A DNA stretch of 64,000 bases, taken from assembly GCA_017505785.1 (NCBI GenBank), contig JAFVOQ010000004.1, positions 733 to 64,732 of the forward strand, read 5' to 3'. Below the pieces are notes generated by a model. That model had not been told where the DNA came from, made no database searches, and saw only the letters and a list, made by a program, of their open reading frames with translations. Of this stretch, positions 1-64,000 are shown one piece after another. Origin of the DNA: Clostridia bacterium. GTDB lineage: Bacteria > Bacillota > Clostridia > Oscillospirales > CAG-272. The position numbers and the translations under genes are program-made. Every line of letters begins with the position of its first letter. The first letter of the stretch is position 1.

Positions 1-187
1 GAAGTGCAGAGTTGGGCTTCTTCGGGCTTGTGGTGGACACCTTGGTGCAAACGCCTCTTCTTTGAGGTGCGCGCTGGTCGGTCTGCTCGTTACGAAGCGT
101 ATTCAGTCCTTTTTGCAACACGGGGGACTTGGACTTGTACGTTTTGTCGGTGCGGCCCTGTCTGACAAGCTGATTAAAGGTTGGCAT
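1..187 (-). CDS. rpsL: 30S ribosomal protein S12, N-terminal part (gene runs off the left edge)
   Basis: Own translation of the minus strand from ATG 187-185 gives [63 protein letters not shown], a canonical S12 N-terminus. AGGAGG lies at 194-199. The position downstream of rpoC is the usual one. Confidence 0.93.
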
Positions 188-260
188 TTTCTTCCTCCTT
201 CTTAAAAATTTTAATGTTTAAGCCAAAATGGGCATAGTTATCCCAAAGCGCTTACGGTTT

Positions 261-289
261 ATTATAACATTTCTCCTTTTCCTTGTCAA
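261..289 (-). promoter_or_regulatory. Sigma-A type promoter for rpsL (TTGACA-17-TATAAT)
   Basis: The minus strand reads TTGACA aggaaaaggagaaatgt TATAAT. The -35 is at 289-284 and the -10 at 266-261, with a counted 17-nt spacer. Confidence 0.7.
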
Positions 290-420
290 GAGGAAAGTGA
301 TTTTCTACTTTTTGCACAAAAAGCCCATACTTATACCTGCTATTTTGCACCGTTTGATGTTCTTTTATGCAAATTTTAACCAAAACACTAAATTTTTTAC
401 AATAAATATTATATATACGC

Positions 421-458
421 AAAAGGGGCTATTCCGGACAACTTCCGGGATAGCCCCC
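421..458 (-). terminator. Rho-independent terminator after rpoC
   Basis: The minus strand reads GGGGCTATCCCGG aagttgt CCGGAATAGCCCC followed by TTTT, directly after the rpoC stop at 481. Confidence 0.8.
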
Positions 459-480
459 AAAGGTATTGGATTATCGGAAA

Positions 481-3400
481 TTACGCCTCAACAGCTTCTC
501 TTTCACCCTGCTCCACGTGCACGTCATGGTAACATGTCATGCCCGTACCTGCGGGAATAAGCTTACCGATGATAACGTTCTCCTTAAGGCCCATCAGGTG
601 GTCTACCTTGCCCTTAATTGCAGCCTCGGTGAGAACCTTGGTGGTTTCCTGGAAGGATGCAGCGGACAGGAAGGACTCGGTCTGAAGCGATGCCTTTGTG
701 ATACCCAGCAGCACGCGAGAAGCGGTTGCCTCACGCAGGTTTTCGCCTGCCGCGACGCGCTCCTTGATCTTGTTGTTCACTTCCTCAAAATCAAGCACAT
801 CCATAAGCGTTCCGATCAGCAGCTCCGTATCACCCGCATCCTCTACATGAACCTTACGGGTCATTTGACGTGCGATGATCTCTACGTGCTTATCGTTTAC
901 GCTAACGCCCTGCGAACGGTAAACCTTTTGAATTTCCTCGGTGATATACTCATAAACCTTATCAAGTCCGCTGATACGCATGATGTCTGCGGGTGCCTTG
1001 CTGCCTGCGGTGAGCACCTCACCGCGCTCTACATGGTCACCCTCGGCAACCACGATCTGCATGCCGTAAGGAATGGTATACTTGTGCATTTCGCCCGTAG
1101 CGTCATCCACTACGCTGATCTCGTGCACGTTAATATTTTCACCGTGTGCAACGCTGAGAATCTTACCGGTTTGCTCGCAAATAATGGCAGCCTTCTTGGG
1201 AGGTCTTGCCTCAAAGAGCTCCTCAACGCGGGGCAGACCCTGCGTAATGTCAGTACCTGCGACACCACCGGAGTGGAAGGTACGCATCGTCAGCTGAGTA
1301 CCGGGCTCACCGATCGACTGTGCGGCAATGATACCGACAGCCTCACCAACGCTAACGGTCTTACCGGAAGCAAGGTCAGCACCGTAGCAGTGTGCACAAA
1401 TACCGTGACGTGCATGGCACTTCAAGAGTGTGCGGATCTTGACACGCTTAATGCCTGCCGCCTCGATTGCCTTGATGTGTGCCTCCGTGATCATGGTGTC
1501 GTTCGGAACGATAACCCCACCCGTTTCGGGGTGTACCACCTCACCGAAGGTGTAGCGGCCCATGATACGGTCGGAAAGTGCCTCAAGCGGATTTTGAGGA
1601 TCCTTGACATTGGAAATCTCCTTAACCCATTCGCCGTCGGTCGCATCACAGCAGACCTCGCGTACGATAACGTCCTGCGAAACGTCAACCAAGCGACGGG
1701 TAAGGTAACCCGAGTCTGCGGTACGAAGTGCCGTATCGGACAGGGATTTACGGGAGGAACGAGAGCCCATGAAGTACTCAAGGATCTTCATACCCTCACG
1801 GAAGTTCGATTTGATCGGGATCTCCATGGTTTTACCGTTGGTCGCGAACATCGAACCGCGCATTGCGGCAAGCTGACGCATCTGCTGGATAGAACCGCGG
1901 GCACCGGAATCTGCCATGATCTTGATCGGGTTTTGGGGGTGGAAGCATTTCATCATCGCAGCGGTCACATCGTCGGTTGCAACCTTCCAGATCGCGATGA
2001 TCGAATTGTAACGCTCCTCGTCAGACAGAAGACCGCGGCGGAAGGAAGCGTTGATACGGTCAACGGTCGCCTGTGCCTTATCGATAAGCTCGGGCTTCTC
2101 CTTCGGTACGCTCATGTCGTACACCGAGATAGAGAAGGCAGCACGGGTGGAGTAACGGTAACCCATTTCCTTGATGTTATCCAGCATCTCTGCACAGTCG
2201 GCAGCGCTGTGACGCTTCAAGCAGTTGTCAATGAGCATACCAAGGATCTTTTTCACATTACCCTTCTTAGCCTTCAAGAATGCAGTATCGATCTCCATTT
2301 TGAAGATATTCTCGGGCTTGGTGCGATCCACAAAGCCAAGATCCTGCGGAATACTGTTATTGAAAATAAGACAGCCAAGAGAGGTTTCAATCATTCCCGT
2401 AACGACCTCGCCGCCTACTTCCTTGCTCATGCGCACCTTAATGGGTGCGTGAAGTCCCAGCGCACCGTTGACGTAAGCCATATTTGCCTCGTCAAAGTTG
2501 CGGAAGGTCATGCCTTCACCGGGCTCGCCGGGCTTCTCCATGAGAAGATAGTAGGTACCAAGGATCATATCCTGCGTAGGCACCGCAACGGCACGGCCGT
2601 CAACGGGCTTTAACAGGTTATTGGCGGAAAGCATCAAGAAGCGTGCCTCAGCCTGTGCCTCTGCGGAAAGCGGTACGTGTACGGGCATCTGGTCGCCGTC
2701 AAAGTCAGCGTTAAATGCGGTACAAACCAGCGGATGCAGCTTAATGGCGCGACCCTCAACCAAAACGGGCTCAAATGCCTGAATCGAAAGGCGGTGCAAG
2801 GTAGGTGCACGGTTCAGAAGAACGGGGTGCTCCTTGATCACGTTCTCGAGTGCATCCCAAACCTCGGGATGCTGGTAAGCGCGCTCGATCTTCTTTTGCG
2901 CTTCCTTGATATTGGTCGCCTTCATCATTTCGGTAAGGCGTTTGATCACGAAGGGCTTAAAGAGCTCGAGTGCCATTTCGCGGGGCAGACCGCATTGATA
3001 AATCTTAAGATTGGGACCGACAACGATAACCGAACGGCCCGAATAGTCAACACGCTTACCGAGCAGGTTTTGACGGAAGCGACCCTGCTTACCGCGCAGC
3101 ATCTCGGAAAGAGATTTGAGCTGACGATTGGAGGGACCCGTTACGGGCTTGCCGCGACGGCCGTTGTCGATGAGTGCATCCACAGCCTCCTGCAGCATAC
3201 GCTTTTCGTTGCGTACCACGATCTCGGGCGTGTGGATCTCCATGAGCTTTTTAAGACGGTTGTTACGCGCGATCACACGGCGGTAAAGCTCGTTGAGATC
3301 GGAGGATGCGAAACGACCGCCGTCAAGCTGGGTCATGGGGCGAATTTCAGGGGGAAGAACAGGCAGCGCATCAAGGATCATCCAATCAAGATGATTGCCA

Positions 3401-4071
3401 GACTTGCGGAACGCCTCGATTACCTCAAGACGCTTGATAATGCGCATTTTCTTCTGACCCGTTGCTACCATGAGCTCATCCTTGAGCTGCTGAGAAAGTG
3501 CTTCTACGTCGATTGCGGCAAGCAGCTCCTTGATTGCCTCGGCACCCATGCCGACGCGGAACTCGTTGCCGTACATCTCGCGATACTCCTCGTAAGCCTT
3601 TTCGGTGAGCACCGTGCCCTTTGTCAAGGGGGTAAGACCGGGATCGAGCACCACGTTCTCGGCAAAGTAAAGCACCTGCTCTAACTGCTTGGGAGAAATA
3701 TCAAGCACCAAAGCCATGCGAGAGGGCACGGCCTTGAAATACCAAATGTGCGATACCGAGCAAGCAAGCTCGATATGGCCCATGCGCTCGCGACGCACCT
3801 TTTTGGTGGTGATCTCCACGCCGCACTTTTCGCACTTGTGTACGCGATCGCGCGGCAAGGAGCCGATGTGAGAATTCTTGTATTTACCGCACATACAAGC
3901 ACCGTCCTTGGTCGGGCCAAAGATACGCTCGCAGAACAGGCCTCCAACCTCGGCCTTCAGAGTACGGTAGTTGATCGTTTCAGGCTTGGTGACCTCACCG
4001 TAGGACCATTCACGGATCATTTCGGGAGAAGCAAGACCTATTTTAATAGAATTAAATTCTTTATTTGCCAT
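481..4071 (-). CDS. rpoC: DNA-directed RNA polymerase subunit beta'
   Basis: 1196-aa ORF starting [27 protein letters not shown]. It contains NADFDGDQM (the catalytic Mg site) and the zinc-binding Cys clusters. Confidence 0.98.
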
Positions 4072-4088
4072 ATTTCATCGCCCCTCCG

Positions 4089-7000
4089 TTAATCTTCATA
4101 TTCATCGTTATAATTGTCGTCATCGTCAAATTCGCCATCCATGCCGAAATTATCGATCACGTCACCGTTTTCATCCTCAATGGTAAGATCGCCAAGATCC
4201 CCTTCCTCAAGGCCGCTTTCACCAAGTGCCTCATCGATTGCGGCAAGCTCTGCCTTATTGGAATACGGCAGGGGCTCCTCATCGTTGCAAAGGGTGGAAA
4301 GCTGGATCTCCTCGCCGTTCTTGTCAAGCACGCGCACGTCAAGGGCAAGTGCCTGCAATTCCTTTACCAAAACCTTAAAGGATTCGGGAACGCCGGGCGT
4401 GGGAATGTTTTGACCCTTAATGATCGCCTCGTAAGCACGGCGGCGACCCGTGATATCGTCAGATTTCACGGTGAGGATCTCTTGCAGCGTATATGCGGCA
4501 CCGTATGCCTCCAGTGCCCAAACCTCCATCTCACCAAAGCGCTGACCGCCAAACTGAGCTTTACCGCCAAGAGGCTGCTGCGTGATGAGGGAGTAAGGAC
4601 CGTTTGCACGGGCGTGGATCTTATCGTCAACAAGGTGATGCAGCTTGAGGTAATACATAATACCTACAGTGACGGGGTTGTCAAAGGGATCACCGGTTCT
4701 GCCATCGTAAAGAATGGTCTTACCGTCAATCACCTTTACCTTATCCTCGGCAATGAGGGCTGCGATCTTATCGCTATCGGCGCGCACTTCATCCTCTACG
4801 CGCACGTAGTCCTTCTTGCCGTCGGCATCAACGACCTCATAAAAGAGCTCCTTGCCGTCAACGTTTTCACCGGGGAGGATCTTACGCGCCATGCCTGCCA
4901 TGCGCATGCATTCCATAATATCCTTCTCGTTTGCACCGTCAAATACGGGGGTCATGATCTTCCAGCCGAGGTGACGGGCAGCGATACCGAGGTGAACCTC
5001 AAGCACCTGACCGATGTTCATACGGGAAGGAACGCCCAGGGGATTCAGCACGATATCAAGAGGCGTGCCATCCGGCAGGAAGGGCATATCCTCAGGGGGC
5101 AAAATACGGGAAACAACGCCCTTGTTACCGTGGCGACCTGCCATTTTATCGCCGACGGAGATCTTACGCTTTTGCGCAATATAAACGCGAACCTGCTTGT
5201 TGACGCCTGCGGGCAGCTCGTCGCCGTTTTCGTGAGAGAACACCTTAACGTCAACAACGATACCACTCTCACCGTGGGGCAGGCGCAGCGAGGTGTCACG
5301 CACCTCTCTTGCCTTCTCGCCAAAGATCGCACGCAACAGGCGCTCCTCGGCAGTAAGCTCGGTTTCGCCCTTGGGCGTGATCTTACCGACAAGAATATCA
5401 CCGGCACGCACCTCGGTACCCTTCTTTACAATACCTTCTGCGTTCAGATCCTTGAGAGCATCCTCACCGACATTGGAGATCTCGCGCGTGATTTCCTCCG
5501 GCCCCAATTTGGTATCACGGGCATCGTGCGTGTATTCCTCAATATGAAGCGAGGTATATACGTCATCGCGAACAAGACGCTCGTTTAGCAGAACTGCATC
5601 CTCGTAGTTATAACCCTCCCAAGTCATGAAGCCGATGAGGGCGTTCTTACCAAGCGAGATCTCGCCGTTTGCGGTTGCGGGACCGTCTGCGATCACGCGA
5701 CCTGCTTCCACGATCTCACCCTTGGCAACAATGGGACGCTGATTAAAGCAGGTTCCCTGGTTGGTGCGTTTGAACTTGATCAGCTCATATACGTCACGCT
5801 CACCGTTATCAAGCACGATCTCGATCTTATCGGCATCCACGTAATCTACGATACCGGCACGCTTAGCGGTGATCACAACACCGGAGTCAACAGCCGCCTT
5901 GTATTCCATACCCGTACCAACGATAGGCGAGTCGGTAACCATAAGCGGCACTGCCTGCTTCTGCATGTTAGAGCCCATGAGCGCACGGGAGTTGTCATCG
6001 TTTTCAAGGAACGGGATCATTGCGGTGGCAACAGAAACCACCATTTTGGGGGAAACGTCCATGTAGTCGACCTGCGAAGCCTCAACCTCACGGATCTCGT
6101 TCTTATCACGGGCGTTTACAATTTTATTCACAAAACGACCCTCACTGTCAAGGGGCTCGTTTGCCTGTGCAATAATATAGCGATCCTCAACGTCGGCGGT
6201 CATGTACTCAACCTCGTCGGTTACAACTCCCTTCTCCTTATCGTACTTACGATAGGGAGCCTCGATAAAGCCGTAGTCGCTGATACGTGCATAGGTGGTA
6301 AGGTAGGAAATCAGACCGATATTGGGACCTTCGGGCGTTTCGATCGGGCACATACGGCCGTAGTGCGTGTAGTGAACGTCACGCACGTCAAAGGATGCAC
6401 GGTCACGGGAAAGACCGCCGGGGCCGAGTGCCGAAAGACGACGCTTGTGGGTAAGCTCAGCCAAGGGGTTGTTTTGATCCATAAACTGCGAGAGCTGAGA
6501 GGAGCCGAAAAACTCGCGAATACCCGTAGCAATGGGACGGGTATTGATCAGCATCTGAGGAGAGATCTTATCCGCATCCTGCGTTGCCATGCGATCAGTA
6601 ATGGTCTTGTTCATGCGAGAGAAGCCGATGCGAAGCTGATTTTGCAGCTGCTCACCGACAGAACGGATGCGACGGTTGCCAAGGTGGTCGATATCGTCGT
6701 ACTGGCCAAGACCCTGATCGTGCATCAGGCCCAGCATATAGTTGATCGATGCAAAGATATCATCCTTCGTCACGTGCTTGGGGCAGAGCTCTGCCATACG
6801 GCGGCGCACAAGGGTCTTGAGGGTATCCGCATCGCCCTCTGCCTCCTCCATGATCTCAAGCAGAACGCTTGTGCGAACCTTTTCGTTCACACCGCAATCC
6901 TTCAGATCATAGCCAAGAAGATACTCGGGCTCAATGGTATTGTTGGAGAAGACCTTTACCTGTTCGCCATCCTCAAGCAAAACGGTAACACCGTTGATAC

Positions 7001-8015
7001 CTGCACGCTCAATTGCCAGTGCATCCTCACTTGACAGTACTTGACCTGCCTCGAAGATCACCTCACCCGTAATGGGGCTAACGGCTGCCTCAGCAAGCTT
7101 TCTGCCCGCAATACGTGCTGCAAGGGCAACCTTTTTGTCGAACTTGTAGCGACCGACGGGAGCGATGTCGTAGCGGCGATTGTCAAAGAGAATATCGGAA
7201 AGAAGCTTTTGTGCGGCATCCACCATGGCAGGTTCGCCGGGCCGCAGCTTTTTGTGGATCTCCTTGAGTGCCTCATGGCCGGCAGAGGTGAGATTGTGTG
7301 CGGCAAGGGTTTCGGATTCATCCTTGTCAAAGGTGGCACGCAGACGCGCCTCCTCACCGAAGATCGCGCAAATATCCTCGCGGCTCTCGATCTCCGGCTT
7401 GTCCCCCAAAGCACCGAGTGCACGGATGAACATGGTGATGGGAAGCTTGCGGTTTTTATCGATACGAACGTAGATCACGCCGCTGTTATCGGTTTCATAT
7501 TCCAGCCACGCACCGCGGTAAGGAATAATTTGGGCGGTATAGTTGCGCTTGCCCATTTTATCGATCTCGGATGCGTAGTACATACCGGGTGAACGAATGA
7601 TCTGCGACACAATCACGCGCTCTGCGCCATTGATCACAAAGGTGCCGTTCTCGGTCATCAAGGGAATATCACCCATGAAAATGTCCGAATTTTGCACCTC
7701 ACCCGTTTGCTTGTTTGTCAGGCGCACGGTGACACGCAGGGGGGCGGCGTAGTTTACATCACGCTCTTTGCACTCTTCAACGGTATACTTGGGCTTCTGA
7801 TCGATCGAGTAGGACAGAAACTCAATGGACAGATTGCCCGAGAAATCGGTGATAGGCGACACGTCACGCAAAACCTCACCAAGTCCCTCCTCAAGGAACC
7901 ATTTGAAGGATTTGGTCTGGACCTCCACGAGGTTCGGGAGCTCCAGGGTGTAACGTGCTTTGGAAAAACTCATTCTCTTGTTCTGACCGAGTTTTTGCTC
8001 TTTTACGTTGACCAT
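4089..8015 (-). CDS. rpoB: DNA-directed RNA polymerase subunit beta
   Basis: The ORF 4089..8171 contains [21 protein letters not shown] and [20 protein letters not shown] place the start at the internal ATG 8015 ([17 protein letters not shown]...). That start gives a Bacillus-like N-terminal length and has GGAG 8-11 nt upstream. ATG 8036 is an alternative start. Confidence 0.95.
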
Positions 8016-8188
8016 TTGTTTTATCACTCCATTCATTGTTGTGTCCCCTGCTTGTGCAGTGGACCAGAGTACCAAAACGCTTACATTTGCGCCGCCAGAA
8101 TTCGCGCATACGCGTATATAATAGTTTTGATGAGAAAATTTGCCAAACCCGCAAAAGCGACAATTCAGCAATTATAATGCAGTTTAAT

Positions 8189-8217
8189 ATTATAGCAAAG
8201 CACCCTTCCTTTGTCAA
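8189..8217 (-). promoter_or_regulatory. Consensus sigma-A promoter for rpoBC (TTGACA-17-TATAAT)
   Basis: The minus strand reads TTGACA aaggaagggtgctttgc TATAAT with a counted 17-nt spacer. It lies about 165 nt upstream of the rpoB start. Confidence 0.7.
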
Positions 8218-8299
8218 GCGTTTTTTCACATTTTTTTAAAATTTTTTCTAAATTGTGGAAACAAACAAAAAATTTTTTTGGGTTTTTTTGAAAAAACTC

Positions 8300-8328
8300 T
8301 TGCAATTTGTGTTTTCGTGTGATAATAT
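8300..8328 (+). promoter_or_regulatory. Promoter for rpsT (TTGCAA-17-TAATAT)
   Basis: TTGCAA at 8300-8305, a 17-nt spacer, and TAATAT at 8323-8328. Confidence 0.55.
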
Positions 8329-8413
8329 ATATGACTGTATGGACTTTTACGACGGCGCACCCTCTCAGGCGCAGTCGTTTAAACCGAAAATTTGTAAAGG
8401 AGGGTGAACGATT

Positions 8414-8677
8414 ATGCCGAACATTAAAAGTGCCAAAAAACGTGTAAAGGTTACCGCAACCAAAACCATGCAGAACAAGATCTTCCGCACGCAGATGAAA
8501 ACCGCGATGAAGAAGTACGAGGCTGCTGTGGAGGCAGGTGACGTAGCACTTGCACAGGAGACCTACAAGGCAGCCGTTAAGAAGATCGATATGGCTGTAA
8601 CGCGTGGGATCATCCACAAGAACGCTGCTGCTCACAAGAAGAGCCAGTTTACCAAAAAGCTCAACGCTATGGCTTAA
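8414..8677 (+). CDS. rpsT: 30S ribosomal protein S20
   Basis: 87 aa, MPNIKSAKKRVKVTATKTMQNKIFRTQMKT..., a typical S20. AAGGAGGG RBS upstream. Confidence 0.95.
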   Translation: MPNIKSAKKRVKVTATKTMQNKIFRTQMKTAMKKYEAAVEAGDVALAQETYKAAVKKIDMAVTRGIIHKNAAAHKKSQFTKKLNAMA

Positions 8678-8692
8678 TTGCCACATAAATAT

Positions 8693-8731
8693 GGAGTGTC
8701 CTTTAACCCGAGGACACTCCGTTTTTATTTT
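8693..8731 (+). terminator. Rho-independent terminator after rpsT
   Basis: GGAGTGTCCT ttaacccg AGGACACTCC followed by GTTTTTATTTT. Confidence 0.85.
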
Positions 8732-8787
8732 CTCCGCTACCGACCGCCACAGGATTTTCGGTAGCACTGCATATATTTCAAACGTGC

Positions 8788-8816
8788 TTGACATAAAAAA
8801 GCCATGCGTATATAAT
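8788..8816 (+). promoter_or_regulatory. Consensus promoter for cysK (TTGACA-17-TATAAT)
   Basis: TTGACA at 8788-8793, a counted 17-nt spacer, and TATAAT at 8811-8816. Confidence 0.7.
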
Positions 8817-8851
8817 AATAGTAACGTAAAAAGGCAAAGGAGCTCCTTGTT

Positions 8852-9775
8852 ATGTATTACCGCAACATCAGCGAAATGGTTGGGGGTACGCCCCTGTTTG
8901 AACCCACCAATTATAATAAAAATGAAGCCATGGGCGCGAAGATATTGCTGAAGCTGGAGTGCTTCAATCCTGCGGGCAGTGCCAAGGATCGCGTGGCTCT
9001 GTCCATGATCTTAGCGGCAGAAGCCGCCGGCAAGCTGAAAAGCGGCTCTACTATCATTGAGCCGACCAGTGGAAACACAGGCATTGGGCTTGCTGCAATC
9101 GGCGTGCCGCGCGGCTACCGCGTCATTCTGACAATGCCGGATACCATGTCCCTTGAACGCCGTCGCCTGCTTTCGGCTTACGGTGCCGAGATCGTGCTCA
9201 CCCCCGGCGCGCTTGGCATGCAGGGGGCCATTGACAAGGCAAAGGAGCTTGCCGCCGCGACAAAGGATAGCTTTATCCCCTCCCAATTTGACAATCCCGC
9301 CAACCCCATGGCGCACCGCACCACCACAGGCCCCGAAATTTTTGAGGACACAAACGGTCACGTGGATATTCTTGTTGCGGGCGTTGGCACGGGCGGCACG
9401 CTCTCAGGCACAGCAAAATTTTTAAAAAGCAAAATTTCCTCTCTGCGCGCTGTTGCGGTAGAGCCCGCGGCATCGCCCCTTTTATCGGGCGGAAAGGCAG
9501 GCGCGCACGGCTTACAGGGGATTGGCGCCAACTTTGTGCCCACCAATTTTGACCGCGACACCGTTGACGAAATTTTAGCCGTAACAGAGGATGAGGCATA
9601 TGCCGCGGCACGAAGGCTCGCGCACACGGAGGGACTGCTTGTGGGCATTTCCTCGGGCGCTGCCCTACATGCCGCCACGGTTCTTGCCCACCGCCCCGAA
9701 AACCACGGCAGGGTGATTGTAGCAATTCTGCCCGACACAGGTGACCGCTACCTTTCAACACCGCTTTTTGAATGA
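8852..9775 (+). CDS. cysK: Cysteine synthase A (O-acetylserine sulfhydrylase), PLP-dependent
   Basis: 307 aa with NPAGSAKDR (PLP lysine), TSGNTGIGLA and GVGTGGTLSG motifs. AAAGGAG RBS. Confidence 0.92.
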   Translation: MYYRNISEMVGGTPLFEPTNYNKNEAMGAKILLKLECFNPAGSAKDRVALSMILAAEAAGKLKSGSTIIEPTSGNTGIGLAAIGVPRGYRVILTMPDTMSLERRRLLSAYGAEIVLTPGALGMQGAIDKAKELAAATKDSFIPSQFDNPANPMAHRTTTGPEIFEDTNGHVDILVAGVGTGGTLSGTAKFLKSKISSLRAVAVEPAASPLLSGGKAGAHGLQGIGANFVPTNFDRDTVDEILAVTEDEAYAAARRLAHTEGLLVGISSGAALHAATVLAHRPENHGRVIVAILPDTGDRYLSTPLFE

Positions 9776-9808
9776 AATTTCTGCAAAGCAAAGAGGAATG
9801 AAGACGTT

Positions 9809-10660
9809 ATGAGGAAGTTGCGTACAAGCTCGGCATTTAATCTGCACTGCCATGAGGGCGAGGATTTTGCCGCATATATCAGAAAGGGACTGCAATTTTT
9901 CAAAGAAACCGGGTTTGATGCTGCAGATTTTCCCACCACCATGCTGGATCTTACCTCCGACGCGTGGCGCGTGCAGGTAGAAGGGATCCTTGCACATAGC
10001 GAGCAGATCGGCATGCACTTTGAGCTTTGCCACCTGCCCTTTGGGGGGCTGAAAAGCGTCATGCAAGACGCCTTTCAGATAAAAATGCACAATGCCATTG
10101 ACGCCGCCAAAATGCTTGGAGTACGCTATGCCGTGCTGCATCCCAACACCACCACACTACCCTTAAAGCAATACGACCGCGCCGCACAGTTTGATGCCGT
10201 TATGGCTCATCTCGCGCCCTTTGTGGAGCATGCGTCAAGGGTGGGGCTAAACGTGGTGGTGGAAAACATGCGCGTAGTGCCCGGCATGATGCTCTCGCAC
10301 CGCTACTGTCAAGCCCCGGATGAGCTATGCGACGTTGCCGATGCACTTGGAATCGGCGTTTGCTGGGATTTCGGCCACGCCAACATCAGCGCTGTAAAGC
10401 AATCCGAGGGGCTCGCTTATGTTGGAAAGCGCCTGAAGGTGCTCCACGTTAACGACAACACCGCCATTGAGGACGAGCACCTCGCCCCCTTTATGGGCAA
10501 CGTAAATTGGCGCGATGCGATGCACGGCCTTGCCCTTGCCGAGTTTGACGGGCTATTTAACTTTGAGCTGACCACCAAGCCCATTCCCCCTACGCTCCGT
10601 CGCCAATATGCCGCTTTCCTGCAAAGTGCCGCCAAGGAGCTTATGTCATATATCGAATGA
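9809..10660 (+). CDS. Sugar phosphate isomerase/epimerase (xylose isomerase-like TIM barrel)
   Basis: 283 aa with family-typical segments AVLHPN, VVVENM, WDFGHAN and HVNDN. Confidence 0.75.
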   Translation: MRKLRTSSAFNLHCHEGEDFAAYIRKGLQFFKETGFDAADFPTTMLDLTSDAWRVQVEGILAHSEQIGMHFELCHLPFGGLKSVMQDAFQIKMHNAIDAAKMLGVRYAVLHPNTTTLPLKQYDRAAQFDAVMAHLAPFVEHASRVGLNVVVENMRVVPGMMLSHRYCQAPDELCDVADALGIGVCWDFGHANISAVKQSEGLAYVGKRLKVLHVNDNTAIEDEHLAPFMGNVNWRDAMHGLALAEFDGLFNFELTTKPIPPTLRRQYAAFLQSAAKELMSYIE

Positions 10661-10670
10661 TCCTACATGA

Positions 10671-10710
10671 AAAATAGGGGCTGAGTCATTTGACTCAGCC
10701 CCTATTTTTC
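10671..10710. terminator. Bidirectional terminator between convergent genes
   Basis: AAAAATAGGGGCTGAGTCA tt TGACTCAGCCCCTATTTTT is a perfect 14-bp stem with A/T runs on both sides. Confidence 0.85.
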
Positions 10711-10712
10711 GC

Positions 10713-12032
10713 TTAAATAATTTTAAGCGTGCCGTTTTGTCCCGGCAGTATCGCGCAGTCGTGCGACAGCAAAACGGTGTATTTTTCATTGCCGTATTTT
10801 TCCACAAAGGCACGGCTTCTTTCCCGATCGAAGGATGCCCCCGTAGGGCGTTTTTGTATCAGACAATCGCGATGATAGCACTCATCACCCGCAATGACGT
10901 ATTCCCTACCCCTATGAGAAAAGGTAACAATGGCAGAGCCTGCCGAATGACCGCCCCATACCGACACCGTAATGCCCGCGATCTCACGGGATTTCTCAAA
11001 GGGCACAACCTTAAGATTGGAAGGCAAAAATCCCTTTTTGGCGGCATATTCGCATTCCTTTGCCGCGATATGTACGGTGGATTTTGTAAAGTAGTGCGCC
11101 GCCCCGGCGTGGTCGTTGTGGGCGTGGGTAAGAACAAGATCGGTAATATCAAACGGGGACACCCCCATACGGCGGAGTGCCTCGACGGGGGAAATATGAT
11201 ATTTTACATCATATCCCGGCATGGTATCACAGCCTGCGTCAACAAGGATCCTTCTGTTTTTTACCTTAATGAGATAGAGCGTGAGGGAAATAGGTACTCT
11301 TGGATGTTCCCCTTTCGTATCGGCAAAAGCCATGCGAATGGGAATATCTGTTTCGCCGTATTTGATCGCAATGACCGAAAGCCGCCCAACGCATCGATAC
11401 CAAAGGTAAAAGCAGGCGAAAACAGGAATCAACAAAAAGAGCAGCAGCGGTGTATATAAAAATGCCACAAGCAACACGGCAAGCACGCTCGAAAAAAATG
11501 CCGCAATGGGGCGCATCCGCTTTTGCGGCAAGCAAAGTGCACCGCAAAGGAGCACCGCCACAGCGAAAAGCAGAGCCGTGGCAAGCCACGCGCCCGCCGC
11601 CGTCAGCTTGTCTTGCCAAAAAGGAGCAACATCGCCAACAGGATCAACACCGAAAAACGCCAAAGCGTTACGAAGCACCGTAAATGCCGCGAAATAGTAA
11701 ACGGCACTCGGCAACAGCCACCGAGGGAAAAGCGCGCGGTCTTTCCCTTGCAGGATCAACACAAGAGCGCGCATATCAAGCGCGATAAATACAAGTGCCG
11801 CCGGTATCACTGCGGGATTATACAACAGCGCACCGACAAGGTCAAGGCGCAAACAGGAAAGGAAGGCACGCGTACCGCCGCAAAGCGGACAGTACAGATG
11901 TAGGATATCGTGCATCAAGCAATGATAGGCTTGGTTTTTTAAAACAATAACCGAAATAAATCCATAGAACGCAAAGGCCACCGCAAAAAGTAAAAAAACA
12001 ACGTGATAGCGAATATACTGTTTTAAGCGCAC
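10713..12032 (-). CDS. Membrane protein: N-terminal DUF2752 domain fused to a C-terminal MBL-fold metallo-hydrolase
   Basis: 439 aa with a GTG start and a GAGGAGGGG RBS. The N-terminus has the CPLCGGTRA motif and about 6 hydrophobic helices. The C-terminal half has HAHNDHAG (HxHxDH) and other MBL-like segments. Confidence 0.8.
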   Translation of the reverse strand: MRLKQYIRYHVVFLLFAVAFAFYGFISVIVLKNQAYHCLMHDILHLYCPLCGGTRAFLSCLRLDLVGALLYNPAVIPAALVFIALDMRALVLILQGKDRALFPRWLLPSAVYYFAAFTVLRNALAFFGVDPVGDVAPFWQDKLTAAGAWLATALLFAVAVLLCGALCLPQKRMRPIAAFFSSVLAVLLVAFLYTPLLLFLLIPVFACFYLWYRCVGRLSVIAIKYGETDIPIRMAFADTKGEHPRVPISLTLYLIKVKNRRILVDAGCDTMPGYDVKYHISPVEALRRMGVSPFDITDLVLTHAHNDHAGAAHYFTKSTVHIAAKECEYAAKKGFLPSNLKVVPFEKSREIAGITVSVWGGHSAGSAIVTFSHRGREYVIAGDECYHRDCLIQKRPTGASFDRERSRAFVEKYGNEKYTVLLSHDCAILPGQNGTLKII

Positions 12033-12110
12033 GTAGCTCCCCTCCTCTCAAAAGAACACCTGAAAGTATATCATATTATGTGTTTTATTGCAAGTTTTTT
12101 TCACAATTGC

Positions 12111-12139
12111 TTGATTTTTTACAGAAAAACAGGTATAAT
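12111..12139 (+). promoter_or_regulatory. Promoter (TTGATT-17-TATAAT)
   Basis: TTGATT at 12111-12116, a counted 17-nt spacer, and TATAAT at 12134-12139. Confidence 0.55.
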
Positions 12140-12169
12140 GAACCTAACGACCACGAAAGGAGTTGCTTT

Positions 12170-12583
12170 ATGGATAACAATCAAAACAACTTTAATCAAA
12201 ACAATGGGCAAAACGAAGGGTGGTCCTATCAAAGCGGACAGTTTTACACACCCGTGACGCCTATCGATAGCACGGCGATGCAGGCAAACCAATCTGCCTC
12301 CTCCTCCCAAACGCTTGGTATTGTAGGACTGATCATTTCACTTATCTGCTGCCCTTTGATCGGCATCATTCTTGGTATTATTGCGATCAGCAAGGCTTCG
12401 ACAGCAAAAAGCTTGCTTGGACATGAGCCCTCTGAAGCAAAAACGGGACGCATCTGCGGCATCATTGCCATTATTTTGGGTGTGCTCTCCATGATCTTGA
12501 GTGCCATTATATACGTCATTAACATGGCACTGATCATGGAAGCACTGGAGAGCATGATGGTTTGGCTCCCATTCTTCCTGTAA
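12170..12583 (+). CDS. DUF4190-like small membrane protein with an N/Q-rich N-terminus
   Basis: Internal ATG 12170 has an AAAGGAG RBS. The protein reads MDNNQNNFNQNNGQNEGWSYQ... and then GIVGLIISLICCPLIGIILGIIAISKA, a typical DUF4190 helix pair. Confidence 0.7.
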   Translation: MDNNQNNFNQNNGQNEGWSYQSGQFYTPVTPIDSTAMQANQSASSSQTLGIVGLIISLICCPLIGIILGIIAISKASTAKSLLGHEPSEAKTGRICGIIAIILGVLSMILSAIIYVINMALIMEALESMMVWLPFFL

Positions 12584-12593
12584 TCAACAAGGC

Positions 12594-12610
12594 AAAAACA
12601 GCCGCTTCGC
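12594..12610 (+). repeat. Left arm of a perfect 17-nt inverted repeat (AAAAACAGCCGCTTCGC)
   Basis: It is the exact reverse complement of 14112-14128. Further matching blocks (TGTTGTT, CGGAGAAAT) extend the similarity to about 50 nt. Confidence 0.9.
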
Positions 12611-12740
12611 GAAAGCGTGATGTTGTTATCGGAGAAATCACTAACAGCAAAAATTGAATCGCAGAAAACAAAGAGATAACCCCGACAGATTTTTAGGTCT
12701 ATCGGGGTTTGCTTGTGCTGTTCTATAAATTGGAATTTGT

Positions 12741-13409
12741 TTAATTCTTTTCGGCAATCCATTTCTTTGACCAAGCGAACAATGTTTCAGACATCAAATT
12801 GAACTCTACTGTTCTGCCATTTTTCAAATTCAAAAAGGTTTCCACAATGACTCGTTCATCGAAAGATACAACTTGAAGCAAATCCTTTTGATGGATGATA
12901 TAGTTTCCTGTTTGCTTAAAAACAATTGCCTGTACAACAAAAGAAGCAGATTTATACAATCCTCGTAAAATATCTTCGCTCTTTTCATACAGCATATTGT
13001 GTACACATCCATGGAATATGTTGCAGGTACCGATTTTGATTGCTCTGTTCACAACACTTTCATCAATAACTGCCATCACCTCATCAAGGCTTCCCTGAAT
13101 TGGTGTGGTATCATGGCAAAACTGGAACAGGTCAGATGGCTCCCAATTCAAAACTTCACTCTTACCTGAGAGAAAACCACAAATCAAATCCCTGTGAGAC
13201 AGGGTATCCAGCATGTCATTATATGTTTGGATGTCCATGGCCGACAATTCATCAAGAATTACAACAACATCAATATCGCTTGTTTCTGTTGCTTCACCAC
13301 GACCATAACTGCCTTGCAAACCAACAAACCATACACGATTTGCGAAAGTCTCATTTAATGACTTCAAGAAATTTTTCATCCAAGCAGTAATATCTATCAT
13401 CTCAGTCAC
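12741..13409 (-). CDS. Pol-beta-type nucleotidyltransferase with a helical C-terminal domain (KNTase/ANT-like architecture)
   Basis: 222 aa with LQGSYGRGEATETSDIDVVVILD (hG[GS]x9-13DxD NTase signature). The C-terminal ~110 aa are helical. Codon usage is AT-rich. Confidence 0.7.
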   Translation of the reverse strand: MTEMIDITAWMKNFLKSLNETFANRVWFVGLQGSYGRGEATETSDIDVVVILDELSAMDIQTYNDMLDTLSHRDLICGFLSGKSEVLNWEPSDLFQFCHDTTPIQGSLDEVMAVIDESVVNRAIKIGTCNIFHGCVHNMLYEKSEDILRGLYKSASFVVQAIVFKQTGNYIIHQKDLLQVVSFDERVIVETFLNLKNGRTVEFNLMSETLFAWSKKWIAEKN

Positions 13410-13519
13410 CTCGTCAAATTCTTATTTATCGTTCTGTTATTTCGCCAGTTTCGCATTTGTATTACAAATGCATCGGGCAAAGCCCATACCCCTTTGGAGA
13501 TGTACGATAGCGTTCAAAG

Positions 13520-13554
13520 GCTCCCTCCGGGAGGGAGCTGTCAGCGAAGCTGAC
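13520..13554. repeat. Two adjacent short palindromes (CTCCCTCC-GGAGGGAG and GTCAGC-gaa-GCTGAC)
   Basis: Read directly. The first is related to the hairpin at 13631-13649. On the minus strand it would encode SLPEGA, which echoes the SLREGG tail of the DUF559 ORF. Confidence 0.7.
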
Positions 13555-13617
13555 TGAGGGAGAGTGCGTACCAATAAGATTGATCCAACCGAAAAGTCAC
13601 GCAGGCTCCTTCCACCG

Positions 13618-13995
13618 CTAACGCGGTCCCCCTCCCTCTCGGAGGGAGGCTTTCACGGCGGCATCTATATACTCGCAGACACCACGAAAGTTTGTGTTGA
13701 TTTGTCTGTTTGTAAAGCGAATTACCCTCAAATCGTATCCTTCAAGGATTTCAGTTCGAAATTCATCTTTTTGCCTGCCGTCTTCGGTATAATGCTGTGA
13801 GCCATCAATTTCTATAATCAATTTTGCTTTGTGACAATAAAAATCCGCAATAAAATTATCGATTGCTTTTTGACGTTGAAATCTTACTTCGTATTTTGAC
13901 AAGAAATCGTACCACAAATGTTTTTCCTGCGGTGTCGCATTTTTGCGCAGATTTTTGGCAAGAGTAATATTCTTTTCGTTATACTCAAGTGACAT
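13618..13995 (-). CDS. DUF559 / Vsr-like endonuclease domain protein
   Basis: 125 aa with LRKNATPQEKHLWYDFL...FQRQKAIDNFIADFYCHKAKLIIEIDGSQH...D..R...L...G..V.RF.N, the characteristic DUF559 pattern. Confidence 0.85.
   Translation of the reverse strand: MSLEYNEKNITLAKNLRKNATPQEKHLWYDFLSKYEVRFQRQKAIDNFIADFYCHKAKLIIEIDGSQHYTEDGRQKDEFRTEILEGYDLRVIRFTNRQINTNFRGVCEYIDAAVKASLREGGGPR
13631..13649. repeat. GC-rich hairpin CCTCCCTC-tcg-GAGGGAGG in the 3' end of the DUF559 gene
   Basis: 8-bp stem with a 3-nt loop, read directly. Confidence 0.7.
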
Positions 13996-14111
13996 ATTTA
14001 CTCCTCCCCATATTCATTGTTTCCATTACATCACAAAATCGGCAGAAAGAAAAGTCCTTCTGCCGAAATTTTTGTGCTTGCAATTTCTCCGTTAAGAACA
14101 ACAGAGAAATT

Positions 14112-14128
14112 GCGAAGCGGCTGTTTTT
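14112..14128 (-). repeat. Right arm of the 17-nt inverted repeat (GCGAAGCGGCTGTTTTT)
   Basis: Exact reverse complement of 12594-12610. It abuts the stop codon at 14129-14131. Confidence 0.9.
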
Positions 14129-15943
14129 TTAGATCACAGTCAGTCCAAAGAAGCAGATCAAAAACAAAAATACCAGATAAAGGATCGCCATATATGCAAT
14201 GCGCTTATGCACCTTGCGGTCAAGCACTGAGGCTACAAAGGCAACCACATAAGAAACCGTGGCACCGATGCCGACCAATAGCGTGAGCACACGCATAGCA
14301 AAATAGAAGGAGGAAAGCAGTGCCGTGCCCATTTTATATGCCGCAAGCACCTGCACACCCACCAATATACTAAGCAGTGCCGCCAAAACATCAGGTAGCA
14401 CAAACCACACACCTGCATGCTCGCCGTGCGTGTTTTTCTCACCAAGCCACTCAAAAAAGCCAAACACGCCCATCAAAGCAAAGCCCGCTGTGAGCAACAG
14501 CAACAGCCCAAACAAAAACGCCGCTGGCACACGTGCATAATAAAACGGAAGCTTATAATAGCACTCACCGGTGGCGGTGACTACTGCCGTGACCTCGCCT
14601 TCCCCGTCAAGCAAGAACTGCAAAACAGGCGTGCTTGCATCCCCTGCCGCATCGGCAAAAACACCGGGCGCGATCTGCATGAGGCGCATATCAAGGAAGG
14701 AAAGCGTACCGTCATCATTTACTGTGGCAGAGATACGCTCTTGCATGGTGAAAAATCGACCCACAAAGGTGTGCTGCTCACTCGTTGATACAGCATACGT
14801 GCCGCGCAGTGCCTTCAGCTCTACCATTTCGCCAACAGGCAAAGCGGGGCTCACTGCGGTTGGTGCAAGCGCTGTCAATGGGAAATCAAGCAGGGTGCTT
14901 TGCGGTACGTTTGTAAGCACCAATGCAGCCTCACGCTTTTCGGTATCAAGACAAAGCGAAGCACCAAAGCAAGCGGTTTTTGCATGGCAGGTATATGCCG
15001 TGCCCTGTTTACTCAGCGCAAGGGCTGTTGGGGAGAAAATGCCGCTATGATAGGGGGTAAAAAGCAAATTCTTGGTTGATGCGCGCATCAAGGCTTCACT
15101 GTCGGACACCAGCCACGCAAGCAGCCTTGAGAGATCTTTGGCGGTGGAAAGTGCGCCCGTGGCAGGATAAAGACCTGCATAGCTTTTTCCGCCGTTTTGC
15201 GGTGCCCTAAAGGAGCCCTCTGCCACCTCCCTGTAGCCTGTGGCGTAGTCTTTGTCATCAACGTTTGAAGAGCGCATTGCCACGGTACCACTCATGCCAA
15301 GGGGCGTGAGTACATGATCGTTCAGATATGCCTCATATGGGGCACCCGAAGCCTGCTCCACTACAAAGGCGGCAAGCGAGATGCCGAACGCCGAATAGGA
15401 ATATGCCGTTCCCGGTATCATGATCTGCTCGGGTACATCGGCAAGCAGTGCCTCCTCAAGCGTTTCAAAGCAATGGCTTTCTTTATCAAAGGATATATCA
15501 AATATTCTGCCACCAAAGCCCGCGCACCCCGACAAAAGCTGCCCCACGGTAACGGGATAGTCAAGCGCAAGCTTTGCCATAAACTCAGCAGGCAAATATG
15601 CCGCAATATCCGCATCAAGGGATAACACACCCGTATCCACCAGCGTTAAAGCCGAAATGGCGGTGAGAAGTGCAGAGAGTTCACCGATTTCAAACACCGT
15701 ATCACCGGTAACGAGCACGCGCGAGGAAAGATCGGCATAGCCAAACCCGTCTGCCATAAGAACCGTACCGTTTCTCACAAGCACCACGGCAGCCCCGGGG
15801 GTATCCACACCGACAGCTGTTGCTGCTGCCTCCTGCGCTTGTGCGACCGACGCATCAAAAGGAGTGGCAACGGTAGCTGACATGGGCAACACACATATGA
15901 CAAGCAGGAAAACAGCCAGTAAAACGCTAAAGATCCTTTTCAT
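14129..15943 (-). CDS. Beta-lactamase-fold (serine hydrolase family) protein with a signal peptide and C-terminal multi-pass membrane region; active-site motifs degenerate
   Basis: 604 aa. The N-terminal signal is MKRIFSVLLAVFLLVICVLP. The family-typical segment DTVFEIG-ELSA-LLTA has ELSA where SxxK is expected. YSA replaces YxN. Four to five hydrophobic helices lie at the C-terminus. Confidence 0.75.
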   Translation of the reverse strand: MKRIFSVLLAVFLLVICVLPMSATVATPFDASVAQAQEAAATAVGVDTPGAAVVLVRNGTVLMADGFGYADLSSRVLVTGDTVFEIGELSALLTAISALTLVDTGVLSLDADIAAYLPAEFMAKLALDYPVTVGQLLSGCAGFGGRIFDISFDKESHCFETLEEALLADVPEQIMIPGTAYSYSAFGISLAAFVVEQASGAPYEAYLNDHVLTPLGMSGTVAMRSSNVDDKDYATGYREVAEGSFRAPQNGGKSYAGLYPATGALSTAKDLSRLLAWLVSDSEALMRASTKNLLFTPYHSGIFSPTALALSKQGTAYTCHAKTACFGASLCLDTEKREAALVLTNVPQSTLLDFPLTALAPTAVSPALPVGEMVELKALRGTYAVSTSEQHTFVGRFFTMQERISATVNDDGTLSFLDMRLMQIAPGVFADAAGDASTPVLQFLLDGEGEVTAVVTATGECYYKLPFYYARVPAAFLFGLLLLLTAGFALMGVFGFFEWLGEKNTHGEHAGVWFVLPDVLAALLSILVGVQVLAAYKMGTALLSSFYFAMRVLTLLVGIGATVSYVVAFVASVLDRKVHKRIAYMAILYLVFLFLICFFGLTVI

Positions 15944-16040
15944 ATTCCCCTCCTTTTAAAATTTAGTTTTATTTTAGCATATTTTCTTTTTTTTGGCAAG
16001 TTCCTTTCCCTATTTTTGCCAAAGAGGTGATACAATATGC

Positions 16041-16090
16041 AAAAACGGCGCTTTGAACGCCCCACAAGAGATAGAACGTTCAAGGCGCCG
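16041..16090 (-). terminator. Rho-independent terminator after the DHH phosphoesterase gene
   Basis: The minus strand reads CGGCGCCTTGAACG ...loop... CGTTCAAAGCGCCG followed by TTTTT. Confidence 0.8.
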
Positions 16091-16111
16091 CTTCATTGAA
16101 GCGCTTATCAT

Positions 16112-17101
16112 TTAGCTTCTTGCCAAGCGCAGTGCCACCAAAACCTTTTCCTGTGCTTCCTCGATGCTGTCAGCACTAACAGTTGCGCCTGCGGCTCGCA
16201 CATGACCGCCGCCGCCAAAGCTTGATGCAACAGCAGCCACGTCAAAATCAACATTAGAACGCAAGGAAACGCGAAAATCGCCCTTAATGGTACCGCGGAT
16301 CGCTACGGCAACCTCGACCCCTGCCACACACCGTGCGACATCGATCAGTGTTCCCAAATGCTCCTCGCGCACGTCAAGCTCTTGCTGTAATGCATACGGG
16401 AAGGTTATGATCGCGATCTTGCCCTCTTCAAAAAAGCGAAGGCGTTCAAAGCCTGCTTTTTCAGCCTTCAAGCCCTGATACGATCTCGTTTCAAAAAGCC
16501 TTCGGTTGATCTCTGCAGTATCAATTCCCTGCTTTACCAGTGCCGCCGCGTGCAAATGCGTGCTCTCGGTCACATTTGAATACCGAAAGCATCCCGTATC
16601 CGAGGAAATGGCGGCATACAGCAATGACGCCGTGCGGGGCGGCACGTCAACACCCGATGCGGCAATCAAATCAAAGATCACCTCACCGCACGCAGCCGCC
16701 TGTGGCACCACCAAATGATCGGCATACGGCGTACCTGTGCCGTGGTGGTCGATCATCAAAGAAACACGGTCACCGAAGTGCTCGAAAAGACTGCCCATTT
16801 GCGCGGGAGATGCGGTATCAACCGTAACGATACGGGCATTTTCAAACCCCGTTGGGATACTTTCCGCCAATACACTCTCCTGCAAGTCCGCTGACAAAAA
16901 GGAAAGATATTGCGGCACCTCGTCGGCACACACACAGTAGCACCTGCTCCCCATGGCAGCAAGCCACAGGGAAAGCGCAAAGGCAGATCCCACGGCATCC
17001 CCGTCCGGCCTTGTGTGAAAGCAGATCAGTGTGGGGGCGGGGGGCGTAAGGCGTGCAACCGCCTCATCGACTGTGAGTGCGCGAAATTCAGTCTTCGCCA
17101 T
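16112..17101 (-). CDS. nrnA: DHH/DHHA1 phosphoesterase (NrnA-like oligoribonuclease/pAp phosphatase)
   Basis: Motifs HTRPDGDAVGS, DHHGTG and GGGGHVRAAG. I chose the start at ATG 17101 (MAKTEF...), which has a GAGGTG RBS and overlaps the rbfA end by 14 nt. The ORF itself extends to 17134. Confidence 0.85.
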   Translation of the reverse strand: MAKTEFRALTVDEAVARLTPPAPTLICFHTRPDGDAVGSAFALSLWLAAMGSRCYCVCADEVPQYLSFLSADLQESVLAESIPTGFENARIVTVDTASPAQMGSLFEHFGDRVSLMIDHHGTGTPYADHLVVPQAAACGEVIFDLIAASGVDVPPRTASLLYAAISSDTGCFRYSNVTESTHLHAAALVKQGIDTAEINRRLFETRSYQGLKAEKAGFERLRFFEEGKIAIITFPYALQQELDVREEHLGTLIDVARCVAGVEVAVAIRGTIKGDFRVSLRSNVDFDVAAVASSFGGGGHVRAAGATVSADSIEEAQEKVLVALRLARS

Positions 17102-17462
17102 GCTCCGCCACCTCGTCATCATCACTGATCTCAATAGAGTTCAGAAGCTTTGAGATATGCGCGCCGTAAGCGATAGACGTATCCTCCACAAAGGTAAATT
17201 CGGGGGTGGCGCGCAGATTAAGGCGCTGTGCCACCTGACGGCGAATGAAGCCCGCTGAGGATTTCAGCCCAAGATAAACCTCCTTTGGCTCTCCCCGCAT
17301 TGCCGAATAATATACCTTTGCATATTTCAAATCGGGAGTAACGTCAACCCCCGTGATACTGATAAACGCCTCTGACACGCGCGGATCCTTGACCTCGCGC
17401 ATGATCGCGGCAAGCTCCTTTTGCATCTCATCATTGATGCGACCTCTCCTGTAATTTGCCAT
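17088..17462 (-). CDS. rbfA: Ribosome-binding factor A
   Basis: MANYRRGRINDEMQKELAAIMREVKDPRV... is a typical RbfA. AGGAGGG RBS before ATG 17462. Confidence 0.92.
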   Translation of the reverse strand: MANYRRGRINDEMQKELAAIMREVKDPRVSEAFISITGVDVTPDLKYAKVYYSAMRGEPKEVYLGLKSSAGFIRRQVAQRLNLRATPEFTFVEDTSIAYGAHISKLLNSIEISDDDEVAEHGED

Positions 17463-17546
17463 ATTCCCTCCTTGAAAGGACAAGCGCCGAGGCGCTGTCT
17501 TAAAGACGGGGGCTGCCGCAAAAGCAGACAGCCCCCATTGATTTAC

Positions 17547-18314
17547 TTATTGTGCTGCGTCAACAATAGCAGTAAATTTCTGTGCCACAAGAGAGGCACC
17601 GCCAATAAGCCCGCCGTCAACATTGGGCTTTGCAAGCAGCTCAGCTGCATTCTTTTCGTTCATCGAGCCACCGTACTGAATGGTAGTAGCCTCAGCGACC
17701 TCCTTGCCGTAAAGCTCGGCAACCACATCACGAATGACACCGCAGGTTTCCTCAGCCTGCTCGGGGGTAGCGGTAAGGCCGGTGCCGATCGCCCAAACCG
17801 GCTCGTAAGCAATGACGATATTTTTCATATCCTCAGCCGATACGCCTGCGAGGTCAAGCTTGATCTGCATCGCACATACCTCATTGGTAATGCCTGCAAC
17901 GCGCTGCTCCTTAACCTCACCCATGCAAAGGATAACACGCATGCCTGCGGCAAGCGCAGCCTTAGTGCGCAGGTTAACGGTTTCGTCGGTTTCGCCAAAG
18001 TACTGACGGCGCTCGGAGTGACCGACGATAACGGTATTGACGCCGATTGCCTTGAGCATCTCGGCAGAAACCTCACCCGTGTATGCGCCCTTTGCGGCGA
18101 AATGCACGTTCTCGGCACCGATGACGATGTTAGAGCCCTTTGCAGCCTCGATAGCGGCGGCAATGGTCACGTAAGGTGCACAAAAGATGATATCACAGTT
18201 ATCCTTGCCTGCAACCATAGGCTTGATCTCATTGATAAAGGCAGTTGCCTCGGCAGGGGTCATGTTCATTTTCCAGTTACCTGCAATGACGGTTCTTCTC
18301 TTTGCGGGATTCAT
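17547..18314 (-). CDS. tpiA: Triosephosphate isomerase
   Basis: 255 aa with IAGNWKMN, VIVGHSERR and AYEPVWAIGTG motifs. Confidence 0.97.
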   Translation of the reverse strand: MNPAKRRTVIAGNWKMNMTPAEATAFINEIKPMVAGKDNCDIIFCAPYVTIAAAIEAAKGSNIVIGAENVHFAAKGAYTGEVSAEMLKAIGVNTVIVGHSERRQYFGETDETVNLRTKAALAAGMRVILCMGEVKEQRVAGITNEVCAMQIKLDLAGVSAEDMKNIVIAYEPVWAIGTGLTATPEQAEETCGVIRDVVAELYGKEVAEATTIQYGGSMNEKNAAELLAKPNVDGGLIGGASLVAQKFTAIVDAAQ

Positions 18315-18362
18315 TTGTAGTTTCCTCTCTTTTTCTATGAATTATGAATGACGGTATGACAA

Positions 18363-19658
18363 TTATTTATCAGCAAGGCAAGCAATGCCGGGCAGAGTTT
18401 TGCCCTCGAGGAACTCAAGAGATGCACCGCCACCGGTAGAAACGTGTGTCATCTTGTCTGCAAAGCCAAGCTTTTCTACTGCCGCTGCAGAGTCACCGCC
18501 GCCGATGATCGAGATCGCATCACTTTCAGCCACAGCCTTCGCAACCGTTTCGGTGCCTGCGGCAAATGCCTCCCATTCGGACACGCCCATCGGGCCATTC
18601 CAAACAACGGTACCTGCATTCTTCAGCACGTCGGCAAACAGCTGCTGCGACTTAGGACCGATGTCAAGACCCATCCAGCCCTCAGGCATCTTATCGGAAT
18701 CCGCAAAGCAGCTTTCGGTATCGGGATCGTATGCCTTGCCAAGCTTGTTATCAACGGGAAGCAGGAAGTTTACACCCTTTGCCTTCGCCTTCTCCATGAG
18801 TTCAAGCGCAAGATCAAGCTTGTCATGTTCGCAAATAGAGGTGCCGATCTCATAGCCCTGTGCCTTAAAGAAGGTATAAGCCATGCCACCGCCAACGATA
18901 AGCGTATCCACCTTTTCGATAAGATTATTGATAACACCGATCTTATCCGAAACCTTTGCACCGCCAAGGATAGCAACGAAGGGGCGCTTGGGGTCGGAGA
19001 GAGCGCCGCCCATAATGGAGATCTCCTTTTGAATGAGATAGCCGCAAACAGCGGGCAGGTAGTCTGCAAGGCCTGCGGTAGAAGCGTGTGCACGGTGTGC
19101 CGTGCCGAACGCATCGTTTACGTAAATTTCAGCCATGGAAGCCATTTCCTTGGCAAACTCAGGATCGTTTTTGGTTTCCTTCTTGTGGAAACGAACGTTC
19201 TCAAGCATCAGCACCTCACCGGGGCGAAGAGCTGCTGCCTTTGCCTTTGCATCGTCACCGATGACGTCCTTTGCCATCTGTACCTCAACGCCAAGCAGCT
19301 CGGAAAGGCGCTTTGCTACGGGAGCGAGCGAGAACTTCTCAGCATCGCCCTTTGCCTTTTCAAGATATGCGGCGGTTGCAGCTGCCTGCTCTGCCTCGGG
19401 GAGCTCCTCAACCTTTTTCTTTTCCTTCTTGTCAAGCTCAAGCTTTGCGTCGAAAATGTTGTGAGGTCTGCCAAAGTGCGAGCACAGAATAACGGCAGCA
19501 CCGTTATCAAGCAGATATTTAATCGTAGGGAGTGCGCCAACGATGCGCTTGTCATCGGTGATAACACCGTCAATCATGGGCACGTTGAAATCGCAACGGG
19601 CAATTACCTTTTTGCCGGCAACGGCGATATCCTCAATCGTTTTCTTGTTGTAGGTCAT
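18363..19658 (-). CDS. pgk: Phosphoglycerate kinase (with a lineage-specific K/E/A-rich insertion)
   Basis: [27 protein letters not shown]..., plus GGGMAYTF and [14 protein letters not shown]. The start at ATG 19658 has an AAAGGTGG RBS. The ORF extends to 19712. Confidence 0.95.
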
Positions 19659-19785
19659 TTTAATGATCCACCTTTCATAGTTGATGTCCCACGCATGTGG
19701 GGTAAATTTCAAAACAGTATTATTTTAGCACATTGTTTAAAATTTATCAAGATAAAATTCCCAAAAAAAGCGAATATTTTAAAAA

Positions 19786-20553
19786 TTATTTATTTTTAAA
19801 TAGCTTACTAAATATCCCATAACGCCCACGACGTGCAACACTGTCCCCTTGCGACGGTTTTTTGGCAGCGGCGGGACAGGGACCGGGCACCTCCCTTTTG
19901 GCGGACTGCAAGCGAATGACACGCGGCATGGGGGAGCTCTCTTGGGGGATCTGTGATGCGGTTTTTGTCACGTTATCCTTCGCAACGGTATGCGGTTTTT
20001 CCGTTGCTTCCCCGACTTCTGTCTGCGTGTACGACTGCGGCAGGGGGTCGTAGTCCTGCGTGGGCGGATCGATTTCCTCTAAAAGCACCTTCGGTTCGGG
20101 GGCGATGATCGGCGCGGCACTGTGCGCTTCTCTTAAAGGCCTTGCCACAGCCCCCACGGGTGCCTTCATGGTAAGCGGTGTAAAGCCCTCCTTGCTATGA
20201 AACAAGATCTCATAATCACACACGCCGCGCCTGAGCATTGCAATGGCGCGAAGGCAAGCCTTTTTGGTGGCATAGGCAGGTGAGGTGATCACGCTTTTAC
20301 CATTTGCCGATTTTACCAAAAATGCAAAGCCGCCCTCCCCCGCAACGATCTCAAACTTGGGGTTTGGCCCATACTCGCCCAAGGTGGCATCATAGACAGG
20401 CATGACAGGAGCGTTTACAATAAGGCTGACTATGCCCTTTTTGCAAGCATCAAGCGTTGCATAATGGCGCGACACAGCAAGTGTTTGGCCGTGGTCCGAC
20501 TGCAATTGAAAGCGATCGCCCGCAGCCGATCTTGAAATGATAAATTTACCCAT
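19786..20553 (-). CDS. YegP/DUF1508-family protein (two repeats) with a long disordered C-terminal tail
   Basis: It has two units of the FxLxSxxGQxLAxSxxYxxxxACxxGI type (RFQLQSDHGQTLAVSRHYATLDACKKGI and FAFLVKSANGKSVITSPAYATKKACLRAI). A P/Q/E-rich tail of about 120 aa follows and ends in basic RRGRYGIFSKLFKNK. Confidence 0.75.
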   Translation of the reverse strand: MGKFIISRSAAGDRFQLQSDHGQTLAVSRHYATLDACKKGIVSLIVNAPVMPVYDATLGEYGPNPKFEIVAGEGGFAFLVKSANGKSVITSPAYATKKACLRAIAMLRRGVCDYEILFHSKEGFTPLTMKAPVGAVARPLREAHSAAPIIAPEPKVLLEEIDPPTQDYDPLPQSYTQTEVGEATEKPHTVAKDNVTKTASQIPQESSPMPRVIRLQSAKREVPGPCPAAAKKPSQGDSVARRGRYGIFSKLFKNK

Positions 20554-20652
20554 GATATCACCCCGTTACATTAAAATACCGTTACTCTATGTTATATTTT
20601 AACATCCCAACCGCGCCGTGTCAAGAAATACCGTAATTTTGCACTTGCGCAA

Positions 20653-20688
20653 CAAAAGGGGGGAACAGACCCTTATAGCCTGTTCCCC
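20653..20688 (-). terminator. Terminator after the DUF11-repeat gene
   Basis: The minus strand reads GGGGAACAG gctataagggt CTGTTCCCC followed by CCTTTTGTT. Confidence 0.7.
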
Positions 20689-20724
20689 TTGGTTCTTGAT
20701 TTAACCAGCTTGCACAGATCCCTT

Positions 20725-21552
20725 TTAAGCAGTGACTACACCGCTAATGGTAAGCACCGCGGTAGCACCTGCCGGGAGCATGATCAAGGCAACGGGATCA
20801 AGAGTAAAGAACCCGTCAGCACTAACCGTATAATCCGTACCTGCCACAAGCGGCACGCTAATGCCACCGACCGTAAGCGTAGCTACCGTAAAGGAGAAGC
20901 CTTCGGGGAGCCGGTCGGTCAGGCTATCGAGCGTAATGGCAGCATCGGAGGTGTTGGTGATCGTAAACTGATAATTGATCGTGTCACCCACGTTTGCCGT
21001 TTCGGGCGCGTTTTTTACGATAGTCAGCCGTGTACGGGTAATGGTTGCAGTGTCGCTATCGGTAATGGTGGGACCGGTTGCGTTGCCTTGGTTTGCGCCA
21101 CCCTGCGCGGTCGATACGATCTCATCCTCGGTAGCGCTCTGTACCACCGCACTGTACGTGATATACACAAAGCCGCCTGCGGGAATGGCGGTGTCAAGAT
21201 CAAAGGTGATCGGCGACGCCTGTGTGGCGGTCACGGGGACTGCACTCACATCGCCCTCTGCATACAAAAAGGCGGTTGCACTGCCCGCCACGTAAGAGAG
21301 CTCCCCACCCTCGAAATCAACAACAACAAAGGGGTTATAAAGTGTGCCCGAGCCTGTGTTGCGCAAAAGAACTGTATAGAAAATAGTATCCCCTACGGCA
21401 AAGGCTGTGGGCGTGGCAGCATGGCTGACCTCAAGACCGTAGTTCACGTTTACCTCGGTGGTGGTGATATTGGAGTCAAGGGACTGCTGATCGCCGTATT
21501 GTGGCGTAAAAAGCAGCGTACCCTGGTTGATAAGAGTTGGCATTGGTATCAT
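20725..21552 (-). CDS. Tandem DUF11-like (conserved repeat domain) beta-sandwich protein, no signal peptide
   Basis: 275 aa with two repeats carrying the GDTIxYTxxxxNTG pattern (GDTIFYTVLLRNTGSG and GDTINYQFTITNTSDA). There is no hydrophobic N-terminus. The start could be ATG 21552 or 21543. Confidence 0.65.
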   Translation of the reverse strand: MIPMPTLINQGTLLFTPQYGDQQSLDSNITTTEVNVNYGLEVSHAATPTAFAVGDTIFYTVLLRNTGSGTLYNPFVVVDFEGGELSYVAGSATAFLYAEGDVSAVPVTATQASPITFDLDTAIPAGGFVYITYSAVVQSATEDEIVSTAQGGANQGNATGPTITDSDTATITRTRLTIVKNAPETANVGDTINYQFTITNTSDAAITLDSLTDRLPEGFSFTVATLTVGGISVPLVAGTDYTVSADGFFTLDPVALIMLPAGATAVLTISGVVTA

Positions 21553-21660
21553 TTCCTTTCTGCGGGAATTCCCCCCGCATTAACAGGATATGACATTTTT
21601 CGCTGACGAGCTCCCACAGGCGAGAAAAAAGCGAGGCAAGCGCCTCGCTTTTTTGACTAT

Positions 21661-22224
21661 TTATTTCTTTGCAATTTCCTCAAGCAGCTTAGTCTGCTTT
21701 TCAACGTTAGCATAGAAGGCTGCGAGTGCATCCTCCTTTGCCTGCACTGCTGCTGCGGCGGCCTCTGCCTTTGCCTTTTCCTCTGCCTTTTTCTTTTCCT
21801 CGTCAGCCTTTGCCTTTGCGGCAGCCTCAGCAATTTCCTTGGCATCGAGGCGCGCGCGAACACCGTTGATGACACGCACGATCACAAAGAGCGTAAAGGC
21901 GATCAGCAGGAAGTTGATGATCGCATTGATAAATGCGCCCCAGTCGATGTAAATGGATTGCGTGAGATCGGGACCCGTGCCGTCGGCAAGCTCGACGCGC
22001 GTTAAGAAGGTATAGACCTCACTGAGCGAATCCGTGCCGAGAATGGCGGCGAGGATCCAGTTGATCAGAGGCTTGAGAATGTTATTACTAAGCGCGTTGA
22101 TGATCGCCGTGAAGGCACCACCCACGATAACGCCGACAGCCATATCGAGCACGTTACCGCGTGTAATGAACTTTTTAAAGTCCTTAAAAAAGCCGTCCTT
22201 TTTTGCTTTCAATTCCTTTTTCAT
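21661..22224 (-). CDS. mscL: Large-conductance mechanosensitive channel with an extended A/K/E-rich C-terminal tail
   Basis: FKKFITRGNVLDMAVGVIVGGAFTAIINALSNNILKPLI is the MscL signature. At 187 aa it is longer than usual because of an AEAAAKAKADEEKKKAEEKAKAEAAAAA tail. Confidence 0.92.
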   Translation of the reverse strand: MKKELKAKKDGFFKDFKKFITRGNVLDMAVGVIVGGAFTAIINALSNNILKPLINWILAAILGTDSLSEVYTFLTRVELADGTGPDLTQSIYIDWGAFINAIINFLLIAFTLFVIVRVINGVRARLDAKEIAEAAAKAKADEEKKKAEEKAKAEAAAAAVQAKEDALAAFYANVEKQTKLLEEIAKK

Positions 22225-22336
22225 TTTTCTTCGTTATCCTCTCTTTCCTTAGCTTCCCCCACCTCGATACGGTGTTTGTCGCCTAAATATCTGCTTTCCG
22301 CATATATCCCTCCGAGAGAAGCCTATTTATAATTTG

Positions 22337-22365
22337 ACTATAACATTATTTTCGCCCCTTGTCAA
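22337..22365 (-). promoter_or_regulatory. Promoter for mscL (TTGACA-17-TATAGT)
   Basis: The minus strand reads TTGACA aggggcgaaaataatgt TATAGT with a counted spacer. Confidence 0.6.
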
Positions 22366-22385
22366 GAAAAATGCTGAAAATTGTT

Positions 22386-22416
22386 AAAAAAACGCGCCGC
22401 ATTGGAAGGCGGCGCG
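22386..22416 (-). terminator. Rho-independent terminator after aroG
   Basis: The minus strand reads CGCGCCGC cttccaat GCGGCGCG followed by TTTTTTT. Confidence 0.85.
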
Positions 22417-22450
22417 TGGGAGGGGGCCTCCCCTACAATATTTGTGACGT

Positions 22451-23479
22451 TTAGATCAGCTCGGCGATCTCCAGCACCAAGCGCTCGCTCCCCTCCCAAC
22501 CAAGACAGGGATCGGTGATCGATTTTCCAAACACGCCCTCACCGATCTTTTGGCAGCCGTTTTCAAGATAGCTTTCGATCATAAAGCCCTTTACGAGGTG
22601 ACTAATGCCCTTGTTATGACGGCAGGCGTGCAGGACCTCCTTGCAAATGCGCGGCTGCTCGGCATATTTTTTGCCTGAATTTGCATGATTACAGTCTACC
22701 ACAACAGCGGGGTTCTTAAGCCCTGCGCCCTCGTAAAGCGCAGCGAGGTGAGCAAGATCCTCATAGTGATAATTCGGCAGGCTTTGCCCGTGGCGATTGA
22801 CATAACCGCGCAAAATGGCATGCGCCAAGGGATTGCCCTCGGTTGCCACCTCCCAGTTACGGTACTGGAATACGTGCGTGTGCTGTGCGGCGGTGATGGA
22901 GTTCATCATGACCGAAAGGTCGCCACCTGTGGGATTTTTCATACCGACGGGCACATCCATACCGCTTGCTACCAAGCGGTGCTCCTGATTTTCTACCGAC
23001 CGTGCGCCAACAGCAACGTAGGAAAGAAGATCGGAAAGGTATTGGTAGTTGGTGGGGTACAGCATTTCATCGGCGGTAGAAAGCCCCATATCCGTAAGAA
23101 TGCGCGTGTGCAGCTCACGAATGGCAAGCAAGCCACTGTAAAGATCGGGCTTTTTGGTGGGGTCCGGCTGATGCAGCATGCCCTTATATCCGTCACCCGT
23201 GGTGCGCGGCTTATTGGTATAAACACGCATCACAAGCATAAGCTTATCTTTAACCTTTTCCTGCAAGCGCGCAAGGCGTGCGGCATATTCAAGCACAGGC
23301 GGCTCGCTATCCACCGAGCACGGACCGATCAAAAGCACCTTTTTATCGCTTTCTCCCTTAAAAATTTTAGCAAGCTCGGCATCGTGTGCCGCCTTGGTTG
23401 CGGCTGCCGCTGCGCTGATCGAATATTTTTGCTTTACCTCCTCGGGGGTGGGGAGCTCGTGTACAAACTTCATAGACAT
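22451..23479 (-). CDS. aroG: 3-deoxy-7-phosphoheptulonate (DAHP) synthase, class I
   Basis: 342 aa with LLIGPCSVDS, MRVYTNKPRTTGDGYKG and VDCNHANS, all typical of AroF/G/H-type enzymes. Confidence 0.92.
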   Translation of the reverse strand: MSMKFVHELPTPEEVKQKYSISAAAAATKAAHDAELAKIFKGESDKKVLLIGPCSVDSEPPVLEYAARLARLQEKVKDKLMLVMRVYTNKPRTTGDGYKGMLHQPDPTKKPDLYSGLLAIRELHTRILTDMGLSTADEMLYPTNYQYLSDLLSYVAVGARSVENQEHRLVASGMDVPVGMKNPTGGDLSVMMNSITAAQHTHVFQYRNWEVATEGNPLAHAILRGYVNRHGQSLPNYHYEDLAHLAALYEGAGLKNPAVVVDCNHANSGKKYAEQPRICKEVLHACRHNKGISHLVKGFMIESYLENGCQKIGEGVFGKSITDPCLGWEGSERLVLEIAELI

Positions 23480-23515
23480 GGAACATCACTCTTTTCTTTA
23501 TTAAACTAAATTTAC

Positions 23516-23534
23516 TGTGACAAATTTTGTCACA
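23516..23534. promoter_or_regulatory. Perfect 9-1-9 inverted repeat TGTGACAAA-T-TTTGTCACA, a candidate TetR operator
   Basis: Read directly. It lies 37-55 nt upstream of the aroG start and 5 nt upstream of the -35 of the tetR/aro promoter. A third TGTGACAAA half-site is at 23641-23649. Confidence 0.6.
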
Positions 23535-23538
23535 CCCC

Positions 23539-23567
23539 TTGACAACCGTCGCATGATGTGTTACACT
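23539..23567 (+). promoter_or_regulatory. Promoter for the tetR-aro operon (TTGACA-17-TACACT with TGn extension)
   Basis: TTGACA at 23539-23544, a counted 17-nt spacer ending in TGT, and TACACT at 23562-23567. Confidence 0.55.
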
Positions 23568-23665
23568 TGTAATTGTTACAGTCGTAACAGTTACGATTGT
23601 ATCACCAAAAATTAAAATTGTCAACATGATTTGTTTTTTGTGTGACAAAATGGAGGATTTTGTTC

Positions 23666-24229
23666 ATGTCAAAAGGAAGTGAATCCAATCGCCTTGCTAA
23701 AGAATGCATCGTAACCGCATTGGTAGAGCTGATGAAGGTGCGAGATTACGACAGCATTTCTATCACCGACATCGCCAAAAAAGCAGGTGTGTCGCGTATG
23801 GCATATTACCGCAACTACACCTCAAAGGATGACATTTTGAATAAATATATTGAAGAGGTGGGCGAGAGTATTCACCAAAAGATTGCCGAGAGCAACAGCT
23901 CTGCGATCCCTTATGAGTACTTTTATGCCCTTTTTGAGCAGCTTGGGAAATACAGCGATCTTGCTATCGTTGCTTATCGCGCGCACCTCGGAGAGCTGAT
24001 CCTGGCGGCGCTGATCAAGAATATGTTTATCACCTTTCCGCCCCCCGATAGCAGCACCGCGGAGCGTTACCACCGCTTCTTTCTTGCGGGCGCGTTTTAC
24101 AATGTGTTTATCGAGTGGCTAAAGGGTGGCCTTACCGAGGATTGTGCCACCATGGCAAGAATCTGTGCCGATATGGCAACCAACGGCTGCCCCACACCCT
24201 TTGACGAGGTAGAACGGCATGACGCGTAA
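23666..24229 (+). CDS. TetR/AcrR-family transcriptional regulator
   Basis: The HTH segment is ISITDIAKKAGVSRMAYYRNYTSKDDIL. The start at ATG 23666 has a GGAGG RBS at 23652-23656. The 3' end overlaps the tyrA start by 11 nt. Confidence 0.88.
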   Translation: MSKGSESNRLAKECIVTALVELMKVRDYDSISITDIAKKAGVSRMAYYRNYTSKDDILNKYIEEVGESIHQKIAESNSSAIPYEYFYALFEQLGKYSDLAIVAYRAHLGELILAALIKNMFITFPPPDSSTAERYHRFFLAGAFYNVFIEWLKGGLTEDCATMARICADMATNGCPTPFDEVERHDA

Positions 24230-25082
24230 AAATTTGGTGATCGGTATTGTGGGGCTTGGCCTCATTGGCGGCTCAATGGCACGCACCTATGCCGCAGCGG
24301 GACACAAGGTCTTGGCGGCAGAAGCCAATAAGAAAACACTTCAAAAGGCACTGGATGAGCAGGTAGTCACAGGGGAGCTTACCCGTGACACGGTTGCCTG
24401 CTGCGATCTTATTTTACTTGCCGTTTACCCCAAGGCTGCCATTGCCAAGCTGCGTGAGCTGGCAAGTGCTGTGCCACCCACAACCGTGGTAATGGATCTT
24501 TGCGGCACCAAGCGCGAGATATGTGCCGCGTGCTTTGCCATTGCCAAGGAGCACGGCTTCCCCTTTGTGGGCGGCCACCCCATGGCAGGCACGCAGTTTT
24601 CGGGATACGAAAACAGCCGTGCCGGGCTGTTTGAGGGTGCCCCCATGGTACTGGTGCTGCCCGAAGAAAATAAAAATACATTGCGTGAGCATGTGAAGGC
24701 CTTGCTTGCACCCATAGCGTTTGGCAGCTATGCGGAAACCGATGCCGAGGCGCATGACCGTGTCATTGCCTTTACCTCGCAGCTCGCACACGTGGTATCC
24801 AATGCCTACGTAAAAAGCCCACAGGCACAGATCCACCACGGCTTCTCTGCCGGCTCATACCGCGATCTTACGCGCGTGGCTTGGCTAAACGAGCATATGT
24901 GGTGCGAGCTGTTTCTTGAAAACCGCGATTTTTTGGCAGAGGAGATCAGCCACATCATAAGTGCACTCGGTGCCTATCGCACGGCACTTCTTGAAAATGA
25001 TGCAAGCACCCTGACGGCACTGCTGCGTGAAGGGCGTATTGCCAAGGAAAATGCAGACAAAGACGGAGATGATAGCAAATGA
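24219..25082 (+). CDS. tyrA: Prephenate dehydrogenase
   Basis: IGIVGLGLIGGSMAR (Rossmann fold) and GGHPMAG motifs; 287 aa. Confidence 0.9.
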   Translation: MTRKNLVIGIVGLGLIGGSMARTYAAAGHKVLAAEANKKTLQKALDEQVVTGELTRDTVACCDLILLAVYPKAAIAKLRELASAVPPTTVVMDLCGTKREICAACFAIAKEHGFPFVGGHPMAGTQFSGYENSRAGLFEGAPMVLVLPEENKNTLREHVKALLAPIAFGSYAETDAEAHDRVIAFTSQLAHVVSNAYVKSPQAQIHHGFSAGSYRDLTRVAWLNEHMWCELFLENRDFLAEEISHIISALGAYRTALLENDASTLTALLREGRIAKENADKDGDDSK

Positions 25083-26140
25083 AAAGCATTACCGTAAACG
25101 CATCTAAAACCTATCTTGTTGAGGTTGGCAAGGGGCTACTACCCACGGTGGGCGCGCGCATCGCGCAGCTGCTCCCCCCACCCCGTAAGATCATGCTGGT
25201 GAGTGACGATACCGTTGCTTCACTTTACGCCAAAGCCGTACTCACCTCCCTACAGGAGGCAGGATATACCGTTTTCAGCTTTGTTTTTCCGCACGGTGAG
25301 GCATCTAAAAATACCGATACGCTCATTGACCTTTGGAACACCATGGCAGAAAAGGGGCTCTCACGCTCGGATATTGCGGTGGCACTCGGTGGCGGTGTGG
25401 TAGGAGATATCACCGGCTTTGCCGCCGCCACCTATCTGCGCGGCATTGCCTGCTATCAAATCCCCACCACGCTGCTTGCCATGGTAGATTCCTCCGTGGG
25501 CGGCAAGACCGCTGTGGATCTGCCTCACGGCAAAAATCTTTGCGGTGCCTTTTCTCAGCCCATTGGCGTGCTTTGCGACACGGACGTGTTGAAAACGCTG
25601 CCCGATGATATTTATGCCGACGGCTGTGCCGAGGTGATCAAATACGGCTATCTTGGCGACCCCACCCTGCTCTCTTGGCTGGAGAACTCCTTTGAAAGCG
25701 ACTCCGCTCGCGTGATTGCGCGCTGTATTGCTGACAAGCGCGATCTGGTACAGGAGGACGAGCATGACAACGGCAACCGTCAGCTCTTAAATCTTGGGCA
25801 CACGGGCGGTCATGCCGTGGAGCGTCTTTCAAATTTCACGATCTCGCACGGCAGTGCGGTTGCCATTGGCATGCTGCTTGCCGCAAAAGCGGCGGTGGCA
25901 AGGGGCATCTGTCCCCCGAACGTGCCCCTGCACATGGAACAAACGCTGCGTCGCTACCGCTTACCCACCGTTTGCCCTTACACCGCAGAGCAGCTTGCCG
26001 AGGCGGCACTTTCCGACAAGAAACGGCGCGGCGATCGCATCACGCTGATCTTGCCCACGGATCTTGGCAAAAGTGCGCTATTCCCTGTTTTGACCAACGA
26101 CCTCGCAAGTCTTTTTGCCGCAGGAGGCGCACCGCAATGA
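25079..26140 (+). CDS. aroB: 3-dehydroquinate synthase
   Basis: 353 aa with GGGVVGDITGFAAATYLRGI, DSSVGGKTAVD and LNLGHTGGHA motifs. ATGA overlap with tyrA. Confidence 0.95.
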   Translation: MKSITVNASKTYLVEVGKGLLPTVGARIAQLLPPPRKIMLVSDDTVASLYAKAVLTSLQEAGYTVFSFVFPHGEASKNTDTLIDLWNTMAEKGLSRSDIAVALGGGVVGDITGFAAATYLRGIACYQIPTTLLAMVDSSVGGKTAVDLPHGKNLCGAFSQPIGVLCDTDVLKTLPDDIYADGCAEVIKYGYLGDPTLLSWLENSFESDSARVIARCIADKRDLVQEDEHDNGNRQLLNLGHTGGHAVERLSNFTISHGSAVAIGMLLAAKAAVARGICPPNVPLHMEQTLRRYRLPTVCPYTAEQLAEAALSDKKRRGDRITLILPTDLGKSALFPVLTNDLASLFAAGGAPQ

Positions 26141-27405
26141 ACGTTGTTTTAAAATCACCCGCCTATGCCTCCACGGTAGCGGCTCCCACCTCAAAATCGG
26201 TGGCGCACCGCGCTCTTATCGCGGCGGCATTTGCTGAGCGTGAAACCGTGATCCCCATGCGTGTATCCTGCGAGGATATCGATGCGACGGCACGCTGTCT
26301 TTCGGCACTCGGTGTTGGCATCACAAAAACCGCACGCGGCCTTACCGTAACGCCGATATCGCGCGAAAGCATCAATAAAAACGCCGTGCTTGATTGCGGC
26401 GAATCGGGCTCCACCTTACGCTTTTTGCTACCCGTTTGCGCCGCACTGGGTGCTGATGCCACCTTTTTGCGGCGCGGCAGGCTTCCGCAGCGCCCTCTAT
26501 CTCCGCTTGACGAGGAGCTGAAGCGGCACGGTCTGGTACTGCTTGAGCAGGATGAAAAGCTGATCACCCACGGCAAAATTTCCGCGGGCGAGTACAGCAT
26601 TGCCGCAAACGTTTCCTCCCAATATATCACGGGGCTTTTATTTGCCCTTTCCCTGCTTGACGCCCCCTCAACGCTTACACTTACGGGCAAGGTGGAATCC
26701 GCGCCCTATATCGATATGACAACCGATATGCTCTCACGCTTCGCTGCTCCGCCCACCGTTTGTGGCAGCCACGCCGCCTTTTGGGTTGCGGGGTATCAAG
26801 CGCAGCCGCTTCTCTCCCCTCGCGAGATCGTACCCGAGGGTGACTTTTCGGGGGCAGCCTTCCCCTTGGCACTCGGTGCTATCGGCGCGCACGCTGTCAC
26901 CGTCACGGGTCTTTCCCTGCCTTCCTTGCAGGGGGACAGTGCCATTTTAGATCTTTTGGCTCGCTTTGGCGCAAAGGTAACGCAAACACTTGACACGGTC
27001 ACGGTTTCCCCCGCCCCCCTCTTTGGCATAGATATTGACGCTGCACAGATCCCCGATCTTGTGCCCATTCTTGCCGTGGTGGCGGCAGCCGCAAGCGGCA
27101 CAACGCGTATTACGGGAGCAAAGCGATTGCGCTTAAAGGAAAGCGACCGCCTTGCCGCCATTACCGCGTTTTTACGCACCCTTGGTGGGGATATTACCGA
27201 AAATGAAGACGGCCTCACCGTTGTGGGCGGCAAGCCGCTTCACGGCGGAACGGTCAATACCTGCGGCGATCACCGCATTGCCATGAGTGCCGCCGCCGCG
27301 GCACTTTTGACCGAAGAAGCAGTTACCATTCCTCACGCGGAATGTGTGCAAAAATCCTATCCTACATTTTTTGACGAGGTGGTGCTTGCCACCGACAAGG
27401 AGTAA
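26137..27405 (+). CDS. aroA: 3-phosphoshikimate 1-carboxyvinyltransferase (EPSP synthase)
   Basis: MNVVLKSPAYASTVAAPTSKSVAHRALIAAAF..., plus LKESDRL and GDHRIAMS. The start at ATG 26137 has an AGGAGG RBS and an ATGA overlap with aroB. The ORF extends upstream to 25972. Confidence 0.95.
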   Translation: MNVVLKSPAYASTVAAPTSKSVAHRALIAAAFAERETVIPMRVSCEDIDATARCLSALGVGITKTARGLTVTPISRESINKNAVLDCGESGSTLRFLLPVCAALGADATFLRRGRLPQRPLSPLDEELKRHGLVLLEQDEKLITHGKISAGEYSIAANVSSQYITGLLFALSLLDAPSTLTLTGKVESAPYIDMTTDMLSRFAAPPTVCGSHAAFWVAGYQAQPLLSPREIVPEGDFSGAAFPLALGAIGAHAVTVTGLSLPSLQGDSAILDLLARFGAKVTQTLDTVTVSPAPLFGIDIDAAQIPDLVPILAVVAAAASGTTRITGAKRLRLKESDRLAAITAFLRTLGGDITENEDGLTVVGGKPLHGGTVNTCGDHRIAMSAAAAALLTEEAVTIPHAECVQKSYPTFFDEVVLATDKE

Positions 27406-27406
27406 T

Positions 27407-28504
27407 ATGAAAAACACCTACGGCAACAATCTTACCCTTTCTGTGTTTGGCGGCTCGCACGACAGCGAGATCGGCATGACACTTGAGGGGTTTCCCTCGG
27501 GCTTGCAGCTTGATCTTGGCGCACTGCACGCCCTTATGGCACGCCGCGCCCCCGGCTCAACGCCGCTTGGCACGCCGCGCCGCGAATCCGACCTGCCGAT
27601 TTTTACAAAGGGGCTTGATGAAAACGGTGTCACAACGGGCGAGATGCTTCGTGCCGTGATCCGAAACGAGAACACACGCTCCTCGGATTACAGCTTCGTT
27701 TACGACACGCCGCGACCCGGTCACGCTGATTTTGCCGCGCTGAAAAAGTACGGCAACGGTGTGGATCTTGCGGGCGGTGGGCGATTTTCCGGGCGTCTTA
27801 CGGCTCCCCTTTGCATTGCGGGGGGGCTGTGCCTGCAATATCTTGAAAAAAGAGGCATTCGCATCGGTGCTCATATCGCCTCGGTTGGCGCAGTAAAGGA
27901 TACCGCATTTGACCCCGTTACCGAAAATACAGCTCTGTTTGACAGGCTTGCCACACAGTCGCTTGCTGTAATTGACCAAGCGGCAGGCGAAAAAATGGCT
28001 GCTGTGATCCGCGAAGCACGCGCAGCGGGTGACTCGGTGGGTGGCACGGTGGAATGTATGATAACAGGACTGCCCACAGGACTTGGCGAGCATATGTTTG
28101 ACGGTGTGGAGGGTAGGCTTTCCTGTGCGCTCTTTTCCATTCCCGCCGTAAAGGGTGTGGAATTTGGCGCGGGATTTGCCGCAGCGCAAATGACGGGCAG
28201 CGAGAACAACGACCCGTTTGTAACCGACGGCAAGCGCGTATTTACCGAAACAAACAACTGCGGTGGCATTCTCGGCGGCATGACCAACGGTATGCCTGTG
28301 GTATTCCGCATTGCCGTGAAGCCCACGCCCTCGATCGCACGGGAGCAACGCACCGTTTCACTGCAAAGAATGGAAAATACCACACTTAAGATCGGAGGGC
28401 GGCACGACCCCTGCATCCTGCCCCGCGTAGTGCCCGTGGTAGAGGCGGTAGCCGCCATTGCCGTAATGGATCTTTTACTGGATGAAATGAGGGAACAGCT
28501 ATGA
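27407..28504 (+). CDS. aroC: Chorismate synthase
   Basis: MKNTYGNNLTLSVFGGSHDSEIGMTLEGFP..., plus GGRFSGRLTA and GGRHDPC. The start is 1 nt after the aroA stop. Confidence 0.95.
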   Translation: MKNTYGNNLTLSVFGGSHDSEIGMTLEGFPSGLQLDLGALHALMARRAPGSTPLGTPRRESDLPIFTKGLDENGVTTGEMLRAVIRNENTRSSDYSFVYDTPRPGHADFAALKKYGNGVDLAGGGRFSGRLTAPLCIAGGLCLQYLEKRGIRIGAHIASVGAVKDTAFDPVTENTALFDRLATQSLAVIDQAAGEKMAAVIREARAAGDSVGGTVECMITGLPTGLGEHMFDGVEGRLSCALFSIPAVKGVEFGAGFAAAQMTGSENNDPFVTDGKRVFTETNNCGGILGGMTNGMPVVFRIAVKPTPSIAREQRTVSLQRMENTTLKIGGRHDPCILPRVVPVVEAVAAIAVMDLLLDEMREQL

Positions 28505-29664
28505 ACGATACCGAAAAAAAGCCACTTGACCTGGGTGAGCTGCGCCGCGAGATCGACCGCATTGATACCGACCTCGTTTCACTTTTTGCGGCACGCATGA
28601 GCATAAGTGCGGGTGTTGCCGAATACAAGCGTGCCTCGGGCATGGCGGTCACAGACCCCACGCGTGAGGCGGCACTGCTTGACCGCGTGGCGGCGATCTC
28701 CCCCAAGGATTTTGCCGATTACACGCGCACGCTTTACACCAACATCCTTTCCCTTTCCCGCGCCTATCAGCACGCAAGGCTTGGCTCCGAAACATCGCTT
28801 GCGCAAGAAATTACACGTGCGACCGAAAACACGCCAAAAGCCTTTCCCTGTGCTGCCAAGGTTGCCTGTCAGGGCACGGACGGCGCTTACTCCTGCAAGG
28901 CTGCCGAGCGACTGTTTGAGCACCCTGATATTCAGCATTACACACACTTTGCCGACGTATTTACCGCCATTGAACGCGAGGAGTGCCGTTACGGCGTGCT
29001 CCCCATTGAAAACAGCACGGCGGGGTCTGTGACCGAGATCTACGATCTCATGTCAAAGCACCGCTTTTACATCGTGCGCGCGCTAAAGCTTGACATCGAT
29101 CACTGCCTGCTCGCCAAGCGAGGCACTAAGCTACAGGATATTACCGAGATCGTTTCGCACAAGCAGGCACTTTTGCAATGCGCCGCATTTCTTGCAAAGC
29201 ACCCGCACGTGAAGGTGACCGAAATGGAAAACACCGCGGTAGCGGCGCGCTATGTGGCAGAAAGCCATGGCTGTGTTGCCGCGATTGCGGGGCGCGACTG
29301 TGCCGCGCTCTATGACCTTGACCTCCTTGCCGAGGGCATTTGTGACAGCGCGCGCAACCGCACACGCTTTATCTGCATTTCCAAAACACCCGAGATTTAT
29401 GAGGGCGCTGACAAAACCAGCCTTATTCTTACCATTCCCCATAAGCCCGGTGCTCTTTCACGCTTGCTCACGCGCTTTGATGCGTTGCGCATCAACCTCA
29501 CCAAGCTCGAATCGCGCCCGATACCCGACCGCGATTTTGAGTTCCGCTTTTACTTTGATCTGGTAGCACCCGCCAACTCCCCTGCACTCTCGCATCTTTT
29601 AGCAGAGCTGTGCGGTGAGCACGAGGAGTTCCGCTATCTTGGCACATACACTGAAATACAATGA
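28501..29664 (+). CDS. pheA: Bifunctional chorismate mutase / prephenate dehydratase (with ACT domain)
   Basis: The N-terminal LRREIDRIDTDLVSLFAARMSISAGVAEYK is chorismate mutase. It is followed by VACQGTDGAYS, PIENSTAGSV and TRFICI (prephenate dehydratase) and a C-terminal ACT-like region. Confidence 0.9.
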   Translation: MNDTEKKPLDLGELRREIDRIDTDLVSLFAARMSISAGVAEYKRASGMAVTDPTREAALLDRVAAISPKDFADYTRTLYTNILSLSRAYQHARLGSETSLAQEITRATENTPKAFPCAAKVACQGTDGAYSCKAAERLFEHPDIQHYTHFADVFTAIEREECRYGVLPIENSTAGSVTEIYDLMSKHRFYIVRALKLDIDHCLLAKRGTKLQDITEIVSHKQALLQCAAFLAKHPHVKVTEMENTAVAARYVAESHGCVAAIAGRDCAALYDLDLLAEGICDSARNRTRFICISKTPEIYEGADKTSLILTIPHKPGALSRLLTRFDALRINLTKLESRPIPDRDFEFRFYFDLVAPANSPALSHLLAELCGEHEEFRYLGTYTEIQ

Positions 29665-29671
29665 GGTTTAT

Positions 29672-30916
29672 ATGGCACTTCAAGAAAAAAAACAACTGCG
29701 GGCAGGCTTGATCGGCTCGCATTTGTCGCACAGCTTTTCCCCACAGATCCACGCGGCACTTGCCGATTACGAATACCGCTTATTTGAGCTTGAGGCAAGT
29801 GAGCTGGGCAATTTTTTGACAAAGCATGATTTTGATGCTCTTAACGTGACAGCACCCTATAAAAAGGATGTGATTCCCTACCTTGCGCGCCTTTCCGATG
29901 CTGCCGCGCGTATCGGTGCCGTCAACACCATAGTGCGCGAGCAGGACGGATCGCTGTCGGGCTACAACACCGATTACGACGGTCTTACAGACCTGATTCA
30001 TGATCTTGGCGTACCCTTTGCCAATAAAAAGGTGCTTGTGCTTGGCTCGGGCGGCGCCTCACGTACCGCCGTTACCGTGGCAACCGACATGGGGGCAGGC
30101 GCGGTGGTGGTGATCTCACGCAGTGGCGAGGATCACTACGGCAATCTCGAAAAGCACAGGGATGCCGCGATCATCATCAATACAACGCCCGTTGGCATGT
30201 ATCCCCATAACGGTGAAGCACCGCTATCCCTTTCGCACTTCCCCCGACTTGAAGCGGTAATTGATGTGATCTACAATCCTGCGCGCACCGCACTCCTGCA
30301 AGAAGCACAAGCGCGCGGTATTCCCTGCCAAAACGGGCTTTTGATGCTGGTTTCGCAGGCGCGGCGCGCGGCGGAGCTCTTTTTACAAACCACACTCCCT
30401 GCTACACTTTCCCAAAAAATTGCCGCCGACATGGCACGCAAGGCTGAAAACATTATCCTCATCGGCATGCCCGGCTGCGGCAAAACAACGCTTGGCAAGC
30501 TGCTTGCCAAGGAGCTTGGCCGTACGTTTGCGGATGCCGATGCCCTTCTTGAAAAGGAAGCGGGGCTCACGATCCCCGAGATCTTTCAGCGCGAGGGAGA
30601 AGCAGGCTTTCGGGCACGTGAAGCCGCCGTGCTAAAAAAGCTTGGCTGTGAAAAGGGACAGGTGATCGCTACAGGGGGCGGATGCGTGACGGTAGCAGAA
30701 AATTATCCCTCCCTGCACCAAAACGGAAGGATCCTTTTTCTTGACTGTGACCCCAAGGGCCTTCCAACCGAGGGCAGACCGCTTTCAAGCGCGCGCTCAC
30801 CCGAGATATTGTACCGCGAACGCTTGCCGCTTTATCAAAAATTTGCAGACATTACCGTTGGCGTCACACGTGACGTAGAAGAAAACCTAAAACGCATTAA
30901 GGAGGCACTCAAATGA
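29672..30916 (+). CDS. aroE: Fusion protein: shikimate dehydrogenase (AroE) + shikimate kinase (AroK)
   Basis: The N-terminal half has SHSFSPQIH, NVTAPYKKDV, NTDYDG and GSGGASR. The C-terminal half has IILIGMPGCGKTTLGKLLA (P-loop) and IFQREGEAGFRAREAAVL. The start at ATG 29672 has a GAGG RBS. Confidence 0.9.
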   Translation: MALQEKKQLRAGLIGSHLSHSFSPQIHAALADYEYRLFELEASELGNFLTKHDFDALNVTAPYKKDVIPYLARLSDAAARIGAVNTIVREQDGSLSGYNTDYDGLTDLIHDLGVPFANKKVLVLGSGGASRTAVTVATDMGAGAVVVISRSGEDHYGNLEKHRDAAIIINTTPVGMYPHNGEAPLSLSHFPRLEAVIDVIYNPARTALLQEAQARGIPCQNGLLMLVSQARRAAELFLQTTLPATLSQKIAADMARKAENIILIGMPGCGKTTLGKLLAKELGRTFADADALLEKEAGLTIPEIFQREGEAGFRAREAAVLKKLGCEKGQVIATGGGCVTVAENYPSLHQNGRILFLDCDPKGLPTEGRPLSSARSPEILYRERLPLYQKFADITVGVTRDVEENLKRIKEALK

Positions 30917-31344
30917 AGCTGCTTGTGATCAACGGACCCAACCTCAATATGCTCGGCATCCGCGAGCCCGAAATATACGGCGAGCGCAATTACGCCTCGC
31001 TTTGCGCCTACATTACCGATGCCGCCGCCGAGGCAGGTGTATCCTGCGAGATCTACCAATCCAATCATGAGGGTGCGATCGTAGATAAAATACAAGAAGC
31101 ATACAGCAAGGTTGACGGCATTGTGATAAACCCCGCCGCCTACACACATACCAGTGTAGCGATCGCCGATGCGCTTTCTGCCGTCGCGATCCCAACGGTT
31201 GAGGTGCATTTATCCGACGTGACAAAGCGTGAGAGCTTCCGCCACCACTCCTTTGTTGCACCGATTGCTAAAAAAACCTATATGGGACTTGGCTTTGAGG
31301 GATACAAAAAAGCCATTCGCTATCTTACAAAGAATGAAGATTAA
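30913..31344 (+). CDS. aroQ: Type II 3-dehydroquinate dehydratase
   Basis: MKLLVINGPNLNMLGIREPEIYG, NPAAYTHTS and EVHLSD motifs. Confidence 0.96.
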   Translation: MKLLVINGPNLNMLGIREPEIYGERNYASLCAYITDAAAEAGVSCEIYQSNHEGAIVDKIQEAYSKVDGIVINPAAYTHTSVAIADALSAVAIPTVEVHLSDVTKRESFRHHSFVAPIAKKTYMGLGFEGYKKAIRYLTKNED

Positions 31345-31353
31345 ACAAAAAGA

Positions 31354-31397
31354 GGCTGTCGCAAATTTTTTGCAATTTGCGACAGCCCCTTTTTTCT
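31354..31397 (+). terminator. Rho-independent terminator ending the aro operon
   Basis: GGCTGTCGCAAATT ttttgc AATTTGCGACAGCC followed by CCTTTTTTCT. Confidence 0.88.
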
Positions 31398-31578
31398 CTT
31401 TCACTCGACATTTCCAAACATTTTGTGTTATTTTCCAATTTTGCAATATATTTTTTCTAATTTTATTTTTTGATTTTTCTTGATTTTATCAAACAGTGCC
31501 CGAGAATTTTCGCGTTTTCAAAAAACGACTTTTTTGGGCGTTGCCAAAGCCCTTGTCAACGCCCAACCTTTTTTCGCT

Positions 31579-31791
31579 TTAAGAATGAAAGATTTTTACG
31601 CTCAAAATGCTATCCACGCGCTCCACCTTTACCACGCGCTGACCCGTTTTATCGGTGTAAAAAATTTTGATCCACTCATCATCAACATCAAGCACCTCGC
31701 AAACGATATCCGCACTCTCTGTAAGATATTCCGCCTCATCGTTTTTGATGCTGCAGCAGCAGTTTTTCAGCCCGAGCAACATATCAGACAT
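31579..31791 (-). CDS. Small hypothetical protein (70 aa, CCC motif)
   Basis: Internal ATG 31791 has an AGGGGGA RBS. The protein reads MSDMLLGLKNCCCSIKNDEAEYLTESADIVCEVLDVDDEWIKIFYTDKTGQRVVKVERVDSILSVKIFHS. I recognise no family. Confidence 0.45.
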   Translation of the reverse strand: MSDMLLGLKNCCCSIKNDEAEYLTESADIVCEVLDVDDEWIKIFYTDKTGQRVVKVERVDSILSVKIFHS

Positions 31792-31918
31792 AACAAAAAT
31801 CCCCCTTGTGCAAAAAATTGAACTAGTTTTGGAGTGGCACTCACAGGAGCGCACGCCAAACCGACAATTCCATTTTTTACACATTAGGGGGATTTTATAC
31901 AGGCTATGTCAAAAATTT

Positions 31919-32122
31919 TCACAGATCCAAAAGGTACACCTGATCCGTATCATATACAACCGCCTTTTTTTCAAGCTCATCCTTTTTTTCGTTGTTATGG
32001 ATCACCTCCGCCACGCGATTAAAGGCGATGATCACCGCCACAACAAAAATTATAACGATAAGCAAGCGTATGATCAAGGTAAGGGGCGAGGTGTTGCCAC
32101 CCTTTTTTCTTTTTTTCGACAT
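31919..32122 (-). CDS. Small bitopic membrane protein, DivIC/FtsB-like by position and shape
   Basis: MSKKRKKGGNTSPLTLIIRLLIVIIFVVAVIIAFNRVAEVIHNNEKKDELEKK... has a basic N-terminus, one TM helix and a short charged coil. It follows yabQ, as divIC does in Bacillus. The assignment is positional. Confidence 0.4.
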   Translation of the reverse strand: MSKKRKKGGNTSPLTLIIRLLIVIIFVVAVIIAFNRVAEVIHNNEKKDELEKKAVVYDTDQVYLLDL

Positions 32123-32766
32123 CTTTTTTTCATTCCTTTTTGAGTTACGTTTTTTTCGGTTGCACAGGGCGAAAGCCCCGCCTTGGCAGCAGTTAACTGT
32201 GCACGGCACATTGCCGCCGAACGCCGCAGGCTTAGCAGCAGAAACAAGGCTTTTGCGCCACGTGAAGCAGGCGCAACACAGAATTTTAATATCATGCGCC
32301 ACAAAAATTTCGGTGGCAAAAGCAACAGCGTTCGCAAATAGAGCCAAAGTACGGCAAGACCAAAGGCGACAAGTGCAAAAATTTTTGCCATACGTGCCGA
32401 AAAAAGCACGCGCCAAGTGCCAAGCCCAAGCAAAAGAAGAACAAAAGCACTGATGCGGAGCTTGCCGCTGTTAAAACAAAACAAAATATAAAGCAAATAA
32501 AATGCGGTGCATATGGGAAAGGCAAAATCACACAAAAAGGAAACACCTGCCGCAAACGCACGGCGCGCAGGCGCAGTACGCCAGCCAACACCGCGTGAAA
32601 GCCACGGCAAGCTGCGCTCGTAAAGCGGTTTGTACGAGGGGGACGGCAGATACGCACCCAACAAAATACGCAATATCTTACCGAGCTCCGCTAAAATACC
32701 AAGTCCAATTCCGCCAAAAAACGCTGCAAAATAAAGCGACAGCTGCGCTATGGGATCAATCGTCAT
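32074..32766 (-). CDS. yabQ: Spore cortex biosynthesis protein YabQ
   Basis: Polytopic membrane protein with FNSGKLRISAFVLLLLG (compare the Bacillus YabQ VNEGELRFYIFLAVLCG). It lies immediately after yabP. Confidence 0.75.
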   Translation of the reverse strand: MTIDPIAQLSLYFAAFFGGIGLGILAELGKILRILLGAYLPSPSYKPLYERSLPWLSRGVGWRTAPARRAFAAGVSFLCDFAFPICTAFYLLYILFCFNSGKLRISAFVLLLLGLGTWRVLFSARMAKIFALVAFGLAVLWLYLRTLLLLPPKFLWRMILKFCVAPASRGAKALFLLLSLRRSAAMCRAQLTAAKAGLSPCATEKNVTQKGMKKRCRKKEKRVATPRPLP

Positions 32767-32768
32767 TT

Positions 32769-33065
32769 TTACCGCCTAACGCCGCCAAAAAAGCCTTTTT
32801 TTCTGGTTTGGTTGGTTTCGGCGTAGTAAAGCCCACAGATCTTGCCATCTATCACCAAGAGCCCACGCGCTATATCAAGCGTTCCCACGCGAAGCCCTAC
32901 ACCCTCAACCGTCAGCTCGCCGCAAACGGTTGCAAGCACCACACACTCCTCATCAAAGCTGTTTACCTCCGTCACGCCGGAAATCTCCGCGTGCTCACGC
33001 GCGAGCAGCGAAAGGGTGTGCTGCTTTGCATCTTGCCCCGCGCTCGGTTCCTTAAAGTCCACCAT
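32769..33065 (-). CDS. yabP: Sporulation protein YabP
   Basis: 98 aa with HTLSLLAREHAEISGVTEVNSFDEECVVLATVCGELTVEGVGLRV..., a typical YabP. Confidence 0.88.
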   Translation of the reverse strand: MVDFKEPSAGQDAKQHTLSLLAREHAEISGVTEVNSFDEECVVLATVCGELTVEGVGLRVGTLDIARGLLVIDGKICGLYYAETNQTRKKGFFGGVRR

Positions 33066-33151
33066 TGCTTACCTCCACCGATTGATATCGGTAAACTATA
33101 TGTGAACCGTGACATTTTTATTCAAAATCTTCGGCAAGTTGGAAGCGTCCT

Positions 33152-33187
33152 TAGCCGCACAGGAGTCGAACACACAAGGTCTCGTGG
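33152..33187 (-). repeat. Degenerate copy of the tRNA-minihelix-like repeat
   Basis: TAGCCGCACAGGAGTCGAACACACAAGGTCTCGTGG matches the 55133-55170 element at about 30 of 38 positions by my own alignment, in the same orientation. Confidence 0.7.
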
Positions 33188-33394
33188 GGCATCTTTTCCG
33201 CAATACTTTGCCGAATTTTTCTTAAATATCCGCATATTTCTCAAAAAATTCGACTCGTCTTGCAAAAAACCTATCCCCCCGAGACTGCAATGCACCCTGC
33301 GGCAAAAAAATTTTTGATGGATTTTACCGTGGCAAGGTGAAGATAAGTGTGGACTTTTCAAGACTTGACACGGTAAAAGACGCGAAAATTTATC

Positions 33395-33430
33395 GCCGCA
33401 GGGCTTATGGGTTTGACTCCCGTGCGGCTA
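33395..33430 (+). repeat. tRNA-minihelix-like repeat, inverted relative to 33152-33187
   Basis: GCCGCAGGGCTTATGGGTTTGACTCCCGTGCGGCTA differs from the reverse complement of 55133-55168 by one base. Confidence 0.85.
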
Positions 33431-33458
33431 GGCAATGCGTTCGGCTTTGGCGGTAAAT

Positions 33459-33701
33459 TTATTCAATCACCTCATAAAGGCTTGCGGCATCAGCCTTTCC
33501 CGCAATCTCCTTTACGGTTGTAACACGAATTTTTAGCGTGCGCGCCCCAAATGCCACCTCGATGACATCATTTTCCTTTACCTCATACGATGCCTTTGCC
33601 GGGCGACCGTTTACGGTAACACGTGCAGCATCGCAAGCATCGTTTGCAACGGTGCGACGCTTAATGATGCGGGATACCTTTAAATACTTATCAAGTCTCA
33701 T
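33459..33701 (-). CDS. yabO: S4-domain RNA-binding protein (YabO/HslR-like)
   Basis: MRLDKYLKVSRIIKRRTVANDACDAARVTVNGRPAKASYEVKENDVIEV is an S4 domain. GGAG lies before ATG 33701. Confidence 0.88.
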   Translation of the reverse strand: MRLDKYLKVSRIIKRRTVANDACDAARVTVNGRPAKASYEVKENDVIEVAFGARTLKIRVTTVKEIAGKADAASLYEVIE

Positions 33702-33759
33702 TTTTTCTCCAAAAAACACGCGGCGAGGAAGCCCCCGCCGCGTATTTTATCACATTTGA

Positions 33760-34032
33760 TTACTGAACAGCTTCTTTGAGAGCCTTGCCAGCAGCAAAGG
33801 TGGGAACCTTGGCAGCTGCAACTTCGATTGTTTCGCCGGTGCGAGGATTGCGTGCAGTTCTTGCAGCGCGCGCCTTAACGGCAAAGGTGCCAAAGCCTAC
33901 GAGCTGAATTTTATCGCCCGCTTTGAGTGCCTCTTTGATCGCTTCAACGGTTGCGTTGAGAGCTGCCTCTGCATCTTTCTTGGAAAGATCGCCCTTGGCT
34001 GCAATTACTTCGATCAGTTCTGCTTTGTTCAT
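33760..34032 (-). CDS. hup: DNA-binding protein HU
   Basis: [82 protein letters not shown]. Confidence 0.96.
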
Positions 34033-34141
34033 AGGTCTACACTTCCTTTCTGTTATGTTGGGAGCCGGACGATGAGCATTGCTCATCACAAAAGTAGTTT
34101 ACCATAAAATAAACAAAAAAGCAATAGGAAAAACAAAAAAA

Positions 34142-34969
34142 TTAGCGATTTTTCTCAGAAATTTTCATTTTTTTTACATTTTCCCACAATTTGTCCTTAT
34201 CTTGGTCGCTCATGTCAGCCAAATCCTTTCCCAAAGATGTAGCACACGCCTCTACTGCGGAAAAGCGTGCCACAAACTTATCGGTAGCCTTAGTGAGTGC
34301 CTCCTCGGGTTCAACGCCCACCAAGCGTGCAAGATTTGCTGCCGTAAAGAGAAGATCTCCGACCTCCTCCAAAACTTGATCGGGGTCTTTTTCGGCAAGT
34401 GCTGCCTCAACCTCTAAAAGCTCCTCGCGCGCCTTGCTCAAAATCGACGCAACATCGGGAAAATCTAGCACAGCTGCCTTCTTTCCGATCTTTGCGGCGC
34501 GCATAAGTGCCGGAAGCTGGCGCGGAATGGCATTCAGCTTATCGGTGACGGTGTTGCGGCTTTTTTCCTCGCTTTTGATCTTCTCCCAGTTGGAAAGCAC
34601 CTCGGCAACGCTATCTGCCTTTCCCTGCCCAAACACATGCGGATGTCGGTGAATCATTTTGCGGCAAACGTCACCTGCGATCTCGTCAAAGGTGGCGCGC
34701 CCTGCCTCCTCCTCGATGCGAGCGTGCATCACGATCTGCAAAAGTGCATCACCGAGCTCCTCGCGAAGAAGGGCGGGATCATCGTTGTCGATCGCCTCGA
34801 TCACCTCATAGGTTTCCTCAATAAAATCCTTACGCAGTGACTTGTGCGTTTGCTCCATATCCCACGGACAACCACCCGGCAGGCGTAACAGCTCTACTAT
34901 CCTAACCAGATCATCTGCGTTATATGCGTTTTTTTGTAAAATCTCCTGTAATTTTTCTTCTCTTGTCAC
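34142..34969 (-). CDS. mazG: Nucleoside triphosphate pyrophosphohydrolase MazG (tandem MazG domains)
   Basis: 275 aa with CPWDMEQTHKSL..ETYEVIEAI and a second EEVGDLLFTAANLAR repeat. Confidence 0.9.
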   Translation of the reverse strand: MTREEKLQEILQKNAYNADDLVRIVELLRLPGGCPWDMEQTHKSLRKDFIEETYEVIEAIDNDDPALLREELGDALLQIVMHARIEEEAGRATFDEIAGDVCRKMIHRHPHVFGQGKADSVAEVLSNWEKIKSEEKSRNTVTDKLNAIPRQLPALMRAAKIGKKAAVLDFPDVASILSKAREELLEVEAALAEKDPDQVLEEVGDLLFTAANLARLVGVEPEEALTKATDKFVARFSAVEACATSLGKDLADMSDQDKDKLWENVKKMKISEKNR

Positions 34970-36620
34970 GTTTTTTTACCTCACGCAATATATTGCATTT
35001 TTCAAGCACGCGGCAAATCCTATCGCCGCAGGGCAATTCCTCTATATCCTCACGCGACACTGCACCGAGGCACAGTGCCAAAAAGCCGTAAAAAGCCACT
35101 ACAAAAAGGAGCACCAGCGGCATTTGCCACAGTGCCTCATCAAAATACCGCAGCATGTAAAAATATCCAACACCGCCCCCAAGCACCGCAAGCGATGCGG
35201 CAAGAAGAGGACGCAAAAGCGCGCCGATCGGCACAGTGCGAAGGCTTACGGTACGCGAAAGCACCGCCATATTGATCGCCAAGACCGTTACGTTACAGGC
35301 AAGTGTGCTGATCGGTGCTCCCATGATATTGACGGTAGGGCAAGTAAGCAACGGCGCCTGAACCAAGAGCTTTACCGCCGCACCCACAAGCATGGACCAC
35401 ACGGGAACGGCTGCCTTATTTGCCGCCTGCAAAGCGGCACTCGTTAGGGCGATCAAAACGGCAGGCAACAGTGCCGGTGCAAGCACCGAAAGCAGCGGTG
35501 CCGCTATCGCAATGGCACTCTCCTGCCCCGCATACAGGAGTGAGAGTATGGGCTTTGCAAAAACCGAAAGTCCAAGAGCTGCAGGCAGGGCGATCAGGGA
35601 TGTCAGTCGCAACGCCTTAGAAAACGCAGCTCCCACGCCACGCGCATCCCCCCCGGCAAACGCCGCCGTCAGCGTGGGGGTAAGCGAAAGTGTGATCGGT
35701 GAGAGAAGTGCCGGCACAAGATTATAAAGCGGCACAGCAAGATTGCCGTAGCTGCTATACATGGCGTTGGCAATGCCGGGTGCAAAGCCACCCGCTTGCA
35801 GTCTGCTTGAAATAAGAACCGTATCGACCAAGCTGACAAGGCTCATGACAGAAGCACTGAGTGTAACGGGAAATGCCACGCGCAAAATCTCCCGAAGGAG
35901 GGCACGCCGTGAAGGCATTGGGCAAGCAGACGGCGAAAAAAGCGTTTTTCTTGCGACAAGCAAGGAGAGTGTAAGATAAAGGGCGGAAAGCAAAACACCC
36001 AAGGTAATGCCGAAAACAGCCGCGGCAGCCACCCCTTCCAAGCTTGCGCCGCGCGACCTTGCGAGCTGTGCCAGCGTTATGCCAAACACGAGCTTACCCA
36101 CCGCCTCAATGACCTCCGACAGGGCGGTTGGCACCATGTTGTGATGCCCCTGAAAAAGGCCGCGCGCAGCACCTGTGAATGCCGACAGCATGAGCGCAGG
36201 CGCGATTGCCATGAGTGAAAAAGCCGCCTCGCGCATCGACAGGCTCAAAGCGATCTGTTTGGCAAACACAGACAGCATCACAGTTCCCACCAAGCCGATC
36301 AACCCAAACACGGCAAGTGAAACACCGAAAATGCGCCCCACTGCGCCCCTTCTTCCACTTGCCACATGGCGTGACACAAGCAACGACAGCGCACTTGGCA
36401 GCCCAGAGGCGGACAGGACAAAAAGCAAGGAGTAGACGTGATATGCCGACAAAAAATATGCCATTCCCTCCACGCCCACGATCAGCAAAAGCGGTATTTT
36501 GTAAAAAAGACCAATGAGCTTAGCCAAAAGTGTTGCGGGGGTCAGTATCATGACCCCACGCATAAATTTTTTCTCCCGCACGGGAGAGGTTTGATCTGAC
36601 AAGCGTATCACCCCCGACAC
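34920..36620 (-). CDS. MOP-superfamily polysaccharide/lipid II flippase (SpoVB/YabM/MurJ-like)
   Basis: About 14 hydrophobic helices. The N-terminus GVMILTPATLLAKLIGLFYKIPLLLIVG is typical of SpoVB/MurJ. The position upstream of mazG matches Bacillus yabM. The start is uncertain (GTG 36620 or ATG 36563). Confidence 0.8.
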   Translation of the reverse strand: MSGVIRLSDQTSPVREKKFMRGVMILTPATLLAKLIGLFYKIPLLLIVGVEGMAYFLSAYHVYSLLFVLSASGLPSALSLLVSRHVASGRRGAVGRIFGVSLAVFGLIGLVGTVMLSVFAKQIALSLSMREAAFSLMAIAPALMLSAFTGAARGLFQGHHNMVPTALSEVIEAVGKLVFGITLAQLARSRGASLEGVAAAAVFGITLGVLLSALYLTLSLLVARKTLFSPSACPMPSRRALLREILRVAFPVTLSASVMSLVSLVDTVLISSRLQAGGFAPGIANAMYSSYGNLAVPLYNLVPALLSPITLSLTPTLTAAFAGGDARGVGAAFSKALRLTSLIALPAALGLSVFAKPILSLLYAGQESAIAIAAPLLSVLAPALLPAVLIALTSAALQAANKAAVPVWSMLVGAAVKLLVQAPLLTCPTVNIMGAPISTLACNVTVLAINMAVLSRTVSLRTVPIGALLRPLLAASLAVLGGGVGYFYMLRYFDEALWQMPLVLLFVVAFYGFLALCLGAVSREDIEELPCGDRICRVLEKCNILREVKKRDKRRKITGDFTKKRI

Positions 36621-36634
36621 GGGGCGCGCCCCTT

Positions 36635-38122
36635 TTAAAAGCCGCGTTCCCGATAAAATGATACGATCTGATCGTGCTGCTCGCGGGAAATGCCCGCATC
36701 AAGATATTCATAGGGATATTTGGCATTGAAAAGACGGGTGATCACGGTTTTTTTGCCGCTTTCGGGTGCCGCATACTCCATAAGCTTGGTAACGGCCCCC
36801 GCGCCTGCGGCAAAAATGGAATGCACTTCTTCCATCATGTAAATATTATATAACCCCTCAAAGCCCTCTTTTGCAAAGCCGACATTTTCATAGTTGCCGA
36901 CCATGTTCTTCTGTCGGTACATATAATAGGGCTTAAAGCCTGCCTCCGAAGCGCGGATCTGTGAGTAATCTACACATTTCCCCGCATCACCGCCGCGCAG
37001 ATTGTACACGCGGTTGCCCTGCCGCAATATTTCTGCCGCACGCTTTACGCAAAAGGTATGTACGGTAATGTTTTCGGGATCAAGGCGCAGGATCTCATCA
37101 AAGGTTGCAGAAAAAGTGCGGAAGGTGTCTCCCGGCAAGCCGACGATCAAATCGGTATTGATACACTTTATGCCCGACCTTCTTGCAATATCATAAGCAC
37201 GGTAAAAATCACCCGTGGTATGCGAGCGACCGATACCCTGAAGCACCTCATCGCACAGCGTTTGCGGATTTACACATACGCGCGTTACGCCAAACTCCTT
37301 GGCGATCTTCATTTTTTCGGCATCAATGGTATCGGGTCTGCCGCTTTCAAGCGTAAACTCAGACAGGCTCCACACATCCGTACCCGCCGCTACCGTTTCG
37401 AGCAGCTCCCGAAGCTGGGGGGCGGTCAAAATGGTGGGCGTGCCGCCGCCGATATACACCGTTCGCACGTGAAGCCCGAGCTCCTTGATAAGGCGGAACT
37501 TTTCGCTGACCTCGCGCTTGAGCTGCTCAAGATAGTCGGGAATCAGGGAAAGCAAACGCTTTGAGGTATAGGAAACAAAGGAGCAATAGGAGCAACGCGA
37601 CGGGCAAAACGGAATTGAGATATAAACGCTGCAATCACGCATATCGGGCTTTCCTATGATCTGCTGCTCATAAAGAGCCACATCGGTAGCAAGTGCCGCC
37701 TTTTTCGGGATCACCAAATAATCGGATGCCAGCATCTTCTTTACACGGGTCTTGCTGTGCCCCTTCAGCAGCAGCTCAGTTGCTACCTTAGAGGGGCGTA
37801 CGCCCGTGAGCATGCCCCATGAGGGGCGGTAATGCAAAAGCTCACCTGCAGCAGAAAGGATCACGTGACCGATCACGATCTTTTTTAAGCGGTCGGCACC
37901 GAGATCCTCACGTCGCTCCAAGGCCTTTTCAGCAGTTGCGCTCTTGCCGTCACAAATAATGCGCGCGGCGGCAAAAACACCGTCCTCGCTTTCGTTTATC
38001 CTAAGATACAGCTCGTGCGCATCCTCCTCGCCCTCTGCGGAGAATTTTTCGCCCGGGAAAAAGATCATGCAAAGCGTTTGCACATAATATGCGTTGATGT
38101 TTCCCTCTATATGCAATTTCAT
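36635..38122 (-). CDS. Radical SAM coproporphyrinogen-dehydrogenase-like protein (HemZ/HemN family)
   Basis: CPSRCSYCSF (CxxxCxxC) and GGGTPT motifs. The start at ATG 38122 has an AAGGAGGA RBS and an ATGA overlap with dtd. Confidence 0.85.
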   Translation of the reverse strand: MKLHIEGNINAYYVQTLCMIFFPGEKFSAEGEEDAHELYLRINESEDGVFAAARIICDGKSATAEKALERREDLGADRLKKIVIGHVILSAAGELLHYRPSWGMLTGVRPSKVATELLLKGHSKTRVKKMLASDYLVIPKKAALATDVALYEQQIIGKPDMRDCSVYISIPFCPSRCSYCSFVSYTSKRLLSLIPDYLEQLKREVSEKFRLIKELGLHVRTVYIGGGTPTILTAPQLRELLETVAAGTDVWSLSEFTLESGRPDTIDAEKMKIAKEFGVTRVCVNPQTLCDEVLQGIGRSHTTGDFYRAYDIARRSGIKCINTDLIVGLPGDTFRTFSATFDEILRLDPENITVHTFCVKRAAEILRQGNRVYNLRGGDAGKCVDYSQIRASEAGFKPYYMYRQKNMVGNYENVGFAKEGFEGLYNIYMMEEVHSIFAAGAGAVTKLMEYAAPESGKKTVITRLFNAKYPYEYLDAGISREQHDQIVSFYRERGF

Positions 38123-38598
38123 GCCTCGCAAGTCCTCCTTCCCTTATTTTTCAGTACGCCACTATCCATAACGATCGTAACGGGCCCATCACATTCCATA
38201 TCAATTTTCATATCCGCGCCAAACCTTCCCATTTCCACGGGGTGGGAAAGGTGCTTTGAAAGTGCCCCACAAAAAAGCTGATAGGCATCCTGTGCCACCT
38301 CGGGTGCCGCCGCCCCAAAAAATGAGGGGCGATTGCCGTGGGTGTAATCGGCACAGAGCGTGAAATTTGACACAACCAACACCCCACCGCCAACATCCCC
38401 GACAGATCGGTTCATTTTATCGTTTTCATCGGTAAAGATGCGGCATGCGGCAATCTTTTTGGCAAGCAGCTCGCGATCCTCGGGGGCATCGTCGCCGCAA
38501 ACACCGAGTAAAACCAGCAACCCCTTGCCGATCTCACCGACGATCTCTCCCTCGACGCGACATTTGGCATAGTTGACACGTTGCAATACAGCTATCAT
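38119..38598 (-). CDS. dtd: D-aminoacyl-tRNA deacylase
   Basis: MIAVLQRVNYAKCRVEGEIVGEIGKGLLVLLGV... and SNFTLCADY..GNRPSF. Confidence 0.95.
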   Translation of the reverse strand: MIAVLQRVNYAKCRVEGEIVGEIGKGLLVLLGVCGDDAPEDRELLAKKIAACRIFTDENDKMNRSVGDVGGGVLVVSNFTLCADYTHGNRPSFFGAAAPEVAQDAYQLFCGALSKHLSHPVEMGRFGADMKIDMECDGPVTIVMDSGVLKNKGRRTCEA

Positions 38599-40823
38599 GA
38601 AAAGCCTCTTCCGATATCGATCACGTCCTTCAGGCCCTTGAGGCGAGAAACGATAGAGTGATAGTGATCGACATTCTTACAACTGATTTTTAAATTGACA
38701 ACAAGGCGTCCGTCGCTCTTTTTCTGGGTATTGATCTGAAGCAGCAGCACCTTCATATCGGCAAGTGCCATGGTGATCTCCGCAAGAATGGTAAGACTGC
38801 TGTATGCATAGATCTGCACAAGCGCCTCATAGACGTCCTCTGCATTCTCGCGTCCACCGTGCTCCCAGTGTGCCTCCACCCAACGGTCGGCATCCTCGGG
38901 CTTTTTCATGCCGGTTTCCACATTGGGGCAATCGACCTTATGAATGGAGATGCCAAAGCCCTTTGTGATAAAGCCGATAACGCTGTCACCCGGCAAGGGA
39001 TTGCAGCACTTGGCAAACTTCACCTGGCAACCGCGCTCACCGTCAACCACGATGCCGCTGTTATGGCGCAGGTGGCGCGGCTTCTCGGAAACGCGAATGT
39101 TTTCTACCGTTAGCGGTGCCCTCTCCCCCTGCTGCTGCGGCTCGGGGCGCACGACCTTATCAAATTCCTCACGCAAGCGCGTGGAGATCTTGGAAACGGT
39201 AATGCCACCGTATCCGATCGTATTAAACAGATCTTCAGCCGAAGCATATCCCACGCGCTGTGCGGCGGCGGCAATGATCTCCTGCCGCTGTGCCTCGTTG
39301 GTAGGTCTGCCAAACTTTTTAAGCTCCATTTCAACGGCAGCCTTGCCCACCACGATATTATCCGCGCGCTTCTCCTTTTTGAACCATTGGCGGATCTTAC
39401 TGCGCGCCTGCCCCGTTTTTACAATATTGAGCCAGTCACGAGAGGGACCCTTGGAGGAGCCCGAGGTAATGATCTCCACGATCTCACCGTTTTGCGGCAC
39501 GCGGTCAATGGGCACGATCATACCGTTGATCTTGGCACCCGTCATTTTGTTACCCACAGCCGAGTGAATGGCGTAAGCAAAGTCAATGACAGTAGCCCCC
39601 TTTGAAAGCGTGATCACGTCACCCTTGGGCGTAAACACAAAGGTTTCGTCTTGGAAAACGTCTGTTTTAAATACATCAATAAACTCATCGGGGTCGCGCG
39701 TTTCCTCCTCGCTTTCGAGAAGGCGCGATACCCAAGCAAGCTTTTTATCAATATCCGCACGGCTCTGCGCACCCGACTTGTATTTCCAGTGCGCGGCGAT
39801 ACCAAACTCAGCGATCTCATGCATCTCACGGGTGCGGATCTGCACCTCAAACGGCACGCCAAAGCGACCGATAACGGTGGTGTGCAGCGAACGGTACAAA
39901 TTGGGCTTGGGCGTGGAGATATAATCCTTGAATCGCCCGGGCATAGATTTATACATTTCGTGAATGATACCGAGGGCCGTATAGCAAGCAAGCTCGGTAT
40001 CCACAATGAGGCGAAGCGCATAGAAGTCATAGATCTCATCAAAGCTCTTATTTTGCGTATACATCTTTTTATATATGCTGTAAACCGATTTGATACGCCC
40101 CTCGAGGGTAAAGGAAATATTGTTCTCACGCATTTTATCACCGACCTGCTTTCTGATATGCTCTACAAAATCGGTGTGCGTGCCGTATTTCTTTTCAATA
40201 TCCTGCTTAACCTCGGTATAGCCGTAGGGGTCAAGGTACATCAGACTTAAATTTTCAAGCTCCTGCTTGATACGCTGCATACCGAGGCGGTGTGCCAGAG
40301 GCGCGTAAATATGCATGGTTTCAAGCGCAGTGGTGCGCTGCTTGGCATCGGAGCGCGCGTCAAGTGTACGCATATTGTGCAAGCGGTCACAAAGCTTAAT
40401 GAGGATCACACGCACATCCTTGGACATGGCAAGCAGCATCTTGCGCAAGGTTTCAATGTGCGCCTCCTCCTTATCCTCCACCTCAAGCAAAACGATCTTG
40501 GTAAGGCCGTCAACAAGCATTGCCACGTCCTTGCCAAATCGCTTTTCGATCTCCTTTAAATTGGTCTTGTCTGCGCAGTCCTCTACCGTATCATGCAAGA
40601 GTGCCGCGCAAATGGAATCGGAGTCAAGCCCAAGACCCGCCACGATCTCCGCAACGGCGATCGGGTGGGAAATATACGCATCTCCGCTCTTTCGCCATTG
40701 CCCCTCGTGTAGCATCGCCGCATACTCGTATGCAGTGGTGATCTTGGCGATATTATAGTTGTTGCCCGACGCGCCGAGTATCTCGAACAAGCGGGTAATA
40801 TCGTTATAAGCGGCACTTGCCAT
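38595..40823 (-). CDS. relA: Bifunctional (p)ppGpp synthetase/hydrolase (Rel/SpoT homolog)
   Basis: 742 aa. It has an HD domain (HPIAVAEI...LHDTVED), a synthetase region (YRSLHTTV), and TGS and ACT-like C-terminal regions. Confidence 0.96.
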   Translation of the reverse strand: MASAAYNDITRLFEILGASGNNYNIAKITTAYEYAAMLHEGQWRKSGDAYISHPIAVAEIVAGLGLDSDSICAALLHDTVEDCADKTNLKEIEKRFGKDVAMLVDGLTKIVLLEVEDKEEAHIETLRKMLLAMSKDVRVILIKLCDRLHNMRTLDARSDAKQRTTALETMHIYAPLAHRLGMQRIKQELENLSLMYLDPYGYTEVKQDIEKKYGTHTDFVEHIRKQVGDKMRENNISFTLEGRIKSVYSIYKKMYTQNKSFDEIYDFYALRLIVDTELACYTALGIIHEMYKSMPGRFKDYISTPKPNLYRSLHTTVIGRFGVPFEVQIRTREMHEIAEFGIAAHWKYKSGAQSRADIDKKLAWVSRLLESEEETRDPDEFIDVFKTDVFQDETFVFTPKGDVITLSKGATVIDFAYAIHSAVGNKMTGAKINGMIVPIDRVPQNGEIVEIITSGSSKGPSRDWLNIVKTGQARSKIRQWFKKEKRADNIVVGKAAVEMELKKFGRPTNEAQRQEIIAAAAQRVGYASAEDLFNTIGYGGITVSKISTRLREEFDKVVRPEPQQQGERAPLTVENIRVSEKPRHLRHNSGIVVDGERGCQVKFAKCCNPLPGDSVIGFITKGFGISIHKVDCPNVETGMKKPEDADRWVEAHWEHGGRENAEDVYEALVQIYAYSSLTILAEITMALADMKVLLLQINTQKKSDGRLVVNLKISCKNVDHYHSIVSRLKGLKDVIDIGRGFS

Positions 40824-40837
40824 CTATGGTTCTCCTT

Positions 40838-43030
40838 TCAGGCTCTGTTGCGGCACTGTGCACGCAACCGTTTGAGAATAGACGATTTTTCAATATTGCT
40901 CTTCTCGGATTTGTAATAGATATCAAAGGAATATTTGCCTGCGCTCGGCTCCTCTACACCGCAGATCTGCAATTCGCGGAAAATTTCCACAATATATTTC
41001 ATGCAAGGATAGGTGATCTTGCGTGGCGCGGCAATATTAAACAGGGATAAAAGCTCACCCTCGCTGTATGCAGTCTTTCCGCGACGGAACTCGCGGCGCA
41101 GTGCCATGTAGGCATGAGCGCAAAGCTCGCGGTCGGGCAAGATGTTTTCCTCAAGCGCAAAGGACGCGCCTGCGCGCAGCTCGGCAAAGCGAAGGCGCCC
41201 CTGTTCAAGCTCGGCTTGATAACCGCACGAAAGTCTTGTATCCTGTACGATAAGCTGTACCGAGCAAAGATCGCGATACTCGTTGATATCAAGCGTACAA
41301 AGCAGATCGATACGGTCACCCTCGTCAAAATCGATCTCTGAGCGAGAGGTGGAAAAGAGCAGCGCATAAAGCGAGCGACTGCCCGACGTAACGGTAAGCT
41401 TTAAGTGCTTGCCTCCGCCAAGCTCGGTAATGCGTTCAACTGTCACATCACGCACCGCAAAGCGCGGCTGGATATTACCCACGCCAAAGGGCTCCAATGC
41501 CGCAAGCTCCTGTGCCAAAGGCATGGTAGCATCACAAAGATCAAGCTCCATATCAACATCGATCTCGGGCAAGCGATCGGCTTGCTCGGTATGCGATGCG
41601 ACATACTCATTGATACGCGCACGGAACTCGGCAACGCGCGAACGGGTCACCGTAAGGCCTGCCGCAAGCTCGTGTCCGCCAAATTTTTGCAAGAGATCGG
41701 CGCTGTCGGAAAGTGCCTGTACAAGATTGATACCCTTAATGCTACGCCCCGATCCCTTGCCGGCATCAAGTCCGCTGCCCCCTGCCGTTACCGCACCGTC
41801 AAAGGTGATGAGAATGGCGGGCATGCCATAACGCTCGGTCACGCGTGAAGCAACGATACCGATAACGCCCTGACGCCAATGGTCTGCCTCCAACACCAAA
41901 ACGCGCGTTTGATCAAGATCAAACTCCTCGTCAATGCGTGCAAACACCTCCTGCGCCATGCGGTTTTCCTCCTGCTGGCGCTGTTGGTTGATCTCACAAA
42001 GCTCAGCGGCAAGCCGCTTTGCCTCGCCCACCTCATCGGCAAGCAAAAGCTGCACGGCAAGCGTGGCATCACGCATGCGACCTGCGGCATTGAGGCGCGG
42101 TGCAAGTGTAAAACCGATAAAGGATGCCGTGATCCTTTTGCGGCGCGCTGCATCGCTCACACCCTTTGTGCCGGCTGTTGCCTCGTCAATCAACGCGGCA
42201 AGCCCGGCGCGCTTGGTTGCGCGCAGCTGGGCAATGCCGTACTTGACCATAACACGGTTTTCATCTACGATCGGCATAACATCGGCAACGGTGCCGATTG
42301 CCATAAGATCGGCATATTCTTCACAAATTTTGCGCACACCGTCTATTTCCCGTCCACCGCGCGCAAGCGAAAGCGTGCTCTCATACGCGGTAACAAACTT
42401 AAAGGCGACGCCAACCCCCGCAAGCTCCTTAAAGGGATAAGGACAATCGGGGCGGTGCGGATTGACAACGGCAGCCGCCTCGGGCAACGGCAAGCGGCAT
42501 TCGTGGTGGTCGGTGATCACCATATCAATGCCCAGCTCCTTGGCATAGCGCACCTCCTCATTGGCGGTGATGCCTGTGTCGACCGTAATAATGCAGGTGA
42601 TGCCCTCGGCGGCAAATTTATCGATCGCTGTGGCACAGAGCCCGTAGCCCTCGCCCGTGCGACTGGGGATATAATACTGCACATCGGCACCGAGATCGGT
42701 AAGATAAAGGTAAAGCAGGCTAACGGATGTTACGCCGTCTACATCATAATCGCCGTAGATCATGATCCTCTCATGCGTTTCAACGGCACGCTGCATACGC
42801 GCAACAGCCTTATCCATATCCTTCATCAAAAAGGGCTTGTGCAGCACGGCATCGGTGCAGTTGAAAAATCTTTTTGCCTCCTCGGGGGTGCGATAGCCGC
42901 GACGGCAGAGCAGCCTTGCCAAAACGCAAGAAACGCCAAGCTCGCGCGAAAGCACCGCGGCATCCGCTTCCTCAGTGGGGGTAGCGACACGAAGCTTCCA
43001 GCTTTTTTCTTTTCTCTTATGCTCTGCCAT
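40838..43030 (-). CDS. recJ: Single-stranded-DNA-specific exonuclease RecJ
   Basis: 730 aa with GDYDVDGVTS, VITDHHE and GGHELAAG (DHH/DHHA1) motifs. Confidence 0.95.
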   Translation of the reverse strand: MAEHKRKEKSWKLRVATPTEEADAAVLSRELGVSCVLARLLCRRGYRTPEEAKRFFNCTDAVLHKPFLMKDMDKAVARMQRAVETHERIMIYGDYDVDGVTSVSLLYLYLTDLGADVQYYIPSRTGEGYGLCATAIDKFAAEGITCIITVDTGITANEEVRYAKELGIDMVITDHHECRLPLPEAAAVVNPHRPDCPYPFKELAGVGVAFKFVTAYESTLSLARGGREIDGVRKICEEYADLMAIGTVADVMPIVDENRVMVKYGIAQLRATKRAGLAALIDEATAGTKGVSDAARRKRITASFIGFTLAPRLNAAGRMRDATLAVQLLLADEVGEAKRLAAELCEINQQRQQEENRMAQEVFARIDEEFDLDQTRVLVLEADHWRQGVIGIVASRVTERYGMPAILITFDGAVTAGGSGLDAGKGSGRSIKGINLVQALSDSADLLQKFGGHELAAGLTVTRSRVAEFRARINEYVASHTEQADRLPEIDVDMELDLCDATMPLAQELAALEPFGVGNIQPRFAVRDVTVERITELGGGKHLKLTVTSGSRSLYALLFSTSRSEIDFDEGDRIDLLCTLDINEYRDLCSVQLIVQDTRLSCGYQAELEQGRLRFAELRAGASFALEENILPDRELCAHAYMALRREFRRGKTAYSEGELLSLFNIAAPRKITYPCMKYIVEIFRELQICGVEEPSAGKYSFDIYYKSEKSNIEKSSILKRLRAQCRNRA

Positions 43031-43068
43031 GATTGCTCCTTTCCCGAAGGCTTTTTCAACCGTTCGTT

Positions 43069-44694
43069 TTATGATTTTTGATAGGGCGCAAAGCGCGCTA
43101 TAATAGCAAGTGCTGTTTTCAGTCCGTCCAGCGCGGCACTGGTAATACCGCCCGCATACCCTGCCCCCTCGCCCGCAGGATAAATGCGGTCGTGGCAGAG
43201 AGCCGTGCGCCCCTCACCGCGCAAAATGCGCAAGGGCGACGAGGTACGTGTTTCCACACCGGTAAGCACTGCATCGGGCGCGGCATAGCCGCGCAATTTT
43301 TTATCGAAGGAACGAAGACCCGCCGCCAGTGTCTTAGAAACAAAGGGGGGTAAAACTGTGTCAAGGTCGCACACGCGCACGCGCCCTCCGCCGTAGGTCG
43401 GCTGAATGCGAGTGGGATTGGTAGCGCGGTAGCCACCGAGGAAATCACCCACGGTAGAAATCGGTGCGACGTAATCTCCGCCGCCGGCGCGATGTGCCGC
43501 GCGCTCCAGCTCGCGCTGAAAATCAATTCCCGCAAGAACGCTGCCGCCAAAATCGGCAGGCATTACCGTTACCGCGACAGCGGCATTTGAATTTTTGCCG
43601 CTTCGCGCGTGGTAGCTCATGCCGTTTACCACAACGCCACCGGCCTCACTTGCGGCAGGTACGACCTCGCCGCCGGGGCACATGCAAAAGGTATAAACGC
43701 CGCGCTCACCCGTGGTATCGGAGAGTGCATATTCCGCAGCTCCGAGTGCGGGATGCCCCGCGTGCTCACCGTAGAGCGCACGGTCAATATCCTCACGCAA
43801 ATGCTCGATACGCACCCCAACGGAAAAGGGCTTGGGGGCGGTAGCAAGACCGTGTGACAGCACGACATCAAAGGTGTCGCGCGCGCTGTGACCGATCGCA
43901 AGCACCATAGCACCTGCCACGATCTCACCCTTGCTTGTGATAGCGCACACGCAGTCACCGTGCTCGGTAAAGTCCTCAAGCCTTGTGCGATAAAGCACCC
44001 TTCCGCCAAGTGCTTGAATACGCGAGAGCACCGCATCAACAACCACGCGAAGAATATCGGTGCCAACATGCGGCTTAGCCTTTACGAGAATATCCGCGGG
44101 CGCACCGAAGGAAACCAAGCGATCAAGCACGTAATTGCAAAGTGGATCATTCACGCGTGTGACCAGCTTGCCGTCAGAAAAGGTACCTGCTCCACCGGCA
44201 CCGAATTGAATGTTGCTTTCGGTATCCAAAATACCGAAATCGCGAAAGCGTGCCGTTGCGGCAGCACGTGTTTCCACGTCATCACCCCGATCGATGATGA
44301 TCGGGCAATATCCCCACTCTGCAAGCAGCAGGGCGGCAAACAGCCCCGCAGGCCCCATGCCGACCACCAAGGGCGGCGCTGTCAAGTGCTCCGTTCCGCA
44401 ACGGATCTCGGGTGCCATGGCGGCAAAGGGACGAACGCCTGCCGCAGCAAGCCTTTTCTCCTCAAAAAAAATCGGCTCGTCAGCAGTGGCGAGAACCGAG
44501 CATACCTGTAAAATATCCGGCTTTTTTCTGGCATCAAAAGACTTTTTATAAAGGCGAAAATGAAGCTCCGTGGCAGTTCTGCACAGGCGCTTCATTTTCG
44601 CTTTGGCTATTTCAATCACCTCTGCCTCGGCTACATCAAAGGGTGCGCGAATATCCGAAAGCAGAAAGGCCGTTGCCTTTTTTCTCTCACTCAT
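43069..44694 (-). CDS. Uncharacterized FAD-dependent dehydrogenase (COG2509-like)
   Basis: 541 aa with VVGMGPAGLFAALLLA (dinucleotide-binding) and GAGGAGTFSDGKL motifs. Confidence 0.8.
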   Translation of the reverse strand: MSERKKATAFLLSDIRAPFDVAEAEVIEIAKAKMKRLCRTATELHFRLYKKSFDARKKPDILQVCSVLATADEPIFFEEKRLAAAGVRPFAAMAPEIRCGTEHLTAPPLVVGMGPAGLFAALLLAEWGYCPIIIDRGDDVETRAAATARFRDFGILDTESNIQFGAGGAGTFSDGKLVTRVNDPLCNYVLDRLVSFGAPADILVKAKPHVGTDILRVVVDAVLSRIQALGGRVLYRTRLEDFTEHGDCVCAITSKGEIVAGAMVLAIGHSARDTFDVVLSHGLATAPKPFSVGVRIEHLREDIDRALYGEHAGHPALGAAEYALSDTTGERGVYTFCMCPGGEVVPAASEAGGVVVNGMSYHARSGKNSNAAVAVTVMPADFGGSVLAGIDFQRELERAAHRAGGGDYVAPISTVGDFLGGYRATNPTRIQPTYGGGRVRVCDLDTVLPPFVSKTLAAGLRSFDKKLRGYAAPDAVLTGVETRTSSPLRILRGEGRTALCHDRIYPAGEGAGYAGGITSAALDGLKTALAIIARFAPYQKS

Positions 44695-45083
44695 TTTTTC
44701 GAAACCGTAAGGGTAAGATCGGTCAGCTCCGAAAGAGATACTCCCTCGGGCAGAACAAGATCCTCAAGTGCGATCACATACGTACCGGGAGCTGTTGCCT
44801 GCTCGGGCACAATGACCTCAATACGCTCTGCCATTTTTAAAAACACGACCGCGCCGCTGACTTCAAGCTCGGCATCGGAAAGCACATACGTATACTCAGC
44901 TTGTGCCCCCACCACCTCAAGCGGCAATTTCTTGGAATCTTTTACGTTCATCACCATGAGCCACACTACAACGGCAAGCAGCAGGCATACCACAGCAGCA
45001 ACGATCAAAGAGAGGCGACTGCGGCGCACGGCATATTCGCCATTGTCTGTGCCGAGCTCTGTATTTTCATGTTTGCGGTTCAT
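44691..45083 (-). CDS. YbbR-like domain protein (CdaR-like regulator of CdaA)
   Basis: 130 aa with one TM helix followed by a beta-rich domain. It lies directly downstream of cdaA. The assignment is partly positional. Confidence 0.6.
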   Translation of the reverse strand: MNRKHENTELGTDNGEYAVRRSRLSLIVAAVVCLLLAVVVWLMVMNVKDSKKLPLEVVGAQAEYTYVLSDAELEVSGAVVFLKMAERIEVIVPEQATAPGTYVIALEDLVLPEGVSLSELTDLTLTVSKK

Positions 45084-45098
45084 AACGCTCCCCTCCCC

Positions 45099-45929
45099 TT
45101 AATTTTCACTTTGTTCTTGACGGCGGAGCAGCTCGAAGAGCTTACGGCGCAAGGACACCGAGGTAAACTCACGGAACAGCTCGCCCCTGTAGGCAATGGA
45201 AATGGTGCCTGTTTCCTCAGAAACGACAACCACAATGGCATCACTTTGCTCTGACAAACCGATTGCCGCGCGGTGACGCGTGCCAAGGCTCTTAAAAATA
45301 TCGTTTCTATCCGAAAGCGGCAAATAGCATCCTGCGGCAAACAAACGGCCGTTGCGAATGATCACTGCACCGTCGTGCAAGGGCGCCTTGTTGACGAAAA
45401 GCGCGCAAAGCAGCTCGGGTGAGAGCTCGGCATTGATCGTAGTGCCGGTGCTGATATATTCACCGATCTTGGTGGAGCGTTCGATTACAATGAGCGCGCC
45501 TGTTTTAGAAAAGGACATATTTTTTGTCGCTTCTACAATGGCATTTACCCATGCGGCGGAAGAAGAAAGCTCGCGTGTTTCCGCACCGATCGTTTTCAGA
45601 CCGTTAAAGGGCACAGAGCCAATACGCTCCATGGCCGCACGAAGCTCGGGCTGGAAAATGATTGCCAGCACCACAAGCCCATAGCCAAAGAAGCTGTCGA
45701 GAATGTACCGAATGGCATACATATCGAGCAGTTCACTGACTGCAAACATCACCACGACAATGGCAACGCCCACCAGAAGCTTACCCGCGCGACGGTCGCG
45801 CACAAACAAATACAGCGCGAAAAAGAGTGCCGCAAGACAAACAATATCCAATATATCCCGCCACCCAAAGGTGCTGAACGGATCGGCAAAAAAGCCCCCC
45901 GAGAATAATTTATCAAACATTTCCTTCAT
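45099..45929 (-). CDS. cdaA: Diadenylate cyclase CdaA
   Basis: Three N-terminal TM helices, then the DAC domain motifs GALIVIE, HDGAVII, LGTRHRAA and VVVVSEETGTIS. The start is probably ATG 45929. The ORF extends to 46001. Confidence 0.92.
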   Translation of the reverse strand: MKEMFDKLFSGGFFADPFSTFGWRDILDIVCLAALFFALYLFVRDRRAGKLLVGVAIVVVMFAVSELLDMYAIRYILDSFFGYGLVVLAIIFQPELRAAMERIGSVPFNGLKTIGAETRELSSSAAWVNAIVEATKNMSFSKTGALIVIERSTKIGEYISTGTTINAELSPELLCALFVNKAPLHDGAVIIRNGRLFAAGCYLPLSDRNDIFKSLGTRHRAAIGLSEQSDAIVVVVSEETGTISIAYRGELFREFTSVSLRRKLFELLRRQEQSEN

Positions 45930-46238
45930 AGCATACCGCCTATATGTATTCGTCGCCGCCCCTGCGGCGCGATCAAGCGAATCATTTCGCGTAAATTGCA
46001 TCTCCCGCGCGACTGATGCGCGCGAGTGTATCTTTAATTTTTATTATAACACGGTATTTTAAGAATTGCAAATGTTTTTAAAAATTTTTTATGCGTTTTT
46101 TCGAAAAAATTTACAAATTGCGCTCTTTTTGCAAGGAATTTGTAAAAAAAAGAAAAACGGCAGCTTTTAAAGAATTTTTTTTGCTTTTTTAATACACTTG
46201 TGCTATACTGGACTTAAGCCATGAAAGGAGAATGCATC

Positions 46239-47354
46239 ATGATGCATGCTGATTTTTATATACCGACTCACCTGTTTTTCGGCGAAAACGCACTTAACAA
46301 GGGGAAGGATATGCTTACCGCGGCAGGCCGACACGCCATGCTGGTAACCGGTAAGCAAAGCGCACGAAAATCGGGCGCTCTTGCCGATGTCACTGCCCTA
46401 CTTAAGGATGCCGCTATCACCTATACCGTATTTGACGGCATTACGGAAAATCCGCCTCTCCTAACCTGCTTTGAGGCAGGAAGACTTGCCGCCAAGGAGG
46501 GGGCTCAATTCGTCATTGGTATTGGCGGCGGCTCGCCCCTTGATGCGGCAAAGGCCATTGCCGCATTTGCTGCCAATCCCTCCCTTTCCCCCGAGGATAT
46601 TTTTGATGACAAAAAGCGTATAAATCCCGCCCTGCCCATTTTTGCCGTGCCCACCACGGCGGGCACGGGCAGCGAGGTCAACAATTACAGCGTTTTAACA
46701 CTGCCCTCGGGGCTGCAAAAAAAGACCTTTAAGGCACCCGACAGCTGGCCGCGCGCCGCATTTGTAGACCCGCGCTATACCGCTACCATGTCAAATGATA
46801 CCACACTTTCCACCGCGCTGGATGCCTTTGCACACGCTATGGAGAGCTATCTTTCCCCAAGATCCACCTTATTTTCCGAAAACGCTGCCCTCTTTGCGGC
46901 ACGCGAGATTTTTGATGTGATCTCCGCACTCCCCACGACATATGACGCCGAAATGCGCGCACGCTTAGCACTTGCCGCAACCGCAGGCGGTATGGCGATC
47001 AGCGTTACGGGAACGGGCTTTCCGCACCCACTCGGGTACAGCCTCACGCTCCTTGACGGCATTCCGCACGGGCGTGCCTGCGCGGTGTTTGCGGGTGATT
47101 ATATCACCTACAACGAAAAAAGCGAAAGCGGACGCGCACGCATAGCGAATTTTGCCGCCGCAATTGGCGCAAAGCCCGCTGTTTTGAAGGCATTTCTACC
47201 CGGCGTTGCCGGCGTGTCGCTCTCCATGACCGATGATGAAATTGCGCAGCACGTGGAGCTAATCGCAGGTGCAAAAAATTACGCCAACAGTCCCTATGTT
47301 ATTTCAAAAGAGGAAATTTTTGAAATCTATCGCGCACATTTCAAAACAAAATAA
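46239..47354 (+). CDS. Iron-containing alcohol dehydrogenase family protein
   Basis: GIGGGSPLDAAKAIA, VPTTAGTGSEV and several conserved His residues. AAAGGAG RBS before ATG 46239. Confidence 0.88.
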   Translation: MMHADFYIPTHLFFGENALNKGKDMLTAAGRHAMLVTGKQSARKSGALADVTALLKDAAITYTVFDGITENPPLLTCFEAGRLAAKEGAQFVIGIGGGSPLDAAKAIAAFAANPSLSPEDIFDDKKRINPALPIFAVPTTAGTGSEVNNYSVLTLPSGLQKKTFKAPDSWPRAAFVDPRYTATMSNDTTLSTALDAFAHAMESYLSPRSTLFSENAALFAAREIFDVISALPTTYDAEMRARLALAATAGGMAISVTGTGFPHPLGYSLTLLDGIPHGRACAVFAGDYITYNEKSESGRARIANFAAAIGAKPAVLKAFLPGVAGVSLSMTDDEIAQHVELIAGAKNYANSPYVISKEEIFEIYRAHFKTK

Positions 47355-47401
47355 TTCCAAAAACGGCAATTCGCGGTACAAAGCCACGACGCGCTGATCA
47401 C

Positions 47402-47443
47402 AAAAAGGACAGAGAACGCAACAACATTCTCTGTCCTTTTTTA
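47402..47443. terminator. Bidirectional terminator between the ADH gene and spoIVA
   Basis: AAAAAGGACAGAGAA cgcaacaaca TTCTCTGTCCTTTTTT. Confidence 0.85.
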
Positions 47444-47469
47444 TCTGTAGGCAAGAGTGCATTTTACCC

Positions 47470-48948
47470 TTAAAGCAAAATACAGATCAGGCCGTTGCTA
47501 CCCTCGTTGATGATACGCTCCAAGGTTTCGGAGAGCTTACGGCGCGCATCGTCCGGCATGTGTGCCAGCTTGCCGCAAAGGCTATCGCTAACCATTTCAT
47601 AAAGGCTTTTGCCAAACATATTGGAATGCCAAAGCTTTTGGGGATCTGCCTCAAGCTCGGCGAGGATGTTGCGCAAAAACTCCTCGGATTGCTGCTCTGT
47701 GCCAACGATAGGATTGATCTCGGCGGTAATATCCGCGCGTATCATATGGATCGAGCGTGCCGCAGCGCGCAACCGCACACCAAAACCGCCCGACTGCCGC
47801 ACAATGGCCGGTGTTTCAAGGCGCAGATCCTCAAGCTCGGGCATCACGATCCCATAGCCGTCGCACTCCGCCTGCTCAAGTGCCGATGCCACGCGAGCAT
47901 ATTTTTTGCGCACATCGGCAAGCTCTCGCAAAAGCGCGAGAAGCGCACCCTCATCACGAATATCCTCTCCTGTGATCTCGCTGATCATATCGTAATACAG
48001 CGAATGGCAAAGCTCTACATTGATCTCTGCGCGCCCCGTGCCCATATCAAGCTCCGTGACCGTAACACCCTTTACAAAATCGTTTTCTTCAAGCCCTGCA
48101 AACGCCTGTGGCACATCACCCATACGCTTTACCGCACCGCCCGCTTGGCACACTGCCTCCATAACAGACCTGCGCACAGCATTATCCGCATCAAGCGCGC
48201 GCCACCACGAGGGCAGCGTAATACCAACCGACGTCACGGGAAATTCGCCAAGCACAAGCTCCAAAATACCAACAATATCATCAGCACCCAGCGACAGGCA
48301 ATTGACAAGTGCCACGGGCACACCGTATTTCTGCTCGAGCTCGGTTGCAAGAGCTCTTGCCTGCTCACTTGCAGGGTCAGCAGAATTGAGCACCACGGCA
48401 AACGGCTTGCCAAGTGCCTTCATTTCCCCCACAAGGCGCTCCTCGGCCTCAACGTAAGAGGCACGCGAGATCTCGCCTACTGTACCGTCTGAGGTGACAA
48501 GCATACCGATCGTAGCGTGCTCACTCATCACCTTACGCGTGCCAAGCTCTGCCGCTTCCCCAAAGGGCATCGGCTCCTTGGACCACGGTGTATGTACCAT
48601 GCGCGCGCTGCCGTTTTCCTCGCCGCCGAGTGCTTCGGGAATCATAAAGCCTACGCAATCGATCATTTTTACGCACAGAGAAACCCCACCGCCCACCGTG
48701 AGCGAAACGCCCTCGTCGGGCACAAACTTCGGCTCTGTGGTCATTACCGTCATGCCTGCGGCACTTTGCGGCATCTCATCACGGGCACGGTCACGGCTGT
48801 ACGCATCGGTTATATTTGGCAGGACGAGCTCCTGCATAAAGCGCGTGATAAAGGTGGATTTTCCGCTGCGAACGGGACCCACCACACCGATATAAATATC
48901 ACCGCCCGTGCGCTCGGCGATATCCTTATAAATGGAATGCTCTGCCAT
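47470..48948 (-). CDS. spoIVA: Stage IV sporulation protein A
   Basis: MAEHSIYKDIAERTGGDIYIGVVGPVRSGKSTFI... (Walker A); 492 aa from ATG 48948 with a GGAGGAG RBS. That length matches my recollection of Bacillus SpoIVA. Confidence 0.95.
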   Translation of the reverse strand: MAEHSIYKDIAERTGGDIYIGVVGPVRSGKSTFITRFMQELVLPNITDAYSRDRARDEMPQSAAGMTVMTTEPKFVPDEGVSLTVGGGVSLCVKMIDCVGFMIPEALGGEENGSARMVHTPWSKEPMPFGEAAELGTRKVMSEHATIGMLVTSDGTVGEISRASYVEAEERLVGEMKALGKPFAVVLNSADPASEQARALATELEQKYGVPVALVNCLSLGADDIVGILELVLGEFPVTSVGITLPSWWRALDADNAVRRSVMEAVCQAGGAVKRMGDVPQAFAGLEENDFVKGVTVTELDMGTGRAEINVELCHSLYYDMISEITGEDIRDEGALLALLRELADVRKKYARVASALEQAECDGYGIVMPELEDLRLETPAIVRQSGGFGVRLRAAARSIHMIRADITAEINPIVGTEQQSEEFLRNILAELEADPQKLWHSNMFGKSLYEMVSDSLCGKLAHMPDDARRKLSETLERIINEGSNGLICILL

Positions 48949-49056
48949 GTTCTTCTCCTCCGCTTTCTTTCGCGTTCTGATATCGCTATATCGTATGCCG
49001 CGAGAAAAAAGAATATTCCACCCTGCCGCACGGGCAGGGTGGAATATATCCATATG

Positions 49057-50220
49057 TTAATGCTTACCGCGCACAAGGCTTTGGGTGCCCTCCCGCAGTG
49101 CCGCAAGCAAGGCTTGCACGTCCTGTTCGGTATTTTCGGGAGAAAAGCTGATGCGAACGGAGGCCGCCGCCTCATCAGGTGTAAGACCGAAGGCGAGCAA
49201 AACCTTACTGGGTCCTGCGGCGTGCGAGGAGCACGCCGAGCCTGCCGACACCGAGATCCCCTTACCGGAAAGGAAATGCAGCATGGTTTCGCTTTTGATG
49301 TGCGGCAAGGTTATATTTACAATATGGGGAGCAGCCACAGGGGGGCGGTTCACTCTAATTTCGCTTCCCTCAAGCCCTGCCACAAGCTCTGCTGCAAGGT
49401 GTGCCATATGCGGCATGGCAGTGCGCGCAGTGGCGGCACCTGCCGCGGCGGCTGCGGCAAAGCCCGCGATGCCGATCGTGTTCTCAGTGCCCGAGCGAAG
49501 CCCAAACTCCTGCCCACCGCCCAAAAGAAAGGGCGAAAGGCGGCGTTCACGCAGCATACGCTCCGACACATACAGTGCCCCCACGCCCTTGGGACCGTGT
49601 ATTTTATGTGCGCTGACCGTAACGAGATCGGCTCCCATGGCACGTATGTGCAACGGCACCTTCAAAAATCCCTGCACCGCGTCGCAGTGACACACGCACG
49701 CGGGATTTGCTGCCTTGGCTGCGGCAAACACCTCCTCGACGGGATAGCGCGCACCCGTTTCGTTATTCACAAGCATCATGCTGACCATGAAAAGATCGGC
49801 ATTGCAATGGGCGCGCACGGTATCCATATCAAGCACGCCGCCGCGTGTGGCAACGCGCACCACAGAAAAGCCCTCCCTTTCAAGCAAGCGAAGATTGTTT
49901 TCCACACTCGGGTGCTCGCTGTCGGTGGTTAAGACCGTGCGTGCTGTGCGACGCTCCTTGGCATGTGCTGTGCCCAAAAGAGCAAGCGCGTTTGCCTCGG
50001 TGCCGCACGAGGTAAAAATAAGCTGTCCGTCCTTTAAAAATCGCTCACCAAGTGCCTCGCCCACCGCCACACGCGATTCGCGCAAAAGCCTTGCGGCAGC
50101 GGCACCGAGCGAATGAAGCGAGGATGGATTGCCGAAGTGCTCCATAGCCTCACACATTGCCTCCCTCGCCTCACGGCAAAGACTGGTGGTGGCACTGTTA
50201 TCCAAATAGATCTGTTGCAT
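49057..50220 (-). CDS. nifS: Cysteine desulfurase (NifS/IscS family, class V aminotransferase)
   Basis: MQQIYLDNSATT..., SAHKIHGPKG (PLP lysine) and SAGSACSS (active-site Cys). Confidence 0.9.
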   Translation of the reverse strand: MQQIYLDNSATTSLCREAREAMCEAMEHFGNPSSLHSLGAAAARLLRESRVAVGEALGERFLKDGQLIFTSCGTEANALALLGTAHAKERRTARTVLTTDSEHPSVENNLRLLEREGFSVVRVATRGGVLDMDTVRAHCNADLFMVSMMLVNNETGARYPVEEVFAAAKAANPACVCHCDAVQGFLKVPLHIRAMGADLVTVSAHKIHGPKGVGALYVSERMLRERRLSPFLLGGGQEFGLRSGTENTIGIAGFAAAAAAGAATARTAMPHMAHLAAELVAGLEGSEIRVNRPPVAAPHIVNITLPHIKSETMLHFLSGKGISVSAGSACSSHAAGPSKVLLAFGLTPDEAAASVRISFSPENTEQDVQALLAALREGTQSLVRGKH

Positions 50221-50221
50221 A

Positions 50222-50743
50222 TTATTTAAAGGTGAAGCTGGAAACGATGCTATCCACCTCAGCAGCATATGTATCATACGCCGTGGAAATAGCGGTATAG
50301 GTCAAAACATAAACATTGAAATCGTATACGGCGATCACCTGCTGGCATTGATAGAGCGTATCGCCAAAGATGTAGGAAAACCTATATTTCTTTGCATCCT
50401 TACCGCCAAGGGTAGCGTCAGAGCCGTCCTCAATCAGTGTAAAGCTCGAAAACACCATTGTGTGCTCGGGCATACAATACTCGCTCCAATACGAAGCGGG
50501 GGTAACCTCGCTTTCGGGATAATGTACGGTTACGATCACGTTTGGTGCATGATCCTCGGGCGTTGCCTTTGCCCCCGAAATGTTATACGACGAGGGAACC
50601 CACGACTCAGGCACGTACAGATTATATTTGGCACTCTCAAGTGCAACATTTTGCATGCCGTCAGGCGTTGGGTCCGTGTTGGCACAGCCCACAGCCGACA
50701 CAAGGCATGCGACAAGCAACAAAACAGTAAGTATTTTTTTCAT
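50222..50743 (-). CDS. Lipoprotein of unknown function
   Basis: MKKILTVLLLVACLVSAVGC has a lipobox (AVGC); 173 aa. Confidence 0.7.
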   Translation of the reverse strand: MKKILTVLLLVACLVSAVGCANTDPTPDGMQNVALESAKYNLYVPESWVPSSYNISGAKATPEDHAPNVIVTVHYPESEVTPASYWSEYCMPEHTMVFSSFTLIEDGSDATLGGKDAKKYRFSYIFGDTLYQCQQVIAVYDFNVYVLTYTAISTAYDTYAAEVDSIVSSFTFK

Positions 50744-50757
50744 GATCTTTCCCTCTC

Positions 50758-52023
50758 TTATTTGTTTTTTTCACGAAGCATTTCAGCAGCCGCGGATAAA
50801 ATACCGATCCTGCCGCTTTCAAAGGTAAGCCCACCCTGCAAAAATGCGGTAAAGGGGGGCTTTATAGGTCCATCGGCAGACAGCTCAATAGAAGCACCCT
50901 GCACAAATGCGCCAGCCGCCATGATCACCTCATCCTGATAGCCCGGCATCGCCCACGGCTCGGGCGTGACGTAGGCATCAACGGGCGAGCCTGCCTGTAT
51001 ACCGCGACACAGCGCACAAAGCCCCTCACGGCTGCCCGTGATAACGGTTTGAATAATATCGGCACGGGGCTCCTGCCACGAGGGCTCGACCTCATATCCC
51101 AATGCCTCAAATATGTAGGCGGCAAAATGTGCGGTCTTCAGTGCCTCCATGACGGTGTGCGGCGCGTAAAAAAGTCCGCGGTACATATTTTTATTCTGTC
51201 CCAGCGTCGCACCCACCTCAAGCCCGATACCGGGGCAGGTGAGGCGGTAAGAGGCAAGCTCTACCGCACGGGCGGTGCCTGCAAGATAGCCGCCCGTTTC
51301 TGCCATGCCGCCGCCGGGGTTTTTGATCAGTGAGCCAACAGTCAGATCCACGCCCACAGCAGGCGGCTCTTTTTCCTCGGTAAACTCACCGTAGCAGTTA
51401 TCCACCATAACGAAGATATCCTCACGCACCGCCTTGATCGCACGCACCGCCTCACCAATCTCATCCACAGTCAGCGTGCGGCGGTTAAGATACCCCTTGG
51501 AGCGCTGAATAAAGCAGACCTTCACACGTGCGCCCTCGGCCCCCCGCAGGAACGCGGTAATGGCATCAAGATCCAGCGTTTTGCTATCCTTCAATTCGAT
51601 CTGCCGATAGCAGACGCCGAAATCGGCAAGCGAGCCGTTGCCGGCATCACCCTCAATACCAATGACCTCACCAAGGGTATCGTAGGGCTTACCCGCCACC
51701 GAAAGCAGGATGTCCCCGGGACGCAAAAGCCCGAAAAGACCGATTGCGAGTGCCTGTGTGCCGTTTGCAATGCTGTGGCGCACAAACGCCGCCTCAGCAC
51801 CCATGACATCGGCAAAAATGCGGTCAAGCACTTCCCTGCCGCGGTCGTCATAGCCATAGCCGCTGCTGCCGTTAAAGCAGGCGGCATCGACATGGTGCGC
51901 GGCAAACGCCTCCATGACACGCGCGGTATTATGATGCGATATCCTTGAAAGTCTTAAAAATTGCGGCGCAAGAGCCGCTTCTGCCTGATCGGCAAGCTCT
52001 AACAGGAAGGGGGAAAATTTCAT
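50758..52023 (-). CDS. Methionine gamma-lyase family protein (YnbB / aluminium-resistance-protein family), PLP-dependent
   Basis: 421 aa. FNGSSGYGYDDRGREVLDRIFADVMGAEAAFVR and SLIKNPGGG are typical of this family. Confidence 0.82.
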   Translation of the reverse strand: MKFSPFLLELADQAEAALAPQFLRLSRISHHNTARVMEAFAAHHVDAACFNGSSGYGYDDRGREVLDRIFADVMGAEAAFVRHSIANGTQALAIGLFGLLRPGDILLSVAGKPYDTLGEVIGIEGDAGNGSLADFGVCYRQIELKDSKTLDLDAITAFLRGAEGARVKVCFIQRSKGYLNRRTLTVDEIGEAVRAIKAVREDIFVMVDNCYGEFTEEKEPPAVGVDLTVGSLIKNPGGGMAETGGYLAGTARAVELASYRLTCPGIGLEVGATLGQNKNMYRGLFYAPHTVMEALKTAHFAAYIFEALGYEVEPSWQEPRADIIQTVITGSREGLCALCRGIQAGSPVDAYVTPEPWAMPGYQDEVIMAAGAFVQGASIELSADGPIKPPFTAFLQGGLTFESGRIGILSAAAEMLREKNK

Positions 52024-53024
52024 TTCAATTCACCTCCGAGGTAAGCAACGCCAAGCTGAACCGCCGCCTTGACATCTCCCATATCAAGCATTTCCACACC
52101 TGTATGGATATAGCGGCAGGGCAAGGAAAGCGCACCCGCACGGCAACCAAGCCCCGTCATTTGCACAGCAGAGGTATCCGTGCCCCCAAAGGTAAGGATC
52201 TCGCATTGCGCCATGATCCCCTTTTCCTTGGCAAGCGACAGCAGCTCATCAACCAGTGCCGCATCGCAAATAACCGATTTATCCTTGATCTTCACGGCAA
52301 CACCGCCGCCAAGCTTTACTGCCATGGCAGGCGCAGAAAGTGCATCGCCCGTGGCGGTCACATCAAAAATAAGTGCGATATCGGGTGCAATGCCAAAGGC
52401 GGCAGGGCGTGCACCGCGACAGCCGACCTCCTCCTGCACCGAAAAGACATAATAAATATCGTCCGCGGGGGCGTTCATACGGCGTGCGATCTCGATCATG
52501 ACGGCACACCCCACACGGTCATCAAGCGGACGGCCGCATACGCGGTTGTCCATGAGTCGCACAAGGCTTGCGCAAAGCGCACAGCAATCGCCGATCTTAA
52601 GCTTTTTCTCTGCCTCACGGCGGCTTTTTGCGCCAATATCCACATAGCACTTATCCCATTTGGGTGCTTCGTCCTTTTTGACGTCACCCTCGGGCACCAG
52701 CACACCGCGCATGCCGTTTTCAAACACGACCACAGATCCCGCCGCAGCCGTATAATCGATGCCGCCTATGGGTGCTACGCGCAAATAACCGTTATCCTCA
52801 ATAAAATTAACGATAAAGCCGATCTCATCCATGTGTGCGGCAAGCAGTATCTTGCGAGGTGCTTGCGCGTTGCCCTTTTTAAGACAGATGAGATTTCCCA
52901 TTGGGTCGGTGTGCATCTCATCGCAAAGAGAAGCCATAAGATCCTTGATGATATCCCGAATGCTCTGCTCACGTCCCGAAACCGAAGGGGTGGAGGGGAG
53001 CAGCTTTTTTAAGGTTTGATACAT
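52020..53024 (-). CDS. M42 family metallopeptidase (paralog 1)
   Basis: SVSGREQSIRD, AHMDEIGF and LDDRVGC motifs. ATG 53024 has an AAAGGGA RBS. Confidence 0.88.
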   Translation of the reverse strand: MYQTLKKLLPSTPSVSGREQSIRDIIKDLMASLCDEMHTDPMGNLICLKKGNAQAPRKILLAAHMDEIGFIVNFIEDNGYLRVAPIGGIDYTAAAGSVVVFENGMRGVLVPEGDVKKDEAPKWDKCYVDIGAKSRREAEKKLKIGDCCALCASLVRLMDNRVCGRPLDDRVGCAVMIEIARRMNAPADDIYYVFSVQEEVGCRGARPAAFGIAPDIALIFDVTATGDALSAPAMAVKLGGGVAVKIKDKSVICDAALVDELLSLAKEKGIMAQCEILTFGGTDTSAVQMTGLGCRAGALSLPCRYIHTGVEMLDMGDVKAAVQLGVAYLGGELK

Positions 53025-53037
53025 AAAATTCCCTTTC

Positions 53038-54081
53038 TTACGCATTTTCAAGCATTGCCGTAAGCAGTGCTGTCATTGCCTCAATATCACTGTATTTTGC
53101 CACCGTAACGGGTGCATGCAAATAACGTGTGGGGGCGGAGAGCGCAAGGCAACGCACGCCAACGCCCGACTGGTGAATATGCTTGGCATCGTTGCCGCCC
53201 GATACATAACGCTTTACCTGCACGGGGATATTCTTCTCCCCTGCAATATGCAGTGCTCGGTCGATAAGCGCACGGTCATAGATCGTGCCTTTATCCAGCA
53301 ACGAGAGCACCCCGCCCGCACCAATATCTGCCACACGGCGTGCGGCGGGCACATCGGGCAGATCTGCCATTGCAGTGGTTTCAATGACAAATGCCACGTC
53401 GGGTGACACGCGATTTGCCACCACGGCAGCACCCGAAATACCAAGCTCCTCTCGCACGGTGAAGGCAAACCACAGATCAAGCGGCAGGTGTTTGTCCGAA
53501 ACGGCGCGCAGCACTTCGATCAGCACGGCGCAGCCAACGCGGTCGTCAAGTGCCTTGCCGGAAAGGAACGCCTTGTCCTTGCCAAAGGGCAGGAAGGGTG
53601 TGTCAAAGGTGCCAAAATCGCCAAGCGACACGTAGTGCTCCGCCTCCTCGCGACTGCTAACACCGATGTCGATATACATATCCTTGAGCTGCGGCATTTT
53701 ACTGCGCTCCTCAGCGGTTTGAAAATGAATACCCTTTTGCGAGATCACACCCAACGCACGCTTCGTTTCATTGCCAAGCGTGACGGGTCTGCCAACCAGC
53801 ACACGGGGGTCAATGCCGCCAAGCGTGGCAAAGCGAAGAAAGCCGTTTGACTCGATCTCTGTGATCATAAAGCCGACCTCGTCCATGTGCGCCGAAAGCA
53901 GCACGCGCGGTGCCCCCACGGGGCCGGGCAAATGTGCTGTAAGATTGCCCATACGGTCCGTCATCAGCTCCGCAGGTACACCCGCAAGCTCGGCGCGGAT
54001 CAGTCCTTCCACCTCGCCCTCGCACCCCGAGGGCCCAAAGGCAAGCGCAAGCTTTTCGATCAGTTTTACACCGCTTGTCAT
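53038..54081 (-). CDS. M42 family metallopeptidase (paralog 2)
   Basis: GPSGCEGEV, SAHMDEVGFMI and LDDRVGCAVL motifs. Confidence 0.88.
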   Translation of the reverse strand: MTSGVKLIEKLALAFGPSGCEGEVEGLIRAELAGVPAELMTDRMGNLTAHLPGPVGAPRVLLSAHMDEVGFMITEIESNGFLRFATLGGIDPRVLVGRPVTLGNETKRALGVISQKGIHFQTAEERSKMPQLKDMYIDIGVSSREEAEHYVSLGDFGTFDTPFLPFGKDKAFLSGKALDDRVGCAVLIEVLRAVSDKHLPLDLWFAFTVREELGISGAAVVANRVSPDVAFVIETTAMADLPDVPAARRVADIGAGGVLSLLDKGTIYDRALIDRALHIAGEKNIPVQVKRYVSGGNDAKHIHQSGVGVRCLALSAPTRYLHAPVTVAKYSDIEAMTALLTAMLENA

Positions 54082-55115
54082 ACCGCAAACACCTCCGCGA
54101 TCTCTTTGTCGGTCACAAATGCCTCTACCAACCTTTTGAGCGCATCGGCGTCCCTCATATCCAAAACCTCTTGGTACGTGTGCATGGCGGTAAGGGGCAG
54201 CCCCACATCTACCACCGAAATGCCTGCCCCAACCAAATGCAGTGCCTCGGTGTTCGTGCCCGTGCTCTTTGGCTCAACAGCGATCTGCCACGGGATATTT
54301 TCCCTAGTAGCAAGTGCCTCGGTCATCGCCGTTAGGCGACGGTCAACAATAGCACTGCGTGCAACAGAGGGGCCCTTGCCCATTTCCACGCAATCGCGGC
54401 GCTCAGCACCACTCATATATCCAAGGTTGACATCGATCACCATGGCATAATCCGGCATAAGGGCAAAGCCGCCAACGGCAGTGCCACCGATGTGATCGGT
54501 TTCCTCATGTACCGAAAGTAACAAATAGACATCGCCCGCAAGCTGCGAGGCAGGGATCTCCAGCAGTGCCGCCGCGGCAATGGCAGCGCATGCCTTATTA
54601 TCAAGCCCCTTACCCGTGAGTCTGCCGCCCGCAAGCGTGCGATACATGGGATAAAAACCAACGGGGGTGCCGATACGCACCAATTCGCGCAGCTCCTCGG
54701 TGGGGTAACCCGTGTCGATCAAAAGCTCCTCTGTGCGGGGCAGCTTTTTTTCATCACCCGACAAATGCGGGGGCGTTGAGGATACAACGGCATCGATCAC
54801 CTCTTTGCCGTACACGCGCACGCGTGCGGAGGAAAGCGTGCGTACATCAAGGCCGCCCACCGAGGTTACCGTAAGGAATCCGCCCTCCTTTATATCGGTT
54901 ACCAGCATGCCGATCTCATCAAAATGCGTATCAATGAGAATTTTCGGCGCATTTTTCTTGCCCGACCGACGGACAAACACATGATTACCGACAGTATCGG
55001 TGTAGCTCTCGTCAAAGCCCTGCATCAAAGCAAGGAGCCGATCTCTGTCATAGCTTTCGTAGCCCGTGATGCTCATCAGATCCGCAAGGGCACAAATGAA
55101 TTGCTTCAGTTCCAA
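54078..55115 (-). CDS. M42 family metallopeptidase (paralog 3)
   Basis: SITGYES, THFDEIGMLV and LDNKACAA motifs. I prefer TTG 55115, which has AAAGGA 9 nt upstream, over the ORF-track start at 55184. The extension would run through the minihelix repeat at 55133-55170. Confidence 0.8.
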   Translation of the reverse strand: MELKQFICALADLMSITGYESYDRDRLLALMQGFDESYTDTVGNHVFVRRSGKKNAPKILIDTHFDEIGMLVTDIKEGGFLTVTSVGGLDVRTLSSARVRVYGKEVIDAVVSSTPPHLSGDEKKLPRTEELLIDTGYPTEELRELVRIGTPVGFYPMYRTLAGGRLTGKGLDNKACAAIAAAALLEIPASQLAGDVYLLLSVHEETDHIGGTAVGGFALMPDYAMVIDVNLGYMSGAERRDCVEMGKGPSVARSAIVDRRLTAMTEALATRENIPWQIAVEPKSTGTNTEALHLVGAGISVVDVGLPLTAMHTYQEVLDMRDADALKRLVEAFVTDKEIAEVFAV

Positions 55116-55132
55116 AATTTTATATCCTTTCT

Positions 55133-55170
55133 TAGCCGCACGGGAGTCGAACCCATAAGCCCTGCGGCTA
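55133..55170 (-). repeat. 38-nt tRNA acceptor/T-arm minihelix-like element
   Basis: The minus strand reads TAGCCGC AGGGCTT ATGGG TTCGACT CCCGT GCGGCTA. That gives a 7-bp acceptor-like stem, a 5-bp stem and a TTCGACT T-loop-like heptaloop. It is nearly identical to 33395-33430. Confidence 0.85.
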
Positions 55171-55246
55171 GGCACAACCGACAAGTCCGAACACGATTTT
55201 GCCGGACAAATTTAGGTCGTTGCCACGTTAAAATACTCGTGAAACC

Positions 55247-56620
55247 CTAGGCAAGCCCCTCTACCAACCGGCAAAAGGCCTCGCCTCTTTCTTCAAAGTC
55301 ACGAAATTCACCAAACGCGGTACACGCCGGTGAAAGTAAAACGGTATCACCCTCATCGGCAGCATCGGCAGCCGCAAAAAAGGCATCGGCAAAGCGAGAG
55401 AATACCCAGTGTGGAAGCTTGGGATCCAGCACCGCAGCGATCTCTGCCGCTGCCTCACCGTAAAGATAAACAGCCTTGGCGTGTGCCGCAAGTGCCGTTG
55501 CCAAGGGGGCAAACGATATCCCCTTTCCCCTACCGCCCACAATCACCAAGGGGTGCGCGTCAAGCGCGGCAAGTGCCGCGGCAGTTCTGGTGGGCGAGGT
55601 ATCAATGGAGCTGTTATAATAGGTTACCCCACGCACCGTATCAACATACTGCAGGCGATGCGCGACGCCGCGAAAATCCCGCAGTGCCGCTTGCGGCGCA
55701 GCGTCGTCAAGAAACGGTGCTGTCGCACCAATGGCGGCAAGCAGGTTTTCAAGATTGTGCACGCCAGGCAAGCGAAAGGAGGAAAGACAGGAAAACGCGC
55801 GCTGCGCGCCTCTTTCCGCCACGATAATATCATTCTCGGATGTATACACCGCACCGCTGCCAGCAACAATATCGTTGGCAAATTCAGCCCCCTTTGCCAA
55901 CGACGAAAAAAAGATCGCATTTCCGGCTCTTCTCTGTCCGATCTCGCGCGTGAGCGCGTTTTCGCCATTTAGCACAAGGCGCGTATCGGCGGCAAAAATG
56001 CGGCACTTCGCCGCCCTGTATTCCGTCATATCGGTATGCCAGTTGAGGTGATTGGGGGTGATATTGGTGATCACCGCCACCTCTGGCGCACGGCGCGCCG
56101 TCATAAGCTGAAAGCTGGAAAGCTCCAAGACGGCAATATCGCTTGCATGTATTTGCGATACCGCAGGTAAAAGGGGCGTGCCGTTGTTACCGCCAAGCCA
56201 CACGCGGTGTCCCGCCGCACCGAGCAGGGCGGCTGTAAGATTTGCCGTGGTGGTCTTTCCGTCACTGCCCGTAATGCCAATGCACCTGCAGGGGAGCTGT
56301 GCCATCAACAGCTCAACCTCGCTCAAAAGCAGCGCACCTGCCGCAACAGAATGCAAAATCGCAGGGATATCGGGGCGAATACCGGGAGAGCGTATCAGCG
56401 CCTGCTCCCCAAACACTGTTGGGAAAGCCCCCACGTGAAAGGCAATGCCCAACCCCGCACAGCTCGCTTCCACATCAGAGGGCAAGGGTGCCTCGGTATA
56501 TACCGTGGCGGTGGCACCTCTTTCCCTCAGCCACGCCAGCACCGCGCGATTGGCGCGCCCAAAGCCAAGCAGTGCCACAGAAAAATGTGAGGGGGTCTTA
56601 CAAAATGCTTCAAGAGTCAT
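55247..56620 (-). CDS. murD: UDP-N-acetylmuramoylalanine--D-glutamate ligase
   Basis: 457 aa with the GITGSDGKTTT (P-loop) and NITPNHLNWH motifs. Confidence 0.94.
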   Translation of the reverse strand: MTLEAFCKTPSHFSVALLGFGRANRAVLAWLRERGATATVYTEAPLPSDVEASCAGLGIAFHVGAFPTVFGEQALIRSPGIRPDIPAILHSVAAGALLLSEVELLMAQLPCRCIGITGSDGKTTTANLTAALLGAAGHRVWLGGNNGTPLLPAVSQIHASDIAVLELSSFQLMTARRAPEVAVITNITPNHLNWHTDMTEYRAAKCRIFAADTRLVLNGENALTREIGQRRAGNAIFFSSLAKGAEFANDIVAGSGAVYTSENDIIVAERGAQRAFSCLSSFRLPGVHNLENLLAAIGATAPFLDDAAPQAALRDFRGVAHRLQYVDTVRGVTYYNSSIDTSPTRTAAALAALDAHPLVIVGGRGKGISFAPLATALAAHAKAVYLYGEAAAEIAAVLDPKLPHWVFSRFADAFFAAADAADEGDTVLLSPACTAFGEFRDFEERGEAFCRLVEGLA

Positions 56621-56741
56621 CGGATCACCTCATTATAATATAAAATAGGCGTATCCATAGTATATTATACAGATTTGCCCACCCGCGTGCAAGGGGTAGC
56701 GGTGTTTTTTTGGTGAATATTTAAAAAAATCTTGGTGACAC

Positions 56742-56770
56742 TTTACAAAATCCACAAGATATGGTACAAT
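56742..56770 (+). promoter_or_regulatory. Promoter (TTTACA-17-TACAAT with TGn extension)
   Basis: TTTACA at 56742-56747, a counted 17-nt spacer ending in TGG, and TACAAT at 56765-56770. Confidence 0.55.
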
Positions 56771-56823
56771 GTGAAAGATAAGAACACTATCCCTTGTAAA
56801 AAGCAGAGAAAAAGGAGCATGTA

Positions 56824-58827
56824 ATGGCTGCAAAAACTTCCGCAAAAAGCTACGGCAATGACAGTATCACCGCCTTAAAGGGTGCAGACCGTGTAAGAAA
56901 ACGCCCGGGCGTTATTTTCGGTTCTGACGGACTTGAGGGCTGTGAACATTCTTTTTTTGAAATTCTCTCAAACTCGGTTGACGAGGCGCGCGAGGGGCAC
57001 GGCAATATCATTACCGTAACCGCCTTTAACGATCATTCGATCGAGGTGGACGACCGCGGACGCGGCGTGCCACTCGGATACAACGAAAAAGAGGGGCGTT
57101 GGAACTGGGATCTTATTTACTGTGAGCTTTATGCGGGCGGCAAATACGAAAACAACAAGGGGGATGCGGCTTACGAGTATTCTCTTGGTCTCAACGGCCT
57201 TGGCGCGTGCGCCACACAGTATTCCTCTGAATATATGCAGGTAGAGTCCTTTGACGGCAACGAGGTGCATACCATTTCCTTTGAGAAGGGCGAGCCGAAA
57301 ACCGAGCTGCAAAGCCGCGCGCTTGAAAAGAAGGAGCGTCGCACGGGTACCGTGATCCGCTGGCGGCCCGATCTTGAGGTCTTTACCGATATTAAAATTC
57401 CGCACGCATTCTTTGTGGATACCATGCACCGCCAGGCGGTGGTCAACCCCGGTATCACCTTCAAGCTTCGCTTGCAGGAGCAAGACGGCAAATTTACCGA
57501 GCAAAGCTTTCTTTACAAAAACGGCATTTCCGATTATATCACCGAGCGCGTGGGTGACACCGCCAAAACCGAGCCCGTGCTGTGGCACCTTGAAACAAAG
57601 GGGCGCGACCGCGACGACAAGGCGGATTACAAGCTGAAGGCTGACATCTCCTTTTGCGTTTCCAACACGGTAACCGCGACCGAATACTACCACAACTCAA
57701 GCTTTCTTGAGCATGGCGGCTCACCCGACAAGGCAGTAAAGCTTGCCTTTGTTGCGGCAATGGATGCCTATCTCAAGGGCAACGGCAAATACAACAAGGG
57801 CGAGAAAAGCATCGCCTTTGAGGACGTGCGTGACTGCCTGTTCCTCGTAATCAACAGCTTCTCTACCCTCACCTCCTACGAAAACCAAACCAAAAAGTCG
57901 ATCACGAACTCCTTTATTTACGAGGCCTTGCGTGATTTCCTGCGCCAGCAGTTGAATTTTTATTTGGTGGAGCACCCCACCGAGGCAGAGATCTTTGCCA
58001 ATCAGGTGCTCATCAACAAGCGCAGCCGTGAAAATGCAGACAAGGCACGCATTGAGATCAAAAAGAAGCTGACGGGCACCATTGACATTGCCAACCGCGT
58101 AGAAAAATTTGTGGGGTGCCGTTCCAAGGACCCCGATGTGCGTGAGCTCTACATCGTGGAGGGTGATTCGGCGCTTACCTCCTGTAAGCTTGGGCGCTCC
58201 CCCGAATTTCAAGCTATTATTCCCGTGCGCGGAAAAACGCTCAACTGCGTGAAGGCAAGCTACGACCGCATTTTCAAGAACGACATCATCACAGACCTTT
58301 TGCGTGTGATCGGCTGCGGTGTGGAGATCGACGGCAAGATCAAGGGCGACCTCAATCGCTTTGATCTATCGCAGCTCCGCTGGTCAAAGATCATCATTTG
58401 TACCGATGCCGATGAGGACGGCTTCCAGATCCGCACGCTGCTCCTCACCTTGTTCTATCGCTTGCTCCCTACCCTGTTGCAGGAGAAAAAGGTCTTTATT
58501 GCAGAATCGCCCCTGTTTGAGATCACAACCAAGGATGAGATCCTGTTTGCCTACAACGAATTTGAAAAGGCAGACATTCTCAAAAGGCTGGAGGCCGAGG
58601 GTAAAAAATACACCCTGCAACGCTCCAAGGGTCTTGGTGAAAACGAGCCCGAAATGATGTGGCAGACCACTATGAACCCCGCAACAAGACGCCTGATCTC
58701 CGTAGAGCCCGCAGATGTGGCACGCACCGAATATATGTTTGACGTCCTTATGGGCGACAATCTTGCCGAGCGCAAGGTGTTTATTGCCGAGCACGGCAGT
58801 GAATATATCAAGGATGCCGACATCTAA
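56824..58827 (+). CDS. Type IIA DNA topoisomerase subunit B (GyrB/ParE family, divergent)
   Basis: 667 aa. It has a GHKL ATPase region (EILSNSVDEA, DDRGRGVP, LGLNGLG), a Toprim domain (ELYIVEGDSA, IIICTDADEDG) and the PVRGKTLN motif. No A subunit is adjacent. Confidence 0.85.
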   Translation: MAAKTSAKSYGNDSITALKGADRVRKRPGVIFGSDGLEGCEHSFFEILSNSVDEAREGHGNIITVTAFNDHSIEVDDRGRGVPLGYNEKEGRWNWDLIYCELYAGGKYENNKGDAAYEYSLGLNGLGACATQYSSEYMQVESFDGNEVHTISFEKGEPKTELQSRALEKKERRTGTVIRWRPDLEVFTDIKIPHAFFVDTMHRQAVVNPGITFKLRLQEQDGKFTEQSFLYKNGISDYITERVGDTAKTEPVLWHLETKGRDRDDKADYKLKADISFCVSNTVTATEYYHNSSFLEHGGSPDKAVKLAFVAAMDAYLKGNGKYNKGEKSIAFEDVRDCLFLVINSFSTLTSYENQTKKSITNSFIYEALRDFLRQQLNFYLVEHPTEAEIFANQVLINKRSRENADKARIEIKKKLTGTIDIANRVEKFVGCRSKDPDVRELYIVEGDSALTSCKLGRSPEFQAIIPVRGKTLNCVKASYDRIFKNDIITDLLRVIGCGVEIDGKIKGDLNRFDLSQLRWSKIIICTDADEDGFQIRTLLLTLFYRLLPTLLQEKKVFIAESPLFEITTKDEILFAYNEFEKADILKRLEAEGKKYTLQRSKGLGENEPEMMWQTTMNPATRRLISVEPADVARTEYMFDVLMGDNLAERKVFIAEHGSEYIKDADI

Positions 58828-58886
58828 AATATGAAAATGCCCCATTTTTCGCAAAAACCGAAGAAAAATGCATAAAAATGAACGAA

Positions 58887-58922
58887 AGAGTATGGTTTTA
58901 TAACAGCCATACTCTTTTTTGT
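58887..58922 (+). terminator. Rho-independent terminator
   Basis: AGAGTATGG ttttataacag CCATACTCT followed by TTTTTGT. Confidence 0.85.
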
Positions 58923-59067
58923 GCATAGATTGTATTAGATTGCCCCTCTTGTGTGTTGCATTATTTTCCAAATCGTGTTACAATTAAATCACGATAAGGG
59001 ATGTGCTGCCGGTAAGGGCCCCTGCATATTGCTTTATCGATACTTTAACCCTTAGGAGGATACAATT

Positions 59068-60510
59068 ATGCCATTTGTATTTATCGGAATTGCAGTAGGC
59101 GTACTACTTCTGCTCTTCGTCATTTTCGGCTATCTCAAAGCCCCGCCCGATACCGCTTACATCATTTCGGGTCTTGGAAAAAAACGCATTTTGATCGGTA
59201 AAGCCGGTTGGCGCGTTCCCTTTTTCGAGCGTGTAGATAAGCTCTCCTTGAGTGTTATGCAGGTAGACGTAAAAACATCTGAAGCAGTGCCCACCAACGA
59301 ATTTATCAACGTTTCGGTTGACGGTGTTGCCAACATCAAAATTTCTTCTGATCCCGAGCTTTTAAAGCGCGCAGCGGAATCCCTGCTTGGCAAAAACAGA
59401 CAGGAGCTGATCACACTTGTCACCCAGGTGCTTGAGGGTAACATGCGTGAGATCGTGGGCTCGGTAGGCCTGAAAGAAATGGTTCAAGACCGCCAGGGCG
59501 TTGCCAAAAAGATCACCGAAAACGTGGTTCCCGATATGGAAAAGCTGGGTATTGAGGTCGTAAACTTCAATATTCAAAACTTTAAGGACGGTGCCGGCAC
59601 GATCGAAAATATGGGTATCGACAACGTGGAGCAGATCCGCAAGAACGCCCAGATCGCGAAGGCAAACGCCCAAAGAGATATTGCTATCGCCACCTCCAAT
59701 GCACAGCAGGAGGCAAACGCCGTAAAGGTAGAGGCAGAAAAGAAGATCGCCGAGCAGAATGCCGAGCTTGCTGTTCAGCAGGCAGACATGCAGGTGCGCG
59801 CCGACACAAAAAAGGCGGAAGCAGATGCCGCTTACTCCATTCAGCAGGAAAATCAGCGTAAGATCATTGAGATCGCTAAGACCAACGCAGATATCGCACG
59901 CCGTGAAAAGGAAGCCGAGCTTGCCGAAAAGGAGATCGCCATTCAGGAGCGTCGTCTGGATGCGGAGATCAAAAAGCAGGCTGACGCTATGAAGTATCAA
60001 TCCGAGAAAGAAGCCGAGGCTGAACTCATTAAGCGTCAAAGAGAAGCCGATGCGCGCCAGTACGAGGCTGTTAAGGCAGCCGAAGCAAAGCGTGCCGAGG
60101 CAGAAGCATTGCGCTTTGCCATGGAGCAAGAGGCAGAGGGTATCCGCGCCAAGGGTCTTGCTGAGGCTGAAGCTATCGAAAAGAAGGCCGAGGCACAGAA
60201 GAAAATGGGCGAAGCCTCCGTGCTTGAAATGTACCTCTGCGCTCTGCCCGAGGTCGTGAAAAACGCCGCTGCTCCCCTTGCTAAGACTGACAAGATCGTG
60301 ATGTACGGCGACGGCAATTCCACCAAGCTGGTGCGTGACGTTATGAACAGTGCCGATCAGATCATGGCAGGCGTAAAGGAATCTACCGGTATTGATATCG
60401 GTAGCCTGCTTGCAGGCTTTGTCGGCGGCAAGGCATCCGCTACAAAGGTTGAAGAAATCCCCGAAACAGTTGCAGTTGCCGAAGCTGACGCTGAGGCTGA
60501 CGCCGAGTAA
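59068..60510 (+). CDS. Flotillin-like SPFH/band 7 protein
   Basis: 480 aa. An N-terminal membrane hairpin is followed by an SPFH domain and a long A/E/K-rich coiled coil (flotillin repeats). Confidence 0.88.
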   Translation: MPFVFIGIAVGVLLLLFVIFGYLKAPPDTAYIISGLGKKRILIGKAGWRVPFFERVDKLSLSVMQVDVKTSEAVPTNEFINVSVDGVANIKISSDPELLKRAAESLLGKNRQELITLVTQVLEGNMREIVGSVGLKEMVQDRQGVAKKITENVVPDMEKLGIEVVNFNIQNFKDGAGTIENMGIDNVEQIRKNAQIAKANAQRDIAIATSNAQQEANAVKVEAEKKIAEQNAELAVQQADMQVRADTKKAEADAAYSIQQENQRKIIEIAKTNADIARREKEAELAEKEIAIQERRLDAEIKKQADAMKYQSEKEAEAELIKRQREADARQYEAVKAAEAKRAEAEALRFAMEQEAEGIRAKGLAEAEAIEKKAEAQKKMGEASVLEMYLCALPEVVKNAAAPLAKTDKIVMYGDGNSTKLVRDVMNSADQIMAGVKESTGIDIGSLLAGFVGGKASATKVEEIPETVAVAEADAEADAE

Positions 60511-60526
60511 TCATAAAAAAGGCAAG

Positions 60527-60559
60527 CCGCCCACCCTCACGGGTGGGCGGTGTTTATAT
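60527..60559 (+). terminator. Rho-independent terminator after the flotillin gene
   Basis: CCGCCCACCC tcac GGGTGGGCGG followed by TGTTTATAT. Confidence 0.8.
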
Positions 60560-60659
60560 AAAAGCACTGCTTTCTTTGCCTTTTCTTCCAAAACTGCATC
60601 AACTTTTTCAATCACCGCAAAAATTTACAAAACAAGTTTTGCATTTTTTAAAAAAGCTA

Positions 60660-60688
60660 TTGCTTTTTGCAATTTCATGTGCTATAAT
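60660..60688 (+). promoter_or_regulatory. Promoter upstream of the tRNA-Ser region (TTGCTT-17-TATAAT)
   Basis: TTGCTT at 60660-60665, a counted 17-nt spacer, and TATAAT at 60683-60688. Confidence 0.6.
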
Positions 60689-60731
60689 AACACATGTTTT
60701 GAGTCACAATGTAAGCAAAACATAATATTTT

Positions 60732-60960
60732 GGAGAAGTACTCAAGTGGGGACGTTTGCGAGCGCTGCCGGTGGCGGATGAAGGAAGGCGAACGAGTGTG
60801 CAGCCTGTCCTCGGCTATCGCCGAGCACTGCAAGTTTGCCTTTGGCAAACATTGCGCGTCAAAATTTGGCGAAGCGAACAGCGAGCAACAAATTTTGGGC
60901 ACCGCAACAGGGTCGAAGAGGCGACGCCGACTCCCGAACATTCCTGCAAGATGCTTTTCT
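60732..60960 (+). ncRNA. Structured, non-coding-looking segment carrying a split copy of the tRNA-Ser 5' half
   Basis: GGAGAAGTACTCAAGTGG (60732-60749) matches tRNA positions 1-18 at 17 of 18. GGTCGAAGAGGCG (60911-60923) matches the following 13 nt exactly. The 161 nt between them contain several clean hairpins. No T-arm or 3' acceptor strand is present. Confidence 0.45.
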
Positions 60961-60979
60961 GACAATTTAATATTTTTAT

Positions 60980-61070
60980 GGAGGAGTACTCAAGTGGTCG
61001 AAGAGGCGTGACTCGAAATCTCGTAGGCCGTTAACGCGGCGCGTGGGTTCAAATCCCACCTCCTCCGCCA
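60980..61070 (+). tRNA. tRNA-Ser (anticodon CGA), class II with long variable arm, CCA encoded
   Basis: Manual fold: acceptor GGAGGAG/CTCCTCC, D-arm CTC-AAGTGGTCGAA-GAG, anticodon loop CT-CGA-AA, long variable arm, T-arm GTGGG-TTCAAAT-CCCAC, discriminator G plus CCA. Confidence 0.9.
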
Positions 61071-61075
61071 AAAAA

Positions 61076-61107
61076 GGACTGCCCCCCCTCGTGGGCAGTC
61101 CTTTTTT
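61076..61107 (+). terminator. Rho-independent terminator after tRNA-Ser
   Basis: GGACTGCCC cccctcgt GGGCAGTCC followed by TTTTTT. Confidence 0.85.
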
Positions 61108-61287
61108 GGTATCACATTTCTTTTCACGACAACTGATTCTTTTCCGGTTCATTCTTCAATTATATATTCTTTTAATATTCTCATAATGAAATCCGCACTA
61201 GCAGGAGTATCTTCTTTTCAATTTTTCCAACTTAACATGGATGCAAAATTTAGTGATTAGAGACAACGTGTCTCGAGTCTTATTTAC

Positions 61288-61316
61288 TTGACAACAAATT
61301 GCCACTATGATATACT
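61288..61316 (+). promoter_or_regulatory. Promoter for the two-gene cassette (TTGACA-17-TATACT)
   Basis: TTGACA at 61288-61293, a counted 17-nt spacer, and TATACT at 61311-61316. Confidence 0.65.
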
Positions 61317-61352
61317 TGTATAAAGTTCTCAATGTTTTAAGAGGAGCCATTT

Positions 61353-61565
61353 ATGAGTGTTAACAACTTTATCATTAAAAACTGTGAGTTAATTTCTGAA
61401 GACACCTCGATTGCATTATCTGGCGGTACAATCTCGGAATTAATAGCAACTTTAATTTGCAAGCAAGCAGAAAATGCAGACGAATCCTACGACACCATTG
61501 ATCTTTACAAAAAAATTGAAAAACACATAAGTGAAGCAATTAGCCACTGCGAAACAATGTTTTAA
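61353..61565 (+). CDS. Small acidic hypothetical protein (70 aa)
   Basis: AGAGGAG RBS. The protein reads MSVNNFIIKNCELISEDTSIALSGGTISELIATLICKQAENADESYDTIDLYKKIEKHISEAISHCETMF. I recognise no family. Its stop is 32 nt before the next gene. Confidence 0.6.
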   Translation: MSVNNFIIKNCELISEDTSIALSGGTISELIATLICKQAENADESYDTIDLYKKIEKHISEAISHCETMF

Positions 61566-61597
61566 AAAGACACTCTCTAACTATTTTGGAGGAAAAC

Positions 61598-62680
61598 ATG
61601 TCATCAAAACCTAAGGTATTTGTTATAACTCCTTTTAATGAGGATTTGCTCGCACTATACGAAAAACTCAAACGCACATTTGCAGATGAGTATGATTTTA
61701 ACAACGCCGGTGATTTAGATAACCAGCAAAATATTTTACGAGATATTGTTGAAGGCATACATGCCGCGGATGTTATTATCGCTGATTTAACGGGATTAAA
61801 CGCAAATGTTTTCTACGAGTTAGGATTAGCTCATGCCATGAATAAAAAAGTCATTATTATTACTCAAGACTTGAGCGAACTTCCTTTCGATATTAAAAGT
61901 TATCGCGCGAATGAATACAGTTTATTATTCTATAAGTTGCCTAACCTAATCGACAAACTAAAAGAACTATTAGCAGGTGCTATTAATGGTTCTATTCAAT
62001 ATGGAAATCCCGTATCTGATTTTATTCCCCACCTTCCCATTGCTAAACCCGAAAGTTCACCGCAGATATTAGACAACCCGCCATGTGAAAACATAGGTGA
62101 ATCAAGCGAAGGAGAAAATGGCTTTTTAGATGATATAGCCGACATACAAGAAAATGCCGATAAATTGACAAATGAGTTAAACCACATGACCGATGAATTG
62201 CAAGATCTGAATACCGCTGTAGAAGCTGCAAATCAAGATATTAATCGTGTCAAAAGTAAAAGTGGCGTCACAGATATATCGTTTGTTAGAAGTATTTGCC
62301 GCAAATTAGCCATTCCCACCGACAAACTTGCTAACCAAATCAAGATGCACAACGCAGAAATTGCAAACTATTGGAAAATTATCGAAAATAGTTATTTGTC
62401 TTTATTAGACAATAAATATGCGAGAACGCCCGATAATCTTAAGGGCTTGAGAGATTCGGTTTCTCAATTGCGAAATATGCAGCTTAGCATCAAGGGTTCA
62501 AACGAAAAGATCGAGTCGTTCGTTGCTGTGTTAAAAACAACTATGGGGATAGAACGCAAACTTAATCAAGCCGTCACAGCCCTGATAACAGAATTTGAAG
62601 CATATCTGCGCCAAACGGATACGATGCATTCCTCGATTGATAGAATTATCAGTAAAAGCAATTTAGTAACAGGTAATTAA
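61598..62680 (+). CDS. Nucleoside 2-deoxyribosyltransferase-like / TIR-like Rossmann domain fused to a ~200-aa coiled-coil region
   Basis: ATG 61598 has a GGAGG RBS at 61588-61592. The N-terminus reads KVFVITPF...DIVEGIHAADVIIADLTGLNANVFYELGLAHAMNKKVIIIT, the pattern I associate with NDT-like/TIR-like N-glycosidase folds (conserved Glu at 61817-61819). The C-terminal half is heptad-like and rich in E/K/N/L. Confidence 0.6.
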   Translation: MSSKPKVFVITPFNEDLLALYEKLKRTFADEYDFNNAGDLDNQQNILRDIVEGIHAADVIIADLTGLNANVFYELGLAHAMNKKVIIITQDLSELPFDIKSYRANEYSLLFYKLPNLIDKLKELLAGAINGSIQYGNPVSDFIPHLPIAKPESSPQILDNPPCENIGESSEGENGFLDDIADIQENADKLTNELNHMTDELQDLNTAVEAANQDINRVKSKSGVTDISFVRSICRKLAIPTDKLANQIKMHNAEIANYWKIIENSYLSLLDNKYARTPDNLKGLRDSVSQLRNMQLSIKGSNEKIESFVAVLKTTMGIERKLNQAVTALITEFEAYLRQTDTMHSSIDRIISKSNLVTGN

Positions 62681-62699
62681 CACCCTATCTTATTCAGTC

Positions 62700-62736
62700 C
62701 CGCACGCCCTTTTGGGCGTGCGGATTTTGTTTATTT
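62700..62736 (+). terminator. Rho-independent terminator after the cassette
   Basis: CCGCACGCCC tttt GGGCGTGCGG followed by ATTTTGTTTATTT. Confidence 0.85.
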
Positions 62737-63250
62737 CCCCTCCCCCAATGCTTCGTCAATGGTCATCGCGCACTCTGCGGTGCTGGCGGCGTCCACTGTG
62801 GCACACTTCGTATGATGTTCGCCGTTGTGGAGATGTTACTGTGACCCAGCCACTGCCCAATCAGCTTCATTTGCACGCCCTGCGCGACAAGGAGCGAAGC
62901 GCAGGAGTGGCGCAGGTCGTGGAAGCGAATGTGCTTGAGGTCGTTCTGCCGCAGGATCGTGGCAAAGCGGTTGCTCACGTAATCGGGCGTGACAGCTCGC
63001 CCAGCGCGTTCAGGCACACGTAGTCCGCATCCTTGCGACAATACGCGTTGCCAAGCACCTTGGCGCGCTCCTTTTGCTTTTCTCGCTCCTCCAGAAGCAG
63101 CGCCTTGATGGCGGGGCTTAAACCAAGCGCGCGGTGCGAGGACACGGTCTTCATCACGTCATAACCCACAGGTCCCTCGGGTGTGTGCCGCACGCTGCCG
63201 TAAGGCGCAACGTTGCCACGCTAAAGCTCCTCCAAGATGTTAGCCATTCC
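62731..63250 (-). pseudogene. Tyrosine recombinase/integrase remnant (catalytic domain only, with frameshifts and an in-frame stop)
   Basis: Two ORF fragments in different frames (62975..63193 and 62763..63041) together read KTVSSHRALGLSPAIKALL...HIRFHDLRHSCASLLVAQGVQMKLIGQWLGHSNISTTANI. A 1-nt shift occurs just before the expected catalytic Tyr (NI-YEV in the neighbouring frame). There is a stop after MANILEEL. The N-terminal SAM-like domain is absent. Confidence 0.75.
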
Positions 63251-63322
63251 CCTCACCTCCCGATGCAAAAACGGCGGCCGCGCTACCGAGATCACTCTCG
63301 GCAATGCAGTCGCCGTTTTGTT

Positions 63323-63484
63323 TCATTTTTCTGCTGCGATCAGCGTCTGACGGACGATTTCTAGCTCCAAGCGCGTTTGCTCGTCCACCGTTTTGTCTGG
63401 TACCAACAGCATCGCCTTGAACACTTCGCCCATCACGCCGTAGCGCTCCCCGTAGTATAGTTCTTTCACTGTGATTTTTGCCAT
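63323..63484 (-). CDS. Small ORF (53 aa) with a strong RBS, upstream of the integrase remnant
   Basis: Own translation gives MAKITVKELYYGERYGVMGEVFKAMLLVPDKTVDEQTRLELEIVRQTLIAAEK. AGGAGG lies 7 nt upstream. It falls below the ORF-track length cutoff and is followed by a hairpin. Confidence 0.4.
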   Translation of the reverse strand: MAKITVKELYYGERYGVMGEVFKAMLLVPDKTVDEQTRLELEIVRQTLIAAEK

Positions 63485-63594
63485 TTTTGCTACCTCCTAT
63501 GTTGGTAGCACACACTATACCACAAGTTTTCGGGAAAGTCCAGAAAAGAAAGTGTTAAATTTCAAAAGTGCAATATAAAAATGGAGTCTTATTC

Positions 63595-64000
63595 TCACTC
63601 ATTTTCCCACTCCATCTCCGCTTGTTTTAAAAAAGTTAAATTTTTATTTCTTCTTAAATCATCAAATCCCCGTTTTCCAAATATGCTCACAAGATTTTTT
63701 ATATATGTTTTCACTGCATTGGATGAGTGATAAAGAATAAAAATTCTATTTGACAGATCAAACAAATCGATAATAATATCTTGATCTGTTATATCAAGCG
63801 AATGCCCTATAACATATAAAGAATAGCCGTTATCATATTTACGGGTTTGATTCAATGCTTGAATTTTGTTCAAATACGAATCATCCGTCTTAAAAAACAC
63901 CCTTTGGAAATATTTTTTGAATTGAATGAAAGTAGTATCTAATTGCATTAACTCGTCTCGTTCATCTGGATTTATTCCAAGAACAATATCTTTGTCAACA
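63595..64000 (-). CDS. AbiH-like abortive infection protein, C-terminal part (gene runs off the right edge)
   Basis: YSLYVIGHSLDITDQDIIIDLF matches the AbiH-family GHSL..D motif region as I remember it. The reading frame stays open upstream of the listed Met to the window end (..DKDIVLGINPDERDELMQLD..). Very AT-rich. Confidence 0.6.
   Translation of the reverse strand, partial: VDKDIVLGINPDERDELMQLDTTFIQFKKYFQRVFFKTDDSYLNKIQALNQTRKYDNGYSLYVIGHSLDITDQDIIIDLFDLSNRIFILYHSSNAVKTYIKNLVSIFGKRGFDDLRRNKNLTFLKQAEMEWENE

Follow-up and report, generated by a model that had tools for sequence, protein, structure and literature searches.

A non-autonomous gene cassette, probably mobile, at the apex of a bidirectional host terminator in a Clostridia genome

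The locus studied here lies in a 64-kb window, the whole stretch of DNA that was analysed, and raises the question of how an AT-rich block with two genes of its own came to stand between two convergent genes and within a perfect inverted repeat. As the sequence-only reading had stated, the repeat is exact over 17 nt, with AAAAACAGCCGCTTCGC at 12594-12610 and its exact reverse complement at 14112-14128. With up to three mismatches allowed, this motif occurs in the 64-kb window at those two places only; roughly calculated, chance would yield about 1e-4 perfect inverted pairs of 17 nt within 1.9 kb. The position of the arms is also as described, the left one beginning 10 nt past the stop codon (12581-12583) of a plus-strand membrane-protein gene and the right one directly abutting the stop codon (14129-14131) of a beta-lactamase-fold gene. 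The host features are as follows:

12170..12583, plus strand: host gene for a small Q/N-rich membrane protein, 137 aa from the ATG at 12170 (open reading frame; the same 137-aa gene call occurs in identical contigs)
12594..12610, no strand: left half of the host's bidirectional terminator, made up of an A-run and the 12-nt stem arm CAGCCGCTTCGC; the same arm occurs in the intact hairpin of locus L009
14112..14128, no strand: right half of the host bidirectional terminator, GCGAAGCGGCTG and a T-run
14129..15943, minus strand: host gene for a 604-aa membrane-anchored protein of the beta-lactamase fold (PF00144; Pfam Beta-lactamase, E 5e-43), with orthologues that have empty sites

The gene at 12170..12583 converges on the terminator, and its orthologues adjoin the beta-lactamase-fold gene in loci L010-L014. 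It had been called DUF4190, a family to which it gave no match; its only similarities are sub-threshold MpPF26/DUF4064 and "CCC motif membrane protein" matches.

The arrangement had been attributed to DNA inserted in the loop of an ancestral hairpin, a bidirectional terminator, with the prediction that relatives would have an empty site. Such a site is present in L009, where an intact hairpin, CAGCCGCTTCGC(T)-GAT-(A)GCGAAGCGGCTG, has exactly the stem of the window, and the attribution is strongly supported. In eight related loci, with protein identities from 53% to 96%, the two convergent genes are adjacent and one intact hairpin stands at their junction; L010, L011-L014, L060 and L084-L086 have the orthologous gene pair side by side with a single A-run/stem/T-run hairpin between. 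Close strains are polymorphic, the site being empty beside an orthologue of 96% identity and filled beside one of 98%. None of the empty sites has a loop identical to that of the window allele (L009, L010, L060 and L084-L086 differ in loop or stem); the empty-site loop of L084, AATTA, agrees with the window junction AATT/.../C. A history with no insertion, in which the cassette is ancestral, the inverted repeat arose by chance or local evolution and the relatives lost the cassette, fits the bare presence/absence pattern and that only. It is hardly credible against an intact single hairpin exactly at the junction in eight relatives, the foreign GC content of the cassette, and the recurrence of the same ends and nucleotidyltransferase gene at dozens of unrelated sites. 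The insertion history of the window cassette is well supported. A further filled/empty pair, L019/L024, offers one junction only, and the intact hairpin there, being at the end of a contig, may be an assembly fold-back.

The interior had been noted as AT-rich, and 12611-14111 has 39.7% GC compared with 52.1% for the rest of the window, which argues for a foreign origin of the cassette; by coding sequence, the nucleotidyltransferase (NTase) gene has 37.6% GC and the DUF559 gene 39.7%. Inward of the perfect arms, the imperfect continuation of similarity that had been pointed out is real (12618-12655 with 14066-14103, 38 nt, 74% complementary). Terminal inverted repeats had been offered as an alternative to terminator insertion; the repeats stand, but not as an alternative, for both hold together: the outer 17 nt are the host stem, and the inner, imperfect repeat of roughly 30-38 nt is the element's own terminal inverted repeat. 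The element ends read TTTCTCTG...CGGAGAA, and the first T's of its left end may also belong to the original loop. From one loop remnant to the other, the parts are:

12611..12611, no strand: single base left over from the original hairpin loop, separating the right end of the element from the host arm; homology with copies in other contexts (six of them) ends at 12612
12612..12641, minus strand: right-end terminal inverted repeat (GTGATTTCTCCGATAACAACATCACGCTTT on the minus strand), common to 37 distinct insertion sites
12678..12709, minus strand: element-borne intrinsic terminator 3' of the cargo gene (CCCCGAtAG...CTGTCGGGG and a T-rich tail), kept after differing cargo genes in other copies
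12741..13400, minus strand: cargo gene, a 219-aa nucleotidyltransferase with a predicted two-domain fold like that of aminoglycoside nucleotidyltransferases (ANT) (Pfam and AF2 model)
13414..13493, minus strand: conserved spacer that separates the first gene slot from the cargo gene and contains two small hairpins (GGGC-TTT-GCCC; GCATTTGTA-A-TACAAATGC)
13500..13660, no strand: GC-rich palindromic repeat, arms 13516-13537 and 13632-13653, overlapping the 3' end of the DUF559 reading frame
13618..13995, minus strand: DUF559 gene (Vsr-like PD-(D/E)xK endonuclease fold) in the first gene slot (Pfam PF04480, E 3e-28)
14023..14066, minus strand: left-end hairpin (14039-14066, CGGCAGAAGGAC-TTTT-CTTTCTGCCG), then a T-run and a -10-like box (TGTGATGTAAT, about 14025-14035); a terminator-like match
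14080..14109, minus strand: left-end terminal inverted repeat (TTTCTCTGTTGTTCTTAACGGAGAAATTGC on the minus strand), itself a hairpin, found elsewhere in L020, L028/L047, L055/L057 and L061
14110..14111, no strand: what is left of the original loop on this side, AA on the minus strand (compare the L084 loop)

Folded as single-stranded DNA, the left-end hairpin has a dG of -29.4 and a z of -7.0; the right end gives no significant fold (z 0.4). The left-end module recurs in L016, L020 and L062 with a perfect extended -10 (TGTGTTATAAT), and the stretch at 14023..14066 would both stop read-through from the host gene and provide the promoter for the element's genes. More than 12 unrelated cargo genes have the spacer upstream; 97.7% of cells preserve the pairing of its hairpins, and one pair covaries, which is only suggestive of a conserved structure. 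Rfam models run on 12000-14600 returned chance-level matches only, giving no group II intron, riboswitch or known sRNA. The 64-kb window holds no further copy of the ends, the spacer or the GC-rich repeat, and no Y1 tyrosine transposase gene by tblastn, in keeping with the initial remark that no transposase is present.

Other copies of the ends, for which a search had been recommended, are plentiful. A scan of metagenomes for the right end yielded 35 loci, which together with those already known make 37 distinct right flanks. At 33 of these 37 sites a T-run begins 13-21 nt past the conserved CACGC, compared with 12.7% of random positions, and the element therefore sits in a terminator. When the flanks of the 13 complete copies are rejoined, 12 form terminator hairpins (the exception is L020), and the mean energy of the joined flanks is -20.3 kcal/mol compared with -9.5 (sd 4.6) for 150 mismatched pairs. 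In 11/12 complete copies a TT stands before the conserved left-end core, and the right end finishes N-TT in 34/37, T-rich junctions that fit a 2-nt duplication or none. Together, these measurements show statistically that terminator hairpins are almost the only targets of the family, which enters them directly 3' of a TT in the loop or close to it. What the copies carry varies (NTase, NUDIX, GNAT, HD, 23S-IVS protein and lipoprotein genes), the "loop" between the paired family repeats measuring 0.2-4.6 kb; L029 is a derivative of roughly 220 bp with no open reading frame. Neither a blastn search of a plasmid collection with the cassette nor a right-end scan of viral contigs gave a match. The window cassette is one of a large and apparently undescribed family of mobile gene cassettes from gut Clostridia.

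Of the two genes in the window copy, the one at 12741-13409(-) had been called a nucleotidyltransferase, an assignment borne out by Pfam NTP_transf_2 (PF01909, E 4e-8). An exact-sequence look-up found no record of the 222-aa form that starts at GTG, and the 219-aa ATG form (P0008) was matched. The AF2 model has a pLDDT of 97, and its top PDB folds are ANT(4'), AAD(9) and AadA, with TM 0.5-0.67 at 11-16% identity; the modelled protein thus resembles, by fold similarity only, the two-domain ANT enzymes (a Pol-beta NTase domain and a helical bundle). It falls in no curated resistance family, the best NCBIfam model, ANT(4')-II, scoring 21 against a cut-off of 350 bits and matching the N-terminal motif only. 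The near-full-length homologues listed are 94-100% identical, and the identical protein occurs in at least eight gene contexts, mostly between convergent genes.

The second gene is firmly a DUF559 member (PF04480, 98.4 bits against a gathering cut-off of 20.6, residues 10-113). PADLOC and NCBIfam searches with both proteins returned generic motif matches only, and no membership of a defence system or toxin-antitoxin pair. That the two genes form a functional pair was rejected because the NTase is usually found without DUF559. The GC-rich repeat that overlaps the DUF559 gene is a separate repeat family, recurring in L024, L056, L055/L057 and L052, with a related motif in L009. Slot comparison with L047, L059 and L062 places a Y1 transposase gene where the window has DUF559.

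DUF559 had been regarded as the only candidate mobility function, a view not supported by the other copies, most of which do without it, while copies with the same ends carry Y1 in that slot. An endonuclease of this kind could in principle spread the cassette by a homing-like cut at terminator hairpins, and both its Vsr-like nuclease fold and the occurrence of DUF559 genes in the window, L020, L024 and L055/L057 speak for it. But the gene is absent from most same-end copies, among them eight NTase contexts and the majority of the 37 sites, its slot varies (the first in the window, but the second in L055), a GC-rich repeat of its own accompanies it, and homing would need homologous flanks where the flanks are unrelated. 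We regard spread by DUF559 as very improbable; DUF559 and the NTase would be passengers.

A better candidate is the gene for the Y1 protein, a RAYT-like HUH tyrosine transposase. It stands first in L022, L047, L048, L054, L059 and L062, directly behind the left-end promoter, a fixed position in six copies. The intact copy, L062, consists of left end, promoter, Y1, spacer, HD cargo, terminator and right end, and lies between terminator arms that match except for one base. L028, at the same site as L047, derives from that type by deletion and retains the first ~40 Y1 codons, and L019 and L023 retain the last ones. The Y1 protein matches E. coli TnpA-REP (4ER8, E 6e-8) and the NCBIfam REP-associated tyrosine transposase model (E 7e-18, below the cut-off at 65 against 80 bits); no Pfam model, the IS200-type Y1_Tnp among them, matches it at E <= 0.01. 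The HUH and Tyr motifs show no variation.

What links Y1 to the inverted-repeat ends is correlation. Two further points weigh against mobilisation by Y1 into terminator hairpins: the right end has no significant single-stranded fold, and the L020 flanks form no hairpin when joined. Relatives of the gene in L059, L070, L078 and L083 have a different left end, and in L070, L078 and L083 the right-end repeat is absent on the downstream side that was read. Further, GTAG-type REP-like palindromes accompany Y1 genes, and Y1 might act on these palindromes instead of on the inverted-repeat ends. Those three Y1 genes without the repeats would also suit a MIC/MITE-like element mobilised in trans by the DDE transposase of an unseen IS with the same ends, with Y1/RAYT genes as frequent passengers. 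So would the true terminal inverted repeats of about 30 nt, the T-rich bases at both junctions, which could be a 2-4-nt target duplication, and the ORF-less L029. However, among the ORFs listed upstream of the right end in the loci examined, a subset of which was Pfam-scanned, Y1 is the only transposase-like one noticed; its place behind the promoter is fixed in six copies and its remnants persist in copies that have lost it; the left end is a strong single-stranded hairpin; and sequence-independent targeting of hairpin apices would come more naturally to an enzyme of single-stranded DNA. Mobilisation by a DDE partner is an unlikely reading.

We consider it likely that 12612-14109 is a non-autonomous mobile cassette at the apex of a host terminator, mobilised as single-stranded DNA by a Y1 enzyme and carrying DUF559 and NTase as passengers; the role of Y1 as mobiliser is what we infer from the same-end copies. 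In the mechanism that we propose, Y1 would recognise the hairpin-forming ends, mobilise cassettes as single-stranded DNA and attack terminator hairpins extruded on single-stranded DNA, so that a cassette would land at the apex of an intrinsic bidirectional terminator between two convergent host genes. The element's own promoter and terminators would then leave the host genes terminated and the cargo autonomously expressed. The window copy would rely on Y1 supplied in trans, or be stranded. Tentatively, the family might be an undescribed class of single-stranded DNA transposon in gut Clostridia, in which Y1 inserts self-contained promoter-gene-terminator cassettes 3' of TT at the apex of almost any intrinsic terminator hairpin, guided by structure and not by sequence, and cargo is swapped at the spacer, although this broader reading may well prove wrong.

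Among known elements, the TIRtron/REPtron comes closest; the carriage of cargo and the targeting of terminator apices appear to be new. In TIRtrons, or TIRYT, a RAYT-like Y1 tyrosine transposase gene lies between terminal inverted repeats (Di Nocera et al. 2013, PMC3733652; Quentin et al. 2018, PMC6006769); they are described as transposase gene plus repeats, with passengers, promoter/terminator modules and target preference unreported (PMC3733652; PMC6006769). The cassette family shares with them a RAYT-like HUH/Tyr gene bracketed by terminal inverted repeats, which also form a dispersed repeat family and are in some cases partly self-complementary. The window copy has the dispersed terminal repeats (12612-12641 and 14080-14109, the right end at 37 sites) and no Y1 gene, which its same-end relatives L047, L062, L022, L048, L054 and L059 do have; it is thus at best a non-autonomous TIRtron derivative. 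Unlike TIRtrons, the cassettes are units each with a variable cargo gene, many copies having no Y1 but keeping cargo; they enter terminator hairpin apices, and their repeat motif is unlike the published GGGGWSAS.

The likeness to REPtrons and REPINs lies in the best Y1 matches (TnpA-REP and the REP-associated model), in inverted doublets of a hairpin-forming repeat that bracket an extragenic unit between convergent genes, and in the GTAG-tagged REP-like palindromes that co-occur with cassettes. REPINs, however, are about 100 bp, gene-free and believed to be inherited vertically alongside a domesticated RAYT in single copy, whereas the cassette "loop" holds 0.2-4.6 kb of genes, copies across contexts are 94-100% identical and the terminal repeat has no GTAG tag. 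With IS200/IS605 elements (IS608, ISDra2) and their PATE derivatives the family has in common a Y1 HUH enzyme, a left-end hairpin, non-autonomous derivatives, the lack of a clear target duplication and apparent insertion 3' of a short motif (TT). By contrast, IS200/IS605 ends are not inverted repeats, and those of the cassette are inverted repeats of each other; subterminal hairpins mark both ends there and only the left end here; those elements choose a specific tetra- or pentanucleotide, the cassettes a hairpin apex; the accessory gene there is TnpB/IscB rather than variable cargo; and the family's Y1 best matches RAYT-type enzymes, not an IS200-type TnpA (Y1_Tnp).

Mobile insertion cassettes (MIC231 of Bacillus cereus) and MITEs have terminal inverted repeats, no transposase and one or two passengers, and are presumably mobilised in trans; MICs use the ends of a known DDE IS and make fixed target duplications. 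The window cassette resembles them in its repeats, its passenger genes and its lack of a transposase, but in the element copies examined no DDE partner was noticed and no fixed duplication was seen. Other elements favour palindromes or terminators: IS1397 and ISKpn1 target REP loops, IS1630 terminator-like inverted repeats, and group IIC introns sites downstream of terminator stems. They encode DDE transposases or a reverse transcriptase and ribozyme; IS1630 duplicates the whole inverted repeat, and IIC introns insert after the stem, not within it. The cassettes share their preference for extragenic stem-loops, which minimises host damage; no Rfam ribozyme beyond chance at E <= 1 and no RT domain were found, at odds with a group IIC intron. 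The likeness to integrons (single-gene cassettes, hairpin recombination) is functional only, with no integrase gene noticed in the loci examined. A literature search on terminator-loop-targeting or cargo-carrying RAYT elements returned only the TIRtron/REPtron descriptions and general IS-terminator statistics.

RAYT/TnpA-REP proteins are widespread and usually seen as domesticated, single-copy and cargo-free, and how REPs and REPINs spread is unsettled. If the single-stranded transposon reading is true, the family would offer integron-like dissemination of gene cassettes and the first natural case of genes being moved by RAYT-type enzymes, an ANT-fold drug-modifying enzyme perhaps among them; should the ANT-fold NTase modify antibiotics, the family would be an unrecognised vehicle for resistance genes. 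With near-identical cassettes at dozens of places, Y1 genes both intact and in decay, and sites both filled and empty, the family would suit tests of RAYT-type transposition. Insertion at a terminator apex by an element with its own terminators and promoter amounts to a "safe-harbour" strategy, which could explain the spread of small accessory genes among uncultured gut Oscillospiraceae. For annotation, perfect inverted repeats around AT-rich islets between convergent genes can serve as a diagnostic of such cassettes.

A sequence-only reading of this stretch had described a perfect 17-nt inverted repeat around AT-rich DNA carrying a nucleotidyltransferase (NTase) gene and a DUF559 gene, and had proposed an insertion into the loop of an ancestral terminator. 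The observation is confirmed: AAAAACAGCCGCTTCGC at 12594-12610 has its exact reverse complement at 14112-14128, GC content is 39.7% between the arms versus 52.1% in the remaining window, and both genes are identified by domain matches. The sole detail of this description to fail is the DUF4190 label for the neighbouring membrane protein, which was not reproduced. The 17-mer does not recur in the 64-kb window with up to three mismatches allowed, and the repeat extends imperfectly inward (12618-12655 / 14066-14103; 38 nt, 74% complementary). Behind this single locus lies a larger and more interesting family. The features around the repeat are as follows.

Stop at 12583, plus strand: small membrane-protein gene, convergent on the repeat and ending 10 nt ahead of the left arm
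12741-13400/13409, minus strand: nucleotidyltransferase gene, Pol-beta type (PF01909)
13618-13995, minus strand: DUF559 gene (Pfam E 3e-28)
Stop codon 14129-14131, minus strand: beta-lactamase-fold gene (604 aa), convergent on the repeat and abutting the right arm

Scanning genomes for the beta-lactamase-fold protein, we found six related species. Five of these (L010-L014, at 53-83% identity) have the orthologous pair of genes directly adjoining, and each 46-83-nt intergenic gap contains one hairpin of A-run, GC stem and T-run (the gap segments, as folded, give dG -27 to -33 kcal/mol). In the sixth (L009; 85%), the window's own stem is uninterrupted, reading AAAACAGCCGCTTCGCT-GAT-AGCGAAGCGGCTGTTTT. 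Among closer metagenome relatives, the cassette is polymorphic: the site is filled in a 98% orthologue (L061) and empty in orthologues of 96% (L060), 87% (L084, hairpin GCAGCCGATTCGC-AATTA-GCGAATCGGCTGC) and 84% identity (L085 and L086). The single hairpin predicted for the empty site is thus seen in L009, L010-L014, L060 and L084-L086, confirming insertion into a terminator loop, and the outer 17-nt arms are the two halves of a split host terminator. An ancestral cassette lost by the relatives is excluded by the intact hairpins together with the empty/filled polymorphism.

Two of the empty sites have features of their own. The 96% orthologue (L060:4815-4910) has the GATCTGC stem of the remoter L010 lineage, not the GCTTCGC stem of the window and L009, which suggests recombination between lineages at the 3' end of the beta-lactamase-fold gene. 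In L009 (7856-7991), a left-end-like repeat (TTGTAGCTTTAGCGGAAAT) and a GC-rich repeat stand directly behind the intact hairpin, followed by the contig end; a related element may have inserted beside, rather than in, that species' terminator.

Near-full-length homologues of the window NTase listed from public metagenomes are 94-100% identical. The identical 219-aa protein (P0008) is recorded in 91 blocks of the contig collection, with at least eight different gene neighbourhoods among the ten places listed, mostly between convergent genes. The DNA common to six unrelated contexts runs from about 13493 to exactly 12612 (blastn) and ends ...GTGATTTCTCCGATAACAACATCACGCTTT; beyond this point come 9-14 nt that differ from site to site, and next a T-run. 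A metagenome scan for the right end gave 35 loci, making 37 distinct right flanks with the other known loci; a run of at least four T begins 13-21 nt past CACGC in 33 of the 37, versus 12.7% of random positions. Compared by eye, these 37 flanks have no evident common sequence besides structure. Thirteen copies (0.7-4.6 kb) have both ends, and rejoining their outer flanks yields a terminator-like hairpin in 12 of them (mean for all thirteen -20.3 kcal/mol versus -9.5 ± 4.6 for 150 mismatched pairs); an ORF-less copy of roughly 220 bp (L029) has a left flank that runs off the contig. Because the same ends recur at many sites and the flanks rejoin to hairpins, the inner imperfect repeat belongs to the element as its terminal inverted repeat, and the outer perfect one belongs to the host.

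The same NTase gene (99% nucleotide identity) is also found in an ATP-synthase neighbourhood, immediately after a cyclase gene (L015:4973-5699 and L021:2476-3239), with neither terminal repeat present; it appears to be an immobilised derivative without ends. In L044, 4.6 kb separates the left-end and right-end repeats, and the 'host' hairpin around them (CCCGACAGAA / TTCTGTCGGG) looks like the terminator that the family carries internally; one element may be nested in another's terminator.

Of 12 complete copies, 11 have TT immediately before the 5' edge of the conserved core of the left end (CTCTG... or GGCGTGAT...), and the right end closes with CACGC-N-TT in 34 of 37. The window junction, CGC-AATT before and C-GCG after the insert, compares well with the empty AATTA loop of L084. 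These junctions fit either an IS608-like insertion at the hairpin apex, 3' of a TT and duplicating nothing, or a 2-nt TT duplication. Since TT lies 4 nt within the stem in one copy (L062), the rule seems to be 'TT near the apex of a hairpin'.

Comparison of the copies gave a modular plan, listed here in element orientation.

14109-14080, minus strand: left-end repeat, itself a hairpin
14066-14039, minus strand: second hairpin, then T-run and -10 box
Between left-end promoter and spacer, minus strand: first gene slot
13493-13414, minus strand: conserved spacer, about 80 nt, with two small hairpins
After the spacer and before the terminator, minus strand: one cargo gene
12709-12678, minus strand: element terminator
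12641-12612, minus strand: right-end repeat

As single-stranded DNA, the left end folds at -29.4 kcal/mol (z -7.0); its second hairpin also scored as terminator-like in a terminator scan, and relatives have a perfect extended -10 (TGTGTTATAAT) at this end. The left-end hairpin would now end transcription of the host beta-lactamase-fold gene and the left-end promoter would drive the element's genes, the element thereby substituting for the terminator that it splits. The spacer precedes more than 12 unrelated cargo genes, with pairing kept in 97.7% of cells and one covarying pair; because it is placed where cargo genes differ, it may serve cassette exchange or regulation. Across window 13414-13493 and 15 other loci (spacer alignment A2), one pair of the hairpin GC(A/C)TTTGTA-A-TACAAA(T/G)GC is A-T or C-G (9 versus 5 sequences), and four loci have an extra palindrome inserted in its left arm. 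Another type of left end (TGGCGTGATACTCTTAWCGGAGTATCACGCCAG), which forms a perfect 12-bp hairpin, occurs in L019:186-410 and L023:860-1080. There the promoter is preceded by an array of small GNRA-like hairpins, five or six in number, with (A)ATATCAC motifs between them; this array could represent protein-binding sites or structured RNA.

The window itself contains no transposase, as the sequence-only reading had stated. In six copies that share the spacer and right end (L022, L047, L048, L054, L059, L062), the first-slot gene, immediately after the left-end promoter, encodes a 170-190-aa RAYT-like HUH tyrosine transposase (Y1). Y1 matches E. coli TnpA-REP (PDB 4ER8; E 6e-8) across the HUH and Tyr regions and the NCBIfam 'REP-associated tyrosine transposase' at E 7e-18 (65 bits, under the 80-bit cut-off); a Pfam search gave no match. 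Nine members show no variation in the HUH motif (MPNHIHLL) or in the Tyr of KYIYENP, and there are 3540 homologues at E <= 1e-20, two of those listed being named 'transposase' and 'RayT' at source. L062 is intact: between AAAAAAAGCGCCGCTTC and GAAGCGGCGGCTTTTTT it has, in order, the left end, the promoter, Y1, the spacer, the HD cargo gene, the terminator and the right end. Its neighbours are convergent genes, and the site is identical in the eight places listed from 18 contigs. L028 matches L047 at the identical site apart from a deletion, which spares the first ~40 Y1 codons, Y1 of L047 itself has a nonsense codon, and the last Y1 codons are still there in L019 and L023. Given the remnants in L028, L019 and L023, Y1-less copies are decay products. 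With Y1 in the first slot, remnants elsewhere and no transposase in the window, we propose that the family would be mobilised as single-stranded DNA by the RAYT-like Y1 enzyme; the window copy would be non-autonomous.

Some points qualify the Y1 proposal. True inverted repeats are atypical of IS200/IS605-type transposition. GTAG-tagged REP-like palindromes co-occur with Y1 genes and could be the real Y1 substrate. In L059 they form an inverted pair within the Y1 ORF (element coordinates about -1275 and -1115); such pairs encode VGTGVLDCP and GQSRTPVPT in L059, L047 and the proteins P0229 and P0254, and in some homologues are expanded in tandem to peptide repeats. REPIN-like doublets (GTAGGGGCGAAC…GTTCGCCCCTAC) lie between cargo terminator and right-end repeat (L016:5760-5820, L062:4235-4275) and just upstream of the right end in L046, L049, L050 and L058, so the cassettes also carry classical RAYT-type substrates. 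The Y1 relatives in L059, L070, L078 and L083 have a different left end (GTTCTCATAAGGATGTTTAC), and the latter three also lack the right-end repeat. In L078, a Y1 element with the alternative left end (GTTCTCATAAGGAAGTTAAC) sits between 26-nt direct duplications (2385-2410 / 3123-3148) of the host gene end and terminator left arm, with an intact hairpin on the right side only, a junction type unlike the split hairpins.

The nearest described systems are TIRtrons, in which terminal inverted repeats bracket a RAYT-like gene, and REPtrons/REPINs; published descriptions of these include neither passenger genes nor terminator targeting (PMC3733652, PMC6006769). Our literature searches found no account of cargo-carrying, terminator-targeting elements of this kind, and the family is a variant of the TIRtron/REPtron kind with these two features undescribed there. 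It shares enzyme class, left-end hairpin and the lack of a clear duplication with IS200/IS605, inverted repeats and passengers without a transposase with mobile insertion cassettes, and a similar target choice with palindrome-targeting insertion sequences and group IIC introns, but lacks some defining features of each of IS200/IS605, mobile insertion cassettes and group IIC introns. Its single-gene units and varied cargo resemble integron cassettes functionally only.

Family cargo includes NUDIX hydrolases, lipoproteins, a GNAT acetyltransferase, an HD-domain protein, DUF4299, a 23S-rRNA-IVS protein and unknowns. The NTase, modelled with AlphaFold from 51 diverse homologues (pLDDT 97.3), has a predicted ANT-like fold: the closest solved folds are the aminoglycoside nucleotidyltransferases ANT(4')/KNTase, AAD(9) and AadA (TM 0.5-0.67, identity 11-16%), followed by Hailong HalB and LinB. 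Sequence models placed the NTase in no curated resistance or defence family; by its modelled fold, a drug-modifying role is possible. DUF559, which had been put forward as the candidate mobility function, is missing from most copies, occupies either slot where present and is accompanied by its own GC-rich repeat; it is therefore a passenger rather than the common mobility function. In the window, DUF559 and this repeat take the Y1 slot.

The GC-rich palindromic repeat (…GGGAGCTGTCAGCGAAGCTGACTGAGGGAG… / CCTCCCTCTCGGAGGGAGG) spans window 13500-13660, with arms at 13516-13537 / 13632-13653, and occurs elsewhere at L024:239-389, L056:1-134, L055:1015-1044, L052:1255-1276 and L009:7925-7965. It overlaps the 5' or 3' coding ends of the accompanying DUF559 genes and looks like a separate small repeat family travelling with DUF559.

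Follow-up and report, generated by a model that had tools for sequence, protein, structure and literature searches.

What is the 38-nt element that lies between murD and three tandem genes for M42-family aminopeptidases—an RNA signal built like part of a tRNA, or a piece of mobile DNA? The element is found in a window of 64,000 nt, the whole stretch of DNA analysed here (contig C37:733-64732), from a genome of 1.69 Mb in 77 contigs (G000); its relatives are MAGs from animal guts, labelled Oscillospiraceae, Eubacteriales or Clostridia. A preliminary description had read the element as a tRNA acceptor-stem/T-arm minihelix, quoting it on the minus strand (55170-55133) as TAGCCGCAGGGCTTATGGGTTCGACTCCCGTGCGGCTA, and the genome carries precisely this sequence. 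The second copy that it had pointed to is likewise present: it occupies 33395-33430, runs in the other direction and has a single mismatch in the 34-nt core (33395-33428, plus strand). None of 100 dinucleotide shuffles matched the 38-nt element, which indicates that it is non-random. With a probability of roughly 85%, we conclude that it is the decayed solo terminus of a non-autonomous, TA-flanked MITE—a genomic fossil rather than a tRNA-derived signal. This reading draws on the structure of the repeat family, the distribution of its copies, empty insertion sites, the duplication of TA and the lack of any relationship to tRNA. The locus comprises the following features:

55247-56620, minus strand: murD, encoding UDP-N-acetylmuramoyl-L-alanine--D-glutamate ligase (TIGR01087, scoring 317.7 bits where the cut-off is 211.95)
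55247-55249, minus strand: TAG stop codon of murD, made of a flanking TA and the first G of the inserted DNA
55171-55246, minus strand: 5'-truncated right end (76 nt) of MITE family 2, ending in ...CGTGTTCGGACTTGTCGGTTGTGCC-TA, which corresponds to the upstream hairpin of the preliminary description
55133-55170, minus strand: solo remnant of MITE family 1, consisting of TA, a 34-nt core and TA
54078-55115, minus strand: first of the three tandem M42-family aminopeptidase paralogues, with its true start at TTG 55115-55113

Copies of family 1 were located by searching the complete assembly with blastn-short for the 38-mer and its flanking DNA, which returned about 20 whole or partial copies, about a dozen of them near-identical and all of them intergenic. 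The proposal that the element belongs to a dispersed repeat family and is no chance hairpin is thereby borne out with far more than two copies, and the possibility that only the two copies seen in the window exist falls away, as blast also detects the family in 11 of 25 congeneric genomes. By the same means, the 16 genomes searched outside this family but within the order gave no copy. Typically, about 250 bp separate two copies in inverted orientation, or a copy stands beside a contig end. The complete unit measures about 278 bp, reads TA-GCCGCACGGGAGTCGAACCCATAAGCCCTGCGGCGATAAATTT ... CTTATaTGTTCGgCTCCCGTGCGGC-TA, contains no ORF and is bounded by terminal inverted repeats of 25-27 bp with the sequence GCCGCACGGGAGTCGAAC[A/C]CATAAG. 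The spacing within a pair of these repeats is about 252 bp, both in all full copies of this genome and in 6 other MAGs, and the full element, folded as single-stranded DNA, forms a double hairpin closed by the terminal repeats (-75 kcal/mol, z = -12.5). Young copies are 91-100% identical within the genome and about 75% identical between species. Six full copies of 278-336 bp were found:

33152-33430, minus strand (C37:33884-34162): full-length family-1 MITE of 279 bp, 78% identical to the reference copy over positions 1-278
C1:6355-6690: full family-1 copy
C1:7466-7743: full family-1 copy
C42:20638-20916: full family-1 copy
C57:18-295: full family-1 copy
C60:18-296: full family-1 copy

The full copy inside the window occupies the spacer between an S4-domain (yabO-like) gene and yabP. 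What the preliminary description took for a second copy (33395-33430) is the A end of this element, and the inverted repeat of the B end is found at 33152-33178. Contigs C6, C31, C21 and C34 terminate in half-copies and contig C28 begins with one, and the family-1 repeat therefore breaks the assembly. The copy at C1:6355-6690, with a length of 336 bp, contains an additional palindrome of about 58 nt in its interior (CAAATCGCGAGAAATCGCTTTGCGATTTTCGCATGAAGGAATTGCTCTGCAATTCTTC), and a similar module (GGATTGCAAAGCAATC..AATCGCTTTGCGATT) lengthens the family-2 copy in C50 with respect to the one in C13.

The anatomy of the full element accounts for the apparent minihelix. On the plus strand, the core of the solo consists of the left terminal inverted repeat, GCCGCACGGGAGTCGAACCCATAAG, followed by an internal complement, CCCTGCGGC. 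The solo matches positions 1-36 of the 278-bp element with 97% identity, this 36-nt core being one terminus of the unit. The internal complement directly follows the left repeat and is complementary to the first 9 nt of that repeat, and because of it the left end forms a local hairpin (GCCGCA-c-GGG / CCC-TGCGGC), i.e., the 'minihelix'. The solo at 55133-55170 is bounded by TA on both sides, while full copies have TC, TT or GA at the inner boundary. A 7-8-bp outer stem can indeed be drawn, as the claim of a 7-bp acceptor-like stem required, but the two outermost 'acceptor' pairs are found in solos only, being nothing other than the TA dinucleotides at the flanks; in a 21-sequence alignment, pair 2-37 is confined to the 5 solos. 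A second solo in the same genome (C42:64745-64782) has the same build, with the hairpin followed directly by TA. Solos flanked by TA on both sides recur in this genome (2), in G048 (3), in RGIG5389 and in G013, and a solo in G020 is flanked by TA..TG and bears that genome's own variant of the repeat. Solos keep the left repeat and the internal complement, followed directly by the terminal TA, and the body of about 240 bp was probably deleted when slippage occurred between two TGCGGC direct repeats, one internal and one terminal; use of the internal complement as an alternative right end is a less likely route to the same product than the TGCGGC deletion.

The DNA immediately upstream of the solo belongs to a related family. 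The nested hairpin reported there (GGCAAC..GTCCG..CGGAC..GTTGTGCC) is seen at 55171-55230, and the region 55171-55246 is identical over 78 nt to C50:29208-29285 (100%) and 95% identical to C13:40400-40478. The family-2 unit has a length of 277-333 bp and reads TA-GGCACAACCGACAAGTCCGAACACG ... CGTGTTCGGACTTGTCGGTTGTGCC-TA. Families 2 and 3 are represented as follows:

C50:28953-29285: full family-2 element with terminal inverted repeats of 25-27 nt
C13:40202-40478: full family-2 element with terminal inverted repeats of 25-27 nt
C21:2421-2577: family 3
C34:41540-41712: family 3
C7:16183 onward: family 3
C31:1-150: family 3
L002, L004, L009 and L073: further loci with family 3

The family-2 fragment and the solo at 55133-55170 have their flanking TA in common. 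Contigs C57 and C60 both begin with the last 17 nt of family 2, fused through TA to a full family-1 element, which brings the adjacency of the two families to at least 3 instances in this genome. Moreover, a third related end (...TTATTCCCTCTTGCC-TA) adjoins family-1 ends in G000, G024, G006, G017 and G013. As the families adjoin via TA, they therefore often insert at each other's flanking TA. Re-use of one TA by different families is also seen between species: at the site orthologous to G048:C12:2286, a family-1 stub in G048 stands against a full family-3 element in G000. The right end of family 3 (...GAGTTCGGATTATTCCCTCTTGCC-TA) adjoins family-1 ends in at least 5 species. A ...CCGAAC motif, located about 18-25 nt from the tip and common to all three families, suggests that they may be served by related transposases.

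Evidence for past mobility came from comparing filled and empty sites, for which the flanks of 8 insertions were joined and searched in the closest relatives. All 8 flank pairs are contiguous in G045, and 8/8 tested sites, among them that of the full copy at 33152-33430, are therefore empty in that genome. A single TA stands at the empty sites in G045 that correspond to C42:20638 (..CTCTCCTTTCC TA AGTGCCTTGC), to the family-2 insertion at C50:28953 (..GCGTG TA AACGGGGCGAG) and to the solo at C42:64745, while TA stands at either end of filled sites. When filled and empty sites were aligned globally with MAFFT, the alignments were poor across the large gap, and 3-4 junctions are cleanly readable. 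Conversely, the sole full family-1 copy of G048 occupies a site that is empty in G000. Family 1 is accordingly a short unit bounded by terminal inverted repeats, with TA target duplication, no coding capacity, dispersed copies and presence/absence variation. The inverted repeats, the TA duplication and the empty sites are the defining properties of MITEs, as in RUP and Correia. The earlier suggestion of a tRNA-derived, REP/MITE-like selfish repeat is thus half right: the MITE-like part stands on the terminal repeats, the TA flanks and the polymorphism between species, and the derivation from tRNA fails for want of any tRNA similarity. We came across no published account of MITEs from Oscillospiraceae in a search of the literature; family 1 is a new family of a well-known element kind.

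MITEs with TA termini that are mobilised by IS630 elements include RUP and Correia (PMC2229807). Family 1 shares with RUP and other IS630-mobilised MITEs the lack of coding capacity, the terminal inverted repeats, insertion at TA with that dinucleotide at both termini, an intergenic location and a high similarity among young copies (PMC2229807). RUP also often lands beside or inside other mobile elements (PMC2229807), as families 1, 2 and 3 do here by adjoining via shared TAs. However, RUP measures 107 bp with 9-bp repeats, against 278 bp with 25-27-bp repeats in family 1, and family 1 further differs from RUP in its uncultured Oscillospiraceae host, in the lack of a cognate IS630-type transposase or parent IS in the genus, and in having one end with an extra self-complement that gives rise to stable 34-nt solos. 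The Correia/NEMIS elements of Neisseria offer a parallel in their TA duplication, their repeats of about 24-26 bp, their transcripts predicted to fold as hairpins, and their insertion near gene ends, where they can alter the ends and the expression signals of neighbouring genes (PMC2229807). They differ from family 1 in reaching hundreds of copies, as opposed to about 20, and have no sequence similarity to it. A pattern scan of the family-1 MITE detected no IHF site or outward promoter (0 matches), and a TTGACA...TAAAAT pair noticed by eye has a spacer of only 13 nt.

At the murD-M42 junction, the solo and the family-2 fragment together make up a 117-nt insert between CTTGCC and AGAAAGGA. The three M42 aminopeptidase paralogues next to murD were confirmed. 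The ribosome-binding site of the first of them, AGAAAGGA at 55132-55125, touches the terminal TA of the element and is intact; as all homologues start at the TTG of LELK (55115-55113) after this site, the open reading frame running through the element is an artefact, as had been suspected. In insert-free congeners, the end of murD overlaps the ribosome-binding site or initiation region of the M42 gene, as illustrated by the junctions of G043 (GAGCTCGCCGCAGAAAGGAAATAAAATTTTGGAACTG) and G045 (GGAGCTAGAAAGGAAATAAAATTTTGG). The 117-nt insert therefore separates two genes that overlap in relatives, supplying the TAG of murD and leaving the M42 ribosome-binding site as it was. The MurD protein ends in ...VEGLA* in G000, in comparison to ...LAAERK* or ...QELERK* in insert-free relatives; the TAG of the insert shortens it by 3-4 residues. 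Neither a terminator nor a promoter was predicted within the 117-nt insert. TAG stops formed by TA and the first G of an element of family 1 or 2 were also seen at C1:7466, C57:293, C28:139 and C12:4036, which indicates that TA-targeting elements repeatedly land in or beside stop codons and redefine the 3' ends of genes. The ancestral junction, CTT-GCCGCAG-AAAGGA (window 55247-55260 compared with L013, L020 and L021), holds GCCGCAG, the start of the solo on the transcribed strand; this sharing may be a coincidence or microhomology favouring insertion or rearrangement.

The junction carries no insert in 18-19 of the 21 congeners examined; among these 21, one (G048) carries the same solo and two an unrelated insert. 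The latter, rich in hairpins and about 270 nt long, lies downstream of murD in L017 (G046) and L018 (G005), and repeats thus seem to land at this junction recurrently. In G048 (SIG675), the solo has the same place and orientation, is identical in 33/34 nt and stands without the family-2 fragment. G048 and G045 are sisters (90% nucleotide identity in murD and 94% in the M42 gene), with G000 as the outgroup (about 80% and 87%, respectively). The presence of the solo in G000 and G048 and its absence from the sister G045 imply either an old insertion followed by an in-frame loss of about 42 nt, or two independent hits. We considered, and rejected, the idea that the shared solo is conserved to excess and hence under selection: G000 and G048 are about 93% identical in the sequence on either side of it, and an identity of 33/34 is no excess against that background.

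As to what moved these elements, the TA duplication and the architecture of the repeats point to mobilisation in trans by a DDE transposase of the Tc1/mariner/IS630 type. Profile searches yielded no PF13358 (DDE_3) match above the cut-off in 40 genomes of the genus and no PF01609 (DDE_Tnp_1) match in 5 MITE-bearing genomes; since MAGs, to which all of these genomes belong, are prone to missing IS copies, the absence of a transposase is weak evidence. No repeat pair more than 300 bp apart, as expected of a parent IS, occurs among 15 loci. The inverted repeat gave 0 matches in JGI metagenome contigs and 0 in viral contigs, and a 31-mer at the M42 start (alleles with or without the insert) gave 0 in JGI metagenome contigs. 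TA duplication, one mark of the IS630/Tc1-mariner class, is present, and repeats matching an IS630-family transposase gene were not found (no DDE_3); the element resembles IS630-mobilised MITEs in behaviour and is a putative member of their class.

Two other accounts of how the 34-nt sequence spread have to be weighed against deletion within a DDE-mobilised MITE. The element could be a REP/REPIN palindrome or an IS200/IS605 derivative, moved as single-stranded DNA by a Y1 (HUH) rather than a DDE transposase. Y1_Tnp genes do occur in 5/5 MITE-bearing genomes tested, including a RAYT-like gene in G000, and the solo resembles REP/BIME and REPIN sequences in being a short, GC-rich, imperfect palindrome of 34 nt that is intergenic, occurs in inverted pairs and has a stem that co-varies between species. 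However, each pair of family 1 bounds a single 278-bp unit whose body is conserved, the long terminal repeats and the TA duplication are both absent in IS200/IS605 and REP, there is no GTAG head, and the Y1 genes are flanked by unrelated hairpins of their own (CCACCCG..CGGGTGG; GTAGGGGCGATTCACGAATCGCCC). We regard this account as highly improbable, and the PF01797 matches were rejected as the mobiliser, being IS200-type or RAYT-type genes with unrelated ends. An IS200-like Y1 gene is split over the contig ends C8:1-204 and C73:3-182, with CCACCCG..CGGGTGG hairpins nearby, and the RAYT-like gene (C49:12136-12447) is flanked by GTAGGGGCGATTCACGAATCGCCC palindromes; hairpins of the form GGGAGGGG..CCCCTCCCCTAC elsewhere (e.g., C67:45860 and C49:12040) suggest a distinct REP family. 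Alternatively, the 34-bp solo might itself be mobile—a 'nano-MITE' using the terminal repeat and the internal complement as its ends and spreading by transposition instead of arising by deletion in place. The flanks speak for it, since solos nearly always have TA on both sides and the inner boundary of full copies reads TC, TT or GA; so do the occurrence of solos in at least 5 genomes, their 3:1 ratio to full copies in G048, and the failure to find any site at which one species has a full copy and another a solo. Its two ends would, however, have just 9 nt in common and overlap the 25-nt repeat, too short for the paired-end complexes of known DDE transposases such as Tc1/mariner and ISY100, and a deletion between the TGCGGC repeats yields an identical product. 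An independently mobile solo is, on balance, distinctly unlikely.

The RNA-based readings fare no better. The preliminary description had drawn a 5-bp stem with a TTCGACT loop; it can be drawn, and the loop fits the T-loop consensus, yet it is not the minimum-free-energy fold, which for the 38-mer consists of an 8-bp outer stem, GG/CC and a 4-bp stem with a triloop (-18.1 kcal/mol, z = -2.4). A tRNA acceptor/T-arm minihelix shares with the element the 7-8-bp outer stem that can be drawn around the 5-bp stem and the 7-nt TTCGACT loop; in contrast to such a minihelix, the solo has a 7-nt bulge between its stems, and its stem begins with the TA target duplication. Across 21 distinct copies from at least 9 genomes, compensatory change was found in 0/5 pairs of the T-stem; pairs of this stem are broken in 6 (pair 18-28), 3 and 2 of the 21 copies, and the T-loop positions vary as well (T replaces C56 in 6 copies, C replaces T54 in 2 and G replaces A58 in 1). 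In G020 and G017, a single pair of the outer stem has changed in a compensatory way, from C-G to U-A, and the right-hand repeat has changed in step; such a change is expected if one protein recognises all three sites and is no argument for RNA function. ARAGORN and Rfam at gathering thresholds found only a tRNA-Ser at 60980 in the whole window, the Rfam tRNA model (RF00005) had no match at E<=10 on the locus with two copies, and other Rfam results at E<=10 were noise (ctRNA_pGA1 on the flanking terminator, and miRNAs). As far as the sequence goes, it gives no support to a minihelix, to cleavage by RNase P or RNase Z, or to a role in mRNA processing.

It could still be that the solo is an exapted RNA hairpin, selected in the murD-M42 transcript for stabilising, processing or uncoupling, and perhaps a T-arm/acceptor mimic recognised by RNase P, RNase Z or the CCA-adding enzyme. 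The same solo does occupy the same junction in the same orientation in the non-sister genomes G000 and G048 (33/34 nt); it is stable, lies directly 5' of the M42 ribosome-binding site and, with no terminator predicted, is probably co-transcribed. A functional hairpin would likewise be expected to retain its stem across species with one compensatory change, and the hairpins of Correia/NEMIS are known RNase III targets (PMC2229807). But with flanks about 93% identical the 33/34 match is unremarkable, the solo is absent from the sister G045 and from 18 other congeners, and other solos are oriented opposite to the adjoining gene or lie behind terminators. The T-stem and T-loop data and the fold given above, together with the lack of an Rfam tRNA match, argue against this reading as well, and we consider exaptation very unlikely. 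Lower still, and practically nil, is the chance that a tRNA or tmRNA gene left its 3' fragment here as an integrase attachment site, a refuting case named in the preliminary description itself. GGGTTCGACTCCC followed by the 7-nt 'acceptor' strand is superficially like the 3' end of a tRNA, but the roughly 20 copies form the inverted ends of a 278-bp unit without an integrase, the scan of viral contigs gave no match, and neither a matching tRNA in G000 nor an Rfam tRNA match was found. The best of the 38 tRNA/tmRNA genes in G000 has at least 8/20 mismatches, and a tRNA 3' fragment was rejected as a candidate. Taken together, the propositions that the solo is an independently mobile unit or that its hairpin has been repeatedly retained after loss of the body, as an mRNA uncoupling, stabilising or processing signal, are unlikely; if true, either would explain why the same murD-M42 solo persists in two non-sister species. 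The decayed MITE terminus remains our preferred reading, and we infer that the remnant is now functionally inert, save for incidental effects on the end of murD.

These findings pose no challenge to the current understanding of MITEs; the residual interest lies in the recurrent 34-nt solos, the solo shared at the murD-M42 junction and the missing transposase. Since the families are undescribed and searches of the genus yielded no transposase for them, they mark a mobile-element system whose autonomous partner would have to be sought in closed genomes. For the biology of this genus of uncultured gut Oscillospiraceae, the results mean that it has at least three related TA-targeting MITE families, which break MAG assemblies, supply stop codons (that of murD in the present case), part translationally coupled gene pairs and create apparent 'structured RNA' motifs—and recognising these elements avoids false calls of tRNA-like or riboswitch-like RNAs.

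What the first reader, a model, noticed from the sequence alone, without database searches (positions are those of the whole stretch)
60732..60960. Duplicated tRNA-Ser 5' half split by a 161-nt hairpin-rich insert, directly upstream of the intact tRNA-Ser
GGAGAAGTACTCAAGTGG at 60732-60749 copies tRNA positions 1-18, and GGTCGAAGAGGCG at 60911-60923 copies the next 13 nt. The break therefore falls exactly in the D-loop. The intervening 161 nt contain nested hairpins (TGCAG..CTCGGC-tatc-GCCGAG..CTGCA, GTTTGCC-tttg-GGCAAAC, CAAAATTTG/CAAATTTTG). No T-arm or 3' acceptor strand follows. A TTGCTT-17-TATAAT promoter lies about 45 nt upstream, so the segment is probably co-transcribed with the tRNA. 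It could be a scar of an element that inserted into an older tRNA-Ser copy, a processed leader RNA, or an unrecognised structured ncRNA that mimics part of a tRNA.
Basis: seen in the sequence. Interest (0 to 1): 0.6.

Follow-up and report, generated by a model that had tools for sequence, protein, structure and literature searches.

The report
Structured repeat lodged in dead tRNA copy
The "insert" that splits a partial serine-tRNA copy is one member of a widespread, strongly folded ~110-base element of gut Clostridia, absent from the RNA-family catalogue, that almost always sits inside a loop of a spare, decaying tRNA copy next to the working tRNA gene.

Summary
Window 60732-60749 repeats bases 1-18 of the tRNA-Ser(CGA) gene at 60980-61070. 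Window 60912-60923 continues that tRNA's D-arm. The two pieces are separated by 162 nt (60750-60911).

The insert is not a local oddity. It is a long-form copy of a discrete element, called E here (GGACG...CAACAGG, about 110 nt). A covariance model finds E in:
- 30 of 40 genomes of the genus
- 54 of 151 genomes of the order
- 35 of 200 sampled Clostridia
- 37 places on one Vescimonas fastidiosa replicon

E matches no Rfam 15 family, even at E<=10. Its fold has strong covariation support: 94% of cells paired, 25 of 29 pairs with double changes, and four further long-range pairs.

E nearly always lies in a D-, anticodon-, variable- or T-loop of a truncated copy of the neighbouring tRNA, on that tRNA's strand. 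At least 12 tRNA species are involved. The junction follows a GG|...GG| rule.

In the window, E carries an extra 53-nt two-hairpin expansion and sits in the tRNA's promoter-driven leader.

Best reading: E is a selfish structured element that survives only in redundant tRNA copies. How it moves is unknown. Y1 transposase and reverse transcriptase do not track its copy number. A host RNA function remains a live rival.

The parts
60660..60688 (+). Sigma-70-type promoter of the transcription unit: TTGCTT, 17-nt spacer, TG-n-TATAAT
   Evidence: Read. The homologous promoter lies in front of the same tRNA in G002, G009, G010, G008, G003, G021 and G014. In 25 of 38 leader-type loci a promoter scoring at least 10 of 13 lies upstream of the fragment, and none lies between E and the tRNA.
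60732..60749 (+). 5' fragment of a dead tRNA-Ser(CGA) copy: acceptor 5' strand, D-stem 5' strand and D-loop up to G18G19
   Evidence: 17 of 18 bases identical to 60980-60997. This 18-mer has only two occurrences in the genome.
60750..60804 (+). Element E, 5' domain: a 7-bp P1 (GUUUGC../..GCGAAC), a purine-rich internal loop, hairpin P2 (CUGCC-GGU-GGCGG) and linker GAGUGUGCAGC
   Evidence: Alignments A1 and A2, model R1, covariation counts, and register checked by hand.
60805..60857 (+). Lineage-specific 53-nt expansion with two hairpins (CTCGGC-TATC-GCCGAG and GTTTGCC-TTT-GGCAAAC). It is set in the least conserved position of the internal loop at the base of the 3' domain.
   Evidence: Absent from short-form copies. 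Present only in some copies of this genus: G018:C3, G005:C53, G047:C34 and C94.
60858..60911 (+). Element E, 3' domain: long hairpin P3 (GUCAAAAUUUGG...CAAAUUUUGGGCACCGC) and 3' tail AACAGG
   Evidence: The segment is 91-97% identical to copies in other families of the order.
60912..60939 (+). Rest of the dead tRNA copy: D-loop and D-stem 3' strand (GTCGAAGAGGCG), then a degenerate anticodon-arm remnant (ACGCCGACTCCCGAAC)
   Evidence: Compared with tRNA 60998-61020. The same remnant occurs in G002, G009, G010 and G008.
60940..60979 (+). Spacer up to the intact tRNA (ATTCCTGCAAGATGCTTTTCTGACAATTTAATATTTTTAT), repeated with each unit in relatives
   Evidence: Three tandem units, each with this spacer, in G002:C48.
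60980..61070 (+). Intact tRNA-Ser(CGA), the only gene of this isoacceptor in the assembly
   Evidence: ARAGORN, Rfam tRNA at 53.6 bits, tRNA census of the genome.
61070..61107 (+). Intrinsic terminator of the unit (AAAAAAGGACTGCCC...GGGCAGTCCTTTTTT)
   Evidence: Read. The terminator part of a Thr_leader-like match appears.

Best explanation
The 162-nt insert is a long-form copy of a previously uncatalogued element, called E here. E is about 110 nt long and runs from GGACG to CAACAGG.

E folds on the tRNA-sense strand into two helical domains. Their bases are tied to a short purine-rich linker, so that inside a host stem it forms a three-way junction.

E behaves as a selfish insertion. It lodges just after a GG in an exposed loop of a tRNA gene, in the D-, anticodon-, variable- or T-loop. 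It persists only where a second, intact copy of that tRNA lies alongside. The interrupted copy then decays while E keeps its fold.

In the window, the interrupted copy is the 5' fragment of tRNA-Ser(CGA). It lies between the promoter and the working tRNA. E should therefore be transcribed as part of the tRNA's leader and removed when RNase P cuts the tRNA's 5' end.

Shown here:
- family membership
- the fold
- the ends of E
- the tRNA-loop context
- strand co-orientation with the tRNA
- promoter placement
- patchy distribution

Inferred, not shown:
- that E is mobile by itself
- that the folded form is RNA rather than single-stranded DNA
- that it spreads without an enzyme of its own, by recombination through the conserved tRNA flanks and the GG microhomology
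- RNase P release
For: Family and ends
- BLAST in relatives finds separate multi-copy hits to the two halves of the insert.
- Model R1 finds 1-16 copies in 30 of 40 genus genomes, hits in 54 of 151 order genomes and in 35 of 200 class genomes, and 37 places on the V. fastidiosa replicon NZ_AP023416.1.
- An exact 29-base pattern hits at least 120 species of gut Oscillospiraceae, Faecousia, Vescimonas and Ruminococcus.
- Among 138 unique copies, 108 end in CAACAGG, and about 90% of left flanks end in GG.
- Head-to-tail arrays without spacer occur in G026:C31 and G044:C31.

Fold
- 93.9% of cells are paired, against 71% in shuffles and 33-52% with slid partners. 25 of 29 pairs show double changes.
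- Extra covarying pairs 4-45 and 50-97, and a near-invariant internal loop.

tRNA context
- 62 of 138 copies have an intact tRNA within 400 nt, and 60 of those 62 are on the same strand.
- In other orders the figures are 13 of 20, all 13 on the same strand.
- Flanks are fragments of that same tRNA, joined at D-loop positions 17-20 in 49 cases.
- Anticodon-, variable- and T-loop cases were read.

Dispensability
- G003 (98% complete) and G021 have the homologous promoter and an identical or near-identical tRNA, but no fragment and no E.

Transcription
- The promoter lies upstream of E, not between E and the tRNA.

Safe landing sites
- The genome carries at least 12 E-free tRNA remnants.
Against: - No mobilising enzyme was found. 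Y1 transposase and reverse transcriptase are absent from high-copy genomes. No TnpB or recombinase ORF adjoins E, apart from one copy that lies between two tandem tyrosine-integrase genes.
- The apparently recent burst in G047 belongs to a larger ~400-nt composite repeat that merely carries E.
- In nine syntenic tRNA-Ser(GCU) loci, E is far better conserved than its flanks (0.67 against 0.41 and 0.23), with compensatory changes. Near-invariant unpaired bases are also present. This looks more like purifying selection on a useful RNA than like a fossil.
- Downstream-type copies lie behind the tRNA's terminator, so their transcription is doubtful.
- G-U pairs are rare, about 1%. This is unusual for an RNA.
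- No transcript data were available.
Confidence: 0.5

Rival explanations
1. E is a host-useful structured ncRNA. It is expressed from tRNA transcription units and uses fragments of tRNA as a ready-made expression and processing context. It would act as a protein- or RNA-binding module of unknown role, and its copies would be paralogues kept by selection.
For: - Strong covariation, near-invariant internal loops and junction purines, and a three-way-junction architecture.
- Higher conservation than flanks in syntenic loci, with compensatory changes.
- Same strand as the tRNA in 60 of 62 and 13 of 13 cases.
- Promoter upstream in leader-type loci.
- Same strand as co-directional flanking genes in 12 of 13 cases.
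- Typical copy number is only 1-3 in most genomes.
Against: - Absent from 25% of the genus, 64% of the order and 83% of the class sample, including a 98%-complete congener that has the same tRNA unit.
- Copy number ranges from 0 to 37 or more.
- Downstream-type copies sit after strong terminators with no promoter.
- Tandem arrays occur, as do insertions in REP-like hairpins and inside other repeats.
- The window copy itself departs from conserved positions and carries a 53-nt expansion.
Confidence: 0.28
2. E is a non-autonomous DNA transposon, a MITE or PATE, derived from the ends of an insertion sequence. The parent would move either as folded single-stranded DNA (IS200/IS605 type) or through a GG crossover (IS607 type). 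E would be mobilised in trans by that element's transposase.
For: - Modular build: a 5' hairpin domain, optional internal cargo, and a 3' hairpin domain.
- Insertion directly 3' of a short motif (GG), with the element's own right end repeating it (AGG) and no regular target duplication.
- Tandem head-to-tail arrays.
- Strand bias, 29 plus to 8 minus, on the V. fastidiosa replicon.
- Few G-U pairs.
- That IS607 inserts at GG and IS608 inserts 3' of a tetranucleotide is from my own knowledge of those families.
Against: - Y1_Tnp (PF01797) is absent from the genomes richest in E (G047, G018, G009) and present in genomes without E (G021, G055).
- The two end hairpins are unlike each other.
- No copy was found with the two domains separated by a gene. 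Apparent half-copies are contig ends.
- No TnpB or serine-recombinase ORF lies next to E.
- Elaborate covarying helices around invariant purine loops go beyond what such transposon ends need.
- A GG target alone cannot explain the tRNA-loop specificity.
Confidence: 0.12
3. The split tRNA is a functional interrupted gene. E would be an intron or intervening sequence that is removed to give a working second tRNA-Ser.
For: - The insert sits precisely between G19 and U20, and the flanking tRNA bases are preserved.
- In L282, a nearly full-length tRNA-Leu copy carries E.
Against: - The window copy has no variable arm, T-arm or 3' acceptor strand.
- Host copies in other genomes are visibly decayed, with a broken anticodon loop and mismatched acceptor.
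- An intact tRNA of the same identity always lies alongside.
- There is no group I intron signal in Rfam.
Confidence: 0.02

Closest known systems
Structured intergenic repeat families of bacteria (REP/BIME, pneumococcal BOX, Bacillus cereus bcr1, Neisseria Correia elements)
   Same: E is a short, multi-copy, non-coding unit with a patchy distribution and a copy number that varies between relatives. It has a modular build with optional internal modules, as in BOX A-B-C. It is transcribed with neighbouring genes. Its folds are kept by compensatory changes.
   Different: E has no terminal inverted repeats and no regular target duplication. It forms a two-domain, junction-type fold with invariant unpaired purines, not one long hairpin. 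It spans a whole bacterial class at 70-95% identity. It has a near-exclusive home inside loops of tRNA gene copies. No partner transposase (RAYT or other) was detected.
Intervening sequences (IVS) of bacterial 23S and 16S rRNA genes
   Same: Both are about 100-200 nt of extra structured sequence, set at the tip of a helix of a stable-RNA gene. Both are sporadically distributed and move by an unknown mechanism.
   Different: An IVS interrupts functional rRNA genes and is cut out by RNase III from a stem formed by its own two ends. E's ends do not pair with each other. Its host tRNA copy is dead, and a second intact gene is always present.
tRNA-targeting integrative islands and their att remnants (Williams 2002 scheme)
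   Same: Partial tRNA duplicates lie beside an intact tRNA. The same loci in relatives also carry island junctions in the anticodon loop.
   Different: E lies within the tRNA fragment, with tRNA sequence on both sides, rather than between two att copies. The whole insert is only about 110 nt and has no integrase. The insertion points include the D-loop and the variable loop, which integrases are not known to use (from my own knowledge).
Rickettsia palindromic elements (RPE)
   Same: Both are small structured repeats that insert into genes, including stable-RNA genes, without destroying the function of the locus.
   Different: RPEs are tolerated inside functional genes and proteins. E is found in redundant, decaying tRNA copies and in a different phylum, and it has no sequence likeness to RPEs.
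Orphan Rfam motifs of gut Clostridia (Gut-1, Clostridiales-1)
   Same: These are structured motifs of unknown function known mainly from gut metagenomes. Gut-1 even occurs beside the same tRNA-Ser loci.
   Different: E matches none of them, nor any other Rfam 15 model, even at E<=10.

Membership tests
Any Rfam 15 family | Covariance-model match at or near the gathering score | tested here: not met
   Only the tRNA passes in the window. Nothing overlaps the insert at E<=10. Canonical short-form and T-loop-type copies give only noise at E<=10. 11 further loci give nothing on E at E<=0.1.
IS200/IS605-derived PATE/MITE | A Y1 HUH transposase (PF01797) in genomes where the element is multi-copy | tested here: not met
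   Only 10 of 40 genus genomes have it. It is absent from G047 (16 copies), G018 (11) and G009 (11), and present in E-free G021 and G055.
IS200/IS605-derived PATE/MITE | Insertion 3' of a fixed short motif, without target duplication, with a similar motif at the element's right end | tested here: met
   About 90% of left flanks end in GG. 108 of 138 copies end in CAACAGG. No regular duplication is seen.
IS200/IS605-derived PATE/MITE | Similar subterminal hairpins at both ends, and an autonomous parent with genes between them | tested here: not met
   P2 (CCGCC-GGU-GGCGG) and P3 (GCGGUCGAAAUUU...) are unlike each other. No split copies were found, and apparent half-copies are contig ends.
Classical MITE | Terminal inverted repeats and a fixed-length target-site duplication | tested here: not met
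   The ends GGACG and CAACAGG are not inverted repeats. Flanks show no closing complementarity beyond control. Direct repeats, where present, are 18-70-nt tRNA segments of variable length.
TnpB omega-RNA or IS110 bridge RNA | Encoded at the end of an element, next to the tnpB or recombinase gene | tested here: not met
   The eight longest of the ten same-strand ORFs ending near E were read by eye, without a family search. They look like ordinary housekeeping genes or spurious frames, plus one tyrosine integrase. None is TnpB-like.
tRNA intron (group I, or archaeal bulge-helix-bulge type) | Complete, functional exons on both sides that give a cloverleaf after removal | tested here: not met
   No variable arm, T-arm or 3' acceptor strand follows in the window. 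ARAGORN finds no second tRNA. Host copies elsewhere are decayed.
Retro-element (SINE-like or retron-like) | A reverse transcriptase available in carrier genomes | tested here: not met
   RVT_1 occurs in 4 of 40 genus genomes and is absent from G047 and G018.
Functional structured ncRNA (generic criteria) | A conserved fold with compensatory changes, and conservation above that of neutral flanks | tested here: met
Functional structured ncRNA (generic criteria) | A stable transcript of defined ends | not testable with these tools

The most novel reading that the evidence does not exclude
E is an RNA-level mobile module, possibly catalytic. On this reading it is a small three-way-junction RNA with defined GG-bounded ends. 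It would be cut out of, or joined into, exposed loops of tRNA transcripts by self-cleavage and ligation or by the cell's tRNA repair enzymes. It would re-enter the genome beside the parent tRNA gene. That would account for three things together: its presence in all four tRNA loops, the head-to-tail arrays, and the partial or snap-back tRNA duplicates. It would be a new kind of bacterial genetic parasite of tRNAs.
Probability: 0.08. Interest if true: 0.9.

Novelty: new variant of a known kind. Interest (0 to 1): 0.62.

Why it matters
If the family is real, as the covariation and census indicate, it is one of the more widespread uncatalogued structured elements of gut Clostridia. It is present in roughly a sixth of sampled genomes of the class and in cultured Vescimonas.

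Its habit is unusual. It lives in loops of spare tRNA gene copies, and those copies rot around it. That habit explains many odd "tRNA halves" near tRNA genes that annotation pipelines ignore or miscall.

It also raises a testable question: how can a 110-nt element with no enzyme of its own find tRNA loops?

For this genome, it means that the only tRNA-Ser(CGA) gene is expressed through a ~280-nt structured leader.

Tried and rejected
- Rfam at gathering and at permissive thresholds, on the window and on canonical copies: nothing.
- Earlier scan notes by sequence: no look-alike.
- Literature by topic and by conserved 12-15-mers: nothing relevant.
- IS200/IS605 or RAYT mobilisation: Y1 transposase does not track copy number.
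- Retro-mobilisation: reverse transcriptase is rare.
- Omega-RNA or bridge-RNA idea: no adjacent TnpB or recombinase.
- Autonomous parent with split domains: the half-copies turned out to be contig ends.
- An empty site for the terminator-type copies in G047 and G005: synteny is not kept, so the result is uninformative.
- "Recent burst" in G047 as proof of mobility: rejected, because the repeated unit is a larger composite repeat.
- The general rule "E sits in the loop of a closing stem": flank complementarity is no better than permuted controls, although single cases have such stems.
- Shine-Dalgarno or small-ORF reading of the AAGGAG linker: there is no start codon at the right spacing, and the motif is not universal (GCGAGCGAG in one subfamily).
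- Phage and plasmid collections: one partial phage hit, and only the V. fastidiosa replicon among plasmids.

Full report
**1.

In the window, GGAGAAGTACTCAAGTGG at 60732-60749 repeats bases 1-18 of the tRNA-Ser(CGA) gene at 60980-61070 with one mismatch. The tRNA was found by ARAGORN and Rfam at 53.6 bits. GGTCGAAGAGGCG at 60911-60923 repeats the next D-arm bases.

In the whole 1.69-Mb assembly, both words occur only at these two places. The break lies after G18G19 of the D-loop.

The stretch in between is 162 nt (60750-60911). No variable arm, T-arm or 3' acceptor strand follows.

A TTGCTT-17-TGnTATAAT promoter (60660-60688) lies 43 nt upstream. A strong terminator follows the intact tRNA (61070-61107). 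Rfam 15 has nothing for the insert, even at E<=10.

**2. The insert is a member of a large family.**

BLAST of the locus against 40 relatives gave many separate hits to the two halves of the insert, several per genome, in the genus and in other families of the order.

Reading those loci showed a discrete unit. I call it E: GGACG...CAACAGG, about 110 nt. It has:
- a 5' domain
- a 3' domain that comes in two sequence variants with the same shape
- in a few copies of this genus only, a 53-nt two-hairpin expansion between them

The window copy is such a long form:
- 5' domain, 60750-60804
- expansion, 60805-60857
- 3' domain, 60858-60911

A covariance model built from 11 short copies gave this census:

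| Sample | Genomes with E | Copies or notes |
|---|---|---|
| Genus | 30 of 40 | 1-16 copies; two in the own genome |
| Order | 54 of 151 (35 of 97 genera) | 1-12 copies |
| Class Clostridia | 35 of 200 | 1-7 copies |
| V. fastidiosa MM35, 861-kb replicon | one record | 37 places |

An exact 29-base pattern hit at least 120 species, all gut Oscillospiraceae, Faecousia, Vescimonas, Ruminococcus or unnamed Eubacteriales MAGs.

No Rfam model matches canonical copies at E<=10. No paper in the library holds its conserved 12-15-mers.

**3. The fold.**

On 87 copies aligned to the model:
- 93.9% of pair cells are standard pairs. Column shuffles give 71%, and slid partners give 33-52%.
- 25 of 29 pairs show changes on both sides.
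- Several pairs have four or five pair types.

The alignment was fitted to the model, which favours it. The slid controls and the variety of pair types still make the helices secure.

Mutual information found further pairs that I had not modelled: 4-45, 6-43, 49-98 and 50-97. The last is G-C in 59 copies, C-G in 12 and U-A in 6. It also showed a near-invariant internal loop, G51 C52 against A95 A96.

Both ends of E are therefore tied to the short purine-rich linker between the two domains. Set in a host stem, E would make a three-way junction.

G-U pairs are scarce. There are 19 among about 1,700 pairs in the well-aligned helices, against 5 A-C. The tRNA-sense strand is therefore the one that folds. 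The data do not say whether it folds as RNA or as single-stranded DNA.

The window copy keeps a 7-bp P1, P2 and P3. It departs in the internal loop of the 5' domain and carries the expansion. It is a divergent member (61.6 bits, against 100-135 for canonical copies).

**4. Where E lives.**

This is the striking part. Among 138 unique full-length copies:
- 62 have an intact tRNA within 400 nt, and 60 of those 62 are on the same strand.
- By my estimate, a random site would have a tRNA that close about 2% of the time.
- 72 have a BLAST-detectable tRNA-derived flank.
- In 49, the left junction is at tRNA positions 17-20.

In other orders of Clostridia, 13 of 20 loci have a tRNA nearby, and all 13 are on the same strand.

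Reading the loci shows that E sits inside a loop of a truncated or degenerate copy of the neighbouring tRNA:

| Loop | tRNA species |
|---|---|
| D-loop | Ser-CGA, Ser-UGA, Pro-UGG, Pro-CGG, Pro-GGG, Leu, Arg, Thr |
| Anticodon loop | Met, Pro-UGG |
| Variable loop | Met |
| T-loop | Ser-GCU, Trp, Glu |
| Just after the T-stem | Leu-UAA |

The own genome's second copy (contig C59, 227-338) is of the T-loop type, behind tRNA-Ser(GCU).

The junction rule is constant. The left flank ends in GG in about 90% of copies. E ends in CAACAGG in 108 of 138. The T that follows the GG in the intact tRNA is kept or lost.

Head-to-tail arrays without spacer exist. Other contexts occur too:
- REP-like hairpins in Vescimonas
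- a ~400-nt composite repeat in G047 and G005
- a site between two integrase genes

**5. Dispensable and co-transcribed.**

G003 (98% complete) and G021 have the homologous promoter directly in front of an identical or near-identical tRNA-Ser(CGA). They have no fragment and no E anywhere in the genome.

In 25 of 38 leader-type loci, a strong promoter lies 30-50 nt upstream of the fragment. The stretch between E and the tRNA scores at background.

The window's tRNA-Ser(CGA) is the only gene of its kind in the assembly. It must therefore be expressed through this ~280-nt leader. RNase P should free the tRNA. This step rests on the established role of RNase P and was not shown here.

Downstream-type copies, by contrast, lie behind the tRNA's terminator with no visible promoter.

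**6. What it most likely is.**

The following point to a discrete selfish insertion that can settle only where an intact copy of the tRNA remains:
- fixed ends
- arrays
- copy number ranging from 0 to 37 or more
- patchy distribution from genus to class
- occurrence in at least 12 tRNA species and in every loop
- absence from homologous promoter-tRNA units in G003 and G021

The interrupted copy then decays.

tRNA remnants, which would offer harmless landing sites, are common here. The own genome has at least 12 without E. Relatives show 5' halves left by islands that crossed over in the anticodon loop.

I could not find what moves E:
- Y1 transposase and reverse transcriptase do not follow its copy number.
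- No TnpB or recombinase adjoins it.
- No split parent was seen.

I therefore infer that E spreads with its tRNA flanks by homologous recombination. tRNA sequence is conserved across species, and direct repeats of 18-70 nt of tRNA bracket the insert. New tRNA hosts would be gained through GG microhomology. The palindromic, snap-back-like broken ends of many host copies hint at replication or repair accidents.

This mechanism is the weakest part of the account.

**7. The main rival.**

The main rival is that E is a useful RNA. Evidence for this:
- In nine syntenic tRNA-Ser(GCU) loci, E is 67% identical on average, while its immediate flanks are 41% and 23%.
- Three-way compensatory changes occur in the basal helices.
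- Invariant unpaired purines are typical of RNA tertiary motifs.
- Where both neighbouring genes run the same way, E shares their strand in 12 of 13 cases.

These facts can also arise if only fold-competent copies propagate and if insertion is strand-specific. They keep the functional reading at roughly one in four.

An IS-derived MITE acting as DNA fits the GG rule and the modular build. It fails on the enzyme and on the unlike ends.

An intron reading fails because the host copies are dead.

**8. Limits.**
- No expression data were available.
- Most carriers are draft MAGs, in which repeats break contigs, so copy numbers are floors.
- The covariation alignment is model-fitted.
- The synteny of the "empty" sites extends only over the promoter-tRNA unit, because upstream genes differ.

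**9. Verdict.**

The finding is real and is more than a local scar. It led to an uncatalogued, class-wide structured element with a peculiar home in tRNA loops. Its nature as a family is well supported. Its mode of spread and any function remain open.

Noticed in passing
L092:58-134 (-), L089:551-625 (-), L073 about 590-700: Gut-1 RNA (RF01706) lies right after the terminator of tRNA-Ser(CGA) in relatives. It scores 90.9 bits in L092 and is sub-threshold in L089. Gut-1-like GTGAAAT hairpin repeats follow the tRNA-Ser(GCU) remnant in G005. Its position at tRNA 3' flanks suggests it may belong to island ends.
   Followed up: no
L008:1391-1519, L034:1007-1136, L038 (- strand) 1116-984: A second conserved insert of about 130 nt ('Y') follows a tRNA-Ser(CGA) 5' half that is cut in the anticodon loop, and it abuts the intact tRNA in G014, G009 and G008. 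Its sequence runs ACAAACCGAC..GGTTGGTATACAGTTTTCTATCAAAATTCCGACAACTGAATATTT. It has the same architecture as E but is a different element at a different tRNA position.
   Followed up: partly
L034:1137-1304, L086:1681-1860, L135, L140, L144: tRNA 5' halves (Ser-CGA, Pro-CGG) end in the anticodon loop and are followed by island-like DNA. In G136 an intact tRNA-Ser(CGA) of different sequence lies further on. Islands in this group seem to bring the 5' part, or a whole tRNA, rather than the usual 3' part.
   Followed up: partly
L078:1-560 and 2250-2655, L130, L132-L134, L137, L138: G047 and G005 hold a ~400-nt composite repeat bounded by CGATAAATCAAAATTT. It carries E between two terminator-like hairpins (TTTTTTGCCCnnnnGGGCAAAAAA and AGAGGAGGCG..CGCCTCCTCT). 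There are at least 8 near-identical copies in G047.
   Followed up: partly
L085:1612-1634, L086:1610-1632, L092, L093, L090; L088:1465-1500; A3 rows G037, G058 and G086: The broken ends of the host tRNA copies are often palindromic. ACATAACGGGGC|GCCCCGTTCG occurs in five genera. The Met-type copies carry a reverse-complement copy of the D and anticodon region next to the sense copy. These look like snap-back or template-switch junctions.
   Followed up: no
L066:1501-1607 (-): In G042:C18, one E copy lies in the short gap between two tandem tyrosine-integrase genes, with no tRNA fragment around it.
   Followed up: no
genome contigs C14:25922-25968, C28:80082-80099, C38:6323-6342, C53:9076-9108 and others: The own genome holds at least 12 tRNA remnants of 16-47 nt without E, mostly 3'-end pieces. 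These include a 33-nt piece of tRNA-Ser(CGA) on contig C53 and a 47-nt piece of tRNA-Pro(GGG) on C14. They are probable att scars of past integrations.
   Followed up: no
NZ_AP023416.1 (L150-L162): The 861-kb 'plasmid' of Vescimonas fastidiosa MM35 carries housekeeping genes (mutS2, ptsH, rimP-nusA) and dense REP-like repeats (GGGCGGGCGACCGCAAGGGTCGCCCCTAC, GGGCCGATG..CATCGGCCC). It looks like a second chromosome. E copies there show a 29:8 strand bias.
   Followed up: no
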